From positions 1,664,001 to 1,728,000 of the forward strand of contig CBDHDG010000006.1 in assembly GCA_965261595.1 (NCBI GenBank): DNA of 64,000 bases, read 5' to 3'. The position numbers and the translations under genes are program-made. This document shows, piece after piece, positions 1 to 64,000 of this stretch (its first letter is position 1; each line of letters begins with the position of its first letter). Origin of the DNA: a bacterium. Its GTDB lineage: Bacteria > UBA8248 > JACPRG01 > G963555815. A model generated the notes under the pieces. That model saw only the letters and a list, made by a program, of their open reading frames with translations. It searched no databases and was not told the DNA's origin.

Positions 1-2
1 CG

Positions 3-338
3 AACGGAGCCAAGGCCCCAGGGCATCGCAGTGAGCGGGGTCGGTTCTCCTGCCAGCGCAAGCGGGAGGCGGTCCTGCGTCTTTTGCGGGGCGAGAGCCT
101 GGAGACGCTCTGCCGCGAGTTGGGCACGACAGCGGCTCGGCTTTCCGCCTGGCGCGAGGCGTTCCTTCGCGGGGGCGAGGCGGCGCTCAAAGCCCGCCCG
201 GCGGATGAGCGGGCCGAGGAGAACGCCCGGCTCAAGGCCAAGGTGGGCGAACTCACGATGGAGGGCGAGGTCCTGCGGGAGAAGATCGACCGCCTGGAGG
301 CCGGCCGCCCTTTAGCCGGCAGGAGGTGGAGGCGATGA
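3..338 (+). CDS. IS3 transposase OrfA (HTH), 5' truncated by window edge
   Basis: Frame open from base 3; RKREAVLRLLRGESLETLCRELG...WREAF HTH plus leucine-zipper-like ENARLKAKVGEL. Confidence 0.8.
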   Translation, partial: NGAKAPGHRSERGRFSCQRKREAVLRLLRGESLETLCRELGTTAARLSAWREAFLRGGEAALKARPADERAEENARLKAKVGELTMEGEVLREKIDRLEAGRPLAGRRWRR

Positions 339-1243
339 GTCAGGCCCGCTTCACCTCCACGGGCAGAGCCTACGGCCTGAAGCGGGTGTGCGCCCTTTGG
401 GGCTTGGCGCGCTCCACGGTCTACGCGCAACGGCGGCGAGAGGCGGTCCCCGTTCATGAACGCCCCACGCCCAATAAGCGCGGCCCTGTGGGCCCGTGCA
501 CCGATGCGGAACTCCTCGGCCACATCCGACAGGTCCTGGAGGACTCTCCCTTCCATGGCGAGGGCTACCGCAAGGTGTGGGCGAGGCTGCGCTTCGCGGG
601 CATCCGCACCAGCAAGGAGCGGGTGCGTCGCCTGATGCGGGAGGCGGGGCTTCAGGCCCCCCACCGGGTGGGCAAACCCCGAGGTCCCAAGGCCCACAAC
701 GGGACCATCCGCACCGAGCGGCCCGACCGAATGTGGGGCACGGACATGACGACGACGGTGACCACCGAGGAGGGGGTGGCCTCGGTGGTCGTGGCGGTGG
801 ATCACTGCTCGGTGGACTGCGTGGGGATCCATGCGGCCAAGAGCGGCAACCGCTTCGAGGCCCTGGAGCCGATCCGGCAGGGGGTCGCCGAGCGCTTCGC
901 CGGCTTGGAGGCGGACGTCGCCGAGGGGCTTAAAGTTCGTCACGACCACGGCCCCGCCTATCTGTCCGATGACTTTCAGCGGGAGATCGCCTACCTGGGC
1001 ATGACCAGTTCGCCCAGCTTCGTGCGGGCGCCCGAGGGAAATGGCTACTGTGAGTGGTTTATCCGCATCTTGAAGGAGAATCTCCTGTGGGTGCGCTCTT
1101 TCGCCACCGTAGAGGAACTGCGGTGGGCGCTGCTTGAGTTCAAGAACCTGTACAACCATCATTGGATTCTCGAGGGCTACGGCTACCGAACGCCGGCCCA
1201 GGCAAGGCAGGAAAAACTCGCTCAAGTTGCGGAGGCCGCATGA
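335..1243 (+). CDS. IS3 transposase OrfB (integrase core, DDE)
   Basis: GYRKVWARLR, WGTDMT, RHDHG, PEGNGYCEWFIRILKE motifs of rve integrase. Confidence 0.9.
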   Translation: MSQARFTSTGRAYGLKRVCALWGLARSTVYAQRRREAVPVHERPTPNKRGPVGPCTDAELLGHIRQVLEDSPFHGEGYRKVWARLRFAGIRTSKERVRRLMREAGLQAPHRVGKPRGPKAHNGTIRTERPDRMWGTDMTTTVTTEEGVASVVVAVDHCSVDCVGIHAAKSGNRFEALEPIRQGVAERFAGLEADVAEGLKVRHDHGPAYLSDDFQREIAYLGMTSSPSFVRAPEGNGYCEWFIRILKENLLWVRSFATVEELRWALLEFKNLYNHHWILEGYGYRTPAQARQEKLAQVAEAA

Positions 1244-1301
1244 GGTCGAATACCCTCACCCGAGTGTCCAATAACCCAGGGGCGGTCCACCTTAGTCGAA
1301 A

Positions 1302-1378
1302 GTAGCGCGGAGGCCTTAGCCTCCGCTGGTTTTCGATCCAGCGTGGCATTTGGGCGGAGGCTGAAGCCTCCGCGCTAC
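1302..1378. repeat. GTAG-family REP inverted doublet (REPIN-like)
   Basis: GTAGCGCGGAGGCCTTAGCCTCCGC (1302-1326) and its reverse complement with 2 mismatches (1354-1378); each unit is itself a hairpin. Confidence 0.75.
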
Positions 1379-1454
1379 ACCTTCTCGAGGTGGATTATGG
1401 GGGCGCCACACATAAATCGCAGAAACAAGTATGGTGTCCCCCTAATTACCCTAA

Positions 1455-3237
1455 TTACCCCTCCCCGGCCCCCCGATCGCCCTTTATCCCGCAAGGAGGT
1501 GCACCATGTGGGACGCCGAAACCGTGGCCGAATCCATCCCGAGCCGACTTCTCCCACTCCGCCTCCGTAGGCAAACGCTTCCCCACCGACTCGCAATAAT
1601 CCAGCGCCTGAGTCCACGTCACCCCCACCACAGGCTGGTGGTCGCCGTTGAACTTCGTGCCGTAGTCCTTCTCCGGTTTTCCGAACTTCCGGAACCGGGC
1701 GTTCGTCACCGGATACTTGTCGATGTAGAAGGCGTCCAGGTCGATGCGCCGCTGAGGGACCTCCCGATCGAACCACTCTTTCTTGACCCAACTGTCTTTC
1801 TTCTTGGCCTCCCGGTACGCCGCCTCGGCTTGTCGGGGCGTCGATCCCCGAATGAACCGGCCCGCGGGGACCCTGACCATCGCGTCCAGGCCAGTGCCGA
1901 TCTGTTGGGGGACGCCGGGCGCTACGGCTACGCGGGGAGGTTCGGACTTGCGAGAGGCCGGGCGGGTACGGAGCCCCGCCCCTACATTTTTCTTCAGGGC
2001 GGCGAGGCGCTTTTTCGTCTCCTCGATCCGTCTGCGCTTCGCTTCGAGGCTCTTCCGCTCGGCCTCCAGCCGCTCCCGCTCCAGGCGGGTCTCCTCGGCG
2101 TCGAGGTTTCGGCGCTCGGCTTCGAGCTTCGCGCGCATCCCGGCCAGGCTTTCCCTTTCGCGCGCCGCCGCTCCCCGGCCTATCCCCGGCGCGGTGAAGA
2201 CGAACTGGCCGACCCCTTCCATCTTGGCGAAGATCGGCGTCTGCTTTCCCTGGGTTATCGCCGTCACCTGCCCCTGGACGTACGCCGCAAGCTCCATCGC
2301 CGTCAGGACACCGTCCCGGGGACTCACGTCCGCCTCGCCGTCCAGGCTCTCCAGGAGCCGCCGGGTGAATAGGCCGTGCCCCGCCTCATCCCACGCCCGC
2401 TGGTCCCGGTCCCCCGCCGTGAGGACCTGACGGAGCCGGCCCCGCGTGAGGCGCGAGACGGTCTCGGCCCGGTAAGGCTTGGGGCGTCTCCCGGGCGGCC
2501 ATGAGGCCCGGGAAACAGGCGTCGATGGCGAAGAAGACGTGCTTGGCGGGGATGGCCCGGGCCATGTCGCGCACCTGGTTCATGGGAATCCCCGTCGCTA
2601 GAAGAGCCTCAACCGTCCCATCCACCGGGATGAGATACCCCATCCGCCCGCCGGACGGCAGGTCGAGCGTCGTCCCGTGGCCCGCGAAGAAGATGAACAC
2701 CCGATCGTTGGGCTTCGTGTTCAGGCGCAAGTGGTCGAAAGCCCGCCGGACGGCGAGGCCCGTGGCCCCCTCGTCCTCAAGGAGCGTGATGCGGTTTCGC
2801 GGAAAGCCGATCTTCACGAGGGCGGACACGACGGACCGGGCGTCGTTGACGGCGTAGTTGAGACGGAGGGATTGCTTCCTGTAACGGTTGATCCCGACGA
2901 CGAGCGCCCAGGAGTCGCCATAGGGCCGGGCGGCCAAGGGGGCGGAACCCGAGGGGACGACGCCGATGGATCGCTTCCCCGAGACCTCGACGAGGGACTT
3001 GAAGACCCAGCCCTCCTGTCCCGTTTCCAGAAGGACCTTGAACCAATCGCCTTGGCGGGCCTCGACGTCGAACTTCTGTCCCCGGCGGACCTTGCCGATC
3101 ACGTCATGCGTGTCGCCCGGCCCCGAGCGGACGTTGCCCCGCCCCACCTGGACGGTCAACGACTGGGCAAAAAGCGCCGAGGCGAGAAAAATCACCCCCA
3201 GAATGGAAAACCCCGCGACGCGCGGGAAGAGCTTCAC
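1455..3237 (-). pseudogene. Secreted SH3 + caspase (C14) + coiled coil + FGE-sulfatase domain protein, frameshifted and C-terminally truncated
   Basis: GTG start 3237 with signal peptide; SH3 (NVRSGPG...GWV); caspase FFAGHG/IDAC; extra C at 2481-2484 joins ORFs 2386-3444 and 1455-2327; FGE motifs FYIDKYPVTN, PVVGVTW, RLPTEAEWEKSAR, after which homology stops at ~1540. Confidence 0.8.
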
Positions 3238-3270
3238 GCCAGACCCCTCTATCCGACTATCTATCATCCT

Positions 3271-4178
3271 CGTATTTATATACTTGACACAGACGACCAC
3301 AACATGTAGGTCGCGCCCGCGTCTCGGCTGACCACAAGATGTAGGGGCATGCTTCCATCGATCCGTTTCCAGAAGATGCGCTCTATCAGATCGTTCGGTT
3401 TCATTGATCGATAAAATCCACGCGCTGAATATCGCCCTTTTCATTGAAGTGTAAAAACAACTTTTTGTTTATATGCAATGTGTTGTTGGTTTTTCCTTTT
3501 CTTCCGTACTTAAACTCAAATTCAAGACCGCCCTCAAAAACGCCGCTTCTCTTCTGCTCTATAGGATATGTAGTGATCGTCAAACCACCCCATCCCTCCT
3601 GCAGGGATGGTATAGCTATTCTTGGCATATGGCTCTTTTGTCGGGTACAACTTATCAAATGTTGAGACGACATTTACAACCTCAAATGTCACCGGGAAAA
3701 GAGCTTTGTTGTTAAACGTAGCACCAATCCGCAGTGATTTTACTACACCAGCTTTGTCGATTATTCTGTCAGTTCTCACACTATGAAAGTTAAGCATATC
3801 CGCAACTCTATTACGATACCGCCATTCGCTGAATCGCAACAATCCCATAGAGGAAACTGAAAACAGAATGACCGCTCCAACATATAGGTTGAACAACTGG
3901 ATATGTTGCGCAAAACCGATCGTGACGCCAGCCGCCGTGACCGCAATGGGCCATATCCAGCTCCGCAGTAATTCACCCGCCAAAAAGAGGGCGACTTTGC
4001 GAAGCCAATTGAGCATGATTCAGTCATTGTATGATCCCTCTTCGGTTGAGTCAAGCGCATAATTGCGAATCCAACTCCACCATGACTTGAGTTGAAGCAT
4101 GCCCCTACATCTTGTGGTCAGCCGAGACGCGGGGACGATCTACATGTTGTGGTCGTCTGCGTCAAGTACATAATTCCG
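3271..4178. mobile_element. Non-autonomous IS1595-like cassette with ~85-bp inverted termini and AT-rich cargo gene
   Basis: 3271-3357 and 4093-4178 are inverted copies with few mismatches; right tip (rc CGGAATTATGTACTTGACGCAG) matches the TIR of the IS1595 at 27646 in 18/22 positions; no transposase inside; no TSD found. Confidence 0.75.
3401..4016 (-). CDS. Hypothetical membrane-anchored cargo protein, probable frameshift near 3560
   Basis: ORF 3534-4016 has two N-terminal hydrophobic segments and continues by a 1-nt shift into ORF 3401-3673 (IEQKRSGVFEGGLEFEFKYG...). Confidence 0.6.
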
Positions 4179-4435
4179 GTTTTTTCTGTTGGGCCTGGGA
4201 TTTCATTTCTGAGGCCCGATCAGTCGGGAATCCGATTCCGCCCCTCAGTTTCACAGCGCACTTCAGACCGCTTATGTCGCCGGGGCCAAGGGGCCGCGCC
4301 GCGATCGAATCCGGCGCTTGCGCCGGTTGTCAACGCCGGGTCACCCTTCTTCCTTTCCCCTGAGAACCTGTTGTCTCATTCCGAATGCAAGGCTGGAATG
4401 AGCGGTCTCTCTCCTCTCTTTACGGCGCCTCCGGG

Positions 4436-5149
4436 CTAAAAGGTCTTCGTCTCGCCGGGTTGGAATTCGACGATCTCGAGATCGGCGATTTCCATCGTGA
4501 GCTTCTTGAATTCCTCGACGGTCCCCGTGAGCAGCGGGAACGTCCCGTAATGGCAGGGAATGACGATGCGGGCGTCCAGGAGCCTGCATGCGTACTCGGC
4601 CTCCTTCGGGTCCATCGTGAAGTGGCTTCCGATGGGCAGGATGGCCATGGTCGGACCGTAGAGCTCGTGAATGATCCGCATGTCCCCGAAAACATTCGTG
4701 TCCCCGGCGAAGTACGTTTTGAATCCGTTCTCGAACTCGACGACGTAGCCGGCGGGCTCCCCCAGATAGACCGGGTTGCCGTTCTCTTCGGCGGATGAGC
4801 TGTGTTGGGCGTGGGTCATGGTGAACTTGATCCCCCCGACCGTCTGGGTGCCGCCCTTGTTCATCCCGCTCGTGTTCTCGACGCCCTTGTTTCCCAGCCA
4901 GTTTGCAAGCTCGACCTGGGCGATGACGGTCGGTTTGTGCGCCCGGGCGATGTCCGCCGTGTCGCCGACGTGGTCGAAATGGCCGTGCGTGAGGAGGATG
5001 ATGTCGCATGTGTCCACCGTTTTGCAGTCGTCTGGGCAGGAAGGGTTCGACGTGAGCCACGGGTCCAGGTAGATGGCCTTGCCGCCGGGGGTTTGGATCT
5101 TGAAGCTGCCGTGTCCGAGCCAGGTGATCCGGAGGTTCTTGCTGGCCAT
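4436..5149 (-). CDS. Metal-dependent hydrolase, metallo-beta-lactamase fold (UPF0173-like)
   Basis: ITWLGHG, LTHGHFDH, AGDT, LPIG, IPCHYGTF motifs. Confidence 0.9.
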   Translation of the reverse strand: MASKNLRITWLGHGSFKIQTPGGKAIYLDPWLTSNPSCPDDCKTVDTCDIILLTHGHFDHVGDTADIARAHKPTVIAQVELANWLGNKGVENTSGMNKGGTQTVGGIKFTMTHAQHSSSAEENGNPVYLGEPAGYVVEFENGFKTYFAGDTNVFGDMRIIHELYGPTMAILPIGSHFTMDPKEAEYACRLLDARIVIPCHYGTFPLLTGTVEEFKKLTMEIADLEIVEFQPGETKTF

Positions 5150-5298
5150 CTCTTGGTTTCTCCTTTTTCTGCCGAGGCGTAAAAGACTTTGGGTTGTTCA
5201 AAATGTACCGGGTTGAACGGGAGACTTCAAGCTTCATCCGTCTCCCCGGTTCGGAGTCGGCGCCCTGAGGATCGGCGGGACCGCCGGCGCGCGATGGC

Positions 5299-5964
5299 TT
5301 AGGCGATAGGAATCTCTTTCAAGGAAGGAGACGTGCGGAAGGACCCCTCCGTTTTCTCGCGGACCTGCTCCTCCGTGACGCCCGGCGCCAGCTCCAACAG
5401 CACGAGTCCCTCCGGCGCGACGTCCATGACGCAAAGGTCGGTGAAGATCCGGTCCACGACTCCGGACCCGGTCAAGGGCAGGTCGCAACGGGAGACGATC
5501 TTCGGTTTGCCTTTCCTCGTCACGTGCTCCATCAGGATGAGGACCCGTTTGGCCCCCGCCACCAAGTCCATGGCCCCGCCCATTCCGGCGGCCATCTGTC
5601 CGGGGATCATCCAGTTGGCGAGGTCTCCGTTTTCCGCCACCTGCATCGCCCCCAGGATGGTCGCGTCCACGTGCCCGCCGCGGATCATCCCGAAGGCGGT
5701 CGCGCTGTCGAAGAAAGACGCGCCCGGAAGAACGGTGACGGTCTGCTTGCTGGCGTTGACAAGATCGGCGTCCTCCCCTCCCCGGCGCGGGAAGGGGCCC
5801 ATGGACAGGATGCCGTTCTCCGAGTGAAGGATGACCCGCCTGTCGGGGGGGATGAAGTTGCCGACGAGCGTCGGAATCCCGATGCCCAGGTTGATGTAGT
5901 CCCCGTCTTGAAGCTCCAGGGCCGCGCGCGCGGCAATCTGCTCCCGGCTCAGACCCAATTTCAC
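5299..5964 (-). CDS. 3-oxoacid CoA-transferase subunit B
   Basis: [12 protein letters not shown] active-site motif, GMGGAMDL. Confidence 0.92.
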
Positions 5965-5973
5965 GCCTCCCCT

Positions 5974-6666
5974 TTAATCCTGAACCGACAGAATCTCGAT
6001 CCGCTTTTCAAACCGTTGACCCTGAAAGATGCGCTGGACGAAGATCCCCGGCGTGTGGATCTGGTTGGGGTCCAGCTCCCCCGCCGGGACGAGCTCCTCC
6101 ACTTCGGCGATGGTGACTTTGCCCGCCATGGCGATGACGTGGTTGAAGTTCAGCGCCGTCATCCGGTAGACGAGGTTGCCCGCGGTGTCGCCTTTCCACG
6201 CTTTCACGAAGGCGAAATCCCCCGCGAGGGGTCTTTCAAGCAGGTAGGTCTCGCCGTCGAAGACCTGGGTCTCTTTTCCCTCGGCCACGATGGTGCCGAC
6301 GCCGGTCCGCGTGTAGAAGCCGCCCGTGCCCACCCCCGCCGCCCGGATGCGCTCGGCGAAGGTGCCTTGGGGCACGAACTCCACCTCGATTTCCCCCGCC
6401 AGGTACTGCCGCTCCAGCTCTTTGTTGGATCCGATCCGGCTGCATATCATCTTCCGGACCCGGCGGGCGGAAATCCATTTCCCCAGAAACCAGTCTTCCA
6501 TGCCGGCCCCGTTGCTGATGACTGTGAGGTCCTTGACGCCGGTCTCGTGGACGGCGTCGATCAACGCTTCGACGACGCCGCAAACCCCGAACCCGCCCGC
6601 CATGATGCTGGCACGGTCCTGAAGGTCGAAGATCGCTTCCGGGGCCGATTGAAAAACCTGAACCAT
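5974..6666 (-). CDS. 3-oxoacid CoA-transferase subunit A
   Basis: GGFG, PQGTFAERIRAAG, GDTAGNL, IHTPGIFV; adjacent to subunit B. Confidence 0.92.
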   Translation of the reverse strand: MVQVFQSAPEAIFDLQDRASIMAGGFGVCGVVEALIDAVHETGVKDLTVISNGAGMEDWFLGKWISARRVRKMICSRIGSNKELERQYLAGEIEVEFVPQGTFAERIRAAGVGTGGFYTRTGVGTIVAEGKETQVFDGETYLLERPLAGDFAFVKAWKGDTAGNLVYRMTALNFNHVIAMAGKVTIAEVEELVPAGELDPNQIHTPGIFVQRIFQGQRFEKRIEILSVQD

Positions 6667-6890
6667 GGATCACTCCTCGATTGAGATTCACGGAACCGCC
6701 TGGAACGCGGCTATTCTAGCAGATGCGCGGCGCCCGTCCGGTGAAAATTCCGCGCTGCCGGCCCGGACGAGGCCGGATGGTTCGATCCTCCCCGCCGGAA
6801 TGAAGTAGAGTGAACCGTGGCCGGAACGCGGAGAAAGTCCGGCGCCGCAATGAGGAAAAACGAGACCCGAGGGGGAGGGGGGGTGAACCC

Positions 6891-8255
6891 ATGGTCCGTT
6901 CCCTGGCCATCCGGGGGGCGACGCTTGTGACGATGGACCCGGAGATCGGGGTCATCGACGAAGGTCTCCTCGTCCTGGAGGGCGATCGAATACGGGAAGT
7001 GATGCCGGACCCCGGCCGCGACCCGGACGCCGACGAGGTGATCGATGGACGCGGACGGATTGTCCTGCCGGGGCTGGTGAACGCGCACGTTCATACCCGG
7101 CCCGCTCGCGCCCTGGGCGACGGCCTTCCGGTTCCCGAGTGGCACGTCCGGTACGCCGACGGCGTGAGCCGCCTGATCGACGACGAAGATTCCCGCATCG
7201 GCGCGCGCCTGGCTTTCGGTGAATGCCTCTTGGCGGGCTACACTTCGGCGCTGGCCATGCCGGTCAAGCCCCAGGGGTGCTTCCGGGGGGCGGTCGAGGT
7301 GGGCATCCGCGCGTGCATCGCCCCGCACGCGGCCGACAACCCCGATTTTGCCGGCACGAGCGACACCTTCGAGGACAACCTCGCCCTGATCCGGGATTGC
7401 GGGACCTCCGCAGATGGACGGGTTCAATCCTGGCTGGGCTACGACAACCTGTCGGGATCGAGCGACCGGCTGCTCCGGGCTTTGCGGCGGGAGGCCGATG
7501 CCACGGGCCGGCGCATCCACGGCCACCTCTGTGAACATCGGGGGGAGGTGACCTACGGCGCCGGGCGGTGGGGCAAGCGGCCCCCTCGGGCCCTTCACGA
7601 TCTGGGTCTTCTCGGCCCCGACTTCGTCGCGGCGCATTGCGTCTGGTTCGACCGGGAGGATATCGACCTGTTCGCCCGGACCGGCGGCCACGCTGTCCAT
7701 AACCCCATCAGCAACCTGAGATTCGCGAACGGGGCATCGCCCGTGCCTTCGCTCCTTGAAGCCGGCGTTACGGTGGCCCTCGGAACGGACGGCATGCTTT
7801 CGACCTACCGGCTGGACCCCTTCGAGACGATGCGCCATGCCCTGACGCTTCACAGGTTCGTGGCCGGGGACGCGGCCGCCCTTTCCACCGGGAAGGCCCT
7901 GGAGATGGCGACGATTCACGGGGCGCGCGCCTTGGGGATCGACGCCGGAAGGCTGGTCCCGGGCCTGAAGGCCGATGTGACCGTGCTGGACGCGAGGCGC
8001 CTCCACCTGACGCCCAGGGTCCGCGGGACGCACGATAACCTGATGGCGCTCCTCGTCTGGTCGGCCGCGGCCGCCGACGTCGAGACCGTCATCGTGGACG
8101 GACGGCCGGCCGTGCGGGAGGGAAAGCTCGTCCAAGTGGACGGCGGCGCGGTTCGCGCGGAGGCCCAAAAGACCGCCGAGCGCATCCTCGACCGTCTGGA
8201 CACATCCGAGTCCGCGGCCGCCCTCGAGGCCCGGAGGGGAGGTTCGGGTCCCTGA
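6891..8255 (+). CDS. Amidohydrolase (MTA/SAH deaminase-like family)
   Basis: PGLVNAHVH, IHGHLCE, AAHCV, HNPISN, LGTDG. Confidence 0.88.
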   Translation: MVRSLAIRGATLVTMDPEIGVIDEGLLVLEGDRIREVMPDPGRDPDADEVIDGRGRIVLPGLVNAHVHTRPARALGDGLPVPEWHVRYADGVSRLIDDEDSRIGARLAFGECLLAGYTSALAMPVKPQGCFRGAVEVGIRACIAPHAADNPDFAGTSDTFEDNLALIRDCGTSADGRVQSWLGYDNLSGSSDRLLRALRREADATGRRIHGHLCEHRGEVTYGAGRWGKRPPRALHDLGLLGPDFVAAHCVWFDREDIDLFARTGGHAVHNPISNLRFANGASPVPSLLEAGVTVALGTDGMLSTYRLDPFETMRHALTLHRFVAGDAAALSTGKALEMATIHGARALGIDAGRLVPGLKADVTVLDARRLHLTPRVRGTHDNLMALLVWSAAAADVETVIVDGRPAVREGKLVQVDGGAVRAEAQKTAERILDRLDTSESAAALEARRGGSGP

Positions 8256-8414
8256 GACTCCCGGCGAGTCGGCAAAGGCAGGCGTTGAACCGGCGAAGCC
8301 CCCTTTCTCCGATCTCCGTGTAGACCCTGAGTTCCGTTGGGGTGCGGGATTTCAATTCTCACGCTGGGTTCTGTCCTGGCCGCCGGAGTCAACCTTCTTC
8401 CGGAAGGAAAACCG

Positions 8415-9650
8415 ATGCACGAAAGCATAGCCCCCGAATACAGAATCGATTTCCACGATTTCCCCGGGGAGGAATATGACCTTCGTTGGGGACGCGCGCG
8501 GGACCTGATGGCTGAGCAGGGCCTGGATGGTCTCATGGTCACGGGGGATTTCTGCTCGGCCATGAACTACCGCTACTTCACCGGCCACCTGCCGCGGGAC
8601 TATCAGCAGAACCATTCCCGTCCGCACATCTTCCTGCTGCCGCGGGAGGGCGATCCCGTCCTCGTTGCGGTTTCCTTGAGCGCGGGGGACGCCCCAAGGT
8701 CCACCTGGATTGATGACATCCGGGTGTACCATGAGCCTCTGCCCCTGGAGGTCGTCCAGAAGGCCGTTGTAGACGCCGGCCTTGGCGAGGGGCGGATCGG
8801 GGCGGAGTTGGGACTGGATCAGCGGCTGATGATGCCCCAGTTGACATTCGAGGCATTGCGGGATTCCCTTCCCCGGGCCGCCTTCGTGGACGCCTCTTCC
8901 CTGCTGCTGAGAATGCGGGCCATCAAGTCGCCTCGCGAGATCGAGCGAATCAAGGAGACGGCCCGGATTTTCAGCGGCGCCATCGAGGCCTGTTTCCGGT
9001 CCCTGGAGGAGGGGATGACCGAGGAGGATGTGAGCCGGCGCCTCGTCCACCTCATCGTCGACGGCGGGGCCTTTCGTCCACCCCTGTACCAGAACATCGT
9101 CATCACCTCGGGCGGGGACTGGGGGCTTAAATTTCTCCCCCCGACGAAGAAACCCCTCCGCCGCGGCGACCTGATCTTCATGGACGCCGGCTGTGTCTAT
9201 CGGGGCTACTGGAATGAGTACAACCGGATGGGCGTCGTGGGAGCGCCCGACGGCCGGGCGCTGGAGAACTACCGGATCGTGAGGGAGGTCGTGGATCGCA
9301 CCGTCGCGGCGATGAAGCCCGGCGTGCGGGTGTCCGAGGTCCTGAAGGAGACCGTCGCCGCCTACCGCGATCTGGGTGTTCCGGACGAAAAGCGCCCCGT
9401 CTACGAACGGGCGCCTTACGCCCACATCGGTCACGGCGTGGGTCTGAGCGGGAGCGAGCGGCCCTTCCTCCAGATGGATAACGACGACCCCCTGGAGGTG
9501 GGGATGTATTTCTCAGTGGAGGCCTATCTCACGGATCGGGAGAAGTTCGGCGACGAGCAAACCGTGATCATCACCGAAGGCGGACCCGATGTCATTTCCA
9601 CGGCCTCGCGCGAGCTTTACGTCATCAAGACCCGGGGGGAGGGGGATTAA
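8415..9650 (+). CDS. M24 family (Xaa-Pro peptidase/creatinase-like) hydrolase
   Basis: RAIKSPREIE, DAGCVYRGY, HIGHGVGL, SVEA. Confidence 0.85.
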   Translation: MHESIAPEYRIDFHDFPGEEYDLRWGRARDLMAEQGLDGLMVTGDFCSAMNYRYFTGHLPRDYQQNHSRPHIFLLPREGDPVLVAVSLSAGDAPRSTWIDDIRVYHEPLPLEVVQKAVVDAGLGEGRIGAELGLDQRLMMPQLTFEALRDSLPRAAFVDASSLLLRMRAIKSPREIERIKETARIFSGAIEACFRSLEEGMTEEDVSRRLVHLIVDGGAFRPPLYQNIVITSGGDWGLKFLPPTKKPLRRGDLIFMDAGCVYRGYWNEYNRMGVVGAPDGRALENYRIVREVVDRTVAAMKPGVRVSEVLKETVAAYRDLGVPDEKRPVYERAPYAHIGHGVGLSGSERPFLQMDNDDPLEVGMYFSVEAYLTDREKFGDEQTVIITEGGPDVISTASRELYVIKTRGEGD

Positions 9651-9662
9651 CGCGGAGGCTGA

Positions 9663-9676
9663 GGGTCAACCGACCC
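9663..9676. repeat. Dispersed short palindrome GGGTCAACCGACCC (also at ~41847 and, inverted, ~44935)
   Basis: Three exact intergenic copies of a 14-nt hairpin. Confidence 0.55.
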
Positions 9677-9837
9677 GCGCAACACCGCTTTCGCGATTGG
9701 GTGGACCCTCCATTGGAATTCGACCCCGCCGCCGCCCCTTGGAACGAACGGTTGATGAGAATTTTGCGTTGGACGGGCGGGCGGCATGGTTTGTGTCCGC
9801 TATCCGCGGGACTTAGCCTGATCGGGATGTCGGCGCA

Positions 9838-10830
9838 ATGAGCCAGATTCGATTCCTCTCCGGCCGGGAGGTTGAAGAGCTCTTGAGGTGGGAGGAGACG
9901 ATCCCCATCCAGGGGGAGGCGTTCGCGCTTTTGTCCTCGAACCGGATCGACATGCCCGTCAAGACGCTTTTGCTCACAGAGCGGCCGAAGGCCCACATGC
10001 TTTTCATGCCGGCCGTTCTGGAGAATGCGGGAGGGTTCGGGATGAAGTTCACGGGCCGCTTTCCGGAAAACTTGAAAAAGGGCCTCCCCGCCCGGATGTC
10101 GGCGCTTCTCCTGATGGACGGGGAGACCGGTCAGCCGAGGGCATTGTTGGAAGGGGCGTATCTGACGGACCATCGGACCGGGGCTTGCGCCGGTTTGTCC
10201 ACCCAACTCCTGGCCCGGGAAGATTCCAGCGTCGTGACGGTCTTCGGCGCGGGCGATACGGCGGGGCCTTGCCTGGAGGCGGTGTGCCACGTCCGGGACA
10301 TCGAAAAGGTGTGGGTGGTCGGCCGGTCGGAATTGCGCGCGAAACGATTTGTCGAGGACATGAAGGCCCTGGGGGGGCGAATCCCGCGAGATATCGAGTT
10401 GACGAAGGACAGGAACAGGGCCGTCCGGGAGGCCGACATCGTTGTGGCGGCGACCAACGCAAAGGCGCCGGTCTTCGATGGCCGCGACCTCCGGCCCGGA
10501 ACGCACATCAACTCCGTCGGCAACGTAAACGGACGAGAGCTGGACAGCGAAACGGTCCGCCGGGCCCGCGTCCTGATGGACAGCCGCGAAGGATGCCTTG
10601 CCTATGCCCGGGATATTTATCTCCCGATCAAGGAAGGGGTCGTCGTGGAGGGGCATTTGCGGGAAGAGATCGGACAAGTCGTCCTCGGGGAGCGCCCGGG
10701 ACGTCGGGACCCGGAAGAAATCACCCTGTTCAAGAGCCTGGGAGTCGCCATCCAGGATATCGTCACGGGTTTTCATGTTTTGAAGGAGGCGGAACGGTTG
10801 GACAGGGGAAGCCTCCTGGACTGGGGCTGA
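9838..10830 (+). CDS. Ornithine cyclodeaminase/mu-crystallin family protein
   Basis: LTDHRTGA, FGAG, PGTHINSVG, ITLFKSLGVAIQD. Confidence 0.9.
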   Translation: MSQIRFLSGREVEELLRWEETIPIQGEAFALLSSNRIDMPVKTLLLTERPKAHMLFMPAVLENAGGFGMKFTGRFPENLKKGLPARMSALLLMDGETGQPRALLEGAYLTDHRTGACAGLSTQLLAREDSSVVTVFGAGDTAGPCLEAVCHVRDIEKVWVVGRSELRAKRFVEDMKALGGRIPRDIELTKDRNRAVREADIVVAATNAKAPVFDGRDLRPGTHINSVGNVNGRELDSETVRRARVLMDSREGCLAYARDIYLPIKEGVVVEGHLREEIGQVVLGERPGRRDPEEITLFKSLGVAIQDIVTGFHVLKEAERLDRGSLLDWG

Positions 10831-11191
10831 AAGCCGCCGCCGGAAGGAATACCCGCCCCGGAAGAGCGGACATCGGAAGCGCCGTCCGCGATGTCCGCCG
10901 CGATAGTCGGCCTCTTTTCATGTTTCCCCCTTCGGCATATTCTCTCCCGTCCTTCCTTGAATCCGGTTGCGGACCTCTTGGGCCTTGGGCTAACATTGAC
11001 CCAGTTGATCTTCTTTTCCTGAGAATGACCGTTCGGAGTCTCGGTGGCCGGCTGGGCGGGACGTGCGGTGCGTCCGCGTCCGGCGGGGTTGCGCGAATGG
11101 CGGCGGTGGCGCCAGGGGAAATCCCAGGTTTCGAAGGCGCACTTCAAGACCCCGGGCCTGTTGTCCGGCTCACACTGGAATGGACGGCACG

Positions 11192-12358
11192 ATGACACTG
11201 GAACGCGCGAACAGACTGAAACGGCTTCCGCCCTACCTTTTCGCCGAGCTGGATCGGATGAAGACCGAGGCCGGGAAGACAGGGTTGGATATCATCAGCT
11301 TCGGGATCGGGGACCCCGATCTGCCCACCCCCCCCCACATCATCGAGGCGCTGGAAGCGGGGGGCAGGAACCCGGCGAACCACCAGTATCCTTCTTATGA
11401 AGGGATGCCGTCGTTCCGTCAGGCGGTGGCGGACTGGTACAAGGGGCGCTTCGACGTGGACCTGGACCCGGAGCGTGAAGTCCTATCCCTCATCGGGTCG
11501 AAGGAAGGCCTCGCCCACATCTCGTTGGCGTTCATCAATCCGGGCGATGTCGCGGTGATTCCGGACCCCGCCTATCCGGTGTACGAGGCCGGGGCCGTTT
11601 TCGCGGGCGGCGAAGTGGTCGCGATGCCGCTCCTCCCGGAGAATGATTTCCTGCCGGATCTGGAAGACCTCAAGCGCGGCGTCCTGAAAAGGACCCGGCT
11701 GCTGTTTCTGAACTATCCCAACAACCCCACGGCCGCTGTGGCGACCGAAGGCTTTTTCGCCCAGGCCGTGGAGTTCGCCCGCGAGCACGATGTCGTCCTG
11801 GTCTACGACGCGGCCTACTCGGAGATGTATTTCGACGGCGTGAAGACGCCCAGCATCCTGCAGACCCCCGGCGCCAAGGACGTGGCCGTGGAGTTTCACA
11901 GCGTCTCGAAGACGTACAACATGACGGGATGGCGGATCGGGTTCGTCGTGGGCAACGCGGACGTTCTCTCCGGTCTCGGCGCGGTGAAGACCAATGTGGA
12001 TTCCGGGGCCTTCCAGGCCGTGCAGGAGGCCGCCGTCGCCGCGTTGGCGGGCGATCAGTCGTGTGTCGATGAGATGCGGTCGGTCTATGAGCGCAGGCGG
12101 GACGTCATGGTCGAGGGGCTGCGCGGATTGGGGCTGGAGCCCAACCAGCCGTCCGCGACTTTCTATGTATGGGTTCCCGTCCCGGAGAAGTACACCTCGA
12201 TGGAGTTCACCGCCCACCTGTTGCGGGAGACCGGCGTGGTTGTGACCCCGGGGAACGGTTTCGGCGAAAACGGCGAGGGTTTCTTCCGCCTGGCCCTGAC
12301 GCAAAGCGAGGAGCGCATCCGGGAAGGGTTGGAGCGAATCCGCAAAGCGGGATTTTGA
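11192..12358 (+). CDS. dapL: LL-diaminopimelate aminotransferase
   Basis: RLKRLPPYLFAE, GIGDPD, LIGSKEG, NYPNNPT, EFHSVSKTYNMTGWRIG. Confidence 0.85.
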   Translation: MTLERANRLKRLPPYLFAELDRMKTEAGKTGLDIISFGIGDPDLPTPPHIIEALEAGGRNPANHQYPSYEGMPSFRQAVADWYKGRFDVDLDPEREVLSLIGSKEGLAHISLAFINPGDVAVIPDPAYPVYEAGAVFAGGEVVAMPLLPENDFLPDLEDLKRGVLKRTRLLFLNYPNNPTAAVATEGFFAQAVEFAREHDVVLVYDAAYSEMYFDGVKTPSILQTPGAKDVAVEFHSVSKTYNMTGWRIGFVVGNADVLSGLGAVKTNVDSGAFQAVQEAAVAALAGDQSCVDEMRSVYERRRDVMVEGLRGLGLEPNQPSATFYVWVPVPEKYTSMEFTAHLLRETGVVVTPGNGFGENGEGFFRLALTQSEERIREGLERIRKAGF

Positions 12359-12423
12359 CCGAGGGGTTCCGGCCCGTTCAGAGACCGGGGGGAAGCGGAT
12401 CGGCCCGGCCATCGAGAGAGAAG

Positions 12424-12909
12424 GTGGAGGCGTTCATCGGCGTAGGCTCCAATCTGAATCACCCCAAAGAGCGATGCGCCGAGGCGATGACCCGCGTTGG
12501 AAATGCGGAGGGCGTCCAGGTCATCGGGCGCTCCCGGTGGTATGCGACCGCTCCGGTGGGGCCGGTGGACCAGCAGGATTTCGTCAACGGCGTTCTCCGC
12601 GCGGAGACCCGTCTCGACCCGGCGGACCTGCTTGGGACATTGAAGGCGATTGAGGCCGACATGGGCCGGCGCGATGGTTTGCGGTGGGGACCTCGCGTGA
12701 TCGACCTGGACCTGCTGCTGTTCGGCGACTGGGTGAGCGCGGGGCCGAATTTGACGATTCCCCACCCGGAAATCGGCGAGCGCCGGTTTGTCCTCGCCCC
12801 CCTCTGCGACCTTGCCCCGGACGGGATCCATCCGATCTCGCGGAAGACGTTCCGTCAGATGCTGGAGGACCTGGGGGAAGGACAGCGGGTGGTTCCGATC
12901 CCCGAGTAA
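12424..12909 (+). CDS. folK: 2-amino-4-hydroxy-6-hydroxymethyldihydropteridine diphosphokinase
   Basis: IGVGSN, QDFVNGV, WGPRVIDLDLL, IPHP; start uncertain (GTG 12424). Confidence 0.93.
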   Translation: MEAFIGVGSNLNHPKERCAEAMTRVGNAEGVQVIGRSRWYATAPVGPVDQQDFVNGVLRAETRLDPADLLGTLKAIEADMGRRDGLRWGPRVIDLDLLLFGDWVSAGPNLTIPHPEIGERRFVLAPLCDLAPDGIHPISRKTFRQMLEDLGEGQRVVPIPE

Positions 12910-12923
12910 GGGCCGCGCATTGT

Positions 12924-13556
12924 ATGGATCAGGCGCGCTATATCGCGATCGAAGGCCCCATCGGGGTGGGAAAGACGAGTCTGGCGGAGCGCCTCGCCGA
13001 GGTGATTGGCGCGTCGGTCCTCCGCGAAGTCACCGAAGAGAACCCCTTTCTGGCGAACTTCTACGCCGACGCCGACCGGCACGCCTTTCAGACGCAGCTC
13101 TTTTTCCTCCTTAACCGGTACCGGCAGCAGCTTGATCTGACCCAACTGGATCTGTTTCAGAGCGGCATCGTGAGCGATTACATCTTCGCGAAAGACCGAA
13201 TCTTCGCCTGCGTGAACCTGGATCCGGACGAAATTGTCCTCTATGAGGAGATATACTCCCTGCTGCGGACCCGGATCCCTTCGCCGGATCTCGTGGTTTT
13301 CCTTCAGGCCGGCACGGACGTCCTCATCGATCGCATCCGAAACCGGCGGCGCGATTTCGAGCGGTCCATCAAGCCCGAATACCTGGAGCGCATCAACGAG
13401 GCTTATAATCGCTACTTCTTCCGCTATTCCGAAACCCCTCTCCTGATCGTGAACACCGATGCCATGGATTTCGTTCACCGGGAAGAGGATTTCGACCACT
13501 TGGTCCGAGAGATCGTCAATCTGAAGCAGGGAACCCACATTTACGTGCCCCGTTAG
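12924..13556 (+). CDS. Deoxynucleoside kinase
   Basis: IAIEGPIGVGKTSL P-loop, ENPFL, FQTQLFFL, DYIFAKD. Confidence 0.92.
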   Translation: MDQARYIAIEGPIGVGKTSLAERLAEVIGASVLREVTEENPFLANFYADADRHAFQTQLFFLLNRYRQQLDLTQLDLFQSGIVSDYIFAKDRIFACVNLDPDEIVLYEEIYSLLRTRIPSPDLVVFLQAGTDVLIDRIRNRRRDFERSIKPEYLERINEAYNRYFFRYSETPLLIVNTDAMDFVHREEDFDHLVREIVNLKQGTHIYVPR

Positions 13557-13617
13557 GGAGCCCGGGAGGCCCGGGGGGCCGCGGGGGCCAAGCGGCGCGG
13601 CAGCCTCGGGAGTTGAA

Positions 13618-14457
13618 ATGCAGGTCCTGACCTCGGCGGGCGCCATGAATGAGAAAGCGCGCGGCTTGCGCGCGGAGGGAAAGCGCCTCGGGCTTGTCCC
13701 CACGATGGGGATGTTCCACGAGGGCCACCTGGGTCTCATGCGGCGCGCGCGGAAAGAGAACGACGTCCTTACGATCTCCCTCTTTGTCAACCCGGCCCAA
13801 TTCGGTCCCGGGGAAGACTTCGAATCCTATCCCAGGAATCAGGAGGCGGACCTCCGGAAGGCGGAGGACGAGGGGGTGGATTTGGTGTTCATGCCGGGCG
13901 TCGAGGAAATCTATCCCCCGGGCGACAGGACCTTCATCGAGGTCGAGGGGCTCTCGGACGTTCTCTGCGGAGAGAGGCGGCCCGGACACTTTCTGGGCGT
14001 GACGACGGTCGTGGCCAAGCTCTTCGCCCTCTGTCTTCCCCACCGGGCGTATTTCGGAAAGAAAGACTTCCAGCAGTGGGTCATCATCCGGCGGATGGTT
14101 TCCGACTTGCGGATGGATGTCGAGGTCGTCGGGTGTCCAACCGCGCGGGAGCGAAACGGTCTCGCCCTTTCATCCCGAAATATCTATCTCGATGATGAAG
14201 ATCGAGCGAGCGCGGTCGGCCTGCGGCGCGCCCTGCTGGCCGTCTCGGAAGGCTTTCGAGGGGGGAGCGAGGATGTGCCCGCTTTGGTGGAGGTCGCTTC
14301 AAAAGTCCTGGAAGATCACGGCCTCCGCCGGGATTATCTGGTCATCGTCCATCCTGAGACGCTTGTCGGTTTGGACAGGGTTACGGGTCCGGCCGTGGTC
14401 TTGGGCGCGGTTTGGTGCGGGAAGGCCCGGTTGATCGATAACCTGGAGCTGGACTGA
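13618..14457 (+). CDS. panC: Pantoate--beta-alanine ligase
   Basis: VPTMG.FHEGH, FVNPAQF, RPGHF, FGKKD, LALSSRN, RLIDN. Confidence 0.95.
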   Translation: MQVLTSAGAMNEKARGLRAEGKRLGLVPTMGMFHEGHLGLMRRARKENDVLTISLFVNPAQFGPGEDFESYPRNQEADLRKAEDEGVDLVFMPGVEEIYPPGDRTFIEVEGLSDVLCGERRPGHFLGVTTVVAKLFALCLPHRAYFGKKDFQQWVIIRRMVSDLRMDVEVVGCPTARERNGLALSSRNIYLDDEDRASAVGLRRALLAVSEGFRGGSEDVPALVEVASKVLEDHGLRRDYLVIVHPETLVGLDRVTGPAVVLGAVWCGKARLIDNLELD

Positions 14458-14486
14458 GTCGGAGCGCGTCCGTGACGCCCCCCATT

Positions 14487-14666
14487 GTCATTCCCGCGTA
14501 GGCGGGAATCCATCAGTGTTTCCGATCGGTCCCAATCTTTCCGCCCGCCGGCTGCGCCGAAGGCCCTTCCTCCCCCCTCTTGTATATTTCTCAACTCATT
14601 GATCACGTGGGCGGGATGATGGACCGGCAACTCAGAACTCCGGATTCCCGCGTGCGCGGGATTGAC
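14487..14666. repeat. Inverted pair of GTCATTCCCGCG..GCGGGAATCC REP-type palindromes
   Basis: GTCATTCCCGCGTAGGCGGGAATCCA (14487-14512) and GGATTCCCGCGTGCGCGGGATTGAC (14642-14666). Confidence 0.75.
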
Positions 14667-14690
14667 GGCTCGGGGACAGGCCGCGCGGGA

Positions 14691-14723
14691 ATATTGACAT
14701 GTCGGAATGAATGTAAATATTCT
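14691..14723 (+). promoter_or_regulatory. Sigma70-type promoter with overlapping inverted-repeat operator upstream of the TPR-ExbBD-TonB operon
   Basis: TTGACA (14694) N18 TATTCT (14718); ATATTGACAT-N10-ATGTAAATAT inverted repeat with 1 mismatch. Confidence 0.55.
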
Positions 14724-14881
14724 GATGGTTAAATGCATTTCATCCTTTCCGAAAAAGGGGGGGAGACCGGCGATTGGCTTTCCGCTAAGCGGGACTTGAC
14801 TGAAACCGGACCGCTGTGATGTCGGCGGCCTGGGAGAATCAAGCCGAGACGCGCTGAATTTTCAGGGATATATTGAAGAAT

Positions 14882-17386
14882 ATGAGATTCAAACCCATAT
14901 CGATCGCGGTGTCCATCGTGGTCGCCGTTATGGCGGTTCAAAGGGTTCCGGCCGCGGCGAAGATCGAAGATTACGCCTTCGGCCTTCGCCTCCTGGAAGA
15001 CGGTCACTTGGACGCCGCCATCCTGGCCTTCGAGTCTTATCTGGAGAACAACCCGAAGGGCGCCCGGCGGGCGGAAGCCAGGTTTTTTTTGGCCGAGACC
15101 CGGCATGAGAAAGGGGTCATCGCCGAGGCCCTGAGAGAATACCGGACCTTCCTGGCCGAGAATCCCGAGCACCCCTTCCGGTCCACGGCGCACTTCCGGA
15201 TTGGCAAAATCGAGTTGGGCAACGGCCGTCTCAAGGCTGCGGCCGGCCAGTTCTCCAAAGTCCGCGACGGACCGCTGATCGACCAGGCGTTGTATCACCT
15301 GGGACACATCCAATTTCGTCTTGAGGATTGGGCCGCCGCAATCCGCGCGTTCTCGGACCTGCTCGGCCGATTTCCCTCCAGCCCCTTCAGCGCCGGCGTT
15401 CGGTATGTTCTCGGGATCGCCCACTACAAAGGTGGGCAGGACACCCAGGCCCTGAAAAACCTTCAGGCCTACCTGAAGTCGCCGCGGCCCGGAAAAGTCG
15501 AGTCTTTGTGGGCGCATGCGGTCGCCGGGATGATTCGCAAGCGGCAAGGGAACTGTGATCCCGCGATCCGCCACTTCGAGGTGGTGCTCCAGGCGGATCC
15601 TCGATTTCCCCCCAGGGGCAGCGCCGCCTGGGGGCTGGCCGAATGTCTTTATGAGAAAAAGGATTATCATTCCGCGGAAAAGAAATATGCGGTCTACCTG
15701 GAAACCTATGCCAAATCCCCCCAGATTACGCTGGCCCGGATTCGCGCCGGTCACAGTCACTTCATCGCCGGACGGTATCAGGATGCGCTCGGATATTTTC
15801 GGAAGCTCGCCAAGAAAAATGTCCCGCCCCAATATCGGCAATGGGTCCTGTACTGGACCGCCAGATCCCTGGACCTGTCGGGCGACCCGGACGCCGCTTT
15901 GCGGGGCTACGAAGAGCTCATCCGGTCCTTTCCGGACGGATCGGCGACCTATGACGCCGCGGCCAGGGCGGCGGCCATTCGGTTACGCCGGAAGGAGTAT
16001 GAACGGGCCGTCGAGATCCTCTCCGTGCTGAAGAGCGCCCCGGACGGCCTCCAGGCCGCTTGGGCCGTTCGAATGACGGGGGAGGCGCAGTTTGCGCTCG
16101 GCCGCTTTGGGGAGGCCTACGAGTCTTTTCGGGAGGTCCTCCCCAAGGTTCAGGATAAAGCCATCCGGCGGGAGATGATTCGGAAGCTTGGCCTGTCCGC
16201 GTTCCGGATCAAGAAAGACCGGGCGGCTCTTGAGCACCTCGGCGGCTGGTTGCGGGGGGAGGAGAAAGGCCGCCCGGATCAGAAGCGGGAGCCCTGGCCG
16301 ACCCGCCGGTATGAGGTCCTCAAGGTCTTGGCCGCGGTCCAGACCCGGTTGGGTCTGTTGCGGGAAGTGGCCGATACGTGGACCCGGTTGGAGGCCGAGG
16401 CCGTTCGTGTGGACGAAGGCGGAACGGCCGACGGCCTGACAGAATTTTCCGCGAATCGCGGGTTTGTCCTGTTTCGGTTGAAGGAGTATGCGTCTGCCGA
16501 GCGGGAATTTCGGAATTGGCTGACCCGCTATCCGCGGGACAAGCGGCGTCCGCTAATCCTGCTTCATCTCGGCCTGGCCGAGATCCGGACCGAAAAATTC
16601 GCCGATGCCGTTTCGCACCTGGATGCCTTCCTGAAAGAAAACCCGTCCCACCCCCGCGTCCGCGATGCCTTGTACGCTTCCGCCCTGGGCGCGATGCGCA
16701 TGAAGGATTATGCCTCCTCGGCCCGGCGGCTGGCGAACTGGCTGGCGGGTGCGGGGGAGGGTGGGGACGCCGGGCGGCAGAAGGAGGCTTGGTTTCTGCT
16801 CGCCGCCGCCCGGTTCGAGTTGGCGGAGTGGAAATTGGCGGCGGCCGCCTATCACCGAATCCTGAAGGGCTATCCGAAGGAGAAGCGAAGGGAGGCGATC
16901 CTCCACAAATTGGGAGTGGCCTACGACCGGATGGCCGAAGTGGACGGGTTGGACGCGGTGCTCGGTTGGGTGAGCGTGCATGCGCCGGAATTCAGGAAGG
17001 GGAAGCTTTTTCTTCGGCTGGGAAAGGACCGGCTCCGCCGGCGGCAATGGAAGCGGGCCGCTGCGTATCTCCGGGTGGCCGCACAGTCGGAAGACCCCAT
17101 TGTGAGAGCGGAAGGTCTTTTCCGCCTGGCGAGCGCGAATGTGCAAGGAGGGAACCAGCGGGAAGCGCTTCAGGCCATCGAGAAAATCCCGAGGGCGGTT
17201 GAGGAATCCGCGGATTGGAGGGGGGACGCCGAGTACCTTCGCGGGGTGGTCTATGAGGCCGAGAGACAGTGGGAGAAGGCGGTGAAGGCGTATCGCGTGG
17301 CCGCCCGTCAAACGTCCAGTCCATCCGTCGCCCGTGCGGCCCTGGACCGAATCGGCAGGATAGAGTCCGCCAAATGGAAAAATTGA
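14882..17386 (+). CDS. Large secreted tetratricopeptide-repeat protein
   Basis: Signal peptide followed by many TPR units (A...F...L...P...A...LG). Confidence 0.85.
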   Translation: MRFKPISIAVSIVVAVMAVQRVPAAAKIEDYAFGLRLLEDGHLDAAILAFESYLENNPKGARRAEARFFLAETRHEKGVIAEALREYRTFLAENPEHPFRSTAHFRIGKIELGNGRLKAAAGQFSKVRDGPLIDQALYHLGHIQFRLEDWAAAIRAFSDLLGRFPSSPFSAGVRYVLGIAHYKGGQDTQALKNLQAYLKSPRPGKVESLWAHAVAGMIRKRQGNCDPAIRHFEVVLQADPRFPPRGSAAWGLAECLYEKKDYHSAEKKYAVYLETYAKSPQITLARIRAGHSHFIAGRYQDALGYFRKLAKKNVPPQYRQWVLYWTARSLDLSGDPDAALRGYEELIRSFPDGSATYDAAARAAAIRLRRKEYERAVEILSVLKSAPDGLQAAWAVRMTGEAQFALGRFGEAYESFREVLPKVQDKAIRREMIRKLGLSAFRIKKDRAALEHLGGWLRGEEKGRPDQKREPWPTRRYEVLKVLAAVQTRLGLLREVADTWTRLEAEAVRVDEGGTADGLTEFSANRGFVLFRLKEYASAEREFRNWLTRYPRDKRRPLILLHLGLAEIRTEKFADAVSHLDAFLKENPSHPRVRDALYASALGAMRMKDYASSARRLANWLAGAGEGGDAGRQKEAWFLLAAARFELAEWKLAAAAYHRILKGYPKEKRREAILHKLGVAYDRMAEVDGLDAVLGWVSVHAPEFRKGKLFLRLGKDRLRRRQWKRAAAYLRVAAQSEDPIVRAEGLFRLASANVQGGNQREALQAIEKIPRAVEESADWRGDAEYLRGVVYEAERQWEKAVKAYRVAARQTSSPSVARAALDRIGRIESAKWKN

Positions 17387-20300
17387 CCCCGAGCGTTTTT
17401 GGGGGCCGGCCGTGGGCGGCCCTGTTCACGGTCTCCCTCATCCTGGGGGTGTCTTCGGGAACCGGGTTCTCGCAAGAGGGGAAGATCCAGCTCGATATCC
17501 CCGAGGTCGTCGTTATCGGTCTGGGCGTCCCGCTGATACGCACCCGGCAGCTCATCCGCCCCGTGCCGCGCAACCTCACACCCCGCGGCGTGGCCGTTTC
17601 GCCCGATGCCGGGGAGATGCGGCGTCCGATGGGGCCGATCTCATTTGATCCCGGTCCGGCGTTTGTCCCGCGCCTCGCGCGTCCGGCTGATTGTTACGGA
17701 AACTCATTTTCGAGCGGGTTGCTCATCGAGCGTGAGGGAGCGCCGGCCCGCTTTCGGATCGGCTATCTGGCATTCCTGGAGAACCGGCTTCCCCGGGCGG
17801 AGGAACACTTTCGGGCCGGTCTCAAGGAGAACCCCGATCCCTTCTCGGTCTCCTTTCTCGGGTACTGGCTTGGCGAGGTGCTTCTTCGCCGCGGACAGCG
17901 GGCGGAGGCCCGGCGGGCGTGGGAGCGGGTCGCGGGCGATCCCGCGGGGTTCTACGCGGGAGCGGCCGCCTACCGCTCGGATTGATGGCCTACCGCCGGG
18001 GGGAGGACCGGGAGGCCCGGGCCTGGATGGAGCGGGTGCTCGAGCGCTTTCCGGGACATCCCCAGGCGGTAGTGGCCGATTTCATCGCCGGAGAGATCTC
18101 TTTGCGCCGGGATGACCTTGCCCGCGCCGCTTGGCATTTCGCCGGCGCGCGGCAAGCCGCCGCGGAGCGGGGACGGGAGCGACTCCTGAAGCTCGCCTTG
18201 TTTCGCGAGGGGATGACAGCGTTCCATCTTGAAAGGTATGAACGCGTAACCGAGTCCCTGGATGCTTATCTCAAAACCCCCGGCGCATTGGCCCATGCGC
18301 GTTCGGCCCGCTTCGCCCTCGGCTGGTCCTACCTTCAGGTCCGCCTTTATCTGAAGGCGCGGGACGCCTTTCTGAAATCCCTGCGGGCCGATTCGGATGA
18401 GACAGGAGAGGTCTCGCTCGGCTGGCTGTTGAGCGCGCTCGCACTGGGTCGGGAGGACGAGGTCCAAGGCGCTTTGCGCCGCCTGAAGGGGATTCGTCCG
18501 GACGGGCGATCCGCTTTGTGGGGTGCGTTGGCCTGGGCGCGCCGGCTCCACCGCTCGGGCCGATTTCAAGCGTCGGTTGAGGTTCTCGAAGAGGCCCTGC
18601 GCGGCCTGAAGGGCGCCGAAGCCGCCGGGAAGGAAGACCTCATCCGCTGGGCCCGGCTTCTGTTGGCCTTTTCCCTCTACAACGCGGGTGGAAAAGATCA
18701 ATCGGCCTCGGAGATTTTCCGGGATTTGTCGGAGGCCCCCGCGGGCGTTGGAGATGTCCTTCGGACCCAAGCGGCGTACGGGCTTCTCCTCGCACGGTTG
18801 GGCGCCGGGGCCCTCAAGGGGGCGGTGAGCGCCGCGGATTCCTTCGAGAAACGGTTTCCAACCGACCCGCGGTTGGCGGAGGCCCGGTTCTGGAGAGGCG
18901 AAGCGCTCTTACGGCTCAAGCGGCCCGCCGATGCGCGGGGGGCGTTCGAGAAAATCCCCCCCCATCACCGTCTGGGTCCGGAAGCCGCGTTGGGACGGGC
19001 CTATGCCTTTTATGACGAAGGACGCTGGCCGGACGCCTTGGCCGCTTTCGGCGAGGCGGCGAAACGGCTTCGGGGGCGTCCCGCGCTTCTGGCCGAGGTC
19101 CGGGTTCGGCAGGCCGAGGCCCACTACAACATGCGCAATTACGGCCGCGCGGGGGAAATGTACCGGAAAACCCTGAAAGAATTTCCGGATGGCCGCATGG
19201 CGAAGACCGCCGCTCTTCGACTTGGGGAGATGCAGTTCCGGCGGGCGAATTACCAAGAGGCGGAGAATACGTTTGCGGAGTATTTGCGTCGGTGGCCCAA
19301 AAGCCCCCGCGGCGATGAGGCCTATTTTTGGAGGGGGTTGACCCGGATCCGGCTGGGGTGGTTTCCCTTGGCTCGTGTATCGCTGTCCCGGCTCGTGCGG
19401 GATTATCCCAAGAGCCGTTACCGGACCATGGCCCTTTTGCAGATCGGGCACTCCTACTACAACCAAGGCGATTTCATGGAGTCCATGGCCGCGTACAACC
19501 GTGTTCTCGCCCAAAATCCCTCCTCGGAGGAGGCGAGGGAAGCCAGATACGGAATCGTGTTGACCCAGTTGCGGTCGGGCGACACGGACAAGTTCATCCG
19601 CGACGCGCGGGCCTTCATCCGGAAGGAGCCGGACCACAAGCTGGTCACGACGATGGAATTCCAGGTGGCCGAGATCTATCTGGCGCAGAAGCGATACAAG
19701 GACGCCCTGGCCGCCTACGTGCGGGTCTTGCGCCGGGGGGGGCCGGATTCCGATGTGGTCCACTTTCGGATCGGCGAGATCAAGCGCCTGGAAGGCAAGC
19801 CGGCGGAGGCGGCGGATTATTTCCGCGATCTGCTGGATCGGTTCCCCGACAGCCGCGTCCGGGGAGACGCCCGGTACCGCCTGGCCGCGTCCCTGGCCGA
19901 GCTCGGCGATTGCGAGGGCGCCGTGCGGGAGTATGGTCTCTTCGTCCGGAACCACCCGAGGCATAGCCTGCTGACGCAGGCGCGCTATGAGGCGGCGAAC
20001 TGCGCCCTGCGCCTGAACGACCAGGACGCCGCGGAACGATATTTTTCACAAGTCGTGCAGAGCGGCGGGGCCGGCGCGCTGGTCGCCGGCAGCCACTACG
20101 CCCTGGGCCGTATCGCGCGGAAGAACCGGCGTTTCGGGCAGGCCCTGTCTCACCTGGAAGCCGCGATGAAGGGCGACGTGGGCCGGGAGCTGCGGCCGCG
20201 CATCCAGTTCGAGCTGGGGAGTCTGCGGGAGGCCGGAAAGCAGTATCCGCGCGCCGTGGTAGAATACCTGAAGATCATTTACTTGTATCCTCGGGAGAAG

Positions 20301-20501
20301 GTTTTTGTCCACCGGGCGCTCTTGCGGGTGGCGCGGATTTATGAGTTGCAGGATAAGAAAGGGCAAGCCATCGACCTCTACCGGAAGGTTCTGAAGGGTT
20401 CGCCCGATCCGTCCGTTCGCCGGCGCGCGCGTGCGCGTCTGGAGTTGCTGAAGGGGGTGTCTGAAGAAATGCGGTCCCAACCCGCGGAGAAGGTCCGATG
20501 A
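17374..20501 (+). CDS. Large secreted TPR protein, single gene split by a 1-nt deletion near 17977
   Basis: ORF from ATG 17374 (signal peptide, TPR) continues into ORF 17919-20501 if TACCGC[C]TCGGATTG is restored (YRLGLMAY). Confidence 0.75.
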
Positions 20502-21097
20502 TTGAGTTCCTTTTACGGGGCGGCGTTCTGATGGCCCCCATCCTCTTTTGCTCGGTGTTGGCCTTGGGCATTGTCATCGAGCGCATGTTCAACCTGAGGG
20601 TGAAGCGGGTGATCCGGACCGCGGAGCTGGAGGAAGTGGAGTCCATGATCCGGGCGAAGCGGATCTCCGAGGCCAACATGATCCTTCGCCGCTCCACCTC
20701 GGCGATTTCCCGAATCCTGCTGGCGGCCATCCTCAATCACGACAAAGAACGGACGGAGATCAAGGAGTTGATTGAAGACGCGGGCCGACAGGAAATCCCG
20801 ACGCTGGAGCGTTACCTGGGCATCCTTGGGTCGATTGCGGGGATCACCCCCCTGCTGGGGTTGCTGGGAACGGTGGCGGGCATGATCCGGGTGTTCGATG
20901 TCATCTCGAAGGCGGGCGTCGGCCAGCCCAACGCCCTGGCGGGCGGGATTTCCGAAGCCCTCATCACCACGGCCGCCGGACTCACCGTCGCCATCCCGGC
21001 TTTGGTTTTCCATGGTTACTTCGTGAGCAAGGTGGACGGTCTGGTTCTGGAAATGGAGAAGCACTCCCTTCGGCTCCTGGACATCCTGAAACGATAG
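20498..21097 (+). CDS. exbB: MotA/TolQ/ExbB proton channel
   Basis: PLLGLLGTV.GMI, GISEALITTAAGL.VAIP. Confidence 0.9.
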   Translation: MIEFLLRGGVLMAPILFCSVLALGIVIERMFNLRVKRVIRTAELEEVESMIRAKRISEANMILRRSTSAISRILLAAILNHDKERTEIKELIEDAGRQEIPTLERYLGILGSIAGITPLLGLLGTVAGMIRVFDVISKAGVGQPNALAGGISEALITTAAGLTVAIPALVFHGYFVSKVDGLVLEMEKHSLRLLDILKR

Positions 21098-21125
21098 GCG
21101 CCTCCATCCATATTCGGGAACTGAC

Positions 21126-21542
21126 ATGAAATTCCGCCTTCACAGACGTCCGGCAGTGCTCCAGAACCTTCTTCCCCTCATCGACGTCGTTCTCCTGCTA
21201 TTAATATTCTTCATGGTTTCTTCGACGTTTGTCCTACAACCGGGAATCCAGGTCAGCCTCCCGAAATCCACCATCGCCGAACGCCGGGAGCCGGAGGACG
21301 TGACGCTCATCCTGACCCGTGAGAAGGCCCTGTACTTGAATGATCGCAGGGTGACCGTGCCCGAGTTGTGGGGCCGGCTGGTGGACATGTATCGAAGGCG
21401 GCCCGACTTCATGTTGGTCATCAAGGCGGATCGGCAGGTCCCTCATGGGAGTGTGGTGGAAGTGATGGACATCGCCAAGCAGGCGGGTGTCCGCCGCCTG
21501 GCCATCGCCACTCGGCCCAAGAAGCAGGAAGCCAAACGGTGA
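21126..21542 (+). CDS. exbD: ExbD/TolR biopolymer transporter
   Basis: PLIDVVLLLLIFFMV, IKAD..VPHG.VV.VMD. Confidence 0.9.
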   Translation: MKFRLHRRPAVLQNLLPLIDVVLLLLIFFMVSSTFVLQPGIQVSLPKSTIAERREPEDVTLILTREKALYLNDRRVTVPELWGRLVDMYRRRPDFMLVIKADRQVPHGSVVEVMDIAKQAGVRRLAIATRPKKQEAKR

Positions 21543-22447
21543 GATTGCGGTGGGGATTTTGGGCTGGCGTGGGGGCTTCGATTGCCGTCCATGTCGGGTT
21601 CATGGTGATTGTGCCTCCGCCCGAGCCCCAGGCGGTGATGAGGACGCCGATGCACGTGGTCGAGCTTCGGAGGATGCGGATCCCGGTTCCGACCCCCCCC
21701 CCCCCCCCGAGCCCGCGGGAGCGTCCCGAACGGGAGCCGGTCGTCGGGCCGCCTCCTCCGCTCCCGCCTCCTCCGCCGGCCGCCTCGCCTCCCGTCGCGG
21801 CGCTGCGCCTGGAGGAGATGGTCCGGGCGGCCCGTCCGCCTGATTTCAAGGCCCCCCTTCCGATCCCGTCCGCCTTTGTGTTCGCCGACCGATTGGGGAA
21901 GACCCCGGTGGTCGCGCCGAAGGTTTTCAGTCACGCGAAATTGCCGCGTGGGACCCCGGGCGGATCGCCGCCGGTCGGCCGGTTCAAGATCCCGTCCGTC
22001 CGGTCCGGCGCGGCGGGGAGGCGGTCGGACGGGTTGCGAGCTCTTCGGAAGCGATTGATTCGGCAGGAGCTTCTCAAGGCTTCAGAGGCCGAGCCGGAGG
22101 AATTGGAGATCCGGGGCCCCGTCGCCGGGCGAGAATTGGTTTACCGGCCTCCGCCCCCCACCCCATTCCGCGGTGCGGAAGGCGAGATCAAGTTGAAATT
22201 CTGGGTGCTTCCCGATGGGACCGTGGGGCGGATTGTTCTCCTGGTCCGGGGGGACTCGTCCCTCGAGACGACCGCCATCGGGAATCTCAAGCGATGGAAA
22301 TTCAACACCCTCCCTCCCGGCGCCCGGGTTCCCGAGCAGTGGGGGACGATACGGTTCCGGTTCCTTTCCGGCGCGGCGATTTCGCCCATCGCCCCGGGGG
22401 TGCGCGTGCTGAAACCCAAGGTTCTCCGAGAGCTTCCCCTTCCCTGA
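21539..22447 (+). CDS. tonB: TonB family energy transducer
   Basis: N-terminal TM with SIAVH, proline-rich linker, C-terminal TonB domain (LKFWVLPDGTV...WKF). Confidence 0.75.
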   Translation: MRLRWGFWAGVGASIAVHVGFMVIVPPPEPQAVMRTPMHVVELRRMRIPVPTPPPPPSPRERPEREPVVGPPPPLPPPPPAASPPVAALRLEEMVRAARPPDFKAPLPIPSAFVFADRLGKTPVVAPKVFSHAKLPRGTPGGSPPVGRFKIPSVRSGAAGRRSDGLRALRKRLIRQELLKASEAEPEELEIRGPVAGRELVYRPPPPTPFRGAEGEIKLKFWVLPDGTVGRIVLLVRGDSSLETTAIGNLKRWKFNTLPPGARVPEQWGTIRFRFLSGAAISPIAPGVRVLKPKVLRELPLP

Positions 22448-22486
22448 GTCTCATCCGATGACGGATTCAGGGGTGCTCCCGCGGGG

Positions 22487-23839
22487 CTACGTCGGGGCGG
22501 TGCGGCTGATGACCTCGGCCGAGTCTCGTCGGATGTTGGTGTAATGGGAATCCCGCCGGGGATAGCCCATGCGGATGAGAAACAGGGGCTCGTAGGCGTC
22601 CGGAATGTCGAGAATTTCCCGAAGCGCGGCCTTGGGCTTTTCCTGGACGATGATGGAGGTTTGAAACTGAACGCCGGCGCCCAGGGCCGCGGCGGTCAGC
22701 CACAGCGCTTGGATCCCCGCCCCCACGCCGTTGAGGATCCGCCGCCGGAAGGGATCGTCGGCCGCAAACCGGCCCGTGGAGTTTTCGATGACCCCCGTCA
22801 GGTAGGCGCCGGTCGTCTCGGGGGACGTCTCGGCCTCGCGCAGCATGATCCGGTGCGCTCCCAGGGCCATGGCCAGCGGGGCGAGGGCGGTTTTCAGACC
22901 GAGTCGCGCGAGCGTCCTTTTCACCCCGGTCAACCCGAAGTGACCGACCCACTCCCCATCTCCCCGCCGCTTCCATTCCTTTTTCTGAAAGCGCAACCAT
23001 CCGCAGGTCTCCCGAAACCGCCCCCGGTCCCCGGTCGCCTGTTTCCAGGCGCGCTCTTGAAGCCGGGTCAGCTCCATGGTGTTTCCGGATTCCTCCGCCA
23101 GGACGAGCGCCGCCTCCATCGCCCCGTGAGCATCGATGGCCCGGCGGGCTGCGGAAAGCATCCGCACGCTGTCTTCCGGCCAGGGATCGGTCCGCAACAT
23201 CGGCGCCCGGTCGGTTTGACGCGACCGGATGCAATCCAGGGCCTCCATTCCATCGGCGTGTTGGGGCCGTGGCTGAATGTGGACGGGCTTGGCTTTGAAT
23301 GAATCCAGGTGGTAGACGGCGGGGGCGGGTCGCGATGCGTTTTGGGGGTCGCCGGATCTCCCGATTCCGAAGAGGAGATACGGTTCCAGGTTGTCCGGGA
23401 AGGAGAAGCTCACGGGACGCCAGGATTTCACGATTCGATCGGAGGGTCCCCGGACGTTGCAGGCCAGACCCAATGCCGCCGAGGCCGCTTGGATGTTTAG
23501 GCACGCCGTGCCGAGGGCGATGTAGGATTCGGAGCCCAGCGGGTCGGCGACGGGCAGCATCCGGTTTCGGTCTAGATGACAGAGGATCCACGCCCGCCCA
23601 TCCGCGAGATCCTTCTCTTCAGGAACGGCGGAGAAGGCCCGGGCCGCCTCTTGTCGGCAGCCGGGCGCGCGCAGGACCTGGAAGTGCCAGGGTTGTGTGT
23701 TGTACGCCGAAGCGGCCCAGCGGGCGGCCTCCAGAATCTTGTTCATCTGTTCTTCGGACGGCGCGCCGCCGTCCGGTGGAGCCGCGCCGCCATTGCCGGG
23801 CGGGGCCAACCCTCTTTCGATGGCCTCGAAGATGTCCAT
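22487..23839 (-). CDS. Two-domain nitroreductase-family protein
   Basis: ILEAARWAASAYNTQPWHF; second domain CIRSRQTDR...QALWLTAAALG...IRMGYP. Confidence 0.75.
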   Translation of the reverse strand: MDIFEAIERGLAPPGNGGAAPPDGGAPSEEQMNKILEAARWAASAYNTQPWHFQVLRAPGCRQEAARAFSAVPEEKDLADGRAWILCHLDRNRMLPVADPLGSESYIALGTACLNIQAASAALGLACNVRGPSDRIVKSWRPVSFSFPDNLEPYLLFGIGRSGDPQNASRPAPAVYHLDSFKAKPVHIQPRPQHADGMEALDCIRSRQTDRAPMLRTDPWPEDSVRMLSAARRAIDAHGAMEAALVLAEESGNTMELTRLQERAWKQATGDRGRFRETCGWLRFQKKEWKRRGDGEWVGHFGLTGVKRTLARLGLKTALAPLAMALGAHRIMLREAETSPETTGAYLTGVIENSTGRFAADDPFRRRILNGVGAGIQALWLTAAALGAGVQFQTSIIVQEKPKAALREILDIPDAYEPLFLIRMGYPRRDSHYTNIRRDSAEVISRTAPT

Positions 23840-24122
23840 GTGCGCAATTCTACCAGACAAGGCCGGGCGCGAGTGGAGAGAGCCGACGCGGCTTGTTCGC
23901 CCTTTCCTCGAATAAATCGCCATTCACGCGGAAAAAGGGGGGGGGATTCGACGTTGTGGAAGAGACGCTCGCGCTTCCCCAAGTCGACGAAACGCCGGGT
24001 CCGGTTCGCCTTGGACGGAGTCGCGATAGGTTTGGGGATTCCGGTGGACCATGGAACCATGAATCCCCGGCGCGCGCGAAGGCGGCGCCGGCGGTCGAAT
24101 GAGTCTATGAACGAGTTCTATC

Positions 24123-24977
24123 TCACTCGGAAGGCGCGCTTGCCGGCTTCGCCGGCTTTTGCGGTGTTTCGATGATTTCCGTGACCATGCCGTCCACAAT
24201 CCTGATCAGAAACCGCTGAACTTCTTCCCCCCCCTCCACATAACCGAAGGGCATCAACGTCAAGCTCCCGGTGGGGGTTGTGACGGACTCGAACCCGGGG
24301 CCCCACAGAAACCCGTCGGCAAAGTATACGTACCCGTAGAAGGATTGATAGAAGGCGCCGCCCAGGTGATAGCGAAGCTCTCCGGCGGTCATTCCGGCGC
24401 GCACCTTCGCGATGGCCCGCTCGGCCCGGGCGAAGGCCGCCCGGGTGAGGCGGGTCGTTTCGAGGTGCTTCCGGATCGACCGGTTTTCCTCTTCCCGGGT
24501 CGGGTCCTTCCTTAAAACGGGCGGGGATCCCCGCAACGTGGAAGGCTCCGGCCGGGGCATGTCCAGTACGGCCCGGACCTTTCCATTTTTCAAGATAACC
24601 AGGGTTCGCTCGACCACGCGCCAGCCTTCATGATAGCCGAAGGAATATTCCTCGATGAGATCGCCCGCGCCGCCCCGCAGGTGGTTCTTCCGGCTGAGGC
24701 CCGTCAGCCAGCCGTCACCGCCCGAGAAGGTCGTGTACCACTCCTCCCCCGGATAACGGCGAAGTCCCAGGGCCCGGACGAAGGCCTCCCGGCTCATTCC
24801 CGGCCGAACCCGTCTCAGACGCTCTTGCGCCATCAGATAGGCCCCGTATTCGGGATTATTGCCGACGCTCACATGTCGCCTTTCCCGCGGATTGCCTTCG
24901 ACACTCCACCACGACTGTCCGCAACCCGAGAGAGAGAGGATCAGCAACACGCACAAAAAAATGTTTGGAAAAGTCAT
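24123..24977 (-). CDS. Hypothetical lipoprotein with two internal repeats
   Basis: Lipobox LSGC; repeated VRPGMSRE / VRAGMTAGE modules. Confidence 0.65.
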   Translation of the reverse strand: MTFPNIFLCVLLILSLSGCGQSWWSVEGNPRERRHVSVGNNPEYGAYLMAQERLRRVRPGMSREAFVRALGLRRYPGEEWYTTFSGGDGWLTGLSRKNHLRGGAGDLIEEYSFGYHEGWRVVERTLVILKNGKVRAVLDMPRPEPSTLRGSPPVLRKDPTREEENRSIRKHLETTRLTRAAFARAERAIAKVRAGMTAGELRYHLGGAFYQSFYGYVYFADGFLWGPGFESVTTPTGSLTLMPFGYVEGGEEVQRFLIRIVDGMVTEIIETPQKPAKPASAPSE

Positions 24978-24993
24978 GGTCGGATTCTTTTCG

Positions 24994-25425
24994 TCAGAGG
25001 GTTTTGGGGAGAAACCTCCGGCGCACGCGCGCCATGTAGCTTTGATACCGCGGGTCCGAAAGGAGAAACCGCTCCTCGGCCAAGGCCCGAAGCGGCAGTC
25101 CGATGAAAAGGGCCGACACAATGACCCAGTTTCGGGCCAGGGGGTTTTCCAGGACTATGCCGAGAAAGAAACAAAGCTCCCCCGTGTACATGGGATGCCT
25201 CACCCACCCATAAAGGCCTCGATCGGTCAGGCCCCGATCCGCGGGAACCAGTCCAAAGCTGCGGCCCAGTTTCCGCACTCCCCGTGGCTCATGGGTGCTG
25301 CCCTCGGACATCTCTTTCACCTTTTCCTCGATCAAGCCACGAACATTCGAGGGTTCAGGCCCCATTATTTCCTCTGTTACCGGGCCTATCACAACTTCTC
25401 CGCCGCTAACCTTTTCCGTGCTCAT
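24994..25425 (-). CDS. Isoprenylcysteine carboxyl methyltransferase-family protein, lacking N-terminal TM helices (possibly internally deleted)
   Basis: LGRSFG, GLYGWVRHPMYTG, AEERFL, Y..Y...V..RFLP. Confidence 0.7.
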   Translation of the reverse strand: MSTEKVSGGEVVIGPVTEEIMGPEPSNVRGLIEEKVKEMSEGSTHEPRGVRKLGRSFGLVPADRGLTDRGLYGWVRHPMYTGELCFFLGIVLENPLARNWVIVSALFIGLPLRALAEERFLLSDPRYQSYMARVRRRFLPKTL

Positions 25426-25602
25426 CCCGCCCGCGCGGCCGAAGCCCGACTTGTCTCGGGCGACAGATCTCCGGCCACCACCTCAAGGGTGTAGCTCACA
25501 CGGTTTCGGGTCTTTCGGTTCCGCCCCAGGGACCGGGGGGGAAGGGGGGCCGTTCGGACCGTCCTGACCGCTTCTCCACGTCCGGCCCTTCTCTTCACAC
25601 GC

Positions 25603-27393
25603 TCAATTTCCCGGAAATGAAAAGACCGGCTTGAGCGGTCTGGTTTTCAGACCGCCCCGCCGCGCCCTGGCGATCAGTCCGGGATAGCGGTTTCTCCGGA
25701 TAAAAATCACGGCGTTTTCGGGAAGAGGACTCGCGTAAATCAGCGCGAAGTCGGTCCGCGCCTTCATGCGATCGAGCATGGGCCATTTCTTTCCCATCAA
25801 GACCACGTCCGTGGGATACCGGTCCAGGAGGTCGTTCCAGGAAATTCGCTCCGCGCCCGGCAGGAACGCCTTTCCGTAATGGAATGCCATATAGGCCTGT
25901 TCGGCCCCGGGCGGATAGACGTTCCGGTAGCGGCCGTCATAGGCGAGCAGGTTATGGGCGGGTTTACCGGCGGCCGAGTCGGGACCCAGGCGCCACAGGA
26001 CGAACTGAGCCCAATTGAACCAGACCGCCAGGTTCCCGCGAATCCCGTTATCGCGGATGAATTGAACCGCCCGCATGGGGAAATGGGCGGTCTTCATCGG
26101 GATGCGCCAGGGGGTGTAGACGCCGTACAGGGCGCCCGCCGCCGTGACGCCGAGGATCAGGGCAAAGACGAGCGCCGTCTTCATGACCCGCTGGGCGCGT
26201 CGACCGGGCAGGTTGGGTGGGGGGAGGGGGAGATGAGAGAGAGGGGGGGAGTTGCCGCGCGTCCACCGGGCGCGAATCGCGCTTTCCAGATGCTTGGGAA
26301 TGAACATCGCGGCGGCAATGCAGAAGAACACCGTATGCCGGATGTGGACAAGCCCGCCGATGACCAGCCCCGCCAGGAGAAGGACCTCGAAGGCGTCCCT
26401 TCGCCGGCGGGTGAAAATCAACGACCCGGCCGAGATGAGCAGAATCACCTTGAAGAAGGGGAAATCCACATCCACGTAGGGGAACCGGCCGGTGAAGAAC
26501 TTGAGCGGGACCCACTCGGCCATCACGATGGGGCGGGGGGTTGTCTGATCGAACCACAGCCAGCGGTAGAGCTCCCGTCCGTACGGGTTTGATCAGGGTG
26601 ACCAGCGCGCTTGCCAGGAAGGCGGCGGCCGTCCAGACAAGCAACCGGCGGGTCGATTCCGCGAGGGCGGCGTCTTGCCGCGCGAACAGCAGACGCAAAC
26701 CCGTCACCCCGGTCAGCAGCCCGATGACGACGAGGCCGGCTAGGAACCCGCCGTGGGTGTTGGCCCACAGGAGCATCAAGGGGACCCAGGCCAAGGTCCA
26801 CGTGGGGTTCAGGCTTCGAGTCAGGTGAGTCCGGGAGATCAGGGCAAGGAGCAGTGTGAAGAGGAAGAAGGTGAACAACTGCGGCCGAAAGGCCATCACC
26901 GGGGCGATTCCGCCCCATGCGAGGGTGAACATGACGACGACCTCCAGCAGGTTGCGCGTCGTCGCCCGTCCCACCCGGAGGATGCAGGCGAGAAGCCCCG
27001 CCACCAGGAGCAAGCGGAAGAGCCAAAGGCCGAAGGCGCCCCAGTGCGTCCAGGCGAAGGCGATGAGAATCTGGCTGAGCCAAGCGTGGCGGACCCACTC
27101 AAAAACGGGGTTGATCGGCTCATGGAACCGGAGGGTGTAGGACATAGGGGTCCGCCCACAAGAATTGACCGCTCTGGAGCGTGTATTGGCCAAAACGGAT
27201 GTGGCCCCAGAGGTCCGGGTCGGGTGAAGCGACCTGCATGCCCAGGGCGAGACAACCGCCGATGAGAAGGCAAACGAGGAAAAAGGAATTCAGGTCAACG
27301 CGGTCGAACCGGGATATCCACTTTGCGGCGGCGGGGGGGGGGCGCGAAGAACGAGATGAATCAGACGGGCTCACGGGCGCGCGTGCCTTTCGA
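25603..27393 (-). pseudogene. Multi-TM membrane protein (GT-C-like glycosyltransferase family), two frameshifts
   Basis: DPDLWGHIRFG, DPYSYT (extra G ~27143), WLSQ, RPQLF, LWANTHGGF, LINPYG (extra A ~26588), YDGR; start uncertain. Confidence 0.7.
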
Positions 27394-27687
27394 AGATATC
27401 TCAACGGGGGCGGGCGCGACGTGCGCGGAACCCTCTCGGACCGCCGAGGGGCCGCCGCGGACTTCGATTCCTTCAGCGAAAATAACGATTGGGCGTCGGA
27501 GAAGGGCCGCGGGGCGAGGCGATGTCCGAAATCCCCGGAAACCCGGGAGCGCGGCAAGAATTCACCGTGTTCCTTACCGTTCCGTTCGGGATTCATACTC
27601 CCGATGTCGGCGGTTGTCCCTGAGGATGTGAAGAATCAAGGCAATCGGAATTATGCCCTTGACAAAGTAGGCCACAAGGTCTATATT

Positions 27688-27858
27688 CTAGGGTATGGCT
27701 GATTCATCGTTCACTTCAGCGTCTTTCGACCTTTCGCCCACAATCTTGTCTACTTCCTTCATAACCCGTTTTCCGAATATCTTCTCCATAAAATCATGGC
27801 CCGAAAGTTCGAGGTCTTCCTTTTTCAGTTCGTCTTTCTCTTTGGGGGATTGACCCAT
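27688..27858 (-). CDS. Small hypothetical protein divergent from the IS1595 transposase
   Basis: 56-aa charged ORF MGQSPKEKDEL...; start codon overlaps the transposase ATG (CATG). Confidence 0.4.
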   Translation of the reverse strand: MGQSPKEKDELKKEDLELSGHDFMEKIFGKRVMKEVDKIVGERSKDAEVNDESAIP

Positions 27859-28747
27859 GGACATGAACCTCGTTTCCTTGATGGACCGCTTCAACTGCGA
27901 TAAAAAGTGCCGAAAGGCCCTGGAGCATATCCGGTGGCCCAATGGTGTCGCCTGCACCCGTTGCGGCGATATGGACGTTCTTCCTCTTCCCAAACACTGC
28001 CGATGGGAATGTAAGTCATGCGGCTACCAGTTCAGCGTCATGTCGGGGACCATCATGCACGATTCTCATCTTGCCCTTCGCAAGTGGTTCCTGGCGATCT
28101 ACCTGATGTGCGAGTCGAAGAAGGGGATTTCCGCCCTTCAGATGAAGAGAACGCTTGGGACAACCTACCGGACGGCCTGGCACCTGTGCCACCGAATCCG
28201 CGAGGCGATGGGCAATGATCCGTTTGAGGGGCCTACGCTTCTCGGAGTGGTAGAGGTCGATGAAACGCTTGTGGGAGGCAAGAAGAAGGGCAAGGGCCGT
28301 GCCTACAAGGGCAACAAGGTTTGGGTCGCAGGAGCCATCCAGCGAGGCGGCAAGGTCCGGGTCGAGCGTATCTCCGACGTGAAACGTCACACGCTCCATG
28401 GATTCATTAGCCGCGCCGTTCGGGACGAAGCCGAGGCCATCTATACGGACGAATTGAAGTCCTACCTGGGAATTGCCGACAACAATACGCGCCATGAGAC
28501 GGTCAACCATTCAGCCGAACAATGGGTCATTGGCGAAGTTCACACCAACAGTATAGAAGGTGTTTGGAGCCTATTCAAGCGTTCCCTGATGGGTGCGTTC
28601 CACAAGATGAGCGCGAAGCACATGGACCGCTACCTCGAAGAGCTTGAATGGCGGTTCAACAACCGGAACAACCCGAATCTATTCCAAGATACCCTTGCCC
28701 GCATTATGGACACTAAGAATCTGACTTATCGGGAGTTGGTGGCTTAA
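27857..28747 (+). CDS. IS1595-family transposase
   Basis: Zn ribbon CTRC/CKSC, VEVDET, IYTDE, VNHS, HTNSIEGVWSLFKR, YLEE..WRFN. Confidence 0.95.
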   Translation: MDMNLVSLMDRFNCDKKCRKALEHIRWPNGVACTRCGDMDVLPLPKHCRWECKSCGYQFSVMSGTIMHDSHLALRKWFLAIYLMCESKKGISALQMKRTLGTTYRTAWHLCHRIREAMGNDPFEGPTLLGVVEVDETLVGGKKKGKGRAYKGNKVWVAGAIQRGGKVRVERISDVKRHTLHGFISRAVRDEAEAIYTDELKSYLGIADNNTRHETVNHSAEQWVIGEVHTNSIEGVWSLFKRSLMGAFHKMSAKHMDRYLEELEWRFNNRNNPNLFQDTLARIMDTKNLTYRELVA

Positions 28748-29412
28748 GTCTTCCACGGTTTCCCTCGTCATTAACAGACTCTGGTGGAAGTTGTATATGC
28801 AAGAGGAATAATGGAACATCACCAATTTTCTCTGCATACCTGCGCAAGGCCTTTATAGACACTTGTTGATTGTCTCCGGGGATCTTTTCCTGAACTCCTG
28901 CAAAAGTCTCCAGAAACCCTGGAATCCCCCCCCCAATTACTTGACAAATCTTTGACGATAATGGCATCCTTGAGCTGGCTTAACATAACCTTGATCCTTG
29001 GATCTTTTGTTGCCTGATGAGGATCTATGGAAAACCACAAACAAGCCGCCTGAGACAATGATAGATTTTTGTGTTTTTGGTATAATGAAACATCTACCTC
29101 TATGGGTTCTTCACCTGGAGCTACAGTATCTGTGTGGATGCACTCATCGATCTTCTTGTCTAAACGTTCCACCTCGAGACGAAAAGGCGCCATTAACAAG
29201 TTCCATAGGAATGTTGGAACGATAGCCACCAATATGAATATGATAGCGATCACAATATTATCCGTCATTTCTGAACTAGCCTTTTCTTCTTCTCCGATAT
29301 AGCTGAGTAGCAAAATAAATATCGCAGGAACGAGAACCAACACAAGGACGGTTCCAAATGACAACCCAAAACTCTTCCACGTGTCAATACACGCTTTCTT
29401 AAAGATTTCCAT
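28713..29412 (-). CDS. IS1595 passenger, AT-rich membrane-anchored hypothetical protein, probable frameshift in poly-C at ~28926-28934
   Basis: ORF 28819-29412 (two TM segments, AACLW) likely continues into frame 28713-28967. Confidence 0.6.
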
Positions 29413-29942
29413 GCAACAAAACTACACATGGGATCGGGCTTTGTCAAGGGCATAATTCCGAAGGCAATGGTCACCGCCAACAGCCAAAAGACCACCGTAG
29501 CTAATCCCACGTTTCATCCTCCATGATCAGGATATTCGGTTCAAGTCCGGAGCTTACGACGCTTGGTTTCCACGGCCGGGGTTCGATCCGGACCCCGGCG
29601 ACGTTTCTCAGAGATCCTCTTCCCGCGCAACGACGCCCGAGGTCATGTTCCCGCTGATCATCTTATCAGGACTTTCGTTCTCACCGAGAGACAAGGGGGG
29701 ATGGGCCGCTTCTCGACCGATCCTGGAACTCCTGACTTCCCAACTCACCGGATGATCAACAACGACATTCCTATATATTTGGAAGCCGCCCTGGCGCAAG
29801 TGATCTCTGGGAGTAGTCGAATATTAATGAATAACCAACCGGCTCGGTCGTGGGGACCATGGAGGGGGGCGCGTCGTTCTCGATCCTGTTTGCGAGAGGG
29901 CGGAAATCGTCCCCGGCGGAAGGCGTCAGCCGCCGGTCGTCT

Positions 29943-32261
29943 TTATGATCTGGGGCCCCCGAGCGCCTCGACGACCTTTTCCGGGGTGATGGGCAGGCTC
30001 CGAATCCGCGCGCCCAAAGCGTGGGCGACCGCGTTGGCCACGGCTGCGGCCGTTGGAACGAGGGCCGGCTCGCCCAGTCCTTTCGCGCCGTAGGGGCCCT
30101 CCAGTCCGTGGCGGCCGGCTTCCGCGTTCTCGATGAACCGGACGCGGACATCCGGCGCGTCCACGATGGTGGGAATGCGGTAATCGTAGAAATTCGGGTT
30201 CATCACCTGCCCGCCGTCAAAGACCATCTCCTCCGACACCGCCCAGCCCAACCCCTGGACGACGCCGCCCTCGACCTGGCCCTCGGCGGTGAGGGGATTG
30301 ATGATCCGGCCCGAGTCGTGGACGGCCGTTACGCGCTCGATCACCACCCGGCCGGTCTCGATGTCCACGGCCACCTCGGCGACGTGCGCGGCGAAGGCGT
30401 AGGCGAGCGTCGCGTGGCCGTAGCGGGAGGCGTCCGGGATGACCACCTCGGGAGGCGTGACAAACGCGCCTTCGCCGATAATGGGTTTTCCGCCCGCGGC
30501 CGTGACCATATCGCGCGTGGCGTCGGAAAAGCCCATCCCCCGCCCGGGCGCGCCCTCGACGCGGATCCGGCCGTCCCCGGTTTCGAGATCCTCCGGCCGG
30601 CACTCCAGGCGCTCGGCCGCGAAGGCGAGGATTTTCTCACGGGCGTCCCGGGCGGCCCTGGCCACCGCGTGGCCGCCCACCGTCGTCACCCGGCTCGCGT
30701 ACGCCCCCAGGCAGGCCGGCGTCACGTCGGTGTCCACGCCGGAGACCCGGACGTCCTCCAGGCCGACGCCGAGCTCTTCCGCGGTGATCTGGGCGAGCAC
30801 CGTGCGGGCGCCCTGGCCGATGTCCGTTTCGCCCGTTAGGAGGAAGGCGCGGCCCTCTTCGTCGACCTGGACGACGGCGGCGCCTCCGTCGAAGTCCCCA
30901 TAGGCCCCCCGGAACCCGGAGCCGTGGATGCAGCAGGCCATTCCGACGCCCCGGAGGATGGCCTTTCCACGCGGCGAAGAAGCGGGAGGCTCAAAACCCC
31001 CCGCGCGTTTTCGGTCCCAATCCGTCTCGGATTTCGCTTTCTCGACGCATTCCCGGATTTCGGCCGAGCCGATTCGAAAGCCGTGCATGGTCACGTCGCC
31101 GGGACGGACGAAGTTCTTCATCCGGAGCGCGGCCGGGTCCATGCCCAGCTCTTCCGCGAGGATATCGACGCCGGACTCCAGGGCGAACGCCCCCTGCGGG
31201 TTGCCGAATCCCCGGTATCCCCCGGTCGAGAGCTTGTTTGTATAGACGAGCTGATATTGGTTTTTGACGTTGGGGATCCGGTAGAGGTTGTCCATCCGGT
31301 AAGAGGAGATGCCCGTGATGGCCGGCGCCTCGTTGCTGTACGCCCCGTTGTCGGCGATGACATCGGAGGATTTCGCGACGAGACTCCCTTCAGAATCGGC
31401 CGCCAGTCTCAGGTGGATGGTCATGGGGACCCGAGGGTGGGTGGTCAGAAACTCGTCGGTGCGGGTGTTGTCCAGCCGGACGGGTCGCCCGGCCTTCTTC
31501 GAGAGAAGCGCGGCGATCAGGTGAAGGCGGACCATTTTCTTGGAGCCGAATCCGCCGCCCACGAAAGAGTGGATCATCCGGATGTCGGACGCCTTCATCC
31601 CGAGGATTTCGGCGTAATGGCGGCGCGCGATCCAGGGGTCCTGGATGCCGACGTGTAGCGTCAGGCGGCCGTTGGGGGCGAAGTCGGCGACGGCCCCCAT
31701 GGGCTCCATGTAGCACTGGTGGGCGGAGGACGTCTCGAACGTGGCCTCGACCTTGTGGGCGGCGCGCTCATAGGCCCGGTCGAACTTGCCGCGCTCCATC
31801 TCCCCCCGCATCGCGATGTTTCCGGGCTTGTCCTCGTGGAGGAGGGGCGCCCCTTCGGCCAGGGCCTCCCCGGTCGTTCCGACTACCGGCAGGGGATCGT
31901 ACTCGACATGAATTTCCTCCAGGGCCTCTTCGGCGGCGTCGGGATCGGTCGCGGCGACGGCGGCGACCTCGTCCCCCGCGTACCGGACCTTGTCGACGGC
32001 CAGGACGGTCTCGTCGTGGATCATGTGGCCCCATTTGACGTCCGGGCAATCGGCGGCGGTCAGGACGGCGCGAACGCCCTTGAGGTTTTTGGCCCGGGAG
32101 GCGTCGATGGACAGGACCCGGGCGTGGGGAAGGGGGCTTCTGAGGACCTTCGCCCAGAGCATCCCGGGGACCGAGACATCCGAGGCGTACTGGCCCCCGC
32201 CCGAGGATTTCTCCCAGGATTCCACGGAGGGAACCCGCTGGCCGATGACGCGATATTCCAT
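29943..32261 (-). CDS. Xanthine dehydrogenase-family molybdopterin-binding large subunit
   Basis: LRSPLPHA, YMEP, VGGGFGSK, YRGFGNPQ, IGQG, QVEGGVVQGLG, GAKGLGEP. Confidence 0.92.
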   Translation of the reverse strand: MEYRVIGQRVPSVESWEKSSGGGQYASDVSVPGMLWAKVLRSPLPHARVLSIDASRAKNLKGVRAVLTAADCPDVKWGHMIHDETVLAVDKVRYAGDEVAAVAATDPDAAEEALEEIHVEYDPLPVVGTTGEALAEGAPLLHEDKPGNIAMRGEMERGKFDRAYERAAHKVEATFETSSAHQCYMEPMGAVADFAPNGRLTLHVGIQDPWIARRHYAEILGMKASDIRMIHSFVGGGFGSKKMVRLHLIAALLSKKAGRPVRLDNTRTDEFLTTHPRVPMTIHLRLAADSEGSLVAKSSDVIADNGAYSNEAPAITGISSYRMDNLYRIPNVKNQYQLVYTNKLSTGGYRGFGNPQGAFALESGVDILAEELGMDPAALRMKNFVRPGDVTMHGFRIGSAEIRECVEKAKSETDWDRKRAGGFEPPASSPRGKAILRGVGMACCIHGSGFRGAYGDFDGGAAVVQVDEEGRAFLLTGETDIGQGARTVLAQITAEELGVGLEDVRVSGVDTDVTPACLGAYASRVTTVGGHAVARAARDAREKILAFAAERLECRPEDLETGDGRIRVEGAPGRGMGFSDATRDMVTAAGGKPIIGEGAFVTPPEVVIPDASRYGHATLAYAFAAHVAEVAVDIETGRVVIERVTAVHDSGRIINPLTAEGQVEGGVVQGLGWAVSEEMVFDGGQVMNPNFYDYRIPTIVDAPDVRVRFIENAEAGRHGLEGPYGAKGLGEPALVPTAAAVANAVAHALGARIRSLPITPEKVVEALGGPRS

Positions 32262-32592
32262 TTTCCATTCCCAGGATTCGGGCAAAGCCGAACCCGCCGA
32301 TGCCCTCGTATTGCCGTTAGGCGCTTGCCCCACTTCTCAAGGGCCGCATTCCGCCGCGCCATTCAGATTATCACGGTTCAGGTTGCGCGGCGGGATATAG
32401 AGGTTGTGAATCGATCACGCGGGAACACCCGGGTCCGTCGCTGTCTATGGCGGCCGTTGGCGGTGTCAAGCCGGATCATTCCGCCAGCATGGACTGGATA
32501 TTTCCGGCCGCTCGGCGGGATCGACCCTTCAAGAAATCCGGTGGTTCAATCATTGTTCGGACAATATGGATTTGTTCTAAGTAGAACCCCCG

Positions 32593-32608
32593 TGGCACTA
32601 TTTGTGCA
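32593..32608 (+). promoter_or_regulatory. Candidate sigma54 (-24/-12) promoter upstream of the hybrid kinase
   Basis: TGGCACTATTTGTGCA: GG-N10-GC, near consensus TGGCAC-N5-TTGCA. Confidence 0.5.
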
Positions 32609-32941
32609 AGCTTAAAAAGATGGGAACCATACATGCGCTCAATAGCGGTTCACGGTTTTGACCCTCCCGGATAAGTCAGAGGGGGGATGGGTCCGCGTGA
32701 AATCGTATTACCCCGCTACGCTTTGGGGGAGCCGCCCGCCTATCGCCCCGGGTGTTGTCGGAGGGGCGGAGATCCAGGGTCCCGAAGGTCGGGTTGATCT
32801 TGGGGTTCCGGTGCGCCTCGGCGGCGCATTTCACGGTTTCCGTAAACAGAAACAAATCAAGGGGGGGACGCAAGAAAACGGGCGCCCCCGCCCTTGGGTT
32901 TCGTTGGACACTCGATCGAGTCATCAAGGCAAACCAATCGG

Positions 32942-35900
32942 ATGATCAAGCGACTCCTCATCTGGCTCACCTCCCTGCTTTATGAGCGAACCATCCTCGT
33001 TCTGAGCGTGATGTTCGTTGCCGGCGTGGCGGGCATGATTTGGGATGTTTCCCGTGTGCAGACAAATCTCATCGAAGCGACGGCATTGGAATACGCGACC
33101 GAGCACACCCACGCTCTGGCGGAATTTCGCACGCTCTATACGTCGGAAGTGGTTGCCCGCGTGAGGCCCTATGGGACCGAGGTGACCCATGACTACAAAT
33201 CAAAGGAAGGAGCCATCCCCCTTCCCGCCACGTTGAGCATGGAGCTCGGCAAAAGAATCGGGAAGCATCGTTCCGGGCTTCAATCCCGGTTGTACAGCGC
33301 CTATCCGTTTCCCTGGCGAAAAGACAAGGGCGGCCTGCGGGATGAATTTGCCAAGGAAGCCTGGAACCATTTGCGCCGGAATCCCGATAAACCTTTTTAC
33401 CGATTCGAGACATTCCAGGGCCGCCGCTCATTGCGATACGCGACGGCGGATTTGATGCGGCCCGCTTGCGTCAACTGTCACAACACGCACCCCGACTCCC
33501 CCAAAAAGGATTGGAAAGCGGGAGACGTAAGAGGGGTTCTGGAAATTGTACGCCCCATGGAGGCCATCGTCGCGCAGACGCGAGAAGGTCTAAGAAAAAC
33601 CTTTGGCCTGATGGTGGTGATGGCCGTGATGGGGCTGTCATGTCTCACCCTCGTGATTGGCAGGCAAAGGCGAACCTCGGCCGACTTGGGGCAGCGGGCT
33701 GAGGAGGTGGAAGCGGCCAACCGAGAGCTGAAAACCGAGATCGCCGAGCGCAAGCGGACCGAGGAGGCTCTCAAACTCACGCAATTCTCCGTCGAGCGAT
33801 CGGTGGACGCGACCTTCTGGATCGCGCCGGACAGCCGGATCCTGAACGTGAACGATGCGACATGCCGTCACTTCGGGTATTCACGGGAAGAGCTTCTCTC
33901 GATGACCATCTCGGACATCAACCTGGCCTACCCGCGGGAGAAATGGACCGAGCATTGGGAAAAAGTGAAGCGAAATGGATCTCTGACTTTCGAATCCATC
34001 TTAACGACCAAAGACGGCCGGGAGATGCCGGTCGAGATTACCGCCAACTACCTGGAATTCAACGGAAAGGAGTACATTTTCAGCTTTGCCCGCGACATCA
34101 CCGCGCGCAAGGAGGCGGAGGAAGCGTTGCGACTCACGCAATTCTCCGTTGACCGGGCGGGAGACGCCACCAACTGGATCGCGCGGGACGGCAAGATCCT
34201 CTATGTGAACGATGCGGAATGCGACTATCTCGGGTACTCGCGGGAAGAACTGCTCTCCATGACCATTTTCGAAATCGATTCGGAGCAATCGCCGGAGAAG
34301 TGGGCGGCGCATTGGAAAAAAGTGAAAGAAGCGGGTTCGCTTACATTTGAGTCAAGCCAAGTAACCAAAGACGGCGGGAAAATCCCGACCGAGGTGACCT
34401 CCAGTCACCTGGAGTTCAACGGAAAGGAGTACCTCGTCGGCTTTGTTCGCGACATCACCGAGCGCAAGCGGGCAGAGGAGGCGCTGCGGCTCACGCAGTT
34501 CTGCGTTGAGCGGGCGGGGGACCCCGTTTTTTGGTTCGGCCCGGACGGCCGGTTTCTTTACGTGAATGATGCGGCGTGCCGGTATCTCGGGTACTCACGG
34601 GAAGAGCTGCTCACGATGGCCGTCTCGGACATCAACCCGCAGCGTACGCCGGAGAAGTGGCCCGAGAGATGGGAAAAGAGGAAAGGGCGCGGACCGCAGA
34701 CCTTCGAGACCCGCCACCTCGCCAAGGACGGCCGGACGGTTCCGGTCGAGGTGACCGCCAACTACCTGGAGCTTAACGGAAAGGAGTATATGTTCAGCTT
34801 CGCCCGCGACATCACTGCGCGCAAACAGGCCGAGGAGGCGCTGCGGCTCACGCAGTTCGCGGTGGATCAGGCGGGGGACGCCATTTTCTGGGTGACGCCG
34901 GATGGTGGATACCACTATGTGAATGACGCGGCGTGCTGGTATCTCGGGTACTCCCGGGAAGAGTTGCTCTCCATGTCGGTCTGGGACGTCCAGCCGGATC
35001 TTTCGGCCGGGCAGTGGCCCGAGAGGTGGGAAGAGCTGAAACGGATCGGCGCTTTATCCGCCGAAACCCGCTACATGACCAAGAAAGGCGGAGTCGTTCC
35101 GGGCGAGGTATCCATCAACTAACTGGAATTCAACGGCAAAGAATACTCCCTGGGCTTCGTGAGGGACATCTCCGAGCGCATGCGCGCGGAAGAGACGCTA
35201 CGGCTCACGCAGTTCTCCGTTGACCGGGCCGGGGACGCCACATACTGGATCGGTGCGGACGGCCGAATCCTCTATGCCAACGAAGCGGCGCGCGCGGATC
35301 TCGGGTACTCAATGGATGAAATGATCTCCATGACGATCATGGACATCAATCCGGACTACTCACCGGACACCTGGGCGGCGCATTGGAAGCGGCTAAAAGA
35401 AAAGGGTTTCTATACCTTTGAAGGGCGCAACGTGACCAAAGACGGCCGCAAATTTCCGGTCGAAGTGACTTCCAACTATTTGGAGTTCAACGGAAAAGAG
35501 TACATTTTCGGCTTCGTCCGCAACATCACCGACCGCAAGGAGGCGGAGGAGACGCTGCGGCTCACGCAATTCTCCGTTGACCGGGCCGGGGACGCCACAT
35601 ACTGGATCGCGGAGGACGGCCGCTTCCTCTATGTGAACGACGCGGCGTGCAAAATGCTCGGATACTCACGGGAAAAGCTGCTCACGATGGCGGTCTGGGA
35701 CATCGACGCCAATCGCCGAATGGAACAGTGGATCGATAGACGGGAAGAGCGGAAACGCCATAAATTCTATACGTTAGAAACGGGCCACATGGCCAAGGAC
35801 GGCAGGGTCATCCCCGTTGAGATATCCGCCGACTGTCTCGAGTTCGGCGGCAAAGATTACATATTTGTCTCCGCCCGCGACATCACGGAGCGCAGACGGA

Positions 35901-37978
35901 TGGCGGACGACTTGCGGAAGGCGAAGGAGGCCGCCGAGGTCGCCAGCCGCGCGAAGAGTGAATTTCTCGCCAACATGAGCCACGAGATCCGGACACCGAT
36001 GAACGGTGTGATCGGCATGTCGGGGCTTCTCCTCGACACCGGTCTCAGCGATAAACAGCGCGAGTACGCCGAGATGATTCGAGACTCGGGTGAGAACCTG
36101 CTTGAGATTGTGAATGACATTCTCGATTTATCGAAGATTGAGGCGGAAAAGCTGACCATCGAGCCGGTCCCGTTCGACCTGCTGTCCGTTGTGGAAGAGA
36201 CGACCGAGTTCTTGGCGCCGAAGGCCGATGAAAAGGGCCTGTGTCTCATTGCCCGCTACGCCCCGGATCTCCCCCGTCACTTCATCGGTGACCCCGGACG
36301 AATTCGACAGATTCTCATTAATTTCATGGGCAACACCATCAAGTTCACGAACGAGGGGCACGTTCTGCTCGGCATCGAGGCGGACGCTGGGCGCGAGGGA
36401 AAATCAGGTCTTCGGATCTCCGTGGCGGATACCGGCATCGGCATCCGCGAAGACGCGATCGAGCGGATCTTCGAAAAATTCACACAGGCCGACGCTCCAG
36501 CCTCCCACGCGCATGGCGGAACGGGCCTCGGGCTTTCGATCTGCAAACAGCTCATCGAGTTGATGGGAGGGACCATCGGGGTGAACAGCAGGCCCGGCGC
36601 AGGATCGACCTTTTGGGTCACCCTCCATCTTCCCCTCGCCTCCGCCGCCTCGCCTCCGCCCCCGCCGGAGCTGGCGGGTGCTCGCATCCTGATCGCGGCC
36701 GGAAATGAGCTCAAGAGGCAAATCCTGTACGAGCAAGTGAGGCATTGGGGAATGCGCGCGGACCGCGTCACTTCCATCGAGGAGACGCTGACCGCGGTTC
36801 ATGACGCCCAAGAGGGCGTCGACCCATATCAGGCGGCCATTTTCACCGGCCAAAAAGACGGCGTGGACGCCGAGGCATTGGCCCGTGTCGTCCAATCCGA
36901 CCCCAATCTGCGTAAGGTCCCCGCGGTCATCATCGCCCCCTTGGGGCAGCGGGTGGATGCGGATCGAATGGCGAAAGCCGGAATCGCCGCATGCCTGAGC
37001 GAGCCTGTGCGGCAATCCGATCTGATGAACGCCCTGGCGGCGTTGCGCCGCTCGGCAGAGACGGGGCCCCTTCCGGAAAGGGTGACTCGGTTTGCCCCGG
37101 CCGATTCCCACTCTGAAAGGCCTGCCCGGGACCGACAGGACGGTCGGGTTCTCTCTCGCGTTTTGGTGGCTGAAGACAATGCCGTGAACCAAAAGGTGGC
37201 GAAGGGGATGCTGGAGAATCTGGGCTTTCGTGTGGACGTGGTGTCCAATGGCAAGGAGGCCCTCGAGATGTCCGCACTGCTCCCCTACGACGTAATTTTC
37301 ATGGATTGCCGTATGCCTGAGATGGACGGATACGAGGCGACGGCATTGATCCGCCGGAGGGAGCGGGAGGGTGGTTCTCGCGTCCCGATCATCGCCCTGA
37401 CGGCCCACGCCATGCAGGGTGAGCGGGAGAGGTGTCTGGCGGCGGGCATGGACGACTATGTCACCAAGCCGGTGAAGGTTGATGAGCTGAAGACTGTCCT
37501 GGCGCGCTGGATCGGAGACGTGGGAACGACGGACGCCCCGGCTCCCGCCAGGGTGGAGGGGGCCCGCGAAGTGACCCTCGACCTCGAGGCGCTCCGAGAA
37601 TTGGTCTCTGTCGCGGCGGCATCGGGTTCCGGCTTCGTGGAGGAAGCGGTGGCCACTTATTTATCGCAGACGCCCGTTCAAATTTCGGCCGTCCGAGCGG
37701 CTATAGCGCACAAGAACGCGCAAGACCTCAGCCGGGAGGCCCACAGCCTCAAGAGCCGCAGCGCAATCTTGGGCGCGCGAAACATGAGGGCATTGAGCGC
37801 TGAGCTGGAAGGGCGCGCGGAGGCGGACTCGCTGGAGGGGGCGGGAATGCTCCTCCGGAGATTGGAGGAGGAGTTTGACCGCGTGAAATCAGCGCTCGAG
37901 TCCGGGCTGTGGAAGGGCGAAGGGGTAAGCGTTTTGACAGCGGCCGGCCCGCTTGTTGTTTCTGAGAAGCCCGAATGA
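32942..37978 (+). CDS. Hybrid histidine kinase (TM, heme-c DUF3365-like sensor, TM, 6 PAS, HisKA/HATPase, 2 REC, Hpt) with in-frame TAA at 35120-35122
   Basis: CVNCH heme motif; FLANMSHEIRTPMNG; GGTGLGL; VAEDN..MDCRMP; AHSLKS; ORFs 32894-35122 and 35159-37978 are in the same frame. Confidence 0.88.
33776..35917 (+). repeat. Six tandem 357-bp PAS-coding repeats
   Basis: CTCACGCA(A/G)TTC anchors at 33776, 34133, 34490, 34847, 35204, 35561. Confidence 0.9.
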
Positions 37979-38028
37979 AACTCTGGAATTCCACCAAGTG
38001 TTTTTACCATGAGAAAGGACCACCCGAG

Positions 38029-39114
38029 ATGAGTGGAAAGATCCGCGTTTTGATCGTTGAGGATTCAGCTTTGGAGCGTTTCCTCCTCTGTGAGATTCTC
38101 TCCCAAGAGCCCGACATCGAGGTGGTCGATGTCGCGCCGGACGCCGATCGCGCCCGAAATAAAATGCGAATTCATAAGCCCGACGTTCTGACGCTGGACG
38201 TGAAGATGCCGGGCGAGGACGGCATTGCCTTCCTCACCGGGCTTATGTCCACGGACCCTCTTCCGGTCATCATGGTCAGCGCGTTCACCCTGGCGGGAGC
38301 GAAGACCACGCTGTCCGCCCTCGAGAAAGGCGCGGTGGATTTCGTCGCGAAACCCGATGGCAGCAAAGATGAAGATCTTGAAGTGTTCCGGCGGGAGCTC
38401 ATCCGGAAAGTGCGCGCCGCCGCCACGGCCCGTATGGGGCGGCATCCCCGGCCGGTCCCGACCCACGCGCCGGCGGAGCTGCCGGAAACACCGGGATTCA
38501 TCGTTGCGATTGGAACCTCGATGGGAGGTCCGGAAGCGTTGAGGAGTCTTCTTCCGAGACTTCCGGCCAATTTTCCGGCGATTCTGCTCGTCCAGCATAT
38601 GCCGGAGTACTTCACCCAGGCCATGGCCGAGAGCCTGGATAAGATCTGCGCCATCCACGTGAAGGAGGCGGAACAGGGCAAACCCGTCCTACCGGGTCAG
38701 GCGCTCATTGCTCCGGGAAATTGCCACATGGAGTTGCGGCGCCTGGGAACCCGCTATTATGTGGAGATTCACAAAAACCCCCGGGTGCGCGGGTTCCGGC
38801 CTTCTGTGGATGTGTTGTTCGAGTCTGTGGCCCAATACGCGGATTTGGACACCATAGGGGTCATCCTGACGGGGATGGGCTCGGATGGGGCGAAGGGCAT
38901 CTCCCGGACGAAGGCCGCCGGCGCGTACACCATTGCCCAGGACGAGGCAAGCTCTGTCATCTTCGGCATGCCCAAACAGGCCATCGCGACGGGGGCCGTC
39001 GATATCGTGCTTCCTCTCGAGGGAATCCCCGGCCATCTCATTAAAGCGATGCAAAGGGCAGGGGCGCCCTTGAAGAAGCCGGCCGGATCGCCGTTGGTCG
39101 CAGCGAGAACCTAG
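38029..39114 (+). CDS. cheB: Chemotaxis response regulator protein-glutamate methylesterase
   Basis: N-terminal REC; IGTSMGGP, VQHMP, RPSVDVLF, LTGMGSDGA, FGMP. Confidence 0.93.
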   Translation: MSGKIRVLIVEDSALERFLLCEILSQEPDIEVVDVAPDADRARNKMRIHKPDVLTLDVKMPGEDGIAFLTGLMSTDPLPVIMVSAFTLAGAKTTLSALEKGAVDFVAKPDGSKDEDLEVFRRELIRKVRAAATARMGRHPRPVPTHAPAELPETPGFIVAIGTSMGGPEALRSLLPRLPANFPAILLVQHMPEYFTQAMAESLDKICAIHVKEAEQGKPVLPGQALIAPGNCHMELRRLGTRYYVEIHKNPRVRGFRPSVDVLFESVAQYADLDTIGVILTGMGSDGAKGISRTKAAGAYTIAQDEASSVIFGMPKQAIATGAVDIVLPLEGIPGHLIKAMQRAGAPLKKPAGSPLVAART

Positions 39115-39221
39115 TGCTTATTTGCGAAAATTAGCATCTTCTCAAAGGCGGCAAATTGCCAATAAAATTCAGTCAAAATTGCCCAAAAATTAATACGCGA
39201 ACTTTTGCAACCAAGCACTAG
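39111..39221. mobile_element. MITE-like element 1, CTAG-bounded
   Basis: CTAGTGCTTATTTGCGAAAATT versus rc of right end CTAGTGCTTGGTTGCAAAAGTT (18/22); AT-rich interior. Confidence 0.65.
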
Positions 39222-39374
39222 TGTCGCGTCCCGGAAATAAATTCACGATTTCCGAACCTCCTCAAAGTAGGGCGCCACCGGCGGTTTGCCCGCCAGCGCC
39301 TCATTTTTCGGGAAATCCAAAGGGCATCCTGTCACCTGATATTTATTGAAAGGATTTCTGAGACGCGACACTAG
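39218..39374. mobile_element. MITE-like element 2, CTAG-bounded
   Basis: CTAGTGTCGCGTCCCGGAAAT versus rc of right end CTAGTGTCGCGTCTCAGAAAT (19/21). Confidence 0.7.
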
Positions 39375-39500
39375 GCCAAGTCATTCCCCCTTCTTTCGGA
39401 CAGGTTGTTGTCCCACACCGAGTTGACAAGATGAAGAAGGCTTGGCTTTTCTCTTTGTGAGAAACGCAGCCTCACCCGCCGTGTCGCTTGGACCCGGCAC

Positions 39501-39777
39501 GGGCTCCGCGCGCGCGCGGGGGGGGGGCCACCGACGCCAGCACAGAGAGCACTGATCGAGGGGCTCCGCGCGCGCGCGGGGGGGGGGCCTCTAAGCCCCC
39601 CAGCCCGTCTATCATGCGGCCGGCTCCGCGCGCGCGGGGGGGGGACGATCGCGGCCTTTCTTTTCTCAAAGGTTCCAATGGCTCCCCCCGCGCGCGCGGG
39701 GCGCGCGCGCGGGGGGAGCCCTGGCCAAATCTCTATCTCAGGTGACATAATGGGCTCCGCGCGCGCGGGGGGGGGCC
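39501..39777 (+). CRISPR. Orphan CRISPR-like mini-array, 5 repeats and 4 unique spacers (type I-E-like geometry)
   Basis: Repeats at 39501, 39561, 39621, 39680, 39752 (first two identical GGGCTCCGCGCGCGCGCGGGGGGGGGGCC); unique spacers of 31, 31, 32 and 31 nt; no cas gene in window. Confidence 0.7.
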
Positions 39778-39960
39778 TCACGGAACTGACCGGAAGCCGC
39801 GCGGAGCGCAGCGCGAGGCCTCGTGAAGGGGCATGTGTAGAGTCGATTAAATTGTTGTATGCTTGGATGATGTGACGCCACGCTGGAAACTGCTTCTCCT
39901 CATGGGGGGAAGCCGTTTCCCGATGTCGGGAAACCCAGGGGCCCTGCTGAAAGGGGGTAG

Positions 39961-41634
39961 GTGGTGTTGTGGATCATTTTGGCGATCGTGTTTGTCGTGG
40001 CCGCGCTTGCGATTCCTCGAAGGTTTCCCGATCCATCGGCAAAGAACGCCATCAGGGTGGTGTGCGGAATTCTCGCCCTGTTCCTCGTATTCTCCACCTC
40101 ATACGTGCATGTCGGGGCCGATGAGGTCGGCCACCTCAAGAAAATTTATTTCGGGCGGTCACTGCCGCCGGGAAAGATCATCGCCGTAAACGGAGAGAAA
40201 GGACCCCAGGCGGAGATCTTGCCGCCGGGTTTCCATTTCCGGCCCTTGCTCAACATCATTTACGATGTCGAGAAAAGGCCGATCATCGAAATTTCTGCAG
40301 GGAAATACGGATTTCTTACGGCAAGGGACGGCCGTCCGCTGAGAAAGGAACAATTTTTCGCGGAAGGATGGCCGGAGGTGGAATTCGTCCAGATGGCTCA
40401 GGATGCGGCGCAATTCATCAAGAAAGGGGGGCAGAAGGGACCTCAGCTCACGGTGCTGAAACCGGGACGATACCGGGTGAATCAGTACCTGTTCGAAGTG
40501 AAGCTGGACGTTGCGACGAGTATCGCGCCCGGCACGGTCGGCGTGGTCAAGTCCAACGTCCAGGAGCGGAAAGAGTGCAAACCACTGAAAACCGGGGGTG
40601 AAGGTGCGCTTTCGGCGCCTCTGGTGCCGAAATTCTGCATCGGCGTGTGGAACGAGCCCCTCTTTCCCGGAAAGTATTATCTAAACCGCAGCGCCTATGA
40701 AGTCACAATCATCAGCACCCGGGTGCGTGCATGGACGTATAAGGGGGGATACACGAAGCGCAGAATCGACCTCACCCTGGATCAAGAGGGCAAGATTTCC
40801 CAGAGCTTAAGGAGCGTGGGGATTCCCGTCCCGCAGAACGCGGCCGATTCCGCAATCCTGATCCGGGTCGAAGGCTGGGAGATTCCCCTGGAGCTTCGGG
40901 TCCTGGTGCAGATTGCGCCCGAAAACGCCCCGTTCGTCGTCGCCTCGGTCGGCGGCCTGGATAAGGTCGAGAATGCTGTCCTGACCCCGGCGCTGCGAAG
41001 TGTCGTCAGAAATGTCCTGGGCGCGAAGGGGCGGAAGGTCCTGGAGCTTCAGGACCAGCGGGCCGATCTCGAGGCCCTGGTCGAGTCGAAGATCCGGCCC
41101 GAAGGCGGGAAGGCCGGCATCTCCATCAACGAAGTCCGCTTTGCCGACCCCGTCATTCCGCCGGTGCTCCTGGTCACTTGGCGCCGTGAGCAGCTCGCCG
41201 AGCGACTCAGGCGAACCTACCAAAGAGAGCAGGCCGCGCAAGAGGAACGCATCAAGACCGAAAACACAAGGGCGCGGGCCGATAGACAGTCGCAGATCGT
41301 CGGGGCCGAGATTGCGGTGAAGGTGGCCGAACAGCGAAGGCAGGCGGCGAAACTGGAAGGCGAAGGCGAGAAGCTTCGCCTCCTGGAGATCGCCGCCGGC
41401 CAGCGGGCGCAGGTCGATGTGCTGGGAAAGGACCGCGTGTTGCAGTTGGCCCTGCTCGAAAAAATGCTCGCCGCCGCCGTAAAGAATCCGGCGCTGGTTA
41501 AGGTTCCCAACGTCCTGGTGCAGGGTGGGGGAGGAGGCCTCGCGGGCGCCGCTGCCATCCTTGGTCAGAGTAATCTGGTGCAGGGATTGGTCCGCCGCGC
41601 TCCGGTCGAAGGCTCCCCCACGAGGAAGAAGTAA
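39961..41634 (+). CDS. SPFH/band-7 (flotillin-like) membrane protein with repeated N-terminal modules and C-terminal coiled coil
   Basis: Two TM helices; repeats GEKGPQAEILPPG / GQKGPQLTVLKPG / GVWNEPLFPG; SPFH core (EGWEIPLELRV...LRSVVRN...INEVR). Confidence 0.8.
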   Translation: MVLWIILAIVFVVAALAIPRRFPDPSAKNAIRVVCGILALFLVFSTSYVHVGADEVGHLKKIYFGRSLPPGKIIAVNGEKGPQAEILPPGFHFRPLLNIIYDVEKRPIIEISAGKYGFLTARDGRPLRKEQFFAEGWPEVEFVQMAQDAAQFIKKGGQKGPQLTVLKPGRYRVNQYLFEVKLDVATSIAPGTVGVVKSNVQERKECKPLKTGGEGALSAPLVPKFCIGVWNEPLFPGKYYLNRSAYEVTIISTRVRAWTYKGGYTKRRIDLTLDQEGKISQSLRSVGIPVPQNAADSAILIRVEGWEIPLELRVLVQIAPENAPFVVASVGGLDKVENAVLTPALRSVVRNVLGAKGRKVLELQDQRADLEALVESKIRPEGGKAGISINEVRFADPVIPPVLLVTWRREQLAERLRRTYQREQAAQEERIKTENTRARADRQSQIVGAEIAVKVAEQRRQAAKLEGEGEKLRLLEIAAGQRAQVDVLGKDRVLQLALLEKMLAAAVKNPALVKVPNVLVQGGGGGLAGAAAILGQSNLVQGLVRRAPVEGSPTRKK

Positions 41635-42029
41635 CCTGGATTTCGCAGGACCCGTTTTTTTTTGCTGCCGGACGCCAATTCGCAGGTTGCGGAAAAACCG
41701 CCCACGCGGGGAGATTTCCAGAACGCCTCGTTTTCAGGATGTAGCGCGGCTCCTTGCGGGCGCCCGTGAGGGCTTGCTCTGCCATCGCTGGAAAGGATCA
41801 ATGAATCGGTGGGTGACCCTCCCAACGCAAAAATCGGGCGGACGCGGGGTCAACCGACCCTCGGCCTTCTCCCCCCCAAGGAGTCGCAATCCCGAAGGAT
41901 TCGTATCCGAAAAGGTCCGACGGTCCTGAGGAAGATCGTTTTTCAGCACCCCGCGAGTACGGATTCCTCGCCGGCCCCTTACACAGGGTTCGGGTCGGCC
42001 GTTGGCCGGCTCACCGGAATGACACAGAG

Positions 42030-42464
42030 TCAGGTTCTGCGCGACCCCTGCGGCCGGTATGCGATCTTGGGCCACCGGGTCCACGGTTCCTCTTCGAACC
42101 GGACCCGGCCGAGGGACTTCAGGTTTTCCAGGACGGCCCGGGTCTCGCGGACGAAGGCCGGCAGGTCGATGGGGACGTCGGGGTCGCCCAGAACCTCCAG
42201 CTTGGAGAGTCCTTTCTGGAGGTTCAAGACGGCCGGCGCGTGCCACACCTTCTGAATCTTGACGAATCCGGCCGCGACCTGAATCAGGCCCTGATAGAAG
42301 AGCCGCTCGGTCGGGTTTCCCTCCCGCCAGAGGTCTTCCCAGGCTTCGTGGGATTCCCAGTATTCGCCGCCGTTGAAAAGCGCCACCCCTTCCCGCGCCC
42401 GGCCGGGGAACGAGATGGGGTCGTCGTAGACCTCCCGGTTTTCCGGTTTTGAGCGTTCAGGCAA
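42030..42464 (-). CDS. DUF309 family protein
   Basis: GVALFNGGEYWESHEAWEDLW...QGLIQVAA. Confidence 0.88.
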   Translation of the reverse strand: MPERSKPENREVYDDPISFPGRAREGVALFNGGEYWESHEAWEDLWREGNPTERLFYQGLIQVAAGFVKIQKVWHAPAVLNLQKGLSKLEVLGDPDVPIDLPAFVRETRAVLENLKSLGRVRFEEEPWTRWPKIAYRPQGSRRT

Positions 42465-42469
42465 CGGTT

Positions 42470-43288
42470 CTATCCCTTCGGCGCCTTGCCGAAGCCGACG
42501 ACGTCCTCTCCGCCGTCCACGCCGATCACGTTGCCGGTCATCCAGTTCGTCCCTTCTTTGCAGAAAACGGTGATGGCGGCGCCGATGTCCTCCGGCGTGG
42601 TCAGGCGGCCCCCGGGGTTTCTCTGCCGGGTGACTTCGATCATCATCTCGTGGCCGGGGATCATCCGAAGGGCCGGGGTGTCCGTTACGCCCGCCCGGAT
42701 GGAATTGGCCGTGATCCCCCGGGTGGCGAGCTCGGCGGCGAGCTGGCGGATGTGGGACTCCAGAGCGGCCTTGGCGGCCGATATGGCCCCGTAGTTCGGG
42801 ATGACCCGGTGTCCCCCCTCGCTCGTCATGGCGAAGATCCGGCCGCCGCGTCCCATGAGGCCCCGGTGGACGATGTCCTGCGTCCAGTACACCAGGCTGT
42901 GCGCCATCACGTCCAGCGTCATCTCCATCTGTTTCTGCGTCATGGTTCCGGAAGGGTCGTCGGCGATGTAGAGCCTGAGGGCGCCGAAGGCGAGGGAGTG
43001 AAGGAACGCCTTGAGGGTTCCGCCCCCCGCCTCCTCAAAGGCCGCGGCCGTCGCGTCCAGGACCTCCGCCCGCTTTTCCGGGTCGGCGGCGTTCACGTTG
43101 AAAAAGAGGGCCTTCCTCCCCATCCCGATGATCTCGTCCCGAACCGCCTCGGCCAGCGGGCGGGTCTTCTTGCGGTCCAGGTGGACGCCGATGATGTTCA
43201 TCCCGTCTTTGGCCAAGGCCCGGGCCGTCGCGCCGCCGAAGCCGCTGGACGCGCCCAGGATCAAGGCCCAAGGTTCTCCGTTCGACAT
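42470..43288 (-). CDS. SDR oxidoreductase, FabL/FabI-like enoyl-ACP reductase
   Basis: LGASSGFG, YGAISAAKAALE, TDTPAL, WMTGNVIGVDGG. Confidence 0.85.
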   Translation of the reverse strand: MSNGEPWALILGASSGFGGATARALAKDGMNIIGVHLDRKKTRPLAEAVRDEIIGMGRKALFFNVNAADPEKRAEVLDATAAAFEEAGGGTLKAFLHSLAFGALRLYIADDPSGTMTQKQMEMTLDVMAHSLVYWTQDIVHRGLMGRGGRIFAMTSEGGHRVIPNYGAISAAKAALESHIRQLAAELATRGITANSIRAGVTDTPALRMIPGHEMMIEVTRQRNPGGRLTTPEDIGAAITVFCKEGTNWMTGNVIGVDGGEDVVGFGKAPKG

Positions 43289-43315
43289 GAGGATTCGACT
43301 CCTTTCGGTCTTTTC

Positions 43316-44852
43316 TCAGACCTGATTATAGCGATGAAGCCGGGGCGCGGTGACGCCGGCCTCCTGTTCCCACCCCCGGCTGTGGCGACGGATTCCCTCC
43401 AGAACCGGCGCGAAGAATTCCAAGTCCTTCCCCAGCCGTTTATATCTCTTCCGCGCCGTCTCGCGGAACCTTCGGCCGGTATCCGCCTCGTTCACCCGAA
43501 CGCTCTTTCCCTCCCGCCGGACGACCTCGCCTTGGGTGAGGACCGTGTGGACGTCCCTGGGTCCTTGGCATCTGTGAAGGAGGATCGTCCACGGATCGAG
43601 GTCCGGATGGGAAGCCGGGTCGTCGAAGATCCGTCTTCCGTCGAGGATGACGATGTCGGCGGTCTTGCCTTCCTCCAGGCTGCCCAGGCCGTCGTGCATC
43701 GCGATCCGGTTGCCTTCCTGAATTCCGCGCGTGAACCATTCCTCGGCCGGGATCGGCTCCCAGTCGATCGAGGGCGGCCGCGCCAGGAACCAGCCGAGGC
43801 GCATTTCGGTCCAGATGTCGTTATCGTCGTTGAAGGCGGAGCCGTCCGTCCCCATGGCGAACCGGACTCCCTCCCTGCGCATCACGGAGACAGGTGCGAT
43901 CCCGCTGACCAATTTAAGGTTCGACGTCGGACAATGGACGATGGCCGTTCCGGTGTCGGCGATCATCCGGATATCCTCTTCCGGGGGCCAAACGAAATGG
44001 GCGAAGCTGACTTCCGGACCCAGAAAGCCGATTGCCTGGAGGTGAGAAGCAACGCTCTGGCCCAACTGTCTGGGTCCATACATCATCTCATACCGGGATT
44101 CGGCGACGTGAATCTGGATGCCGGTCCCCGCCTCCGCCGCCTTTTTCTTGATGCGCTTCAGCAGGCCGTCGGATGCCCACTGTACGCCCAAAGGGGTGAG
44201 GAAGATCCGAATCAGGCCGTCCTTGCCGTTGAACTCACCGTAGATCCCGTCGAACACCCGGAAGTATTCATCCAGGTCCGGAGGCGCCAGGAACGCTTCC
44301 GCCCACTTCCGTTGGGCCGCCGGCAGGCCCATGAGGAAAGGCCCGTGGTCTCCATAGACGAAGGGATTCTGATCCCCCATCGAAACACCGAACGACATTC
44401 GAACTCCGGCGTCCAGGTATGCCTGGATGGCGGCCGGGAGCCCCCACCGGGGCAGGTGCGGAGCTGGTCGGGGGAAAATCCACCACCGTAGTCACACCGG
44501 ACCGCTGGAGCTCCAGGGCGGACCAGAGGGTGTACAGGTAGATCTCCTCTTCGGTCATTTCCGCGCGATAGCTCCCGAAGATCAGCGGGAGCCACCTCTC
44601 CAGAGGCAAATCTCTCAGCCCGTCGCGGATGCTGTTCCCCGCGTGATGGTGGGCGCTGACCAGGCCGGGCATGGCCACGTCGCGCTCCAGAGATCCCAGC
44701 GTTTCGTCAAAGGGGCCGCGGGCGGACAACGCGTCGTGGGGGCCGACGGCCTCGACCTTGCCTCCATCCACGATGACCGCGCCTTCGCGGATGACGTCTT
44801 CGCGGTCCCGGAGCGTCAGGACGCGGTTGGCGCGAATCAGGATTCGGCTCAT
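43316..44852 (-). CDS. Amidohydrolase (paralog 1), frameshift near 44470
   Basis: ORFs 44268-44852 and 43316-44398 join by removing 1 nt in TTTCCCCCGA; colinear with the adjacent paralog. Confidence 0.8.
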
Positions 44853-45005
44853 GGGCGTCTCCGAAATCTTGTGAAGGACATCATTCGGAGCAATCGAGTG
44901 CGGTCACTTCCGCCGACCGGCAGGCCGGGCGTTTGGGTCGGTTGACCCCTTGCCCGGCCGCAAGGCTCCTTCCGAGCCGCGGGGATGACTCATTTGGAGC
45001 AGCCA

Positions 45006-46541
45006 TCAGATCTGGTTGTAACGATGAAGCTTCGGGTCCGGCACATCGGTCTCCCGTTCCCAGACCTGGAAATACTTGTGGATGCCTTCGATGATCGGCT
45101 CGAAGAACGGCTTGTCTTTTTTGAGCCGCGCGTGCCGGTCCTCGAGCAGTCCGGCCAGCCTGCGGCCGATGTCCGCCTCGTCCACGAGGACGTTCTTCCC
45201 CTCCCGCCGGACGACCTCGCCCTTGGTCAGGACGGTGTGAACGTCCCTGTGCCCCTGGCACCGGTGGAGGAGGACCGCCCAGGGATCGAGGTCCGGATAG
45301 GAAACCGGGTCGTCGAAAATACGCCGGCCGTCCAGGATGGTGATGTCCGCGGTCTTGCCTTCCTCCAGGCTGCCCAGGCCGTCGTGCATCGCGATCCGGT
45401 TGCCTTCCTGAATTCCGCGCGTGAACCATTCCTTGGCCGGGATCGGCTCCCAGTCGATCGAGGGCGGCCGCGCCAGGAACCAGCCGAGGCGCATTTCGGT
45501 CCAGATGTCGTTGTCGTCGTTGAAGCTCGAGCCGTCGGTGCCGAAGGCGAACCGGAGGCCCATCTCCCGCATTGTTGCGATCGGGCAGATCCCGCTGGCC
45601 AGCTTGACGTTCTGGGTGGGGTTGTGGGTGATGGCCGTTCCGGTGTCCACGAGAATTTGGATGTCCTCCCGGGTCGGCCAGATGGAGTGGGCGAAGCTGA
45701 CCTCCGGGCCGAGGAAGCCGATGTCGTTCAGGTGGCCGATGGTGCTCGTTCCCAGCAGCTTGGGGCCGTACATCATCTGGTAGCGCGACTCGACGACGTG
45801 GATCTGAAGGCCCGTCCCCAGCTCATTCGCTTTCTTCTTGGCGCGCTTCAGCAGGTCGTCCGAGGTCCACTGGACGCCCAGGGGCGTGACGAAGACCCGG
45901 ACGGTGTCGTTCTTGCCGTTGAACTCGGCGTGCACGTCATCCACGACCCGAAAGTATTCGTCCAGGTCGGGCGCGCCCATGAAACCTTCCGCCCACTCCC
46001 GCTGGGCCTGGGGCAGCCCGTTGAGGAACTCCGTGTGATCGCCGTATACGAAGGGATTCTGGTCCCGCGTCGATACGCCGAACGAGACCCGGATCCCCGC
46101 GTCGAGGTATGCCTGGATGCAGGGCGGGAACCCCCACCGGGGGAGGTTCATCGAGGGCGCGTGGAAATCCACCACCGTGGTGACGCCGCACCGCTGAAGC
46201 TCCAGAGCGGACCAGAGGCTGCGCAGGTAGGTCTCCTCCTCGGTCATCCCGACGCGATAGCTTCCGAAGATGAGCGGAACCCACATCTCCAAGGGGACGT
46301 CCGACAGCCCGTCGCGGACGTTGTTTCCCGCGTGATGGTGGGCGCTGACCATTCCGGGAATGACGACGTCGTGGTCGAGGGAGCCCAGCTCTTCGTCGAA
46401 GGGGCCGCGGGAGGACAGGTCGTCGTGGGCGCCGACCGCTTCGATCGCGCCGTCGGCCACGATCACCGCGCCCTTGCGAATGAGATCATCGCCGTCCTGA
46501 AGTGTCAGGACGCGGTCGCCTCGGATGAGGATTCGGCTCAT
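45006..46541 (-). CDS. Amidohydrolase (paralog 2)
   Basis: PGMVSAHHH, QIHVVES, SFAHS, HNPTQN, FGTDG. Confidence 0.88.
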   Translation of the reverse strand: MSRILIRGDRVLTLQDGDDLIRKGAVIVADGAIEAVGAHDDLSSRGPFDEELGSLDHDVVIPGMVSAHHHAGNNVRDGLSDVPLEMWVPLIFGSYRVGMTEEETYLRSLWSALELQRCGVTTVVDFHAPSMNLPRWGFPPCIQAYLDAGIRVSFGVSTRDQNPFVYGDHTEFLNGLPQAQREWAEGFMGAPDLDEYFRVVDDVHAEFNGKNDTVRVFVTPLGVQWTSDDLLKRAKKKANELGTGLQIHVVESRYQMMYGPKLLGTSTIGHLNDIGFLGPEVSFAHSIWPTREDIQILVDTGTAITHNPTQNVKLASGICPIATMREMGLRFAFGTDGSSFNDDNDIWTEMRLGWFLARPPSIDWEPIPAKEWFTRGIQEGNRIAMHDGLGSLEEGKTADITILDGRRIFDDPVSYPDLDPWAVLLHRCQGHRDVHTVLTKGEVVRREGKNVLVDEADIGRRLAGLLEDRHARLKKDKPFFEPIIEGIHKYFQVWERETDVPDPKLHRYNQI

Positions 46542-46807
46542 TGGAATCTCCAGTCAGGGAAGGTCGAACGGGATTCGGATCGCATAATTTGACTCATGAA
46601 TTCTCCACCATGCCGTTGAAGGGTGTCAAATGGAAGGGGCCGGAGCCTTGGGGTGAGGGGTTGACCCCCTTCTCCCCGATTCACCGGGCCTCGACATCGC
46701 TCTTCCTCCAGGGATACATTCATCCCCCCACTCCCCCCTTGGCCGGGAAGGCTCGGTTGAAAGGGGGCGAGTGAATTTTCCTGACCATGCGAGAGAGGAG
46801 GTCGGAA

Positions 46808-47203
46808 ATGCCGAAGGAGGTGCTTTGTCCGAGAAACCTGAGCTTTCTTCCCAAGCCCGAGTACCCGTATTCTCCCGGAACCCGGGGCGGGCGACTCGTT
46901 TACACTTCGGGGCAGGTGGCTTGGGATGAAGGCGGCGCCCTGGTGGGCGTGGGCGATGTGCGCGCCCAGACGGCCCAAGTTCTCAGAAACGTCGAATCCG
47001 TCCTGGCCGAGGGCGGCGCCGCGATGACGGACGTCCTCAAGTGCAACGTCTTCCTGCCGGACATCCGACATTTCCAGGCGATGAACGAGGAGTTCGCCCG
47101 GGCCTTCCCCAAGGATCCGCCAGCCCGCACAACCGTCCAGGCCGTCCTGGCGGAGCCGGAGATGCTCGTCGAGATCGAGGCGATCGCGTATCTGGAGGAA
47201 TAA
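46808..47203 (+). CDS. RidA/YjgF family protein
   Basis: YS, SGQV, QT..VLRN, PPARTTV, VEIEAIA. Confidence 0.92.
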   Translation: MPKEVLCPRNLSFLPKPEYPYSPGTRGGRLVYTSGQVAWDEGGALVGVGDVRAQTAQVLRNVESVLAEGGAAMTDVLKCNVFLPDIRHFQAMNEEFARAFPKDPPARTTVQAVLAEPEMLVEIEAIAYLEE

Positions 47204-47349
47204 GCGGATCCCCCGCCTTCCCCGGTCCCGGTCTCGCGGGGAATGGCTGAGGGCGGCCGCGAACCGGACCGAAAGCGCCGCGGCCCCCCTCCCCTCGGGA
47301 CTGGAAGGGGAGGAGGGGGGCGCGGGAAGTCGCTCTGTCACGCCTTACG

Positions 47350-48144
47350 CTAAAACGCCAAGTCGTTCATCCAGGGCGCATTGTACTTCTTCGCCAGCTC
47401 CAAAAGCTTGCCGTTGGCGATGAGCTGGTTGAGGGCGGTGTTGACGAAGTTCAGGATGTCCTGGTCGGCCTTGTTCATCGCCCAGGCAACCATGTTCTTG
47501 CTGTAAATCGTGCCGCCCATCGCCGGTTGGATGCCCGACTGGGCCGCCAGCGCGTGGTTGGCCGCGATGGAGTCGCCGATGGAGATGTCGACTTTTCCCG
47601 TCACGATCTGAAGCATCGTCATTTCTTCCGTCTTGACGACCCGCAGCTTGGCCTTGGGGGCGACCTTTTTGACCCACCCCATCTCGCCGGTTCCCTGGGT
47701 GACGCCGATGGTGATATTCGAGTTGTTCAGGTCCTCGGGCGTCTTGAACCGGTTGTCCCCTTTCTTCACCACGGCCTTGTATCCGAGGAGGTAAATCGGG
47801 CGGCTGAAGTTCACGACCACGGCCCGCGTCATTTTCGAATAGGTCGAGGCGATCGAGAGGTCAATCTGCCGGGACTGGATCCCCGCGATGAACGTGGCCC
47901 AGGCGAACTCCTTGAACACGCACTTGACCTTGATCGTCTTGCAGATGAACCGGGCGGCATCCACCATGACCCCTTTGTACTTGCCGGTCTTGGGGTCCTT
48001 GATGACATCGATGCTGAAGGGCACGACGCCGATGTTGAACACCTTCGACTTGACAATCTCCTGCATGCTTCTCGCGGCGGCGGGCGCAGCCGTCGAGACC
48101 GCCAATCCCAATGCCACGAACAGAACCGTCAGAGCACGAAACAT
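47350..48144 (-). CDS. Polar amino-acid ABC transporter substrate-binding protein
   Basis: Signal peptide; SBP family 3 features (WATFIAGIQSRQID, NFSRP, IGVTQGT). Confidence 0.88.
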   Translation of the reverse strand: MFRALTVLFVALGLAVSTAAPAAARSMQEIVKSKVFNIGVVPFSIDVIKDPKTGKYKGVMVDAARFICKTIKVKCVFKEFAWATFIAGIQSRQIDLSIASTYSKMTRAVVVNFSRPIYLLGYKAVVKKGDNRFKTPEDLNNSNITIGVTQGTGEMGWVKKVAPKAKLRVVKTEEMTMLQIVTGKVDISIGDSIAANHALAAQSGIQPAMGGTIYSKNMVAWAMNKADQDILNFVNTALNQLIANGKLLELAKKYNAPWMNDLAF

Positions 48145-48250
48145 TCTTCCCTCCTTGCTTTCTTGTTGGACTTGCGTCCGTTGCCCCCATGGGGCGTTGA
48201 AAAGAACCGCCTGTCCTACGGTTGAAGCCCGCGTCCGAACGCGGGCCCCG

Positions 48251-49033
48251 TCAGAACTCCGCGTGCGCGATCAGCGAAAGGAACTCGCGAGTCCGCTGAT
48301 GGCTGGGGGTTTTCAGGACCTTCTCGGGCGGCCCCTCCTCCACGATCACCCCCTCGTCCATGAACACGACCCGGTCCGCCACCTTGGCGGCGAACCCCAT
48401 TTCATGGGTCACGACCAGCATCGTCATCCCCTCTTCGGCGAGCTGTTTCATCACGCTCAGGACCTCGTTCACCAGCTCGGGATCCAGGGCCGAGGTGACC
48501 TCGTCGAAGAGCATGATCCGGGGCTTCATGGCCAGCGCCCGGGCGATGGCCACGCGTTGCTGCTGTCCGCCCGACAAGCGCGAGGGGTATTCCTCGCGCT
48601 TGTCGGTCAACCCCACCTTGACGAGCAGCTCATCGGCTATCGTCTCGGCCTCGGCCCGCGAGAGCTTCTTCACCAGCCGGAGGGCCTCGATAATGTTGCC
48701 CAGGACGGAGCGGTGGGGCCAGAGGTTGAACTGCTGGAAAACCATCCCCACCTTCGTCTGCACCCTGCGCAGGGCGGCACCCTTCACCCGGCCCAGGCGG
48801 CCGTTTTGCTCCACCCGGCCCAGGAGATCGCCCTCCAGGTAGATCCGGCCTTCGAAGTCGTCCTCCAGGTAGGCGACGCACCGCAACAAGGTGCTCTTCC
48901 CGGAGCCGGAAGGCCCGATGATGCAGAGCACCTCCCCCCGGCCCACTTCCAGGCTCACCCCCCGCAGGACCTCCAGCGACCCGAAGCGCTTGTGCAGGTT
49001 CAGCAGCCGGACGACGGAGTCTCCCGCGGTCAT
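48251..49033 (-). CDS. Polar amino-acid ABC transporter ATP-binding protein
   Basis: [44 protein letters not shown]. Confidence 0.95.
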
Positions 49034-49036
49034 CGT

Positions 49037-49699
49037 TTACACCCTTCGCGCAAAGTAGATTTCCGCCCGCCGGGCGCAGAAGGCCACCGGGAAAATCAGC
49101 ACAAAGTAGACGATTCCCAGGACGGTGTACATCTCAAGCGGCCGGAAGTTGTTCATGATGACGTTGTCGACCGAGTGGAGCAGCTCGTAGACGCCGATCA
49201 CCGACGCCAGGGAGGTGAGTTTCAGGATGTCGGCGAAGTTGTTGACCAGGGGCGGGAGCATTCGGCGGAAGGCCTGGGGGAGGACAATCCGTCGCATGAT
49301 CTGAGCGTAGGTCATCCCCACGACCTTGGCCGCGTCCACCTGCCCTTTATCGACGGACGCGATTCCCGCCCGGACGATCTCGGCCACATAGGCGGACATG
49401 TGGATGGATAACGCCACGACGCAGGACCAGAAGGCCGTCAGCTTAATGCCAAATAGGATCGGGAAGCAATAAAAGATCCACACGATCTGCACCAGCAGGG
49501 GGGTGTCCCGAAGGATCTCCACATACCAGGAGGCGGGAAAGGCGATCCACCGGTTTTTGGTCTGTCGCGCAATCCCCACCATCAGCCCCAACGCCATGGA
49601 GAAGACCACTGCGTACAGGCTGAGGCCCACTGTGATGAGCGCTCCCCTCATGTACACCATCCGGAATTCCCAGACGGTATCGAAGTTCCAGTCGTACAT
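49037..49699 (-). CDS. Polar amino-acid ABC transporter permease
   Basis: RDTPLLVQ, SAYVAEIVRAGI, LPQAFR, KLTSL. Confidence 0.93.
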   Translation of the reverse strand: MYDWNFDTVWEFRMVYMRGALITVGLSLYAVVFSMALGLMVGIARQTKNRWIAFPASWYVEILRDTPLLVQIVWIFYCFPILFGIKLTAFWSCVVALSIHMSAYVAEIVRAGIASVDKGQVDAAKVVGMTYAQIMRRIVLPQAFRRMLPPLVNNFADILKLTSLASVIGVYELLHSVDNVIMNNFRPLEMYTVLGIVYFVLIFPVAFCARRAEIYFARRV

Positions 49700-49828
49700 G
49701 ACAGCCTCCCCGTTGCGGACCGCATTTCGCGCCGTTCAACGGTTTCGTCCGGCCGGGTTCACGCGGGGCCGACAGAACCATTGTCTTAAGCGCCCCGCTC
49801 TTTTCCTCGTCCGGCCCAAGGCCGGGGG

Positions 49829-50920
49829 TCAGTCTTCCAGGCCCGGGCCGGGGTCGCGGAGAAGCTGGCCGGTGATGCAACTGATGCCGTTCACGCCGCC
49901 GAGCTGGATCCCATCGGTGTCGATGGCAATGACCTCCACCCTCGCCCGCTCGACGCGCCGGATGGTCTCGACCGCTCCCTTGGCCATGATGACCTTGCCG
50001 GGCTCGAGGAGCACCAGGTTGGACGGGGCGAACTTCTGCTGCTCGTCCGCCGGAATCTCGATGAGCTCGAACCCTTTTGAGCGAAGCCACTTGTACGTCT
50101 CGTAGTCGAGTTGGTTCGGAAAGATGATGGCCTTGCGCAGGTCGATGACCCCGAAGAACATGTCGATGTGGAACTCGCCCCCCGACTCGAAGGAATCCAT
50201 GATGGTCGTGGCCCGGGCGGCGTGCAGCTCTTTGACGCCGCACCGCTCCAGGACGAATCGCACCTGATCGAGACCCTCCCGGTTCACCGAGTTGGAGAGC
50301 ATGGTGAGCATCACGTCCTCGGCCACGTTGTAGAGCTCTCCGGTCTCGAAGATCCCGTTGCCGCAGACGGTGTAGATGATCGGGCAGCCGATCCGGGCCA
50401 GGAACCGCTGCAGCTCCCGCTCGACCCCGCGCTTGTAAGAGCCGTGGCCGAACCTGGACTGGATGGCCCCGCCCCGGACGACGCGGATGTCGCCCGCGAT
50501 GAACAGCTTGCGCATGGGGCCGTAGGCCCCCATCACGTCCTCGAACTCGAACAGGTTCACCTCGACCCCGCAATCCCGCAGGGTTTGGGCATAGGCCTCG
50601 TGGTGCCTGCACAGAAGGTCCAGGTCGATCTTCGCCGAGTGGCGTAGGAGGAAGAAGGTCGGGTCTTTCGCCCAGAGGGGATCCGTCTCGTGCGCGGTGG
50701 GCGCGACCAGGGCGACCTCGCGGAGCCGGCCGATGCCCTGGCTCCCCCAACGCTTCCCCCAGATGCGGGGAAGCTCATCCAGGTAGCTGAACTGTTCCAG
50801 GACTTCCGTTCGGGGAGGCTTGCCAGGCTCGTAATCCGGGTAGTTCTCCAGGGGGTAGTCTTCAAGACGGCCCTCCCAGGTGGTTTTCTCCCCTTCAGTG
50901 GTGAGTCCTGAAATTTCCAT
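49829..50920 (-). CDS. Amidinotransferase/arginine deiminase/DDAH (pentein) family enzyme
   Basis: GRLREVAL, FETGE, FHIDM, GGVNGISCIT..L.RD with C-terminal catalytic Cys. Confidence 0.8.
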   Translation of the reverse strand: MEISGLTTEGEKTTWEGRLEDYPLENYPDYEPGKPPRTEVLEQFSYLDELPRIWGKRWGSQGIGRLREVALVAPTAHETDPLWAKDPTFFLLRHSAKIDLDLLCRHHEAYAQTLRDCGVEVNLFEFEDVMGAYGPMRKLFIAGDIRVVRGGAIQSRFGHGSYKRGVERELQRFLARIGCPIIYTVCGNGIFETGELYNVAEDVMLTMLSNSVNREGLDQVRFVLERCGVKELHAARATTIMDSFESGGEFHIDMFFGVIDLRKAIIFPNQLDYETYKWLRSKGFELIEIPADEQQKFAPSNLVLLEPGKVIMAKGAVETIRRVERARVEVIAIDTDGIQLGGVNGISCITGQLLRDPGPGLED

Positions 50921-51141
50921 CGGTTCGCTACTCCTTGCTTGGGATGGTCGAGGATGGGGCGCCCGGCCCGCATCCCCGTGGCGACTTCCCGAGACCCTGA
51001 CGTTCGCGGTCCGGCCGAGAAGCCCGCCACAGGCTGTCATGCGCTTTCATGTGATTGTCAGGCTAGCAAAGAACTTGAACGCATTCAACCGGCCCGCGCC
51101 CCCCCGGTACACCGCTTAAGCGGAAAGGGAGAATGGCGGGT

Positions 51142-54009
51142 TCAGGCGCCCCGCTTTTCAGTCAAGTCCCCGGGTGCGGCGAGGAGCCTTCTCAGGAACC
51201 TGCCGGTCTCGGACCCGGAGACCTCGGCGACCTCCTCGGGCGCGCCCACGGCGATGACCTCCCCCCCCTCGTCGCCCCCTTCGGGCCCCAGGTCGATGAT
51301 GTGATCGGCCGTCTTGATCACCTCCAGGTTGTGCTCGATGACGATGACCGTGTTCCCGGCGTCGGTCAGCCGGTGGAGGACGTCGAGAAGCTTCTTCACA
51401 TCGGCGAAGTGGAGCCCCGTCGTGGGCTCGTCCAGGATGTAGAGCGTCCGGCCTGTGGCCCGCTTGCCGAGCTCGCGGGAGAGCTTCACGCGCTGGGCCT
51501 CGCCTCCCGAGAGCGTCGTGGCCGACTGCCCCAGCCGGACGTACCCCAGCCCCACGTCGGCCAGGGTTTGAAGCTTGTTGCGCACGGAGGGGACGTTCTC
51601 GAAGAATTCGAGCCCCTGGTCCAGCGTCATGTCCAGAACGTCGGCGATGGACTGCCCCTTGTAGCGGACTTCGAGGGTCTCGCGGTTGAAGCGCCTGCTC
51701 TTGCACACCTGACAGGAAACGTACAGGCCCGGCAGGAAATGCATCTCCACCTTGATCAGGCCGTCCCCCTGGCACGCCTCGCACCGCCCGCCCTTGATGT
51801 TGAAGCTGAACCGGCCGGGCTTGTATCCCCGTTTGCGGGCCTCGGGGACCCGGGCGAACAGGTCGCGGATGAAGGTGAACACCCCTGTGTAGGTGGCCGG
51901 GTTGCTCCGGGGGGTCCGGCCGATGGGGGACTGATCGATCTCGATCACCTTGTCGATGTGCTCGAGGCCCTCGATGCCCCGGTGCCGGCCGGGCCGGGCC
52001 GTGCTCCGGTAGAGCTTCTGGGCCAGGGCCTTGTAGAGGATCTCCGTGACGAGCGTGCTCTTTCCCGAACCCGAGACCCCCGTGACGCACGTGAACACTC
52101 CCAGGGGGAAATGAACGTCCAGGGACTTCAGGTTGTTCTCGGCGGCGCCGAGGACGGAGAAGGTCCGGCCGTCCTGAATCCTCCGGAACCCCGGAACGGG
52201 GATGCGCTGCGCGCCGGAGAGGTACTGGCCGGTCAGGGAATGGGGGTTGGCCTTGACCTCCGCGGGCGTTCCCCGGGCCACCACGTGGCCGCCGTTCACC
52301 CCCGCCGCCGGGCCCAGGTCCAGGACGAAGTCGGCGGAGAGAATCGTCTCCTCGTCATGCTCGACGACGATGACCGTGTTTCCGAGATCGCGCAGCCGGA
52401 AGAGGATGTCGAGGAGCCTGCGGTTGTCCCGCTGGTGAAGGCCGATGCTGGGCTCGTCCAGGATGTAGAGCACGCCGACTAGGCTGGCCCCCACCTGCGT
52501 GGCCAGGCGGATGCGCTGCGCCTCGCCCCCGGCCAGGGTGGCCGCCCGGCGGTTCAGCGTCAAATAGTCCAGCCCGACCCGGGAGAGGAACTCCAGCCGG
52601 TCGGTGATCTCCCGGAGGATGCGCTCGGCGATCTTCATCTCGTAGGGGGACCACTTCAGGTTTTCGAAAAAGCCCTTCGCTTCCTTGATGGAAAGGGCCG
52701 CCACCGCCCCGATGCCCCGGCCCCCGACGAGGACGGCGCGGCTCTCCGGCTTCAGGCGATGCCCGTCGCAGGCGGCGCAGGGCTGGAGTGTCATGTAGGA
52801 CTCGATCTCCCGCTGAACTTCCGGCGAGCCGGTCTCGTGATAACGGTGCTCCAGCATGGCGACGACGCCGTCGAAAGGCCTGCGGAACCGGCGCCGTCTC
52901 CGGTCGAACTCGTTGCGGAACTCGATGGCCTCCTCTCCGGTCCCTTCGAGGAGGGCCCGCCGGAACCGGGCGGGCAACTTGCCGAACGGGGTGTCCAGCT
53001 CAGCGCCGTAATGTTTCGCCAACGCCTCCAGCACCTGGACGTAGGAGGCCGACGTTTTCTCGGCCCAGGGCCGGATGGCCCCCTGCCGGAGGGAGAGCGA
53101 CTTGTCGGGGACGATGAGGTCCGGGTCCACATGGGGCAGGAACCCCAGGCCCCCGCACGCCTCGCACGCCCCGTAGGGGCTGTTGAAGGAGAACATCCGC
53201 GGCGCGAGCTCCGGAAAGCCGATGCCGCAGTCGGGGCAGGCGAACTTTTCGCTGAAGAGGATCTCCTCGTCCGCCGGCCCGTCCGTCTCTTTCCCCGTGG
53301 ACAGGATGGCCAGGCCGTCGGTCAGCCGCAGGGCGGTTTCGAGCGAATCCGCCAGACGGCTTTCCACCCCTTTGCGCAGGAGAAGGCGGTCGACCACGAT
53401 GTCGATGTCGTGCTTGAAGCTCTTTTTGAGCCGGACGGGCTCGGCGAGGTCCACCATCCGGCCGTCCACGCGCGCGCGCACGAAGCCCCGGCGGGCGATG
53501 TCGGCCAGCTCCTTGCGGTACTCCCCCTTCCGCCCCCGGACGATGGGCGCCAGGATCCGCACCCGGGTTTCGGGCGGCAGGGCGAGGGTTTGGTCCACCA
53601 TCTGCTGGATGGTCTGGGAGGCGATGGGGCGGCCGCATTGGTGACAGTGCGGCCGGCCGACGCGGGCGTACAGGAGCCGGAGGTGGTCGTAGATCTCGGT
53701 GACCGTCCCGACGGTGGATCGCGGGTTCTTGCTTGTCGTCTTTTGCTCGATGGAGATGGCCGGCGAGAGACCCTCGATGGAGTCCACGTCCGGTTTGTCC
53801 ATCTGTTCCAGGAACTGCCGGGCGTAGGCGGAGAGGGATTCGACGTAGCGCCGCTGGCCCTCGGCATAGAGGGTGTCGAAGGCGAGAGAGGACTTTCCCG
53901 AGCCGCTGATCCCCGTGATGACGATGAGCCGGTTCCTGGGGATCTCGACGGTGACGTTCTTGAGGTTGTGCTCGCGGGCGCCCTTGATGACGATGTTGCG
54001 ATGGGCCAT
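51142..54009 (-). CDS. uvrA: Excinuclease ABC subunit A
   Basis: [35 protein letters not shown], two ABC cassettes, Zn fingers. Confidence 0.98.
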
Positions 54010-54113
54010 GGGGTGGAAGGTCCTCGGGTGCTCGCGTGAGGGTGGCCGGGCGTTCCTGTCACATCTCAATATAAACGGCGCCGGCGTGGAGAGAAAGTGA
54101 GACGGCCCGAATT

Positions 54114-54140
54114 AAAAAGCGGGGTTCCGAAGAACCCCGC
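54114..54140 (-). terminator. Rho-independent terminator after aquaporin
   Basis: 9-bp stem GCGGGGTTC/GAACCCCGC, 4-nt loop, then T5 on the minus strand. Confidence 0.8.
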
Positions 54141-54164
54141 CGTGGGTTGTGGAGGGAGGGATTC

Positions 54165-54860
54165 TTATCCGGCCGACTCGGACGAATCCCCGCCGGTGCA
54201 GAGCTTGTACAGGACCGCGGCCAGGATCGCGCCCAGAATCGGCCCCACCCAGTAGACCCAGTGCGCGTCCCAAAATCCGGAGACCACGGCCGGCCCGAAC
54301 GTCCGGGCGGGATTCATCGACGCCCCGGTCAGGGGTCCGCCCATCAAAATATCGAAGACCAGCACCAGGCCGATGCCGAAGCCCCCGATCTTCGGGGCCT
54401 TCTCGTCCACGGCGGTCCCGTAGACCGCCAGCACCAGGAAGAACGTCAGGATGATCTCGACGAGGACGCCCGTCCCCGCCCCGATGCCGGGTCCGAGGCC
54501 CGGTGTTCCCAGGTTGACCTTGGTCCAGACCTCCGTCGAGTAGATGGTCCGGAGCAGAAGTCCGGCGATGACCCCCCCGGTGAGCTGGGAAATGATGTAC
54601 CCCACGGCGCGGCCGCCTTTGATCTTTCCCCCGACCAGGAGGCCGATGGTGACAGCCGGATTCACGTGCGCGCCCGAGATGTGGCCTAGGGCCGACACCA
54701 TAACCGCCAATACGATGCCGTGGGCCAAGGCGATTCCGAGAAGCCCGACGGCGCCGTTGGTCAGGGCGTTGGTGATGATGGCCCCGGCGCCGATGAAGCA
54801 CAGGCCGAACGTCCCGATGCACTCCGCCAGATAGGCTTTGGCGTTTTCTCCCATATTCAT
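54165..54860 (-). CDS. Aquaporin (MIP family)
   Basis: SGAHVNPAVT and SMNPART motifs, six TM helices. Confidence 0.95.
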   Translation of the reverse strand: MNMGENAKAYLAECIGTFGLCFIGAGAIITNALTNGAVGLLGIALAHGIVLAVMVSALGHISGAHVNPAVTIGLLVGGKIKGGRAVGYIISQLTGGVIAGLLLRTIYSTEVWTKVNLGTPGLGPGIGAGTGVLVEIILTFFLVLAVYGTAVDEKAPKIGGFGIGLVLVFDILMGGPLTGASMNPARTFGPAVVSGFWDAHWVYWVGPILGAILAAVLYKLCTGGDSSESAG

Positions 54861-55109
54861 TTCTCCTCAGCGATAGAGAGCCCCCGCAGGCCGAACACAC
54901 CAAACCCGCGCCATGATTGGCTCGGGCGCCATCCGGCCGGGGCGGCGAATCAAGATCCGGTATTGTCGGAGTGATCCGGGCAGGGGGGGGGGCGGTCGGT
55001 TACCCGCCTATTAAAGGTGGGCTGAGGAATTATAGCACGAGCCAGGGGGTTTCAACGCGGCGGTTTCGACCCGAATTCAGAGCGGCGTCCCGCCTGTTGC
55101 GGGCGGGCG

Positions 55110-56135
55110 TTAATCACCCATCATCCGGACGAACGCCTCAAAGAAGTGGTGAGCGAAATGATCGCCATACCGATTTTGGTCACCCATCTCTTTCAGGGCC
55201 TCGAAGCGGGTGAGACGCTTTTTATAAGGGCGGTTCGTCGTCATGGCGTCGAAGACGTCCGCGATGGCCGCGATCTTGGCCGCGTCCGTCAGCTCGTCGC
55301 CCTTTAACCCATTCGGATAGCCCCGACCGTCCATCCTTTCGTGGTGCGCGAGGACGATGTCCAGGATGGTGGGATCCTGATTGCCGTTTTCGACGAGGAT
55401 ATCGCGCCCCCAGGCGGGATGCCGCTTGATGGTCTCCCACTCGGACGGATTCAGGGGCCCATCCTTTTTGAGGATCGCGCCGTCCACCCGGGACTTTCCG
55501 ATGTCGTGAAACAGCAGTCCGACGGAAACCAGATCCATCGAGGCCGCGCTTTTCCGCGGAAAGACCTGCTGATACAGTCCCAGGCCGTAGATGCAGACGT
55601 GGAGGGAATGGGTGAAGGTGTAGTAGTCGTTGCTTGTCAGGCTCATCATGGAGCGCAGGGCTTTGGGGTGCAAGCTCAGATACATGGAGAGTTGACTCGC
55701 CTCATTCGCGGCCTTCTCCAGTGATTTGGGACTGATGTCGCCGGTGAACAGACCTTCCACCACCTTGGAGGCCTGGCCGTACAGGACCCCGGACCGGGTT
55801 TCCAAGGGAACCGATTCGTCGGAGAGGAAATTCCCCATTCGCGATTCAAGATAATCTTCGTAATCGGACAGGAAGCGGCGCTCGGTATAAACCTGCAGGC
55901 CTTCAGAGGTATGGAAGGCGGCCCTGAGCCTTTCCGTAAAACGCTGCCGCCGATTCATAACCAGAGAGAAGGAGCGGGACCCGTTCAACCGCTGATAAAT
56001 GGGAAATTCAAGCGGTTCGCCCCCTTGAAGGATCTCCAAGTCGATGGGCACGAGCCCCTCGAGACCGGGGCTGGTTTGGGGATCAACCTTCACCGCTTCG
56101 CTCATCGCGGGCCTCAATTCCTTAACAAGGTGCAA
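55110..56135 (-). CDS. HD-GYP domain cyclic-dinucleotide phosphodiesterase
   Basis: YTFTHS, FHDIGK, HHERMDGRGYP, ADVFDAMT..RPY; start uncertain. Confidence 0.9.
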   Translation of the reverse strand: MHLVKELRPAMSEAVKVDPQTSPGLEGLVPIDLEILQGGEPLEFPIYQRLNGSRSFSLVMNRRQRFTERLRAAFHTSEGLQVYTERRFLSDYEDYLESRMGNFLSDESVPLETRSGVLYGQASKVVEGLFTGDISPKSLEKAANEASQLSMYLSLHPKALRSMMSLTSNDYYTFTHSLHVCIYGLGLYQQVFPRKSAASMDLVSVGLLFHDIGKSRVDGAILKKDGPLNPSEWETIKRHPAWGRDILVENGNQDPTILDIVLAHHERMDGRGYPNGLKGDELTDAAKIAAIADVFDAMTTNRPYKKRLTRFEALKEMGDQNRYGDHFAHHFFEAFVRMMGD

Positions 56136-56297
56136 AATGGCGCCGCATTCAGATGATCCTCATTCGACGAGGCTCGGAAGATTGCCGAGCGGATGCTCCG
56201 GCTTGTCATGCGGTGTCGATGGGACGGCTGGATCCGAGAATCCCCGAATCCGCCTCGCCCCTTGGACCCGACACGCCGGATTTCCCGACTATGGTTC

Positions 56298-56324
56298 GTA
56301 TCGGCAAATTTGCCAATGGATATA
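56298..56324 (-). promoter_or_regulatory. Candidate sigma28 (FliA) promoter upstream of HD-GYP gene
   Basis: Minus strand TATA-N15-GCCGATAC versus consensus TAAA-N15-GCCGATAA. Confidence 0.35.
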
Positions 56325-56404
56325 AGCGGAATTGCGTCTTGAAGTCCGACAGCCGCCCCCACCCGATTCCGGGTTGTTTCCACCACCGGGGCCGCCAGGG
56401 ACGA

Positions 56405-57122
56405 TCAATCGATGATGGCCACGGCCCGGATAGGCGCGCCGCTGGCCCCCTTCCACTTGACCGGCAGAAGAGAGACCGTAAAGCCGTAAGGTTTGGGAAT
56501 GGCCGCCAGGTTGGATAGATTCTCGACGTGCCAATATTCCCGGTCTTTGTAGAGGGTGTGGCAGGGCCACAGGTCTCCGCGCTCGAACATCTTCGGGATG
56601 GGCAGATCAAAGCCGACCGCATCAATGCCGATGGTCTTGATCCCCCGGTCCAGGAGCCATTCGCAGCTCTCGCGGATCATGCCGGGATGGTCGGTCAGGT
56701 ATCCGGGATGGTCCGATTTCTTCGAGGCGTCGGTCCGCAGCAGGACGATGTCGCTCACCTTGAGCGCATAATCGATGTTCGCCAGCGCCGCCTCCAGGTC
56801 GGCGATCTCGATGGCCTCGCCGCCTTTTTTTTGAGAAAGATCCAGGACCACGCCGGGCCCGTAGCAGTGTTCCAGCGGGATTTGCTCCGCCGAAGGCCCC
56901 TCCGGGTTCCCATGAAAGACGGAATCGATATGCGTTCCGTGGTGGTCGCTGAGGACGACGACGCAGTGGTTGAACAGGGTGTCGGCCCCGTATTGCGCCG
57001 CGTTCAGGCGGGCCGCGCTTTCATGGTGGTCCTCCAGCACCCGGATCAACGGGCTGATCGTCCCCCGGATAGGTCTGCATGAACCGGTGAACTTCCATGC
57101 TGAGGTCGCTGATCCGCGACAT
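56405..57122 (-). CDS. Cyclase family (kynurenine formamidase-like) protein, frameshift at 57062-57066
   Basis: RBS GGAGG, MSRISDLS...YPG then an extra G; HHGTHIDS, VLLRT, GIDA, HVENL, GAPIRAVA. Confidence 0.85.
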
Positions 57123-57463
57123 TTTCTCGCCTCCCGGCTTGGTTTCGGCTGCGGGGGATGAAAACCGCCCGTCCGTTTGTTCTCAACAATGGGGACACCG
57201 GCGCGGGTGACCCCCGAGTGGGGAAGCCGGCCGATTCACGAGGAATGGCGGGCGTCCAAATCAGCTTCCGGCGGGTCATTCTATCGCATCTGAAAGGCTC
57301 GGGAACCGCGACAAGGTTTAAGGCTCCGGGGTGTGGAAACAAGGGAATCCCCGATTTTTCCTCGCAAGAGCGGGGGCCGCGCCCTATTTTCGTGGGAGAA
57401 GGTTTTCTCGATGCGGGCGTGCGCTACGCCGTCACGTCCGAAATCCTCCGTTCGGAGATCCGG

Positions 57464-58504
57464 ATGAATCGGAAATCTCAAGCCATCAGCGAATCCCATC
57501 CAGCGCCCCGGTCGGCGAGCGGTTGGGTGGCCGCGCTTGCCGTCCTGGCTCTTCTCATCGGCGCGGCCCCCGCGGACGCCCAGGGCTTTTCCATCATCAA
57601 GCCCAAGACCGAAAGGGAGATCGGGAAGAAATATGATCCGCTGATCCTGAAACAAATGGGGTACTACGCCGATCCCTTTCTCCAGCAATACGTCAGCCGC
57701 ATCGGCCGGAAAATCGCCGGCGCCATCAACAGAAAAGCGTATACCTATCATTTCAAGGTCGTGGACCAGCACCGGGAAAACGCCATGGCCCTGCCGGGCG
57801 GTTACATCTACATTACGCGCGGGATGCTGGCGGTGCTGAACAGCGAGGCCGAGCTGGCCGGCGTCCTGGGGCACGAGATCGCTCACGTCACACAGCGCCA
57901 TGGCGCCCGGCAGATGACCAAGGCCCTGGGCGCCCAGTTTCTGACCCTTGCGGCCGCGGCCGGGGGCGCCCTCGCGGGCGGCGGGGCCATCGCGCCCGCC
58001 ATCACGCTGACGCAGGCGGTGATGAGCAACGTCCTGAGCGGTCACGGGAGGGCGTTCGAATTCGAGGCCGACGAAAAGGGGCTTTACTATGCCTGGAAGG
58101 CGGGATACGACCCCCGGGAGGCCTCCAAGTTCATGCGGCGGCTGCGCCAAATCGAGCGGTTGCGCGGGATCGGCTACCACGGTTTCGGCTCGACCCACCC
58201 GGAGACCACCCTGCGGATCCTGAAGCTCGAAGAGCTTGCCCAGGTCCTGGCCCGCCCCGGACAGAAGCTGGCCGTGAAGGGCGACCATTACAAGGCGCAA
58301 TTGTCCGGATTGGTTTACGGGGAGCGCAAGGAAGGTTACCGTCTTAAGGCTCATCGGGCGCGGGCCGGGGAAACCCTTCCCGACCTCGCCGCCAAATATC
58401 TGGGCAACCGGAACTTCTCACTCGAGCTCGCCCTGTTGAACGACCTGGACGACCAGGCAGTCCTGAAAGAGGGCCAGCGGATTAAGATCGTTCGCAAGAA
58501 ATAA
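57464..58504 (+). CDS. M48 family metalloprotease with C-terminal LysM-like domain
   Basis: NAMALPGG, ELAGVLGHEIAH, EFEAD, STHP; GETL..LA..Y..LN. Confidence 0.88.
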   Translation: MNRKSQAISESHPAPRSASGWVAALAVLALLIGAAPADAQGFSIIKPKTEREIGKKYDPLILKQMGYYADPFLQQYVSRIGRKIAGAINRKAYTYHFKVVDQHRENAMALPGGYIYITRGMLAVLNSEAELAGVLGHEIAHVTQRHGARQMTKALGAQFLTLAAAAGGALAGGGAIAPAITLTQAVMSNVLSGHGRAFEFEADEKGLYYAWKAGYDPREASKFMRRLRQIERLRGIGYHGFGSTHPETTLRILKLEELAQVLARPGQKLAVKGDHYKAQLSGLVYGERKEGYRLKAHRARAGETLPDLAAKYLGNRNFSLELALLNDLDDQAVLKEGQRIKIVRKK

Positions 58505-58627
58505 CCCCTCCGAACTGAGGGTGGCGGGTTCGGCCGCGCACCCGTTGCTCCCCCCCTTCCCCCCGAATTTCGGGCCACTCCAATCGTTCCGCTATTCGTT
58601 ATGGAGCATGCCGGCGGGAGATCCCGG

Positions 58628-61150
58628 CTATCCCACCTCCGCCAAGTCCAGCCGATCACCCCAACGTTCTTTCACCCAGGCCCGCAGGCCCTGGTGCGCG
58701 GGCGCGGTCAGGTCCGGGTCCCGATCCACGAGGGCGAAGGCGTCCTCCCTCGCCTGCGTCAGCAGGTCGGTGTGGCGCAGCAGGCGGGTGAAGCGCAGAT
58801 CCGGGGCGCCGGCCTGTTTTGTCCCGAACATCTCGCCCGGTCCGCGGATCTCGAAGTCGCGGTCGGCGATTTGGAACCCGTCGGCGGTTTCGGCCATGAC
58901 GGCGAGGCGGGCCTCGGCCTCCGCCGTGAGCGGGGGGCGGGCCCGTAGGAAGCAGTAAGCCTTCTCTCCTCCCCGGCCCACCCGGCCCCGAAGCTGGTGG
59001 AGCTGGGACAGACCGTAGCGGTCCGCGTCCTCCACCCACATCACGGTGGCGTTCGGGACGTCCACGCCGACTTCGATCACCGTCGTTGTGACCAGGAGCC
59101 TGATGTCCCCCCGGCGAAATCCCTCCATGACCGCCTCTTTCTCCTCGGTCTTCATCCGGCCGTGAAGGAGCCCCACCCGAAACGGGTGAAGCTCGCGGCG
59201 AAGCCGATCCGCTGTCTCGACGGCGGCCTTCAGGTCCGACCGCTCCGTTTCCTCGATCCGGGGCGACACATGGTAGGCCTGCCGTCCGGCCCCCAGCTCG
59301 CGCCGGAGAAGACGCCACGCGGCCTCCGCTTTCCCCCCCACGTGCACGGCTGTCTCGACGGGCATTCTTCCAGGCGGCATCTCGTCGAGAAGGGAGAGGT
59401 CCAGGTCTCCGTACAAGGTCAGCGAGAGGCTCCGGGGGATGGGCGTCGCCGTCATGACGAGGACGTCGGGGTCGCTCCCTTTATCCCGGAGGGCCGAGCG
59501 CTGCATCACGCCGAAACGCTGTTGCTCGTCGATCACCGCGAGACCCAGGGACTTGAACCGCACGTCCGTCTGAATGAGCGCGTGTGTCCCAATGACCAAG
59601 GAGACGGACCCCTTCATTACGCTGTCGAGCAGGTCCGCCCGCTCCTTTTCCTTCATGCGCCCGGTGAGAAGCCCGGAGCGCACGCCCAGGGCGTCCGTCC
59701 AGCGCCGAACGGTTGCGGCGTGCTGCTCGGCCAGAATCTCCGTCGGGGCCAGCAGGACCGCCTGATGGCCGCTTTGAATCGCCGATAGCGCCGCCCAGAC
59801 CGCCACAACGGTTTTCCCGCTTCCGACGTCCCCCTGGAGGAGCCGGTTCATGGGCGAGGGGGCCAGCAGATCGCGGCCGATCTCCCCGAGGACCCGCTCC
59901 TGGGCGGAGGTCAGGTTGAACGGGAGGTTTTTCAGGAATCGGGCCGCCAGGGGACGATCCAGGTTGTAATCGCGGCCGCGCCGCCGCCGCTTCATCCGGT
60001 CTCTGCGCAGCGCGAGACCCGTTTGCAATCCGAACAGCTCGTCGAAGATGAGCCGCCGGTGCCACGGCGAGCGGCCGGCGTTGAGCGCTTCCGGATCGGC
60101 CGCGCCGCCGCCGTCGGTCATGGCCCCTTCCTCCGCCGCCGGGCCTTCGCCCGGAGGAAAGTGCACGCCCCGCAGGGCCTCCGACAGCGGGAGGAGTCCT
60201 CTTCGTTTCCGGATCGCTTTCGGGACGACGTCGGAGACCTGGCCGGAGAAGTCGTCGACCACCTTTTTCATCCAAACGCGGAAGGCCCTCGGCCTCACGC
60301 CTTCGGTAGCGGGGTAAAAGGGGACGATCCGCCCCGTGTGGAGGGAATCCCGGCCGCTCCCGTCTTCCTCCAGCTCCTCCACCTCCGGGTGGTGGACCTC
60401 GAGGCGTCCCCGCCGCCGGGGGTTGGAGCGGACGACGCCGCTGAACACAAACGTCCGGCCGGGCCGGTAGCGGTCCTTCATGGAGGCGGTCCGGAAGGCG
60501 AACCAGACAGCGGTGAGGACGCCGGCCGAATCTCCCAGCGTCACCTCGTAGATCCTTCGGCCCCGTCCGATGAACGCCGCGCCGCCCTCGAGGACTGTCG
60601 CCGAGAAGGTTTCCTCCTGTCCGGGCCGGAGGGCGGAGAGGGGTTGAAGACGCGAGCGATCCACGTATTTGCGCGGCAGGAAGAAGAGGGCGTCACCGAT
60701 GGTCCTGATCCCCAGACGGGCGAAGGTTTCGGCCCGTTTCGGCCCGACCCCGCGAACCCGTTGAATGGAGTCGGTGAGAAGGGGCCCTTCCGGAGAGGGG
60801 GCCTTCCGCCGGTTTCCCGCGCGCCGTTCTTCGGCCTTTCGGCGCGGGGACTCGCGGCCGCGGCGAGGACGCCGCCGAAGCGCCTTCTCGATTTCGTCGA
60901 GAAGTCTCAACGCCGATTCAATCCGTCCACGTTTTTCGCCGGCATCCAGGCCGTCGAACCCCCGGACGGCGTCGCCGAGCTTCTTCAGGCGGGTTGCGGC
61001 CGCCTTGGGCGGCCGCTCCGCTTCGATCTCGCGGAGCCAGACCGAGACCGATCGCTCGAGACCGGTGAGGGCGTCGATTTTCGCAAAATCATTTCGGGAA
61101 GCGAACTGAAGGGGTCTTCGGAGCTTTTCGAGGGGGTCCGGTTTCGCCAT
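58628..61150 (-). CDS. recG: ATP-dependent DNA helicase RecG
   Basis: MNRLLQGDVGSGKT, APTEILAEQH, MTATPIPRSL, QLHQLRGRVGRG, DFEIRGPGE. Confidence 0.96.
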   Translation of the reverse strand: MAKPDPLEKLRRPLQFASRNDFAKIDALTGLERSVSVWLREIEAERPPKAAATRLKKLGDAVRGFDGLDAGEKRGRIESALRLLDEIEKALRRRPRRGRESPRRKAEERRAGNRRKAPSPEGPLLTDSIQRVRGVGPKRAETFARLGIRTIGDALFFLPRKYVDRSRLQPLSALRPGQEETFSATVLEGGAAFIGRGRRIYEVTLGDSAGVLTAVWFAFRTASMKDRYRPGRTFVFSGVVRSNPRRRGRLEVHHPEVEELEEDGSGRDSLHTGRIVPFYPATEGVRPRAFRVWMKKVVDDFSGQVSDVVPKAIRKRRGLLPLSEALRGVHFPPGEGPAAEEGAMTDGGGAADPEALNAGRSPWHRRLIFDELFGLQTGLALRRDRMKRRRRGRDYNLDRPLAARFLKNLPFNLTSAQERVLGEIGRDLLAPSPMNRLLQGDVGSGKTVVAVWAALSAIQSGHQAVLLAPTEILAEQHAATVRRWTDALGVRSGLLTGRMKEKERADLLDSVMKGSVSLVIGTHALIQTDVRFKSLGLAVIDEQQRFGVMQRSALRDKGSDPDVLVMTATPIPRSLSLTLYGDLDLSLLDEMPPGRMPVETAVHVGGKAEAAWRLLRRELGAGRQAYHVSPRIEETERSDLKAAVETADRLRRELHPFRVGLLHGRMKTEEKEAVMEGFRRGDIRLLVTTTVIEVGVDVPNATVMWVEDADRYGLSQLHQLRGRVGRGGEKAYCFLRARPPLTAEAEARLAVMAETADGFQIADRDFEIRGPGEMFGTKQAGAPDLRFTRLLRHTDLLTQAREDAFALVDRDPDLTAPAHQGLRAWVKERWGDRLDLAEVG

Positions 61151-61361
61151 CGGGGGTGCTTGTCATCTCCACGCGGGGCGGGAGGAGTTCGGGCGCCGAT
61201 TGCCGAAACGGCGCCGATTCAGCCCGGGCTTCAGTCGGGACCTGAAAACGGCAAGGCTTCCATCCATCCGGCCGGCCGGCGGGAAAGGCGGCGGCGCCGC
61301 CCCTGTATTTTACACCGGCCGATCCGGACTTGCCGCGGCCGGCCGGCCGGCGAAAAAAGAT

Positions 61362-61390
61362 TTGCGAGGACCGCGGCCAGGTGATAGTTT
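61362..61390 (+). promoter_or_regulatory. Candidate sigma70 promoter of rpmB
   Basis: TTGCGA-N17-TAGTTT with extended -10 TG. Confidence 0.45.
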
Positions 61391-61456
61391 ACGAGGGTTG
61401 TCCATCCGGTTTTCAGAGTTGACACCCGTTGAAGGGCCATTCTGGGGGTTCAGGCT

Positions 61457-61690
61457 GTGGCGAAGCGATGTGACGTTTGCGGAAAAGGTCCGGTTGTCGG
61501 GAACCGGGTGAGCCACGCCCACAAGGTCTCGAAGAGGCGTTGGGAGCCCAACCTCCAGCGGGTCCGCGTTCAGGTGAACGGCGGCGTCCGCCGGCTATCG
61601 GTGTGCACCTCCTGCATCCGGTCCGGAAAGATCCAAAAGGCCCCGCGCGGCGGATCGAGACCCGAAACCGAACCGGCCGCGACCTCCTGA
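61457..61690 (+). CDS. rpmB: 50S ribosomal protein L28 (Zn-binding form)
   Basis: MAKRCDVCGK...GNRVSHA...RRWEPNLQ...VCTSCIRSG. Confidence 0.96.
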   Translation: MAKRCDVCGKGPVVGNRVSHAHKVSKRRWEPNLQRVRVQVNGGVRRLSVCTSCIRSGKIQKAPRGGSRPETEPAATS

Positions 61691-61713
61691 AACCTTCCTC
61701 CCGGCCTTGGTCT

Positions 61714-63951
61714 TCAGACCCGTTCACCCGCCGGCCTGAACCCGAACTGATCGCGCTCGGTTGATTTCCGCTGACCAGGCGCGCCTTTCATCCGTTCGGC
61801 CTTCAACACCCCCTGGATGCCGTTCAGCGCCCGAAGCACCCTCTCCAGATGACTCAGGTCGTGGATCTGAATCCCCAAACGGATGGTGGCCCCTTCTCCC
61901 TCCGGCCGGGTGTCGGCATGCATGTGGCCGATATTGGCGTCGCTCTCGGCGATGACCCCGCTGATCTGGGCGAGGAGGCCCTTTGCGTCCACGGTTTCCA
62001 GGTGTAACTCCACGGTGTGCTGGCCCTCGGTTTCCGCGTCCCACTCCACTTCAACGCGCCGTTCGGGCTCGTAATCCATCACGCTGACATTGGGGCAGTC
62101 GGTCATGTGGATGGTCACCCCCCGGCCCCGGGTGATGAATCCGACGATGGGGTCCCCCGGGACGGGATTGCAGCATCCGGCGGGCCGGACCAGAACGTCC
62201 TGGATGTCCTTGACTTTGACGCGGCTCGAGTCCGCCGGGCCGCCTGTGAGAATCCCGCCCTTCTCCGCCGCCCCCGCCGAGGCCTTTTTCTTGGGTAGCG
62301 ACTGGATCACTTCCGGGGGCAACAGCTTCGCCATCACCTGTCCGGACGCGAGGCGGCCGAAGCCGACCGCGAGGATCAGGTCCTTCGCCGAGCTCAGGTC
62401 GAGAGCGCTGGCGGCGGCCTTCAAGCTCTTCTCTTTGAGCAGGCCGTCCCGGGCGCTTTTTCCGTAGCGGGCCGCCTCCTTTTCCAGGATCTCCCGGCCC
62501 AGCCCAAGGGCGCGTTCCGTCTCCTCGGTCCGCAGGAAGGCGCGGATCCTGTGCCGCGCGCGGCCCGTTTTGACGAATTTCAGCCAATCCCGGCTGGGCT
62601 TCCGTCTGAGAGAGGTGATGATTTCCACGATCTCGCCGTTCTGCAAGGTCCGCTTCAGGGGGACCATCTTTCCGTTGACCTTGGCGCCGGCGCAGTGGTT
62701 GCCCACATCGGTGTGGATCTCGTAGGCGAAATCCACCGCCGTTGCGTCTCGCGGCAATTCAACCACCTTGCCCTTGGGCGTGAAGACGAACACCGCTTCC
62801 TGGAAGAGGTCGGTCCGCAGGGTATGGAGGTACTCCTTCGGATCCTGGACTTCCTTTTGCCAGTCCAGGAGCTGCCGGAGCCAGTTGAACCGCTCGTCGT
62901 CCTTCTCCTCCGCCGGCCGGCCCTCTTTGTAGAGCCAGTGGGCGGCGATGCCCGCCTCGGCCACCTGGTGCATTTCCCCGGTCCGGACCTGGAACTCCAC
63001 CCTGTGCCCCCGCGGGTCCAGGACGGTGGTGTGGAGCGATTGGTACTTGTTGGCCTTGGGCAGGGCGATGAAGTCTTTGAACCGCCCCGGAATGGGCATC
63101 CAGAGCGAGTGGATGGCGCCCAGGACCGCATAGCAGTCCCGGACGGAATCGGTGATGATTCGAAGGGCGGTGAGATCGTAAATCTGCTCGATGGAGACGT
63201 TCTGGGCGATCAGCTTTCGGTGGATGCTGGGGATGCTTTTGGTCCGGCCCATGACGCGCACGTTCAGTTCGGAGGCCTTGAGCTCGGACTCCAGCGCCCG
63301 GGCGACTTCTTCCAGGTAGGCTTGGCGCTCCTCCCGGCTGGCGGCCAGGCGGCGGCTGATGTCTTCGTGTTCCGCGGGGTGAAGGAATCGAAAGGCCGAT
63401 TCCTCGAGCTCTTCCTTCATCCAGCCCATCCCCAGCCGGTTGGCCAGGGGGGCGTAGATGTCCGTTGTCTCCCGGGCGATGGATTGTTGTTTCCCGGGCC
63501 CGTGGAATTCGAGGGTCCTCATGTTGTGAAGACGGTCCGCCAGTTTGATGATGATCACGCGGAGGTCCTGGGACATCGCCATGAGCATTTTTCTGAAGCC
63601 GTCCGCTTGACGCTCCTGGGCGCTGGTCGCCTCGATCCGGCTGATTTTTGTCACCGCGTTCACCAGCTCGGCCACCGTCTCGCCGAACATCCGGCGGATT
63701 TCCTCCGGCTGGGTGTGGGTGTCCTCCACCGTGTCGTGCAGCAGCCCGGCCGCCACGCTCGTGGCGTCCAAATGAAGATCGGCCAGGAGGCCCGCCACCT
63801 CGAGGGGGTGGGACAAGTACGGCTCGCCGGAGAGGCGGACCTGTCCCCGGTGCACCTTGGCGCAGTAGACGTAGGCCTTCCGGACGAGGTCGAGGTCCTC
63901 TTCCGGCAGGTAGGTCTCGAGTTTTCCGATGATGTCTTCGAGGCGGATCAT
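61714..63951 (-). CDS. spoT: Bifunctional (p)ppGpp synthetase/hydrolase
   Basis: HD hydrolase (SGEPY..HP, LHDTVED), YQSLHT, TGS (FTPKG...AVDFAY..HT), ACT domain. Confidence 0.95.
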   Translation of the reverse strand: MIRLEDIIGKLETYLPEEDLDLVRKAYVYCAKVHRGQVRLSGEPYLSHPLEVAGLLADLHLDATSVAAGLLHDTVEDTHTQPEEIRRMFGETVAELVNAVTKISRIEATSAQERQADGFRKMLMAMSQDLRVIIIKLADRLHNMRTLEFHGPGKQQSIARETTDIYAPLANRLGMGWMKEELEESAFRFLHPAEHEDISRRLAASREERQAYLEEVARALESELKASELNVRVMGRTKSIPSIHRKLIAQNVSIEQIYDLTALRIITDSVRDCYAVLGAIHSLWMPIPGRFKDFIALPKANKYQSLHTTVLDPRGHRVEFQVRTGEMHQVAEAGIAAHWLYKEGRPAEEKDDERFNWLRQLLDWQKEVQDPKEYLHTLRTDLFQEAVFVFTPKGKVVELPRDATAVDFAYEIHTDVGNHCAGAKVNGKMVPLKRTLQNGEIVEIITSLRRKPSRDWLKFVKTGRARHRIRAFLRTEETERALGLGREILEKEAARYGKSARDGLLKEKSLKAAASALDLSSAKDLILAVGFGRLASGQVMAKLLPPEVIQSLPKKKASAGAAEKGGILTGGPADSSRVKVKDIQDVLVRPAGCCNPVPGDPIVGFITRGRGVTIHMTDCPNVSVMDYEPERRVEVEWDAETEGQHTVELHLETVDAKGLLAQISGVIAESDANIGHMHADTRPEGEGATIRLGIQIHDLSHLERVLRALNGIQGVLKAERMKGAPGQRKSTERDQFGFRPAGERV

Positions 63952-64000
63952 GTGCGTTTCATGGACCCCCGGCCTGTTGTATCCCGCCAACCGGCCGGGC

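Follow-up and report, generated by a model that had tools for sequence, protein, structure and literature searches.

The intergenic locus at 39501-39777 of the bacterial DNA analysed here (a stretch of 64,000 nucleotides, hereafter the window) is a real CRISPR-type array pattern of five repeats and four spacers. The array is very probably a CRISPR array of type I-E, and it is most likely an inert relic. The full account favoured here, that of a decayed, inert orphan array derived from type I-E in which the odd repeats are real, is given a probability of about 0.5.

The repeats fall into three forms, described here on the + strand, to which the array is tentatively assigned. R1 (39501-39529) is a 29-nt unit composed of GGGCTC, (CG)6, a G-run and CC, and R2 (39561-39589) is identical to it over the same 29 nt. 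R3 (39621-39646) has 26 nt and, relative to R1, lacks one CG unit and one G and ends in AC, not CC; R5 (39752-39777, 26 nt) is the short form seen in R3 but with the CC end. R4 (39679-39720) extends to 42 nt because 13 nt of a 29-nt unit occur as two exact tandem copies (39689-39714). An alignment of all five repeats that includes 3-nt flanks has a mean column identity of 64%. The initial annotation had described every repeat by the formula GGCTCC(GC)nG9-10, which suits four of the five (R1, R2, R3 and R5, reading GGCTC(CG)5-6 G9-10) and fails for R4, a 41-nt perfect palindrome with a C-arm.

Between these repeats lie spacers of 31 nt (39530-39560, GC 0.61), 31 nt (39590-39620, GC 0.65), 32 nt (39647-39678) and 31 nt (39721-39751), the third and fourth with GC contents of 0.47 and 0.42 against 0.63 for the window. 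Any two spacers share 12-18 identical positions, as compared with 16.0 +/- 2.4 for random 31-mers of the window, and no copy of a spacer occurs elsewhere in the window at up to 8 mismatches. The locus thus displays the generic CRISPR hallmark of diverse, unique spacers of near-constant length (31, 31, 32 and 31 nt). Successive repeats start 60, 60, 58 and 73 nt apart, and the last interval becomes 60 nt once the duplication in R4 is discounted. The earlier description of unrelated, constant-length spacers at a period of about 60 bp is therefore borne out, and the spacer strings given at that time agree with the present ones except for a 1-nt choice of register in spacer 3.

The repeat is confined to the array. 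A 16-nt core, allowed up to 2 mismatches, has five matches in the 64-kb window, all of them inside the array, and 0 copies in the rest of the 64 kb; shuffled windows contain a mean of 0.49 matches, and five were reached in 0 of 100 shuffles. Detection of the array depends on the tool. Tandem Repeats Finder reports just the (CG)n run and the 13-nt duplication of R4 and misses the 60-nt array, whereas a seed-based repeat finder detects it, so the warning that repeat finders could overlook such a locus applies to the former and not to the latter.

The direction of the array is weakly resolved: the mean identity of R1 to nine I-E repeats is 18.0/29 on the + strand and 15.7 on the - strand. Protein matches, considered as a further guide to orientation, are uninformative, since the repeat core is palindromic and the open frames of I-E arrays are biased to one strand. 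If the array reads on the + strand, the putative leader flank would be 39375-39500, where GC is about 0.5. The identical repeats R1 and R2 lie on one side and the variant repeats on the far side, an arrangement that fits the usual decay from leader to trailer. R4, the I-E-like repeat, sits between the short-form R3 and R5, an order that misfits simple duplication at the leader end.

Comparison with known type I-E repeats provides the main grounds for the subtype assignment. The reference set comprises the annotated E. coli K-12 I-E locus, whose array lies beside cas2, and eight I-E loci from GC-rich or diverse hosts, drawn from 67 plasmid records with cas6e that were retrieved by tblastn with the K-12 CasE protein; GC-rich plasmids of Kitasatospora, Streptomyces, Euzebya, Ideonella and others are among them. 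All nine loci have 29-nt repeats, and a spacing of 61 is by far the commonest in eight of the nine, the Thermus locus having mostly 62. Aligned without gaps and in register, R1 is identical to these repeats at 16-20 of 29 positions (mean 18.0), while the I-E repeats agree among themselves at 17-27 of 29 (mean 20.8). Shuffled versions of R1 score 12.4 +/- 1.3 against the same set, and a mean of 18.0 was reached by 0 of 1000. When about 128,000 29-mers of the window are ranked by I-E identity, the six best all lie in the array; the best 29-mer outside it has a mean identity of 17.56 (127,220 tested), which is close to the 18.0 of R1.

The likeness extends to individual positions. Ten columns are invariant in the nine-sequence I-E alignment, and R1 retains eight of them, failing at the stem base C8 and at T23, which directly follows the stem, with a G at both. 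Lengths agree in part: R1 and R2 match the I-E repeat at 29 nt, R3 and R5 are shorter at 26 nt, and R4 measures 42 nt, or 29 nt when de-duplicated. The period of the array is 60 nt as compared with 61 nt in I-E, consistently short by 1-3 nt per unit; with a conserved core of 28 nt, the spacers would measure 32 nt. The derivation from type I-E proposed in the initial annotation accordingly finds support in the mean identity of R1 (18.0), in the retention of 8 of 10 invariant columns and in matches to translated I-E arrays, lines of evidence that partly overlap.

A covariance model built from the nine repeats and the I-E stem, and run over the window with filters off, is too short to discriminate. 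It gives 17.3 bits to the core of R4, 13.5 bits to R5 (E about 0.023), 13.1 bits to R3 (a partial match) and at most 8.8 bits to R1 and R2, and with 101 window matches at E <= 10 it does not separate the array from background hairpins. Two hairpins, at 14487-14515 (17.9 bits) and 14641-14666 (17.6 bits), outscore every repeat. Both proved to be small palindromes of other sequence whose motif is not enriched (3 occurrences against 2.19 expected), and they were set aside.

Predicted RNA folds distinguish the repeats from genuine I-E repeats. The genuine repeats have a central 7-bp stem with a 4-nt loop in the centroid structure of four of the five that were folded; three of the five leave 4 and 7 end bases free, and z-scores range from -1.4 to -3.6 over the five. 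R1, R3 and R5 fold no better than shuffled sequences (z of -0.46, +0.04 and -0.66, respectively), and in R1 and R5 the two ends pair with each other (GGCUCC with GGGGCC), the middle being poorly paired. A central stem like that of the genuine repeats appears in the inner part of R4 only. On these predictions, transcripts of R1-R5 would lack free handles and would probably be poor substrates for a Cas6e-type nuclease.

R4 illuminates how the repeat forms may be related. Its positions 39680-39720 form a perfect 41-nt palindrome with a 19-bp stem and a 3-nt loop (-47.9 kcal/mol, z = -7.0), and its C-arm is retained as a run of C after GGCT. Within it, the inner hairpin at 39686-39701 is an exact I-E stem-loop consensus (17.3 bits in the covariance model, model positions 6-21). 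The supposed loss of the C-arm thus describes four of the five repeats, or more exactly the presence in them of G in place of a single C of the arm, and does not describe R4. Removal of one duplicate copy, joining 39679-39701 to 39715-39720, yields a 29-nt unit whose 28-nt core is still a perfect palindrome. R1 differs from this de-duplicated unit at five positions and has G at all five, three of the differences being C to G. Four of them fall in the core, each in a separate base pair of the full-length hairpin; the core of R1 is self-complementary at 20 of 28 positions, and exactly those four positions break it. Because the four mismatched positions account for the 20/28 of the R1 core, R4 equals R1 made fully complementary plus the duplication. 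Hairpin-templated repair can perfect quasi-palindromes. R1 may be a decayed perfect palindrome, or R4 may be a quasi-palindrome perfected by such repair, and both fit the sequences.

The array occupies an 850-bp gap between two + strand genes, a CheB-type methylesterase with a receiver domain upstream (37975-39114, NCBIfam E = 3.5e-122) and an SPFH/Band 7 protein downstream (39961-41634). To its left are an AT-rich stretch (GC 0.39 at 39100-39199) and a MITE-like element of 157 bp bounded by 28-nt inverted repeats (39218-39245 and 39347-39374). An IS1595 transposase lies 11 kb from the array, and no phage or plasmid genes were found around it. The window extends 39.5 kb upstream of the array and 24 kb downstream, and it contains neither tRNA nor tmRNA.

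Cas genes were sought among the longest ORFs of each locus. Pfam was applied to 50 of the 262 ORFs of at least 80 aa, and NCBIfam (32 ORFs) and PADLOC (28 ORFs) to those that Pfam left unassigned or that lie near the array; no I-E cas gene (cas3, cse1, cse2, cas7e, cas5e, cas6e, cas1e or cas2e) and no other Cas family was found among them. Rows labelled Cas3 were rejected as weak helicase-C matches of a RecG protein with a wedge domain (58628-61150). The earlier statement that the 64 kb hold no cas gene stands for the ORFs screened (Pfam 50/262, NCBIfam 32, PADLOC 28), and the term orphan applies to the array within the 64-kb window only.

Scans for RNA and regulatory signals returned little. 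Rfam gives 0 matches at the gathering threshold across the whole window; at E <= 10 on 39100-39980 it returns 12 sub-threshold rows, none from a CRISPR-DR family, which were dismissed as eukaryotic miRNA and lncRNA noise on GC hairpins. The promoter scan has no promoter-like site on either candidate leader side, and the promoter/terminator scan has 0 terminators. Spacer 4 holds a promoter-like match directed towards the SPFH gene (TGGCCA, 18 nt, CATAAT), a consensus hit only, in a scan with 2 such hits in 1.3 kb as compared with 0.4 expected.

The search for related arrays covered one genome from each of 185,579 species, a collection that excludes the window's own contig, and no sister array was found in these genomes. 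The sole match to the repeat pattern, on a MAG contig, is an isolated copy within the coding sequence of a SAM-methyltransferase (Methyltransf_30, E = 1.5e-27). No array surrounds it, and it was attributed to chance. Target searches, which the initial annotation had proposed, were also negative. With the whole array as query, blastn returned 2 phage records (best E = 4) and 13 plasmid records (best E = 1), all judged chance matches. Anti-cas or self-targeting spacers did not emerge from comparison with the cas loci of the nine I-E references or with the remainder of the window, where the longest match is 13 nt or less; for the cas loci this comparison spans unrelated hosts and is weak.

Two ORFs run through the array, one on the - strand (39371-39781) and one on the + strand (39488-39745). 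Both have a Pro/Ala/Arg/Gly-type translation set by the repeats, and both stay open because a 60-nt period corresponds to 20 codons and keeps the frame. Neither belongs to a Pfam, NCBIfam or PADLOC family. The - strand ORF has 684 word-sharing candidates, none of them at E <= 0.001. The + strand ORF has three matches at E <= 0.001 in a phmmer search of 1.84 billion representative proteins. The top match, P0003 (3,822 aa), is Ser/Glu-rich, has none of the array motifs and was discarded as unrelated. The other two, P0004 (228 aa, E 4e-5) and P0005 (178 aa, E 7e-5), contain three peptide motifs that cycle every 20-21 residues, and nothing else in the library resembles the + strand ORF.

The identity of P0004 and P0005 became apparent through a test set of 373 pieces obtained by six-frame translation of the nine I-E arrays. 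P0004 and P0005 match 70 and 73 of these pieces, with best E-values of 3e-43 and 4e-24, respectively, and they are translated I-E arrays. For the + strand ORF of the window, 8 of the 373 pieces are matched (best E 1.4e-5). Its similarity to P0004 and P0005 is weak and rests on Arg/Gly/Pro-rich peptides.

A plausible history for a decayed I-E array can be proposed from these observations. An I-E-type Cas1-Cas2 integrase would have built the array, duplicating the leader-side repeat with each new spacer; R1 and R2 would then be identical because the leader-side repeat is copied at each acquisition. The cas genes would later have been lost or separated from the array, and the repeats would have drifted through substitution and through slippage in the (CG)n and G tracts. 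Four repeats would thereby have come to carry G in place of one C of the stem's C-arm and of the invariant T after the stem, and the I-E hairpin with its free flanks would have given way to a fold in which both ends pair. R4 retains the I-E hairpin, and its 13-nt duplication turns it into a 19-bp perfect hairpin. Since a Cas6e-type nuclease would process repeats in this state poorly, the array is most likely inert. Orphan arrays and degenerate CRISPR-Cas remnants are known, as described in PMC8616872. In the rating scheme outlined for CRISPRCasFinder, four spacers are the minimum for evidence levels 2-4, levels 3-4 call for well-conserved repeats, and heterogeneous repeats lower the rating (PMC6030898); the present array has exactly four spacers, and its repeats are heterogeneous.

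The oddity of the repeats could instead be an artefact, as the initial annotation had suggested in speaking of distortion by basecalling. According to this explanation, the locus is an ordinary I-E array with identical true repeats, and strong all-GC hairpins provoked either systematic errors of base and length within the (CG)n and G tracts or loops in the assembly graph, while the spacers were read correctly; it is the main rival, unlikely but with a chance that has to be reckoned with. The differences between R1 and de-duplicated R4 all run in one direction, toward G in R1 at each of the five sites and from C at three, and the repeats otherwise vary in nothing but tract lengths and the tandem duplication, while the spacers hold steady at 31-32 nt and every unit falls 1-3 nt under the 61-nt I-E period. 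Illumina miscalls are described as clustering at inverted repeats and GGC motifs, where they copy the preceding one or two bases, and G-C conversions are described as dominant in GC-rich genomes (PMC3141275); the array repeats carry both triggers. A single in-frame TAA at 35120-35122, which breaks a long PAS-kinase frame, could be another base error. Yet R1 equals R2 exactly and R3 and R5 share the short form, while there are three forms in all: systematic error would be expected to produce one form and random error no identical pairs, so the three observed forms fit neither alone. The sequence also continues directly from each G-run into unique spacer, and G/C homopolymers of at least 7 in the window number 26 as compared with 26.4 in shuffles, which is no excess; general assembly corruption of the window, considered as a wider form of the same problem, is not seen in these counts. 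If the repeats are taken as real, the array might still be functional in trans with co-evolved cas genes elsewhere in the genome, which is improbable. The absence of cas genes concerns only the 39.5 kb upstream and 24 kb downstream, the identity of R1 and R2 could mark a recent acquisition, and functional orphan arrays are reported, among them I-F arrays of E. coli with which interference still takes place (PMC8616872). The heterogeneity of the repeats speaks against function, as do the lack of a promoter-like site on either candidate leader side, the lack of protospacers in phages or plasmids, folds no better than those of shuffles, and a scan of 185,579 species that produced one solitary chance copy and no array. 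Given the same absence of sister arrays and protospacers, and the folds, the undescribed class of guide arrays acting in trans that the initial annotation had entertained has no support, and the Z-DNA or G-quadruplex roles that it mentioned are speculative.

Other readings place the locus outside CRISPR altogether. It might be a cluster of REP-like GC palindromes, or a structured regulatory element, DNA or RNA, in front of the SPFH gene, with even spacing that is coincidental or structural; this is decidedly improbable. The repeats are quasi-palindromic (20/28 in the R1 core, perfect in R4), the SPFH gene follows the cluster closely, at 39961 and on the same strand, spacer 4 includes a promoter-like site, and several kinds of false CRISPRs are documented (PMC5294841). 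On the other side, REP families are dispersed, whereas this repeat has 0 further copies in 64 kb; unrelated spacers of a constant 31-32 nt are the signature of an integrase ruler; the likeness to I-E exceeds the hairpin and extends to register and length; and the + strand ORF has no short relatives other than translated I-E arrays. That the region encodes a repetitive protein is hardly credible. ORFs are open through the array on both strands, but their Pro/Ala/Arg/Gly strings are dictated by the repeats and have no known family; the - strand ORF has no relatives, and the short relatives of the + strand ORF are translated CRISPR arrays only. The most unusual possibility, for which the prospects are very slim, is that the locus represents a living I-E-derived lineage whose all-GC repeat forms an end-to-end hairpin, with Z-DNA-prone (CG)n and G-runs, and is processed by a host RNase or a diverged Cas6 for use in trans by cas genes outside the window, or else that the array was co-opted as a regulatory element upstream of the SPFH gene.

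The decayed orphan array, if its sequence is right, would document a type I-E system that has been lost or lies far away, and would be a small natural example of repeat decay without selection for processing. The modes of decay that it would illustrate are slippage where the tracts are simple, the disappearance of stem pairs, and a tandem duplication by which one repeat becomes perfectly palindromic. Should the sequence be wrong, it would serve as a useful caution: base calls can fail in all-GC hairpin repeats even when the spacers between them are correct. Either way, low-complexity masking and tandem-repeat finders can hide arrays of this kind, and public protein libraries contain translated CRISPR arrays that are usable as a handle for recognition. 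No new question about CRISPR biology arises from the locus.

Set against known systems, the array is closest in its details to type I-E. R1 and R2 share with the I-E repeat a length of 29 nt and, in register with it, have a 5' G..CTCC, a stem-loop of GC, a run of G and a 3' end in ..CC, and the unique spacers of about 32 nt also correspond. Unlike I-E arrays, the present one has repeats of 26, 29 and 42 nt, four of the five with G at C8 and T23; the repeat ends pair instead of staying free, and there are no cas genes among the window ORFs screened. REP and BIME elements are GC-rich imperfect palindromes that cluster in intergenic DNA and form families dispersed in many copies. The array likewise is an intergenic cluster of GC-rich imperfect palindromes, but its repeat occurs nowhere else in the 64 kb, and genomes of 185,579 species yielded no array of it.

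False CRISPRs, a category that includes tandem repeats within genes, STAR-like elements and simple repeats, resemble the array in having no cas genes and heterogeneous, low-complexity repeats; those described in PMC5294841 are without diverse spacers, whereas the spacers here are mutually random-like and the locus is intergenic. Mini-arrays of viruses and mobile elements and solitary repeat units, as covered in PMC8616872, likewise have very few spacers and no cas genes alongside. Unlike the array, which has four spacers with no targets found, these mini-arrays usually have one spacer, repeats nearly identical to those of the host and identifiable targets (PMC8616872). Orphan arrays in the same source, such as E. 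coli I-F arrays with anti-cas spacers and a Listeria orphan locus, keep intact repeats and in some cases activity, whereas the repeats here are degraded; like them, the present array is short, stands without adjacent cas genes and retains a recognisable subtype ancestry (PMC8616872).

The left flank of the five-repeat, four-spacer type I-E-like array (39501-39777) carries two pairs of inverted repeats. Directly left of the array, within 39104-39374, lies an AT-rich stretch (GC 0.39), and in it an inverted pair of 37 nt (39104-39140 and 39192-39228) is 73% identical. After the AT-rich stretch comes a 157-bp MITE-like element, whose ends are 28-nt inverted repeats at 39218-39245 and 39347-39374 (82%) and whose terminal 13-mer has no second copy within the window. 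An IS1595-family transposase (27857-28747; DDE_Tnp_IS1595, E = 5e-37) is encoded approximately 11 kb upstream of the array. Inside the array, spacer 4 contains a promoter-like site at 39722-39751 (TGGCCA and CATAAT separated by 18 nt, with an upstream TG) directed at the SPFH gene (39961), a match to consensus only, with two such sites in 1.3 kb vs 0.4 expected.

Hairpins also occur away from the array. A covariance model built from nine type I-E repeats scores two small hairpins near 14.5 kb, at 14487-14515 on the + strand and 14641-14666 on the - strand, at 17.9 and 17.6 bits, respectively, higher than the array itself. Each hairpin is formed by ATTCCCGCG, a 4-nt loop, and CGCGGGAAT; with 3 matches in the window vs 2.19 expected, this motif shows no enrichment. 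The pair stands in opposite orientation, approximately 150 nt from each other, in the intergenic gap between the pantoate ligase and TPR genes.

Longer repeats are present as well. Inverted repeats of 85 nt (3271-3355 and 4094-4178; 92% identity) enclose a 738-nt segment containing a 160-aa ORF assigned to no family (3534-4016, - strand), and the whole may be a small element that is mobile or can invert. Two amidohydrolase paralogues of the chlorohydrolase/deaminase family lie in tandem on the - strand (43316-44398 and 45006-46541), sharing 73-88% DNA identity across approximately 1.3 kb (43469-44765 vs 45159-46454), and the ORF of the upstream copy is the shorter (360 vs 511 aa). In a PAS-repeat hybrid histidine kinase (32894-37978), a PAS unit of 357 nt occurs 5.5 times in tandem with approximately 71% identity. 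A lone in-frame TAA (35120-35122) divides the kinase into two same-frame ORFs, the mark of either a pseudogene or a base error. A TonB-like ORF (21368-22447) contains, in its proline-rich part, 16 C in an unbroken run (21693-21708), a purity unusual for coding sequence.

The + strand ORF through the array weakly matches two proteins of the representative library, P0004 and P0005, in which three peptide motifs recur every 20-21 residues; both are themselves translated type I-E CRISPR arrays. Such library "proteins" are annotation artefacts, and translated arrays of this kind in public libraries can be used to recognize CRISPR arrays.
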